DNA of 20,178 nucleotides from Promethearchaeia archaeon (lineage in GTDB: Archaea > Asgardarchaeota > Lokiarchaeia > Sigyniarchaeales > SOKP01), in NCBI GenBank assembly GCA_046483985.1, contig JAWOCD010000045.1, forward strand, positions 1 through 20,178, written 5' to 3'. Positions 1-20,178 of this stretch are shown here, in pieces; position 1 is the stretch's first letter, and each line of letters opens with the position of its first letter. The translations under genes were made by a program, and so were the position numbers. Below the pieces are notes generated by a model that saw only the letters and a list, made by a program, of their open reading frames with translations, did not search any database and was not told the DNA's origin.

Positions 1-1
1 C

Positions 2-262
2 GTCAGCGAAATCGTTCCTTTTCGATTAGGTTTACAAAAACGGGATAGGGTTCATGAATCAAAAAAACCGCTGTACCGGGTTATCTTGTTACACCCCAAA
101 AAGTTTCAAGTTTATTTAACAAAAACTCAAAAGGCCAAAGAGGAAGCAGAAAAGGCCAAAGAGGAAGCAGAAAAGGCCAAAGAAAGGACCACGGAGGCTG
201 AGAAAAGGGCTAAAAATCTAAAACAAGAGATTAAGAAATTAAGGAAAAGGATTGAGAAGTAA
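2..262 (+). CDS. 3' end of a gene running in from the left edge; ends in a charged coiled-coil tail (possibly a Uma2/DUF820-type protein)
   Basis: Frame 2 is open from base 2 to TAA at 260-262: ...PLYRVILLHPKKFQVYLTKTQKAKEEAEKAKEEAEKAKERTTEAEKRAKNLKQEIKKLRKRIEK*. The family guess rests on the tail style only. Confidence 0.6.
   Translation, partial: VSEIVPFRLGLQKRDRVHESKKPLYRVILLHPKKFQVYLTKTQKAKEEAEKAKEEAEKAKERTTEAEKRAKNLKQEIKKLRKRIEK
129..183 (+). repeat. 21-bp in-frame tandem repeat, about 2.6 copies, encoding the heptad KAKEEAE
   Basis: AAAAGGCCAAAGAGGAAGCAG at 129-149 and 150-170, with a partial third copy at 171-183. Confidence 0.95.
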
Positions 263-560
263 GCAGCCGTAATATGTCTTGAAGCTTGGCAATTTATTTT
301 TTAATAAAATTCACTCTCCTCAAATTCGGAAAGAGACGGATAAATCCATATGGAGTTATGGTGGAAGGTGTAATTCCCGTGATGCCCTAAAATCTCCACA
401 TAATGCCATACAGAACTGAATAGTTTCGATATTTTTTTTCGACGTTTTTGGGAATAATGCTCCCGAGATTACGGTAATCAGGACAATATTGCAAGGATTA
501 ATATGATTATGGTATCGAGAATCATTTTTCTTTATGTTTAGGATTCTAAAAAGGTGAGAT

Positions 561-2066
561 CTAGGGACCTTTTTGCCCTTTAGGGATGGTCCCTCCCACG
601 TCTTTTAACCAGTCTCTTAAATCCTTGCGGTGTGTTTTCGCTTTTTCGGATAACTCATTCGCTAGGTTGCTCTTTTCGGATTCATCGTGTGCCAAATCAA
701 ATAATTCTCCTTTCTCTTCATTAAAAAACCAAATATACTTATAGTTCTTTCTCCTTTGCGCAGCAGAGGATCGTCCCCCGAGGAAATGTCGTCGCTTGCG
801 CGGATAATGCCATGACAAGTACCGCTCCGCAAAATGATTATTTCCCTGACCTTCCTCGCCCGTAAGGACCGGCAAGAGCGAGCTCCCATCAATTGTGGTG
901 CTGCGGGGAATATCATACCCGATCAATTCCGCAAATGTCGGATAAAAATCGAGATTGGTGGTAGGAGCCTTAATAATATTAGAGGTTATATGCTTCGGAT
1001 AGGAGATAATGAGCGGTACTCGCAAGCCTCCTTCGTAAGTAAACGATTTTCCCGCACTCAGATGTCCGTTTTGAGTGACCCACGGATCACCGCCATTATC
1101 GCTGGTAAAGACTATCATCGTATTCTCGTAAAGCCCCAACTCCTTGAGGGTGGTTACGATCTTTCCCACTCCCTGATCAATTGATTTCAGCATCGCCGCC
1201 AACACGGGATTATTTTTGTTAAACCATTTCTGCTTATTCTTCTTAAACTCTCCCCATTTCAAAGGATTTATGAGATCCATAAGTTTGATAAGGAATTTGA
1301 GGTATTTCCTTGTTTTTTTGCTCTTTGGCACTTGCTCTTCCCCCTCACTATTGGCGTCTTCCGTAACCTTCTCCCGTTTTTGGGAAAAATACTCGATATC
1401 CTCGTCTTTGGCGTCCAAGGTCGTGTGTACGGCGTAATGACTGAGATACAGAAAAAACGGCTCCTCCTTATGTCGTTTTATAAATTCAACCGCCTCATAG
1501 TTCATACGATCCACGAGATATTCATTCTCCCCTAATTTTGGCTCGATGGTAGGATCCACCTTTGTATAGGGATGGAAATAGCTGCCGCTTCCGATGCCAG
1601 TCTGCTCCGAGATAAGCACTTCATCAAAGCCGTACTTGGACGGGCCGTACTTTACCCCGTTCTTATTATAACCCGATAAATGCCATTTTCCAATGATGCC
1701 TGTCGTATATCCGCATTCCTTGAACATCTGGGCCATGGTAAGATGCTGGGGGTCCATCCGAAACTCCGTGTCTTCGGGTAATTCGGTATCGGCGGGAGGA
1801 TGAGACCTAGAAGAGAGCGGCAAATACCAATCACTCCACGGTCGCAGATAATCGGTAATTCCATTGCGCGGAGGAGCTTGTCCGGTGAGTAATCCCGCTC
1901 TGGAGGGGCTACAAACCACGGAACTTGCATATGCATCCGTAAATCGCACTCCAGACTCGGCGAGCCCGTCTATGTGTGGGGTTTCATTAAACGAATTCCC
2001 GTAGCAGCCCGGCTCTGCCCAGCCGAGGTCATCTACGAGAATAAAAATAATATTTGGCCGTGTCAT
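561..2066 (-). CDS. Cys-type formylglycine-dependent sulfatase (arylsulfatase A-like family)
   Basis: PNIIFILVDDLG, CSPSRAGLLTG (CxPxR signature), GKWHL, PFFLYLSHYAVH, FTSDNG, YEGGLRVPLI. The ATG at 2066 (MTRPNII) is a more plausible start than the TTG at 2096. Confidence 0.95.
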   Translation of the reverse strand: MTRPNIIFILVDDLGWAEPGCYGNSFNETPHIDGLAESGVRFTDAYASSVVCSPSRAGLLTGQAPPRNGITDYLRPWSDWYLPLSSRSHPPADTELPEDTEFRMDPQHLTMAQMFKECGYTTGIIGKWHLSGYNKNGVKYGPSKYGFDEVLISEQTGIGSGSYFHPYTKVDPTIEPKLGENEYLVDRMNYEAVEFIKRHKEEPFFLYLSHYAVHTTLDAKDEDIEYFSQKREKVTEDANSEGEEQVPKSKKTRKYLKFLIKLMDLINPLKWGEFKKNKQKWFNKNNPVLAAMLKSIDQGVGKIVTTLKELGLYENTMIVFTSDNGGDPWVTQNGHLSAGKSFTYEGGLRVPLIISYPKHITSNIIKAPTTNLDFYPTFAELIGYDIPRSTTIDGSSLLPVLTGEEGQGNNHFAERYLSWHYPRKRRHFLGGRSSAAQRRKNYKYIWFFNEEKGELFDLAHDESEKSNLANELSEKAKTHRKDLRDWLKDVGGTIPKGQKGP

Positions 2067-2231
2067 TTTCCAAACGACTTTTAAGCTATAATACAAAGAA
2101 CGATTTGAGAAATAAATAGTTAGAGATAGGTCAATAAAAAAGATTTAACACTACATTTATGGTATATAATACTAATCTTTTTATAATTGTAGTGATAAAA
2201 TATAATTGTAACAAAGAAAGGTGATTAAATA

Positions 2232-3128
2232 ATGGCAACCATATTAAAACGCACCGTTAATGGAAATGAGTATCATTATATGTCATACTCTTATCGAAAA
2301 AACGATAAAGTATTAAAAAAGGAAAAGTATTTGGGTGCAGAAATCCCTCCCTTTGAAGAACTTACTCAGCTTTGGGAAGCATTTTCCTATGAGATCGCGG
2401 AAGAAAGATGGCTTCAAGAAGTAGACGCTATAAAGGAAACATATTGTGAGATCTTAGATTCCACTCCCTTGTCAATCATCAAAAAGAATCTGAAAAATTT
2501 TGGAATTCACTTCACTCACAACACGAATAAAATAGAAGGCTCATCGCTAAATTTACGAGATGTTGAGAGGGTGCTCAAGGATGATAAATTACCTAAAAAT
2601 AGAAAACCCAATGATATTATCGAAACAAAAGCGCACATGAAAATCTATGAAGAAATGTTGGATACGGATAATCCGTTATCGATGGGTATGATCTGTAACT
2701 GGCATAAAAATTTGTTTCAATTAACCGATTCCAACATTGCGGGACTTATAAGAGATTACCCCGTTGGTATTAGTGGAAGTGATTATGAACCGCCTTACTC
2801 CAAAATTGAGATTGAACAATTATTAAAGGATCTCTTTGAATGGTATGAAAAGAATAAAGATACTTACAATCCTGTTTTCATAGCTGCCATTATGCATTAT
2901 CGATTTATAGCTATTCACCCCTTTGGCGACGGGAACGGAAGAATGACGCGCTTGATGACCAATTATATTTTATATAAGAATGAGTATCCGATGTTTGATA
3001 TTAGCGCTGATATACGGTATAAATATTACAAAGCTCTAGCAAAGACCGATAAGAAGGAACACGATCTTCCTTTTGTACTCTGGTTTTTCAAATCCTATAT
3101 AGAATCTAATAAGAAATATCTACGATAA
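2232..3128 (+). CDS. Fic-domain AMP transferase (class II, autoinhibited) with an extra N-terminal domain
   Basis: Canonical HPFGDGNGRMTR motif; inhibitory (S/T)xxxE(G/N) motif TNKIEG upstream of it; N-terminal beta-rich segment EYHYMSYSYRKNDKVLKKEKYLG. Confidence 0.93.
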   Translation: MATILKRTVNGNEYHYMSYSYRKNDKVLKKEKYLGAEIPPFEELTQLWEAFSYEIAEERWLQEVDAIKETYCEILDSTPLSIIKKNLKNFGIHFTHNTNKIEGSSLNLRDVERVLKDDKLPKNRKPNDIIETKAHMKIYEEMLDTDNPLSMGMICNWHKNLFQLTDSNIAGLIRDYPVGISGSDYEPPYSKIEIEQLLKDLFEWYEKNKDTYNPVFIAAIMHYRFIAIHPFGDGNGRMTRLMTNYILYKNEYPMFDISADIRYKYYKALAKTDKKEHDLPFVLWFFKSYIESNKKYLR

Positions 3129-3359
3129 GGAAAATAGATTAGAAGAGATTACCAAAGAAATCTAAAACTTGTTTTACGTAGGATTCCATGGTAATCAAGA
3201 TGCTTTCTTCCACAACTAACATTACCGCACAAAATATAATCCAGAACACCACATACAATTTCCATACTCTTTTAATCTGTTTCTCGTTTAGATCCAGATT
3301 TTTAACCAGTATTTGGATTTCTTCATTTTCCGATATTCAATTAATTTTCGCTCAGACAA

Positions 3360-5339
3360 TTAATAATACTTTCGTAACATTTTGTCTATTTTCTGCTCAT
3401 TAATTTGAAAGAGCGCGAAAAAGAGCTGATCGATTAATTTCTTTAAGGAGGAAAGAGAAAAATCCTCTTTTCTCTTAGAAAAATTAGGAATTATAATATT
3501 CTGATTTTCTAGTTTCCCGAGATTTTCCATTATCATATTAATTTTCCTATTGAAATCGGGGATTTTTTGTGTCTTTTGACCCTTCTTGTTGGTTATGGCG
3601 ATTATCAATCTTGAAATGCTTCGAATGGCTCGCAAAATTGTTAATTTTCGCGGATTGTTAATCGATTTCATATCTTTCTTTAAAATAAAGGAAGGGATAG
3701 GGAGGTTGGTTTCCAACTTGGTTTTACTCCGCTTAATTTTAATATTTTTAGCCTTGAAAATGAATCGTACTATCTTGGAATTAAGGTATGCTAGTAGTAT
3801 ATAGTAGTCAATATCCAATTGAGGCGATTTTTTCCAAATAAAGTATGTATCAGACGTCGCGTAATATGGGGCAGTTGAAAATCCAAATTCATTTGAGGTT
3901 AAAATATATTTAAAGAAGATTTTAGGTTCACTTTCATAAGAAGATTCAAGATTGAGCAATCTTGACTCTGAATTTTTATGTTTGCGCCGAATAAAAGCGC
4001 CTCTTCGCGGAAAATAGAGATCATTCGGATTTTCTTTTGCATTCAGCAAGGTCTGCTTCAGTTTCGCCTCATATTGCATCAAATAGTGGTAAATTGTGGG
4101 GTATGATTTTTTGATATGAGCATCGATTTGCGTGCTTGTGAGCCCTTCGAACTCGTCTTTATTAAAATAAATAGCAAATTTTCGAGTATCGGGGGATGTA
4201 TGTCCGTAGGGTATAATCTCTTTACTTTTATATATGGGTTTTATCCGTTGACTTTCCTTTTCCGTTAATTTCTCGGTTGATTCTCCAATTTGAATCAAAT
4301 ACTTATCGTCCTTAATTCGGATATTCTCATTTTCTGTTAACACAAAAATCTTATCGCTAATAAAGATTAAGCCGTTTCTGATGATGAAAAAATCTTTGAG
4401 ATATCTCACACGGCCCTTGTAGCTACAATAACTCTCGAGTTGTTGTATAATTTTTTTGACTTGAGTTGGATATAGAAGGTTCCAGCTTTTCTCCGGTTTT
4501 AAATCCCTATTCGTTGTAGCGGAGAGATAACGCAATATACGGGGATCCTTTTTACGATTTATAAGTGATTGAAAAACATTTTCGGTGGAATTACCTCGTT
4601 TGCGTTTAATTGAAACGATTTTTATTGATCTATCTCTGCGGAAAAGGGAATCCTCAACAGTTTTCTTTTTTAAAAGAAAAATACAATTATGTTGACCTTG
4701 AGCTTTCGGAAATATCTTTACATTCGACAGGTCAATATATTGAAGTAGATAACAGTTCTTGAGAATATGCGGTTTGAGAAATTTAATGCCGGTCTTCTTC
4801 GATTTAGTAATCCAATAATTCGTGGTGATAAAGGAAAGTAAGCCCCCGGGATTTAGTTTTTTTATACCCAAATGGATAAAATAATAAAAAATATCCATAT
4901 TGCCTGCAAAATATTTTTCACAAATCGGATACTGGTTCACATATTCTTGAAAAATTTCCGCATTATAGTTCTGCCCTAAATATGGGGGATTTCCAATGAT
5001 GATATCATACTTTTTATCGAGAGGAGCCCCTAAAAAGTTTTTAAATCTAAAATGAACGTCAGGATACTTGCGGCTGAGTTCTTCCCGTAGTCGGGAGTCT
5101 AATTCATAAGCGTTAATATGCTGAAAACCATAATCGTGCAAATATTTTAAAAATATGCCCTCCCCAGCGGCGGGTTCTAAAATCTGCAAATCTGAGCTTT
5201 GTTCTGGTAAGGGAGAATTTACTTTTTCCCTTTCATAAAAAGCAAGAACGTTTTTTACCATGAAATGAGCAACATAAGCTGGAGTAAAAATTTGTCCAAT
5301 CGAGCCTTGATGGCATTTATATTGCTCGTCTGAATTCAT
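3360..5339 (-). CDS. N6-adenine DNA methyltransferase, gamma class (TaqI/Eco57I-like), with a C-terminal specificity region
   Basis: GQIFTP, motif I ILEPAAGEGIF, motif IV IIGNPPY, DIFYYFI and LNPGGLLSFIT; C-terminal YILLAYLNSKIVRF is typical of TaqI-like TRD regions. Confidence 0.92.
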   Translation of the reverse strand: MNSDEQYKCHQGSIGQIFTPAYVAHFMVKNVLAFYEREKVNSPLPEQSSDLQILEPAAGEGIFLKYLHDYGFQHINAYELDSRLREELSRKYPDVHFRFKNFLGAPLDKKYDIIIGNPPYLGQNYNAEIFQEYVNQYPICEKYFAGNMDIFYYFIHLGIKKLNPGGLLSFITTNYWITKSKKTGIKFLKPHILKNCYLLQYIDLSNVKIFPKAQGQHNCIFLLKKKTVEDSLFRRDRSIKIVSIKRKRGNSTENVFQSLINRKKDPRILRYLSATTNRDLKPEKSWNLLYPTQVKKIIQQLESYCSYKGRVRYLKDFFIIRNGLIFISDKIFVLTENENIRIKDDKYLIQIGESTEKLTEKESQRIKPIYKSKEIIPYGHTSPDTRKFAIYFNKDEFEGLTSTQIDAHIKKSYPTIYHYLMQYEAKLKQTLLNAKENPNDLYFPRRGAFIRRKHKNSESRLLNLESSYESEPKIFFKYILTSNEFGFSTAPYYATSDTYFIWKKSPQLDIDYYILLAYLNSKIVRFIFKAKNIKIKRSKTKLETNLPIPSFILKKDMKSINNPRKLTILRAIRSISRLIIAITNKKGQKTQKIPDFNRKINMIMENLGKLENQNIIIPNFSKRKEDFSLSSLKKLIDQLFFALFQINEQKIDKMLRKYY

Positions 5340-5529
5340 TAAGAGGAAATAATACGTTTGAGGTTAAATAATTTTATGATCATCCGTTGCTACCAAATTC
5401 GGGAATTTTATAAATTTAAGGCATGGATTTATAACTTTATTTTTGGGTCTTTCGGTTTTTTATAAATGATTGCTTGCGTTTTCCAATTTAATTTTAGATG
5501 AGATGTACACGAAGGTAAGAGATAAATAA

Positions 5530-6252
5530 ATGTTTCCCAAAACCCATCGTAAGTTAGAAAATAACCTAGAGAAAACCAGTATTACCTTTTTGAAGGAGAA
5601 TCTTGAGTTAGTACTGGATAAGGAAAAATGCGTTGGCTGCGGAACATGCAGTCGAGCATGTCCTAAAGAAGCAATAGTTAAGAAGACCTTGGAGGAGCCG
5701 GTTCGCGTAAATCAAAAACAGATCATCCGGAAAATCAAGCATTTCCTTATTCCTAACGTCCATGATCCCGAAAGATGTGTATACTGCGGGGTGTGTATGT
5801 ATTTATGTCCCTTTGACGCTTTAACTCTTAAGATTAACGGTGAAGTAATAAAGCCCGAAAATCTTCCGTTAGTGGAGCAACAAGCACTGCCGAAGCTTGA
5901 AATTGAAGAAGGAGAGTTGGATTCGGGGTAAAAGGTCAATAAGTTTGCAAGCGGTTCGGTAACGATTAACGTGGAGGAGTGCGCCGGCGGTTGCTCAAAT
6001 TGCGCGGATCTTTGCCCCAGTGGGGCGATAACGGTAGCGGATGAGAAATTCCAACTGGAAAACAAGTGGGAGTCCCACATTGTCTTAGAATTGCGTGAAG
6101 ATAAATGCGTTTTTTGCGTTGCATGCCATAACGCCTGTCCCACGGGTGCCCTCAAGTTAGATATTGAGGAGATTCATTATTCCGGAGAATACAACAGCCC
6201 GTTCTGGGAGGATATCGTGCATAGACTCAAACTCAATGAAAGAAAAGAATAA
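5530..6252 (+). pseudogene. Polyferredoxin / multi-[4Fe-4S] protein (FwdF-like), one gene split by an in-frame TAA at 5929-5931
   Basis: Track ORFs 5530-5931 and 5971-6252 share one frame: ...ELDSG*KVNKFASGSVTINVEECAGGCSNCADLCP... Four cluster motifs: CVGCGTCSRACP, CVYCGVCMYLCP, CAGGCSNCADLCP, CVFCVACHNACP. Confidence 0.85.
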
Positions 6253-6255
6253 CCA

Positions 6256-6270
6256 TTTTCTTTTTTCTTT
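6256..6270 (+). terminator. T-rich tract after the polyferredoxin stop; candidate archaeal terminator
   Basis: TTTTCTTTTTTCTTT begins a few bases after the TAA at 6250-6252. Confidence 0.35.
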
Positions 6271-6796
6271 ACCTATTTTAAAAAAGTGAGAATATCCCTT
6301 TTGGATCTATTATTTCTCTAATCACTAATAAGGCACTTTTAGGCAATCCAATAGCCGAATATGGGATTTGCAATACACACAACCCGGAGATTCTGATTTA
6401 ACACCAGGAATTGAATAACTCGAAGACCTAGCGCATTCAACGGACCATTATAGCACTTGCTAATTCTTTTTCATAGTACGGTAAGGGAAAATCAAATCCT
6501 TCCCTTTTCCAAAACTCCATTTTTATTCCCTCCTTTGAAGGAGGAAAACTCCTCTCCTGGTGCGGCACCTTGATTGCTATGTCTCCCCTTTCATCATCGT
6601 TATATAAATTTAGATGGTTCCAATTTAAAAAATTAACGAGGATTGACAAGCTTAAAAAATTGTTTAAGCAAGAGTTATATCGATATTAGTCACTAATTAT
6701 CTTTTAGACAAATTATATGGAGCATTGAAATAAGAATTTAAGTGAAGATATTTATAATAAAATTATAGATTTATCTATCGTTTCAATTCAAGTTTT

Positions 6797-7321
6797 ATGA
6801 CGAATACCAATTTATCAAGAGCTAAAAAGTGGTTAAATTCCGCAATTAGTGATATAAATAGAGTTTTGAACGATCTTGAAAGGGGAGACTATGCGGATAT
6901 AGCTTTTCGAAGTCAATTTGCCGTCGAAAAAATAAATAAGTCAATATTTAATATATTTGGAATTAAAATCGAAAAGGTGCATAATCCCTCAACAATCTTG
7001 GATGATTTTTTAAAAAATGTGGAAAATTTGGAAATCGATGACAAAATAAGATCAATATTGGAGGAATTAACAGCAGATTCAAAAGTGTTTGAGAATGAGG
7101 GAACCAAGACCAGATATGGAACGATCGAAAGAGGGGAGTTAATTACTGCTGAAGAAATCTATAATTCTTTTGAAGATATAAAGTATCTATTAAAAAAACT
7201 TGATAAAATAATAATTAATTTGGTTAGATTTCTCAAATATTCTATTAAGAAGGACAAAAAAGAACTAGAGATAATTAATGAATTAAATGAATTGAGGATT
7301 TTGATTGCAAAATGGATATAG
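6797..7321 (+). CDS. HEPN-domain protein (toxin partner of a HEPN-MNT pair)
   Basis: AKKWLNSAISD, AFRSQFAVEKINKS (HEPN QQAxEKxLKA-like helix), KVHN and KTRYG; overlaps the downstream nucleotidyltransferase. Confidence 0.85.
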   Translation: MTNTNLSRAKKWLNSAISDINRVLNDLERGDYADIAFRSQFAVEKINKSIFNIFGIKIEKVHNPSTILDDFLKNVENLEIDDKIRSILEELTADSKVFENEGTKTRYGTIERGELITAEEIYNSFEDIKYLLKKLDKIIINLVRFLKYSIKKDKKELEIINELNELRILIAKWI

Positions 7322-7800
7322 ATTTAAATTTCATTAAAAACGAGTATTTTTTAAATAAACTTAAGAATTATCTTGAAAGATTATTCCGTATTGATAAAGA
7401 AATAAAGGGAATTATTTTATTTGGCTCTCTCGCGAGAAATGAAGAAATTTACTCAAGAAAAAAGATAAGTGATATTGATATTATCGTCATCTTCCAAGAT
7501 GGAGAAATTCCAATTTCACATAGCAAGCGAAGTTATTTAAAAATCAAGTTAATGGGTAACGCATTATCAAATATCGATTCAATCTGGATGACTAAGAAAC
7601 AGTTTACAAAAGGCATAGATAACAAAATGAGTATATTATTATCTGCATTATACGAAGGAAAAATTCTATTTGACCCTGAGAGTTTAATTAAGGAGGAAAA
7701 GAAAAGACTATTTAGAAGTTTAGAAGAAAAAGGAGTAAAAAAGAGAAAAAATTATTGGATATGGCCTATTAAGCACTTAGGAGAGGAAATTGAGTGGTAA
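7312..7800 (+). CDS. Minimal nucleotidyltransferase (MNT, Pol-beta superfamily) antitoxin
   Basis: IILFGSLARN...SDIDIIVIF (GS plus DxD), third Asp in NIDSIW, EGKILFDP; 10-bp overlap with the HEPN gene. Confidence 0.9.
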   Translation: MDIDLNFIKNEYFLNKLKNYLERLFRIDKEIKGIILFGSLARNEEIYSRKKISDIDIIVIFQDGEIPISHSKRSYLKIKLMGNALSNIDSIWMTKKQFTKGIDNKMSILLSALYEGKILFDPESLIKEEKKRLFRSLEEKGVKKRKNYWIWPIKHLGEEIEW

Positions 7801-7921
7801 CCTGACTATGAAAAACATTGAGAGAAAATTAATGAATTAGTGAATAATTGATTGTTAATTAGATTAAGAAGACTCTTTTCTGTAAGAAATTGAATACCGC
7901 ATATCGAAATTTTTTTATCGA

Positions 7922-8050
7922 TCTTTGGCAAAAGCCGCTCGAATTGCCGGTATATCTTTAGCAGATTGGTTCACTATTGCAAAAGAAAAGGGATTACTCG
8001 TTCAAATTAGTCCAGATGAAATTAATGAGGAAATAAAGGCACTGAAATGA
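7922..8050 (+). pseudogene. UPF0175-family antitoxin remnant (C-terminal HTH half)
   Basis: Hand translation gives SLAKAARIAGISLADWFTIAKEKGLLVQISPDEINEEIKALK*. The 5' part is degraded, and the stop overlaps the next start (ATGA at 8047-8050). Confidence 0.75.
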
Positions 8051-8512
8051 TAGTTGATTCAACTGTTTTAATTTCTTTATGAAACCTGTGGAAAATAGAA
8101 TTGATTAATACTTGTTTATCCTTGATAATGTATTAAAAGAAATTACAAATGAGCTGCTAAAAGTGCTTTATTAACCTTGAAATTCCAAAAAGGTATAGCT
8201 TCAGAGCACTCCATAGATCAAGCATTGGAGATTTTAGGAGATAAATTTGAAACGGGAGATTCTGATATTGTCGCTTTGTGAATCGATTCTCCCTCGTCAA
8301 TAATAGCCACTGATGATAAACGTTTGAGAAATGTGTGCAGAGCATTAGGGGGAAAGGTAACGGATACTTTTGGCATATTGATAAATTCTGTGAAAAAGCA
8401 GAAGATCTCAAAGGATGAAGCAATGGCAATATTAGATAATTTAAATACAATTGGTTTTAGAATGAGCTTAGAACTTTATAAAACCGTCAAGGGGAAAATA
8501 GAACAGTTATAG
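8047..8512 (+). pseudogene. DUF3368-type PIN-domain toxin pseudogene
   Basis: MIVDSTVLISL* (TGA at 8080), later ...FETGDSDIVAL* (TGA at 8279) IDSPSSIIATDDKRLRNVCRALGGKVTDTFGILINSVKKQKISKDEAMAILDNLNTIGFRMSLELY..., matching the TDD..LR...G.GIL / GFR.S..LY pattern of this family. Confidence 0.8.
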
Positions 8513-8783
8513 TTTTTCCCTATAAGACAACAGTTTATGTTAATCATTATTTTTTTCCGATGCCTTCTTTTTCCCAATCCCGATTATTATCCATCAAGGC
8601 ATCAATCTCATCAATATTATTTTTATTGGTGGTAATTATCCGGAGAACCAACGTGATTATGAATAATATAGACGTTCTAAGGAATTTAAAAAGAATTGCT
8701 TGAGTGTGAAGCTTTTAAAGGGTGGAAAGAGGGATAGACACTAGATTATGAAAAACCTTCAACTGTCTCACGGGAATACATAA

Positions 8784-9050
8784 CTATGAGAAATGGTTAG
8801 ATTCCATCTTCACCTTACATATCGTTACCATGCTTGTATTATTCTCTCCTTGATTCTCTGCGTCAAGATAAGCCAGCAAGGAAGGTTTAATGATTATATC
8901 ATCAAAAATAATCATAAATGTGCATATGTTTAGATTTTCGGCTTTAAATTCTGAAAACTGGTCGTTGGATATGAGAATTGTCTTCTCGGGGTTCAGTCTT
9001 TTACCCATATGAGCACAAATAATGTGACATTTAGAGTTCGTTTTTTCTCG
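8784..9050 (-). pseudogene. Possible NYN/Zc3h12a-like PIN ribonuclease C-terminal remnant
   Basis: ...CHIICAHMGKRLNPEKTILISNDQFSEFK...; ISNDxFxE resembles the NYN/Regnase-like motif. The frame is closed by a stop shortly upstream. Confidence 0.3.
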
Positions 9051-9718
9051 TTTCCCCTAAATTTTGGCAGGATAGGAAAGAACCCGATATCCGGATGGGG
9101 AAAGTAAAATTGAAGAAAATTCATGGGTTTCTTGTAAATTTCGAGTGAGAGCATTGACTTATATCAATTATTAAACTTTTACTTGATTCCTAGCGGGTTA
9201 ACAAGTAATAGATTGAACTTCATCTCCTTTTTCGTTACTGATGCTTTTATTTCCCGCCTTATCGCAGCAAAGGGCTTTCCTCTCGCTAAGTAAAGGTATA
9301 AACGGTATTAAGCGATGTTCAATGCACAGAATTTCGGGGCAAATAATCGAGGTGAACGCTACAATCGAGCAGATACACGGACTATCGGCGGATATCGATC
9401 GCAGAGGGTTGATTGAATGCCTATCCGCGTTCAATACACTCTATCCTCTCAAACAGAGAGCGATTGGTTTTAATAGTGAGAATAATAGGAAAGGAAAGAT
9501 AAATATGCGTTTATTATTTAGATTTATGGAAAGAATTTGCCCCAAAACATAGATTTGGATATATATTCAAAGAAAAAGGTGAAGAACAGTGAATAGCTAA
9601 TTATTTAGAAGATATCAATCTATAAGAGTGAGATACTGATTAAGCATCAACACCTCAGATTATGATTAACCTTTAGATAAAAATAAATAACTGAATTTCC
9701 TTTTTTTATTTGAGTATA

Positions 9719-9955
9719 ATGACACTAAAAACAATTGAGATTGATGAAGCGGTATATAAAAAACTTTTAGAAAGAAAAAAAGAAGATGAAACAATTTCAG
9801 ATGTTATCGCGAAGTTTTTAAATATCTCAAAAAAACCCCAAAATATCAAAAATTTTATTGGGTTATGGAGAGATCTACCTAAAGAGTTTTTTGATCAATT
9901 AGAATCGGACAGAAAGTCAATGAGGGAAGAGATAAATCGGAGATTTGCGAAATGA
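9719..9955 (+). CDS. VapB-like antitoxin (DUF217 / archaeal RHH-like)
   Basis: MTLKTIEIDEAVYKKLLERKKEDETISDVIAKFL...FIGLW matches the KTI.I.DEVY..L...K...ESFSDVI pattern; ATGA overlap with the toxin gene. Confidence 0.88.
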   Translation: MTLKTIEIDEAVYKKLLERKKEDETISDVIAKFLNISKKPQNIKNFIGLWRDLPKEFFDQLESDRKSMREEINRRFAK

Positions 9956-10368
9956 TTTTTTTAGATACCAGCAGTATTATCGAAATACTAAATGGACCTC
10001 AAACGTTAGAGGCGTCAATTGATCGATTCAATGACAGATTCGCGGTTACCGCGCCCTCTATTTTTGAATTATTTCATGGAATTTATAGACAGAAATATCT
10101 AAAAAAAAAAGCTTCAAAAGAGAAGGTTGACAATCTAATTAGAGATTTAGAGAATTTAAGAGATTCCTTGGATTTTTTCCCTTTAAGTGAAAAATCAGCC
10201 AACTACGCGGCGAAATTGCATGTTAATCTTCTTTCTATTGGTAAGGAAATAGATATTTTTGATTGTTTAATAGGGGCAATTGTTCTTTCAAATGGGTTTG
10301 AAAAGATTGTTACAAATAACGTGAAACACTTTAACAGGATTGATGGTCTAAAAGTCTTTTCATTTTAA
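9952..10368 (+). CDS. vapC: VapC-family PIN ribonuclease toxin
   Basis: MIFLDTS, ELFHG, IFDCLIGAI and IVTNNVKHFNRIDGL PIN motifs; coupled to the upstream antitoxin. Confidence 0.92.
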   Translation: MIFLDTSSIIEILNGPQTLEASIDRFNDRFAVTAPSIFELFHGIYRQKYLKKKASKEKVDNLIRDLENLRDSLDFFPLSEKSANYAAKLHVNLLSIGKEIDIFDCLIGAIVLSNGFEKIVTNNVKHFNRIDGLKVFSF

Positions 10369-10567
10369 GCCAAATAAACGATTTTAAATTATTATAAATT
10401 GAATAAAGATCTAATTTTTGAGAAATTTTCCTCGAAATCAGATAGACTAGTGTCTTAGGGCGGAAGTCCTTGAAACATATAACTCCATCCTTCCGAATCA
10501 AATTCATTATTGGAAAAATCGTTTTTTACGGTATGTCCTTAAACCAGTAAGACTTGATTGACGTTCA

Positions 10568-10740
10568 GATAATGGGTACTCTAAAGAAGTACAAGCCGCA
10601 GAATGATTGAAAAATTAAGAGTGTTGCAGAAGATTTGACGATAACTGCAAATTTGACTCTTAGAATCTGGAGAGTCCGAAGTATCCTTGGTAAAGGTGAT
10701 CGAATCCGGGCAGAGGTAGAAATGAGAGACGAGAGAAATC
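10568..10740 (+). pseudogene. Heavily degraded second DUF3368-like PIN remnant
   Basis: Pieces in shifting frames: SKEVQAAE*LK, IKSVAEDL, LESGESEV (LDxGExEA-like, 10660-10683) and IRAEVEMRDERN (DER motif). Confidence 0.3.
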
Positions 10741-10769
10741 AAGATAATTAGTCATTTCATACTTACCTT

Positions 10770-10926
10770 AAGCGATTCCTTAAGGTCAATAAATCTATTG
10801 CTCCCCTTATTAATCGCTTGGATTAAGAGAATCATTGCGGGAATAAGATCCAAATATCCCAATCTTTTTTACATTAAATCGTTCTTTTAACGTTTGCTTG
10901 TGTTTTTTGAGGTCACTTTCAATGGC
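10770..10926 (-). pseudogene. MNT nucleotidyltransferase antitoxin remnant
   Basis: Minus-strand translation AIESDLKKHKQTLKERFNVKKIGIFGSYSRNDSLNPSD* (stop at 10810-10812), followed by RFIDLKESL at 10770-10796. This is the classic small-MNT pattern, broken at the DxD. Confidence 0.75.
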
Positions 10927-11410
10927 TGATTCTCTATATAAGTTCAAAATACTTTTCAAAATTGAAAAGACGGGTTTTGTCCATAACATGTTGGAGATTG
11001 TCTGATACGATATTTCAAAGTGATCGACAAGCTCATTGATTGTAATATCCGGTTTTGACTTTATATTGACCAGGTGTGTTTAAGTAGAACTATTTTTTCG
11101 ATGTCAAAGAGGGGAAAGAGAATTTGATAAAGTTTTTCGTGAGTCCAGTAAAGATGTTGAGAAACATTGTCGGGAAGGGAGAAAAGGGAAAGAACACGAC
11201 ATGCAGTGGATTTATCAGGGAACACCTAAACGGTTCAATCTCCCGTTATATCTTTTCTCACCTTGAACGGTCTTTATAATTTTTCTCTCAAGAACACGTT
11301 TCATCATATTAGCGTAATAAGTGTTGGCAAATTCGGTGATGGTCTTTATCGGTTCTCACTTTTGTTCAATTTTCGCTTTGAATTTTTTGTCACTCATAAG
11401 CACATCATTT

Positions 11411-11890
11411 TTATTCTATGGGCAAGAAGAATTTTTTCTCAAATGATGAGATCATGCTTACCTTCACAATTTCTGACCTATCTTTGTCAAGCTTGATAAT
11501 TTGATTGATACCATCCTCCACTTCGCTCATTGTCTTACCCGCAACCCATAATACGAGATAAATTTTTCCCACCATTCGATATGCATTAATTACATTCTTT
11601 TTCTTGCTCATTTTTTTTAGGAATGATGTTGGTGCTTTTGAAGAAATGTCTACTCGCGATATTTTTAATCCAATCTCTCGTATTATAAGTCCGTAATTGA
11701 GCTCAAGAATGTTCTTTTCTTTCAGTTTTTTAATTCTTGCCCCCACGGCGGGCTGACTTAATTTTACCTTCGTGGATATCTCGGAATGGGTTATCCCGGG
11801 ATTGTTCTGGATTGCCAACAAGATTTTCTTATCTGTGTCATCAACATCTACTAAATCTATTTTGAAATATATCGATCCTAAAAATACCAC
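11411..11890 (-). CDS. Lrp/AsnC-family transcriptional regulator
   Basis: wHTH VDDTDKKILLAIQNNPGITHSEISTKVKLSQPAVGARIKKLKEKNIL plus a RAM-like C-terminal domain. Start uncertain: the GTG at 11890 was chosen because the track's TTG at 11920 lies inside the IS right end. Confidence 0.85.
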   Translation of the reverse strand: MVFLGSIYFKIDLVDVDDTDKKILLAIQNNPGITHSEISTKVKLSQPAVGARIKKLKEKNILELNYGLIIREIGLKISRVDISSKAPTSFLKKMSKKKNVINAYRMVGKIYLVLWVAGKTMSEVEDGINQIIKLDKDRSEIVKVSMISSFEKKFFLPIE

Positions 11891-11915
11891 AAAGGAATGT
11901 CGTATATTATGAAAA

Positions 11916-12040
11916 GTCAATTACCACGCCCTAAAGGGCGTGGCTTGTGGTTCAACTCATCTTCAATTCCCTAACGGGCTTCGGAGTCATCGTTGTCCAC
12001 ATCTAAGGGGCTAATTGACACATAGCCCGTGTCCGTCGGA
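11916..12040 (-). ncRNA. Predicted TnpB omegaRNA (reRNA) scaffold
   Basis: Overlaps the tnpB 3' end and the right end. Complementary pairs: 11916-11923 with 12012-12019 (8 bp), 11974-11980 with 12024-12030 (7 bp), and the terminal hairpin 11924-11931 with 11936-11943. The 5' boundary is approximate. Confidence 0.65.
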
Positions 12041-12305
12041 TATACCGAGGGACAACTGCCCGATCTCTGATGTTCATCGAACCGGCTCGATCATCGTTGG
12101 TTTGGTACCCGCACTTTCTGCATTTAAATCGGTGTAATTTTCTATTTCTGTTATTCTTGTCTTTATGTCCGCATTCGGGACAAATTTGGCTGGTATATTT
12201 CGGGTCTACATACACGACGGGGATTCCTTTTTCTATTGCCTTATATTCGATGAACTTCTGGAGTTGGTAATAGCTCCAATTACTCAACATTCTGTTGAAC
12301 ATCTG
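12003..12305 (-). pseudogene. tnpB: tnpB C-terminal fragment (zinc ribbon plus RuvC-III), 5' truncated
   Basis: WSYYQLQKFIEYKAIEKGIPVVYVDPKYTSQICPECG...FKCRKCGYQTNDDRAGSMNI; RuvC-I, RuvC-II and the N-terminal lobe are missing. Confidence 0.92.
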
Positions 12306-12413
12306 ACCCAAAATGAAGATGAAGAAAAAATCAACAATCCTGATAAAGTTATCGGGAAGTTTGGAGTGGGATTAAAAGATGCGTTTGCTACATTTTATCG
12401 TAATAATGTAAAT
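12297..12413 (+). pseudogene. Internal fragment of a GHKL (HATPase_c-like) ATP-binding protein
   Basis: EHLTQNEDEEKINNPDKVIGKFGVGLKDAFATFYRNNVN; IGKFGVGLK is the GHKL G2-box. The segment has no start or end of its own. Confidence 0.7.
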
Positions 12414-13640
12414 ACTTTCTTTTGTTATGAGTTCATAAAGAATTGCTTGTTTATCGGGTTTCGGGCGCAATAATCTCCCTAATCGTTGGACATATTCCCG
12501 CGAACTTCCAGTTCCGCTCACGATAATTCCAATGTTAACTTCTGGTACATCAATCCCTTCATCGAGTACCCGAGATGAAACAATAGCCGTATATTCTCCT
12601 TTCCGAAATTGCTTTAGAATCTTCTCTCTTTCTCCAGCACCAGTTTTGTGGGTTATACAAGGAATAAAAAAGGTTCGAGAAATTTCATAGACCATTGAAT
12701 TATACTTTGTAAATATTATTATCCGGTCCTCGGGTCTTCGTTTTAGAATTTTTCGTAAAAATGCTAGCTTGTTCTTGGAATTGAACGCAATTTTCTCCGC
12801 CTTTTTATGGGCGAGTATTGCCGCTCTTGCCGCCGGATCTCTTCCAGAGCGCATTACAATTTTCTGAAAATCACTTGCGCTATTCATTCGTATGTTCCTG
12901 GAGATCAAATAATTTCTAAAGATTTTTCGGTTTTTTTCATATGCTTTCTTTTCGCCAGGAGTAAATTCGATTGAAATTTTTTCCACTCTATATTCTGCTA
13001 AGTATTTACCCGCCAAGTCATCGATTTCAGCTCTATAAATAACATCTCCCACAATTTCCGGTAAAACCGTATGTAATCCATCTTCTCTTTCATAAGTGGC
13101 AGTTAAACCTAATCGGAAGGGGATTGCAAAAATCTCCGCAATATGCCGGTATCCCTCAGATGCTAAATGATGAATCTCATCGAAGATAACTAATTTAAAT
13201 TTATTTCCCATGTGTTCAGCGTTAAGATACGCAGAATCATATGTTGTCACGGTAATTCCTTTTAGGTCTTTTGAATTGCCGGTAAACTCCCCTACTTTAA
13301 TATCAAAAGCCTCCTTTATCTCACTCTTCCATTGAGACACAAGATCTAACGTGGGAACGATAATTAACGTTGCGGAATTAATTTGTTCGGCAATTTTTAA
13401 CCCAAGTATTGTTTTTCCCGATCCAGTTGGCATGATCACTATTCCCCGTTTTTGTTTATTCCATGTGTTTAAGGCTTCTTTCTGATAAGGCCGAAGAGTT
13501 ATTTCTGAATGAAGACTTGCCGGACTTGGTACGAGATTCAAAACGCTATCTTGATATCGCTTTCCGGAATTTTCAAGATAATCGATTATTCTCTTGTAGT
13601 TTACACCCTCTGCAACCCATTTTTGTATTCTTTTTCGTCT
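12372..13640 (-). pseudogene. Archaeal XPB/Rad25-like SF2 helicase, apparently clipped at both termini
   Basis: LRPYQ, MPTGSGKT, DEIHH, GLTATYEREDG, VLDEGIDVP, QRLGRLLR. Homology-like sequence continues upstream of the TTG at 13541 (KRIQKWVAEGVNYKRIIDYLENSGKRYQDSVLNL) to a TAA at 13641-13643 with no start codon. After LYELITKE the frame runs into the antisense of the GHKL fragment. The core is intact, so expression from the TTG is possible. Confidence 0.75.
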
Positions 13641-14101
13641 TTAGTGGCTGGAGCGACGAAAATTGCATACTTTGCCTTTTTCGAAAAAAATAAAATAGGT
13701 CCAATTTTGGATTCAGGAATTTGAAATAGCAGCTTCTTTTTCTCCCCAGCAATTTCTAATGCTATGCTTATCAACTTTTTCAGATAGGAAACCTTCCTGA
13801 TAGAAATCATTATATCATCCTCTATAAATTCGGAAGGGTCATAGGAAATCGGGGACTGGTAGTGCATTCTGTACATGAGCGATCTCACGAAGAGCCCGTC
13901 ATATTTAGAAATCCCTATTACGTTTCTATATCCCAACAAGAGATTTTCATCGTGGAAATTTACCAATTGGAAATTTTTGGAAACACTCGGATCCGCATTT
14001 TTGCATAGATAATCGATTATCGCTTGCTGTTTAGAATCTAATGCTTTATGCTTCCAATTTGCCGTAGAATTGCTATGTTCCAAAAACTTCTTAAAATCCA
14101 T
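13601..14101 (-). CDS. Hypothetical protein, 166 aa
   Basis: ATG start preceded by a purine-rich GGAGAAGGA; protein-like composition; no motif recognised. The last codons overlap helicase-derived sequence. Confidence 0.65.
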   Translation of the reverse strand: MDFKKFLEHSNSTANWKHKALDSKQQAIIDYLCKNADPSVSKNFQLVNFHDENLLLGYRNVIGISKYDGLFVRSLMYRMHYQSPISYDPSEFIEDDIMISIRKVSYLKKLISIALEIAGEKKKLLFQIPESKIGPILFFSKKAKYAIFVAPATKDEKEYKNGLQRV

Positions 14102-14308
14102 TTTTAATCCTTCTCCCTTCCATTCTAAAAGGAGAAATCAGTTGATTTCAATAATAAAATCTAATTTATAAAGAGTGTTATTATTTGGGTAATAAAAAGA
14201 AAATTCTTTAGAACTTTCTATAACTCATAATGCTTATATTTATAAAACCTATGGAGTGGAGATTTACTGATCTCTACATTTCTTTTTGTCTTGATTTTTC
14301 TTTCATTT

Positions 14309-16963
14309 CTAAGCATCTAAGCATTGAATGAAATAATCGGATTTATTTAAAACCTTCCACATCGCTTTATATTCTTTTTCTTCAAAATAGCTGACATCTT
14401 TATGCAAAAAGCGGATAAAATTCTTTAAAGCCCTTCTCATTTGGTCCATCCTTGTTTTTGTCTCAACAATCTCGTTTTGAATTACAAATTCACCTAAAAA
14501 CTTTTTAAGATTTTCGGGATTAATATATTTCTCGAGGTACTTTGGCTCGCTAAGATCATGTTCCTTAAGGAGATACCCAAGAAAGATAATAATTAGTTCT
14601 TTTTTATTCTCAACTGTTTTCAGTTTTAACCCTTTATTTTCCAAAAAGTAATAAAAATCCATAACTAAAACATCCATAAACCTCAACAAATTAATATGTT
14701 CTTTTAGATCTTCATCTATATCATCGGGTAAAACGCCTATATCATAAAAAGACGCTGTCCATTTATCTGGATTATGCAAACATTTATTAGGACATGTTAT
14801 ACATTCTTGTATTAAATTATAAAGAACATCGGCAAAACTATCCTTAAATGACCCTAAAGTAATAAATTGTGTAACCAGATTAAGGTAAGAGTCATTATGT
14901 ATGCTTTTTTGTGATAAAGTTCGGGTTACTATGGTAAGAATGGACAATTTAGAAGCCTCCTTCCAATTAAAGTCGTCATCTTCTATCATAAGATTTGACG
15001 CATTTTTAGCAAGTTGAAAGCTTAAATCAATGAATTGTTCACTCGCGACTACATAAAAGAAATTGGGGTAGAGATCATAAAATGTCATAGCTAATCCCTG
15101 AGTCAATTCATAGATGAATAAATTTTTTGATGTATGATCCTCCTTCTCCGGGAAAAAATATAAGGGATTTGTAATGATTGAATTGAGCTTATTCGAGATA
15201 ACCCTTTCTTCAAGGGGCTTTTCAACCTTATCCACAATTTTTGCTGCCATCAAAACCTTTTCTCTTGCAGAATTAAACAATGAATAGAACTTTTCAGTGG
15301 AAATACCTAACCCTTCCAAGGAATCTCTACATTTAAATTTCTCAAAAGGCCAAAATCGGGTTAAGAAATTTAATGTTCTGGCGGGCTCGATAATTTCCGG
15401 TAACCTTAAAAAATCTTTAAAAGGATAAGATAACTGGGAGGCGGATATCGCTAATTGCATACAAAAATTGAAATCAAAAGGAAAGATCTGAATCATTAGA
15501 GAACCGAGGGCAATGGCCCTGTGAAAATAACCCCCCGATTGGAGTAAATGACAAAGATCCATGTAAGCCTCAACTTTAAGTGAATCTCGCTCAATTGATC
15601 TCAAGAGACTCTTCAAGGCATAAAATCTTTTCCCCAAGCCCTGTAGTACTTTTCCCTTAAAATAATGTGCTGCGCTATTTTCCGGAACTTTTCTCACAAG
15701 TCTATTTATAAACAATAATGCCTTTCGATATTGTCCATCATAATAATTTCTCTGTGCTTTTTTTATCAAATCTTTATTTTTACTCTCTTTGAAATTTAAG
15801 CCTATATCATTTTGATTGGAATTGTGAATAAAAGCTAATAATTTCTCTTGTGAGCTCAAAATCTTCTCTAAACGACCAATATATTTTTTGATATCCATTT
15901 GAAAGTCTTCGGGGAAATTGAACATTGGAAAGTTTTTATCATTAATAGGTTCTTCCTCTCTTGGAAATGGTTTAATTTTTTCAATCTCTTTTTCAATTTC
16001 TCTCTCAACACTCATGGAATCGAGTTTTATAGGTAGTTCATTTATATTTTTACCTTTTTCCCGCAACAATTCACCTAGTTTATTAGAGTAATTAATATAT
16101 TCCCTTAAATCTACTTGCAAATCTCTGAACAACTCTGGAAAATCTATCTCTAAGATGTAACCGGAATAAAATAATCCTTGATATAACATCAATAATCTGA
16201 AGAAATATTTATCTTGGTTTTGTTTATTATGAAGGGTTTTAATGATTTTTGAAGGGAAAGATGGCAAATTTTTGAAATTCTGAATAAAAACATAAATATT
16301 CCAAAACATCAAATCATCTTCAATAGATTGAAGAAGATTTAAGATTGTCTCAACGATGAGATCTTCAGATTTTGAATTTAAGAATTGAAAAAGTTCTTGT
16401 TCGTTTTGGGCTAATTTTTCTTCGTCTAAATCTGGATTTAATTTTCTTAAAATCTCGTTCTTGATGGATACCACATTATTCTTCCCCTTTGACTTTGCCG
16501 ATGAAGATGTTATAAAATCCCTGGATTTGTTGACATTATATTCATTTTTAATTACTTTTCCGCTTTTTTTTGATCCGGTTGGGACTTTCTTTTTCATTTG
16601 CTGTTCATTCTGGAACGCTCTTATTATCTCTTGGGCAGTTCTCCTTTTTAACACGTTTTCCGTGGTTAAATAAATTATATAGGTTTTTAGAATCTTTTTT
16701 ATGTAGGAAATTTTTTTCATCGAGTAATTTGGGAACTTCTTGGGCATAAATCCGCTAAGATACTCATTCACAAATTGCCCATCTAAAACCTTGGCTGAAA
16801 AACCATGCCGTTGCTTTTTTCTTAATTCTTTTAAAAACAATAATATATGGTTTTTAATGAATTTTAGCTTGTACTCCACCCCAGAATCTTTCATATATTC
16901 AAGAAATTCGGGTAGGATCGAAACACACCTTCTCATTGTGTCATTTCTTTCTTCTTCCTTCAT
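14309..16963 (-). CDS. 884-aa protein: N-terminal integrase SAM-like helical domain, central TPR repeats, CxxCxxxC motif, C-terminal integrase SAM-like domain
   Basis: TPR-like KKAQRNYYDGQYRKAL...PENSAAHYFKGKVLQGLG...EAYMDLCHLL; ECITCPNKC. Both ends show the F..YL...G / FL.EF / L..F..FL pattern (EFLEYMKDSG...ILKTYIIYL; DFYYFLENKGLKLKTV...LKKFLGEF...ALKNFIRFL). Confidence 0.75.
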   Translation of the reverse strand: MKEEERNDTMRRCVSILPEFLEYMKDSGVEYKLKFIKNHILLFLKELRKKQRHGFSAKVLDGQFVNEYLSGFMPKKFPNYSMKKISYIKKILKTYIIYLTTENVLKRRTAQEIIRAFQNEQQMKKKVPTGSKKSGKVIKNEYNVNKSRDFITSSSAKSKGKNNVVSIKNEILRKLNPDLDEEKLAQNEQELFQFLNSKSEDLIVETILNLLQSIEDDLMFWNIYVFIQNFKNLPSFPSKIIKTLHNKQNQDKYFFRLLMLYQGLFYSGYILEIDFPELFRDLQVDLREYINYSNKLGELLREKGKNINELPIKLDSMSVEREIEKEIEKIKPFPREEEPINDKNFPMFNFPEDFQMDIKKYIGRLEKILSSQEKLLAFIHNSNQNDIGLNFKESKNKDLIKKAQRNYYDGQYRKALLFINRLVRKVPENSAAHYFKGKVLQGLGKRFYALKSLLRSIERDSLKVEAYMDLCHLLQSGGYFHRAIALGSLMIQIFPFDFNFCMQLAISASQLSYPFKDFLRLPEIIEPARTLNFLTRFWPFEKFKCRDSLEGLGISTEKFYSLFNSAREKVLMAAKIVDKVEKPLEERVISNKLNSIITNPLYFFPEKEDHTSKNLFIYELTQGLAMTFYDLYPNFFYVVASEQFIDLSFQLAKNASNLMIEDDDFNWKEASKLSILTIVTRTLSQKSIHNDSYLNLVTQFITLGSFKDSFADVLYNLIQECITCPNKCLHNPDKWTASFYDIGVLPDDIDEDLKEHINLLRFMDVLVMDFYYFLENKGLKLKTVENKKELIIIFLGYLLKEHDLSEPKYLEKYINPENLKKFLGEFVIQNEIVETKTRMDQMRRALKNFIRFLHKDVSYFEEKEYKAMWKVLNKSDYFIQCLDA

Positions 16964-17047
16964 ATATAGAGATGGGTGTTTAAATTACTAAAATCCCTCT
17001 ATTAATGAATTAATAACCTCAAATAAGTGCGTCACACTAACTATTAA

Positions 17048-17122
17048 GTTGGACAAACTTGGACAGCTTGTCCGCGCCCGTCGATAGTGGAAACGGGTTC
17101 CAATGCATAAACATAAATACCG
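17048..17122 (-). ncRNA. Putative compact omegaRNA-like / right-end structured sequence of the large TnpB-like gene
   Basis: GC-rich structured stretch just after the stop: CCCGT/ACGGG stem (17077-81 with 17093-97), GGACA(A)/(T)TGTCC stem (17061-65 or 17051-56 with 17068-73), and TTGGA/TCCAA long-range pair (17049-53 with 17099-103). Sequence returns to AT-rich below about 17048. Confidence 0.45.
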
Positions 17123-19192
17123 CTAAGGTGCGGCGGAATGGTGAGCTGCTTTCAAGAGCTGTGCGCTTACGCGGGCGACGTTTGCATGCCGATTTACATA
17201 CTCCCCGCACACCTTACATCTCTTTATATTATAATCGCGGGTAGGTGCAAGCGTGCGGGCCCGCGTCTTTTGTGCGGAAAAGCACTCCCCGCAAATCCCG
17301 CTGGTGTAGGGGGATACGGGTTCGGTAGATTCATAACGGGGTAAAAATCCCTGAGATTTGAGATCCTCCGCCCATTCGGTAAAATCTTCATATAAGGATA
17401 ATCTTTTCGGCATATAGGTAATCCCGGTTGCCAAAGCGCCCCGTGGTCCTCGGGGAGAGATTCCTTGAGAGGCGTCCCACGCAAGGAAATGCGCTTTTGT
17501 CCGATATGCCGCATATAAATACACCATTAAACTCGCCCGTTTTGCTTCTTTCATTAAATTCTCGCGTTTTCGGTGTAGTAAGGTTAATTGCCGTTCAATA
17601 CGCTCCCGCCCGCCGGAAAAATCGTTATTTCCCGATAATTTGCGCTGAAGTCGGGGGATTTCTACGTTCCGCAAATGCTCTAACTTTTTGTATGCCCTCT
17701 GAAATTGCTCCATTAATGAAGAATCGGTCGCCAAGTTAAGGGAAGCTTCGGGAGTCCCGACCGCCACCAAATAGGTGCCGATTCTGTTAAAATCAGAGCC
17801 CAAATAGGTGCTTTTCGGAAGGTTCGCGGGACCGTACAGCCGCTCCCAGGCCTTCAAGAACTTCCCGCTATGGGCAAATGGTTCCCGGGTAGCAGAGGAG
17901 AGAACTAAATCTACGGTGATCTTTCCGGAGGGTCCCCATGGAACGTTGAAACGAATGGATTTTAAGGCGGCTCCGCGCTGTAAACAGTGAACCACTTTAT
18001 CACTGGGAAGAAGGCGGAACCAGAATAATCCCTTCCGACGCACGCTTTTCCGGCTCCCGGCGACTAATTCGGAAAATTGTGCCGCTTGGTCTGGAGAATA
18101 GATCGGAATGCCCACCCAGATGGGGTTATTTTGTTTCAAGAGGGCGGTAGCTTTTTCATTATTCAGAAATTCTTTTCGGGAAGGGTGGGCTTTTCTGGGG
18201 ATCACGTATTTGGGAGAGAGTAATGTGGCGGGCAGATGTGCTTTCTTACGGTGCGGGGAAGTAAACGGACGCGTAAGGCAATGTTGAGGGAGGAATACGC
18301 TCTTAAAATGAACAGACGCAGTCGGGCGAACCATTGCGAATGTGAGCGATGCCACCCCTCTCAGTGCCGTAAACAACCGTGTAACCCCCGCACGTTGTAC
18401 CGCCGGAACCCTCCGAAATAATTTTACCGCCCCCTCGGTAAAACGATTACCCACTAAAAAGCGGGAAAACAGCGGACGAAATTCGGGTACTTGAAAACAT
18501 GTTTCAAGTAATTTAATCTTGTTTGAAAAAGTCTTGCATCGTTTATAGATAGGGGACCCCGGAGTTAAGTCCTTCATGGTCTCCTCCACGTCTTGCTGTA
18601 ACTCGCGGGCAGCCTCTAATAAAAGGGAAATGGGAAGATCAAAGGCTCGGGTTTTGATGAGATGCGCTAATTTCCGGGGAAAGGACGGAATCCGGGTCTT
18701 TAATGCTTTATAAGCGGAAAGTTTCTTTCCGGAGAAAAATGAGGAAAAATCAATATCGGAAAACAAATGCAACACGTGATTATTTTGCAAGGTGGAAATG
18801 ACTTTGATTTCCTCCTCCGTGTGCGCATATTGTTTGCAAAAATCGGCCAATCGAGAAAAAAGAGCGGTCAGCGGTTCAATACGAAACTTAAAGGGAAGTA
18901 AGGGATCCAGTTTCCGACGCCACCCTACCAACAGATTTCGTACCCACGAAGGTTCGACTCGCCATGCTTTTCCCAAGTATCGCTTTAAGTGATTGGGAAC
19001 GGAATAATAAGCCAAAAAAACGGGTATTTCTTCGGAAAAATCGGCGGTTTGCCCTTGTTCCGGAAATAATAACCGCCGTACTAAGGAGAATTTGGTTTGC
19101 AGCTCGCGATGAGCATCCATTGCCGCCGAGATATGGGAAAAAGCAATCTGATCCATGTTCCCGTATCTTTCCACGAAATTCGCCACCGCCAT
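17123..19192 (-). CDS. Large TnpB/Cas12-superfamily RuvC plus zinc-ribbon protein with atypical catalytic residues
   Basis: RuvC-I TYLGSDFNRIGTYLVAVG (D467); bridge-helix-like long helices (ERIERQLTLLHRKRENLMKE); RuvC-II position FLAWDA (D573); VSPYTSGICGEC...CKVCG (C634/C637/C659/C662); RuvC-III position VNRHANVARV (H669). The frame stays open 62 codons upstream of the ATG, so the true start may be further 5'. Confidence 0.8.
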   Translation of the reverse strand: MAVANFVERYGNMDQIAFSHISAAMDAHRELQTKFSLVRRLLFPEQGQTADFSEEIPVFLAYYSVPNHLKRYLGKAWRVEPSWVRNLLVGWRRKLDPLLPFKFRIEPLTALFSRLADFCKQYAHTEEEIKVISTLQNNHVLHLFSDIDFSSFFSGKKLSAYKALKTRIPSFPRKLAHLIKTRAFDLPISLLLEAARELQQDVEETMKDLTPGSPIYKRCKTFSNKIKLLETCFQVPEFRPLFSRFLVGNRFTEGAVKLFRRVPAVQRAGVTRLFTALRGVASLTFAMVRPTASVHFKSVFLPQHCLTRPFTSPHRKKAHLPATLLSPKYVIPRKAHPSRKEFLNNEKATALLKQNNPIWVGIPIYSPDQAAQFSELVAGSRKSVRRKGLFWFRLLPSDKVVHCLQRGAALKSIRFNVPWGPSGKITVDLVLSSATREPFAHSGKFLKAWERLYGPANLPKSTYLGSDFNRIGTYLVAVGTPEASLNLATDSSLMEQFQRAYKKLEHLRNVEIPRLQRKLSGNNDFSGGRERIERQLTLLHRKRENLMKEAKRASLMVYLYAAYRTKAHFLAWDASQGISPRGPRGALATGITYMPKRLSLYEDFTEWAEDLKSQGFLPRYESTEPVSPYTSGICGECFSAQKTRARTLAPTRDYNIKRCKVCGEYVNRHANVARVSAQLLKAAHHSAAP

Positions 19193-19346
19193 CTCGGGAT
19201 ATGCCTCCAGAGACCGCCGTGAAATTTCTTTCCCTTGTTGTTGGTATTCAATAATCTCGACAAAAACCCATAATTTGAAATTTAAAATAAGGAAAAAAAA
19301 GGATAATATATTAATTATTTCGTTGGGTTTTTCACTTACAGTTATA

Positions 19347-19493
19347 TCAGAAACGTTGCCAAAAGTTATACTTTTTTTTCATTTTATTCTGTAGCTTCTT
19401 ATAAAGCCGATGTTGCTCATAACGGATGCAAGAATTTTTCGCTTTTTTACCACTATGCCATGGACATGGATCATTTCTTCCAATTTCACTCAT
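19347..19493 (-). pseudogene. Degenerate SEC-C motif protein N-terminus
   Basis: MSEIGRNDPCPWHSGKKAKNSCIRYEQHRLYKKLQNKMKKKYNFWQRF* versus consensus GRNDPCPCGSGKKYKxCC; two Cys lost (now TGG and TCT). Confidence 0.75.
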
Positions 19494-19790
19494 ATGAGTT
19501 TTTTATCTTGACGCAAATGTTAAGATATTAATCTAAAAATAATCATTCTTTAATTTCCTAATTCCATAAATTATATGATTTTTATGTCTGATAAAAAAAC
19601 AGTCACGGAAAAAATGAATAAAATAATTCGCTTAGAAGGATCAATTATAAAATATTTCAACGAGGGTTTATCCTAAAGAGTTTTTCATATTTTGACAATT
19701 CGGCAAGGGACTTTCGATGCATTATCTCTCTTATATTAAAATAAGAATGGGTAAAGTTCTCACATCTGTCGAATTGAAGAGGGGTTCAAT

Positions 19791-19928
19791 TTAGGAAAAA
19801 AGGAAATCGGTTGGTTCCTTGTCAGAAAATTAATGAAGGATCATGGCGCTGAGCTGGTTGAAATAAATGCAGTAGATGCCTTAAGACTTGTTATTCAAGA
19901 TATTACCCAGAAATTAACTAATAATGCA
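19791..19928 (+). pseudogene. Archaeal histone-fold gene remnant (alpha1-L1-alpha2), truncated
   Basis: LGKKEIGWFLVRKLMKDHGAELVEINAVDALRLVIQDITQKLTNNA matches the histone pattern R.LMK..GA..V...AV..L. TTA sits at the expected start position after GAGGGG. The L2 HAxRKT motif and alpha3 are absent; the frame continues in unrelated sequence to TAA at 20004-20006. Confidence 0.75.
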
Positions 19929-20084
19929 TCTAATGAATCCTTATTTATAAATCTCGATTTTCATCAACATCTGTCTTCCCATACAAGAAGCGAACGATAT
20001 CGGTAAGATCTATGACTTTTTCGGGATCGAGACGGAGTAAATGGTTTTATTTAGCGCTCCTCTGCATTATAATTAAAAAACCCG

Positions 20085-20177
20085 TTAGAGTCTATTTTTC
20101 CAATATCCTGGCTTTCTTTTCTGATGAGCGACGGCAAGAATGATAATTTTATCGGCCTTTTTTTCAAAAATATAATA
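20085..20177 (-). CDS. C-terminus of a RelE/ParE-family toxin running in from the right edge
   Basis: YYIFEKKADKIIILAVAHQKRKPGYWKNRL*; ILAVAHxKRKPGYW is the characteristic ParE-like C-terminus. Confidence 0.8.
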   Translation of the reverse strand, partial: YYIFEKKADKIIILAVAHQKRKPGYWKNRL

Positions 20178-20178
20178 T

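Follow-up and report, generated by a model that had tools for sequence, protein, structure and literature searches.

The question raised by this locus is a simple one. Is the oversized, TnpB-like gene that lies near one end of a contig from a Promethearchaeia archaeon a complete RNA-guided effector, or a piece of something else? The window (by which we mean the whole stretch of DNA that was analysed, all 20,178 nt of it) had been read from its letters as encoding a stand-alone, enlarged protein of the TnpB/Cas12 kind with an unusual Asp-Asp-His (D-D-H) RuvC triad. For the window itself our answer is deflationary: the oversized "stand-alone effector" is probably a broken copy of a transposon, one whose relatives allow the rest of the element to be reconstructed.

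A RuvC protein in a GC-rich gene

The 689-residue open frame is where the original prediction had placed it, on the minus strand, and the gene is indeed richer in GC than its surroundings. The element stands at 48.2% against 35.2% for the genome, putting it in the top 0.16% among the genome's 2.25-kb windows, and the element lies 5-18 GC points above its flanks in each of the 10 loci in which the two were compared. The window was also said to lack tnpA, a CRISPR array and cas genes, and our searches agree: tblastn gave no match to an IS607 TnpA, array searches found nothing resembling a CRISPR array, the larger open reading frames include no cas gene, and Rfam and tRNA scans of the window returned no match. 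Sequence comparison places the protein poorly. Against Pfam, NCBIfam and PADLOC it matched below threshold only, the TnpB models among them (OrfB_IS605, E 0.018; guided_TnpB, E 0.55), and phmmer against PDB sequences yielded nothing useful. A profile search gave a marginal match to Cas12f, of which the RuvC-III part of the alignment was usable.

Structure prediction was more informative. An AlphaFold2 (AF2) model of the window protein, built on 20 homologues (pLDDT 77), has the expected order of RuvC-I, long helical hairpin, RuvC-II, zinc ribbon with its two CxxC pairs (C634/C637 and C659/C662) and RuvC-III. Foldseek matched it with probability 1.0 to Cas12f, ISDra2 TnpB (8h1j), ISFba1 TnpB and Fanzor2, and VIA-align superposed about 250 residues, all within ~321-689, at Z 11-12. 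The AlphaFold and Foldseek comparison that had been proposed as a check thus finds the RuvC fold, and these matches divide the protein into a REC remainder, a WED domain and a RuvC domain with its zinc ribbon, so that the roughly 460 residues that could not previously be assigned become, on the model, helical REC and WED. The gene and its predicted domains are as follows.

17123..19192, minus strand: remnant of a giant TnpB-like gene, an open frame of 689 codons corresponding to the C-terminal ~62% of the full gene
Residues 1-~320: remainder of the helical REC lobe (AF2 model with Foldseek and VIA-align)
Residues ~321-455: WED domain (AF2 model and structural matches)
Residues 459-689: RuvC domain with C4 zinc ribbon (D467, D573 and H669; C634/C637/C659/C662)

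An unusual triad that is a family trait

The residues D467, D573 and H669 had been assigned to the RuvC-I, RuvC-II and RuvC-III positions, and an alignment of relatives confirms all three. We compared 89 relatives, each representing a cluster at 50% identity, using hmmalign; 84 of them have all three positions aligned. Close family members read D, (A/S)WD and NRH at the three motifs, and more distant relatives of 350-1,200 aa read D, xxE and N[RT]H. Since the distant proteins carry Glu in the column of D573, that column is the canonical RuvC-II Glu position, and since they also carry the RuvC-III His, the His belongs to a far wider clade than the D-D-H proteins. Independently, the profile alignment lays the window's "NRH" over the "NAD" of AsCas12f, setting H669 on the RuvC-III Asp. 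Apart from D573 itself, the alignment of relatives shows no conserved acidic residue in its vicinity.

Is this triad the mark of a gene decaying from canonical D-E-D? The homologues answer that it is not. D-D-H is found in 45 of the 89 aligned representatives (a further 30 are D-E-H), and in a maximum-likelihood tree of the RuvC region those 45 form one clade, with two members of the clade reading D-D-D. The clade lies beside the D-E-H proteins, which are its nearest sequence relatives by alignment and tree alike. Because so many representatives share it, the D-D-H triad is, as far as the alignment can tell, a fixed trait of the family and not the decay of a D-E-D gene.

A gene without its beginning

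The ATG at 19192 from which the window protein would be read is an internal Met of the family. The closest relative, locus L003 in another Promethearchaeia genome, is 94% identical over the aligned stretch (window 16996-19244, L003 1515-3763), and its gene, P0002, extends about 1.24 kb further in the 5' direction than the window copy. (The L003 gene is itself damaged: it has lost 1 nt and is thereby split into 774 + 338 aa.) Homology between the two stops abruptly at 19244, 52 nt upstream of the ATG and still inside the open frame. Contigs from hypersaline lake and mat metagenomes, which carry the L003-type copy down to the same 1-nt deletion, continue beyond the position of 19244 into GC-rich gene sequence. 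The two features at the break are these.

19193..19244, minus strand: in-frame gene remnant of 52 nt preceding the fortuitous ATG and matching P0002 residues ~412-432 by homology
19244/19245: truncation junction, with AT-rich, unrelated DNA beyond it

Upstream of 19244 the window holds no copy of the left-end motif described below, and a search of the 97%-complete genome did not locate the missing N-terminal 411 aa anywhere else. What has gone is the first WED strand and the N-terminal part of the REC lobe, both present in full-length relatives. Measured against those relatives, the window gene is the 3' two-thirds of a gene of roughly 1,100 codons that has lost about 37% from its 5' side. The idea of an enlarged archaeal TnpB/Cas12-like effector therefore survives in part: the protein is a RuvC protein of an enlarged Asgard lineage, and what does not stand is an intact effector at this locus. 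The ratio dN/dS between the window and L003 copies is 0.17-0.25, one of the comparisons that had been called for, and implies that both descend from elements once under selection. No stop or frameshift interrupts the 2,067 nt of the window frame, from which it follows either that the truncation is recent or that the shortened protein could still be made.

That last possibility leads to the reading closest to the original one, in which the 689-aa protein is complete, a domesticated, stand-alone RNA-guided effector of the host. The 689 open codons speak for it, as do the absence of tnpA and a CRISPR array from the window and the intact right-end module downstream of the gene. Yet the start is an internal Met, with homology running 52 nt further upstream before it breaks, and every full-length relative possesses a first WED strand and about 180-410 aa of REC that are missing from the protein. 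Nor is the locus conserved in 40 relatives, where protein matches are mostly short C-terminal fragments, scattered and adjoining right-end modules, and the neighbouring genes are different around the closest copy elsewhere. We consider a domesticated host effector highly unlikely, the least probable of the readings discussed here.

A second alternative is a mis-join at 19244 in the assembly of the contig, the organism itself having the element in full length. This is a metagenome-assembled genome, and the contig ends just 934 nt beyond the junction; assemblies of this kind are often broken or mis-joined by multi-copy elements, and in a related genome, G023, many right-end copies lie about 60 nt from contig ends. 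Set against this, the break falls within unique coding sequence rather than at a repeat boundary, the missing 5' part is on none of the genome's contigs, the DNA upstream is host-like in composition and carries small open reading frames, and solo left and right ends elsewhere in the genome show decay of the element family independently. An assembly artefact is accordingly unlikely. The exact window locus was absent from the public runs searched, the matching DNA runs carrying an L003-like copy, and among the public runs matched there was no RNA run carrying the element. With both alternatives weighed, the window copy is most probably a 5'-truncated relic of an Asgard IS607-type transposon, and probably a non-functional one.

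The ends of an IS607-type element

"Stand-alone" is the part of the original description that has to be given up, for the gene's relatives are carried on IS607-type elements that have a TnpA and defined left and right ends. The left-end motif, CTGTTGT(A/G)ACTAGTT...AAACTTGGACAT, precedes the gene by 134-169 nt in L003 and L045 and by 791 nt, with TnpA in between, in L006/7. The core of this motif, reverse-complemented, gives the ATGTCCAAGTTT of the right end, which also bears two direct TGTCCAA repeats. In L003 the imperfect subterminal inverted repeat scores 39, against a shuffle maximum of 30 that was measured on the ends of L045. Ends of the IS607 family are described as having an imperfect subterminal inverted repeat with short direct repeats (PMC6188088), and the ends of these elements share that arrangement, although their termini are not GG.

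An IS607-type TnpA (a MerR-like helix-turn-helix with a serine recombinase) is encoded upstream of the gene in L006-8, L041, L042, L046 and L026. The copies of L041 and L026 are intact, those of L006-8, L042 and L046 decayed or cut by the contig end. In L025 a TnpA adjoins the right end with no TnpB-like gene, and five loci (L003, L045, L004, L005 and L009) have no TnpA. Pieces of such elements are also scattered about the window's own genome, where solo left ends stand beside ordinary host genes on contigs C80 and C107; together with a solo right end there, they are independent evidence that the element family is decaying in this organism. A 965-aa open reading frame following the C80 left end was considered as a family member and rejected, being an S15 peptidase.

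How might such pieces arise? In one relative, G022, the similarity between copies reaches 62-149 nt upstream of the right end; one copy consists of a left-end-like segment fused directly to the right-end module, and another keeps TnpA without the TnpB gene. These short copies look like internal-deletion derivatives. We had entertained a 5' truncation of the retrotransposition type, and dropped it, the left-end-like segments and TnpA next to the right end in G022 fitting internal deletions of a DNA transposon.

A compact, pseudoknotted module at the right end

Downstream of the gene the window copy keeps a conserved module of 68 nt, with the following features.

17102..17122, minus strand: spacer from stop codon to module, conserved in L003 and in contig C91's solo copy
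17034..17101, minus strand: conserved 68-nt right-end module, candidate 3' part of an omegaRNA scaffold; the element ends at 17034
17092-17097 with 17077-17082, minus strand: hairpin 1 of the module
17068-17073 with 17051-17056, minus strand: hairpin 2 of the module
17083-17089 (hairpin 1 loop) with 17035-17041 (last bases), minus strand: pseudoknot of the module
17014..17033, minus strand: first 20 nt outside the element, the putative guide position given the boundary at 17034

In other family members the stretch equivalent to the spacer is still coding (the protein tail ...PFPLSTG). The module follows the stop codon by 29-118 nt in all 12 family genes that have a 3' flank, and it terminates in ...TT(T/A)ATAG(T/A)TAG(A/T/C)GT. 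Past it the flanks are unrelated and differ in every copy. The boundary itself can be fixed because several metagenome contigs share the last 30 nt only, diverging at 17033/17034.

We examined the structure with 16 distinct versions of the module (alignment A2), scoring two hairpins and a pseudoknot between the hairpin 1 loop and the last 7 nt. The proposed pairs are formed in 96.6% of cells, and 7 of the 19 pairs have compensatory changes on both sides; none of 500 shuffles reaches the observed values, and slid controls are 35-44% paired. Folded as a single sequence, the module and 3' region do not stand out from shuffles (z -1.35). Since the substrate of serine recombinases is double-stranded DNA, covariation of this kind points to constraint at the level of RNA. 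The omegaRNAs in solved TnpB complexes are pseudoknotted, and by that likeness the 68-nt module would be the 3' part of a guide-RNA scaffold.

A covariance model built on the module finds two copies in the window's own genome, that of the window and one at C91:4179-4246. Across the class, 22 of 121 genomes have at least one match to it, at up to 18 copies per genome: 18 in G023 (mostly about 60 nt from contig ends), 10 in G022 and 7 in G003. Copies and flanks had been marked for comparison; besides its two modules, the genome holds a second, divergent gene of the family that runs off contig C105, and flanks differ from copy to copy.

An enlarged Asgard lineage and its known cousins

The proteins of the family are 860-1,583 aa long and all were found in Asgard archaea, in Promethearchaeia and in Thor-, Hod-, Heimdall-, Borr- and Sif-archaeia. 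Full-length relatives have 190-900 N-terminal residues more than the window protein. They begin with "LRTYKxGLxxPESL", which is the first WED strand of TnpB and is lacking from the window protein, and continue through a helical REC lobe of ~480 aa, WED and a RuvC domain with a C4 zinc ribbon. One of them, P0006 (898 aa), was modelled with pLDDT 86.9 and pTM 0.73: a strand at 16-23 is followed by an all-helical region at 28-503, WED at 530-630 and RuvC with zinc ribbon at 660-898, and at E<1e-3 all 40 of its 40 Foldseek matches are TnpB, Cas12 or Fanzor. The N-terminal extension of P0021 (residues 1-320), among the closest full-length relatives, has no Pfam match, and its Atlas scores (<=0.81) are below usable. 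Gene neighbourhoods vary from locus to locus with no fixed linkage to a host gene. Neither a CRISPR array nor cas genes were found in the window and 14 related loci (137 kb in total), and the gene tables of the related loci contain no cas Pfam families; this includes Cas1, the partner in the Cas1H-Asgard groups of PMC10691335.

The nearest characterised systems are the TnpB/OMEGA systems of the IS607 family, for which structures of ISFba1 TnpB-reRNA (PDB 8iaz) and ISDra2 TnpB-omegaRNA (PDB 8h1j) serve as references. Full-length family members have the same order of WED, REC, WED, RuvC and zinc ribbon, relatives of the window copy have the same upstream MerR-HTH/serine-recombinase TnpA, and in both a structured right-end region is followed by a flank specific to each copy. 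In contrast, the family proteins are 2-4 times larger, with a REC of about 480 aa where TnpB has about 100, and the triad is D-D-H rather than D-E-D. Small Cas12 proteins (Cas12f and others) give the best structural matches, and full-length family members are Cas12-like in size; unlike type V CRISPR-Cas systems, however, their loci are free of arrays and cas genes, and a guide would presumably come from the transposon flank.

A RuvC-III His had been presented as if novel, and here the literature was ahead of us. Asp-to-His exchange at RuvC-III has been published for the TnpB branches RIIIr-4/MazE, archaeal RIIIr-6 and Ser-6 (Altae-Tran et al. 2023, PMC10691335), and the His-type branches include archaeal proteins like ours, the nearest relatives of our clade being D-E-H proteins with an N[RT]HxNAA motif. 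Does the D-D-H clade simply fall within a branch already described? It shares the His with the published branches, but it also has the RuvC-II Asp and a length of 860-1,580 aa, which set it apart from them by the paper's descriptions. RIIIr-4 in particular is said to lack the C4 zinc finger, whereas the D-D-H clade keeps the full C4; D-E-H relatives whose first Cys pair is degenerate fit RIIIr-4 better. In a literature search covering giant Asgard TnpBs, links to Fanzor and tests of the catalytic His, PMC10691335 was the only paper found, and the searched literature held no assay of a D-D-H or D-E-H TnpB site and no description of a giant D-D-H Asgard clade. We regard the clade as a modestly new variant of TnpB/OMEGA, differing by its RuvC-II Asp, its retained C4 zinc finger and its two- to four-fold size, and set apart by published descriptions.

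Could a RuvC domain with this site still cut? Two of the three canonical residues are changed, and the whole D-D-H family might be nuclease-dead, binding DNA under RNA guidance or acting as a regulator in the manner of TldR or Cas12k. But hardly any variation is seen at the three positions in 45 clusters at 50% identity, which would be unexpected of a dead site, and the genes travel in mobile, multi-copy elements with TnpA instead of residing beside a fixed host gene. TldR combines a RuvC site that is degenerate or truncated with a fixed link to a host gene; the D-D-H family has neither. There is also a chemical precedent: the PIWI domain of Argonaute has an RNase H fold and a classical Asp-Asp-His catalytic triad, a metal site much like this one, although the fold lineages are unrelated and the likeness is one of chemistry only. 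Finally, the authors who reported the His-type branches take conserved RuvC rearrangements as a sign of retained activity (PMC10691335). A family of dead nucleases thus seems to us improbable, about as much so as a mis-joined contig. Three invariant residues in a mobile, multi-copy element favour an active nuclease over a binding-only regulator, as far as conservation can speak to activity.

How the element may have worked, and what it means

An intact element would comprise the left end, TnpA (in autonomous copies), the giant TnpB-like gene and the 68-nt right-end module. By analogy with characterised TnpB/OMEGA systems, from which we infer both RNA guidance and cleavage activity for the family, a transcript over the 3' end of the gene and the module would supply the guide-RNA scaffold, with the guide itself coming from flanking sequence immediately outside the element. 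The protein might then cut donor sites that the element had vacated, leading to the element being copied back. The window copy has, on this reading, lost its left end, whatever tnpA it carried and the opening ~411 codons to a deletion, which left an open frame from the internal Met and an intact right-end module.

The truncated gene of the window thus leads to a monophyletic, Asgard-only clade in which a TnpB appears to have reached the size of Cas12 with no CRISPR involved, changes at two of the three catalytic residues have become fixed, and a short candidate guide scaffold is well supported by covariation. The solo ends and TnpB-less derivatives suggest that TnpB is often lost while the ends persist. 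With full-length genes and the 68-nt module in hand, one can ask whether a His-type RuvC cuts DNA and how REC expands without CRISPR. Bolder still, the D-D-H clade might be an active, Cas12-sized, CRISPR-independent RNA-guided nuclease with an Argonaute-like Asp-Asp-His site and a compact pseudoknotted scaffold, for which solo modules (that on C91; up to 18 per genome in relatives) are transcribed as extra guides, to be used in trans by an intact paralogue, that on C105 for example. This is a long shot, a shade less probable even than a family of dead nucleases. If it were true, the archaea closest to eukaryotes would possess a dispersed multi-guide system that does without an array.

Elements and their recombinases

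Wherever we looked, the elements that carry the giant TnpB-like genes differed in composition from the DNA around them. Their GC content exceeded that of the flanks by 5-18 points in all 10 loci examined (from L003-L009 and L041-L047), in hosts spanning 25% to 46% GC. In the IS607-type recombinase gene, tnpA, of locus L006 (7287-7892), a single in-frame TGA separates the HTH from the recombinase domain; at L041 and L026 the gene is uninterrupted.

Relatives within the same genome

The genome from which the window comes holds a divergent second family member, a solo right-end module and a repeat resembling the left end.

C105:658-3288 (locus L037), second family member, 877 aa, frame open to the contig end
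C91:4153-4246 (locus L011), solo right-end module and junction, 90% identity, covariance model 87.5 bits
C59:62946, C64:16779, C71:10820, C114:14676, C117:3774, C53:2742 and C101:20874, copies of the repeat

The C105 protein begins 'YRTYK', has a long insertion rich in Lys and Glu, and carries the WVRxxxxGWRxKLD motif; a 150-aa ORF lies ahead of its gene. The repeat, ...TCTAGACAAACTTGGACAT(T/A)ATTTAAAT..., occurs seven times, each copy containing the left-end core AAACTTGGACAT, and the one on C71 is followed by a MerR-HTH remnant. These seven are probably left ends that belong to a related IS607-type element.

The solo module on C91 marks the exact boundary between two dissimilar stretches of DNA. 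One flank is 57% GC with genes of bacterial type, encoding Tgt, an acyl-ACP thioesterase and an ABC_ATPase broken off mid-domain; the other is archaeal and AT-rich, with a TopoVI-B-like ORF. The GC-rich piece is missing from 40 relatives. The junction may reflect a chimeric contig, or else foreign DNA captured at the element end.

Neighborhood of the window copy

Two segments of the window, 2232-7800 and 12372-13541, give the surroundings the appearance of a defence island or a variable one, and a further TNB-domain ORF lies nearby.

2232-7800 and 12372-13541, Fic/SoFic-like protein, Eco57I/type IIG-like methyltransferase, HEPN and nucleotidyltransferase pair, PbeA-like helicase
12003-12311, minus strand, 102-aa ORF, Cas12f1-like TNB domain (PF07282, E 6.6e-25)

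The 102-aa ORF is what is left of the C-terminus of a second TnpB, of canonical type. It sits directly downstream of a helicase gene that matches PbeA models over their C-terminal half only.

Right ends at high copy number

In the related genome G023 the right-end module occurs at 18 places, all copies identical, and no family protein was detected in that genome. Examples are as follows.

C50:15920-15997, right-end module
C496:42-119, right-end module
C496:2581-2658, right-end module

The majority of the 18 lie about 60 nt from contig ends, a pattern that suggests a TnpB-less derivative present at high copy number and breaking the assembly.
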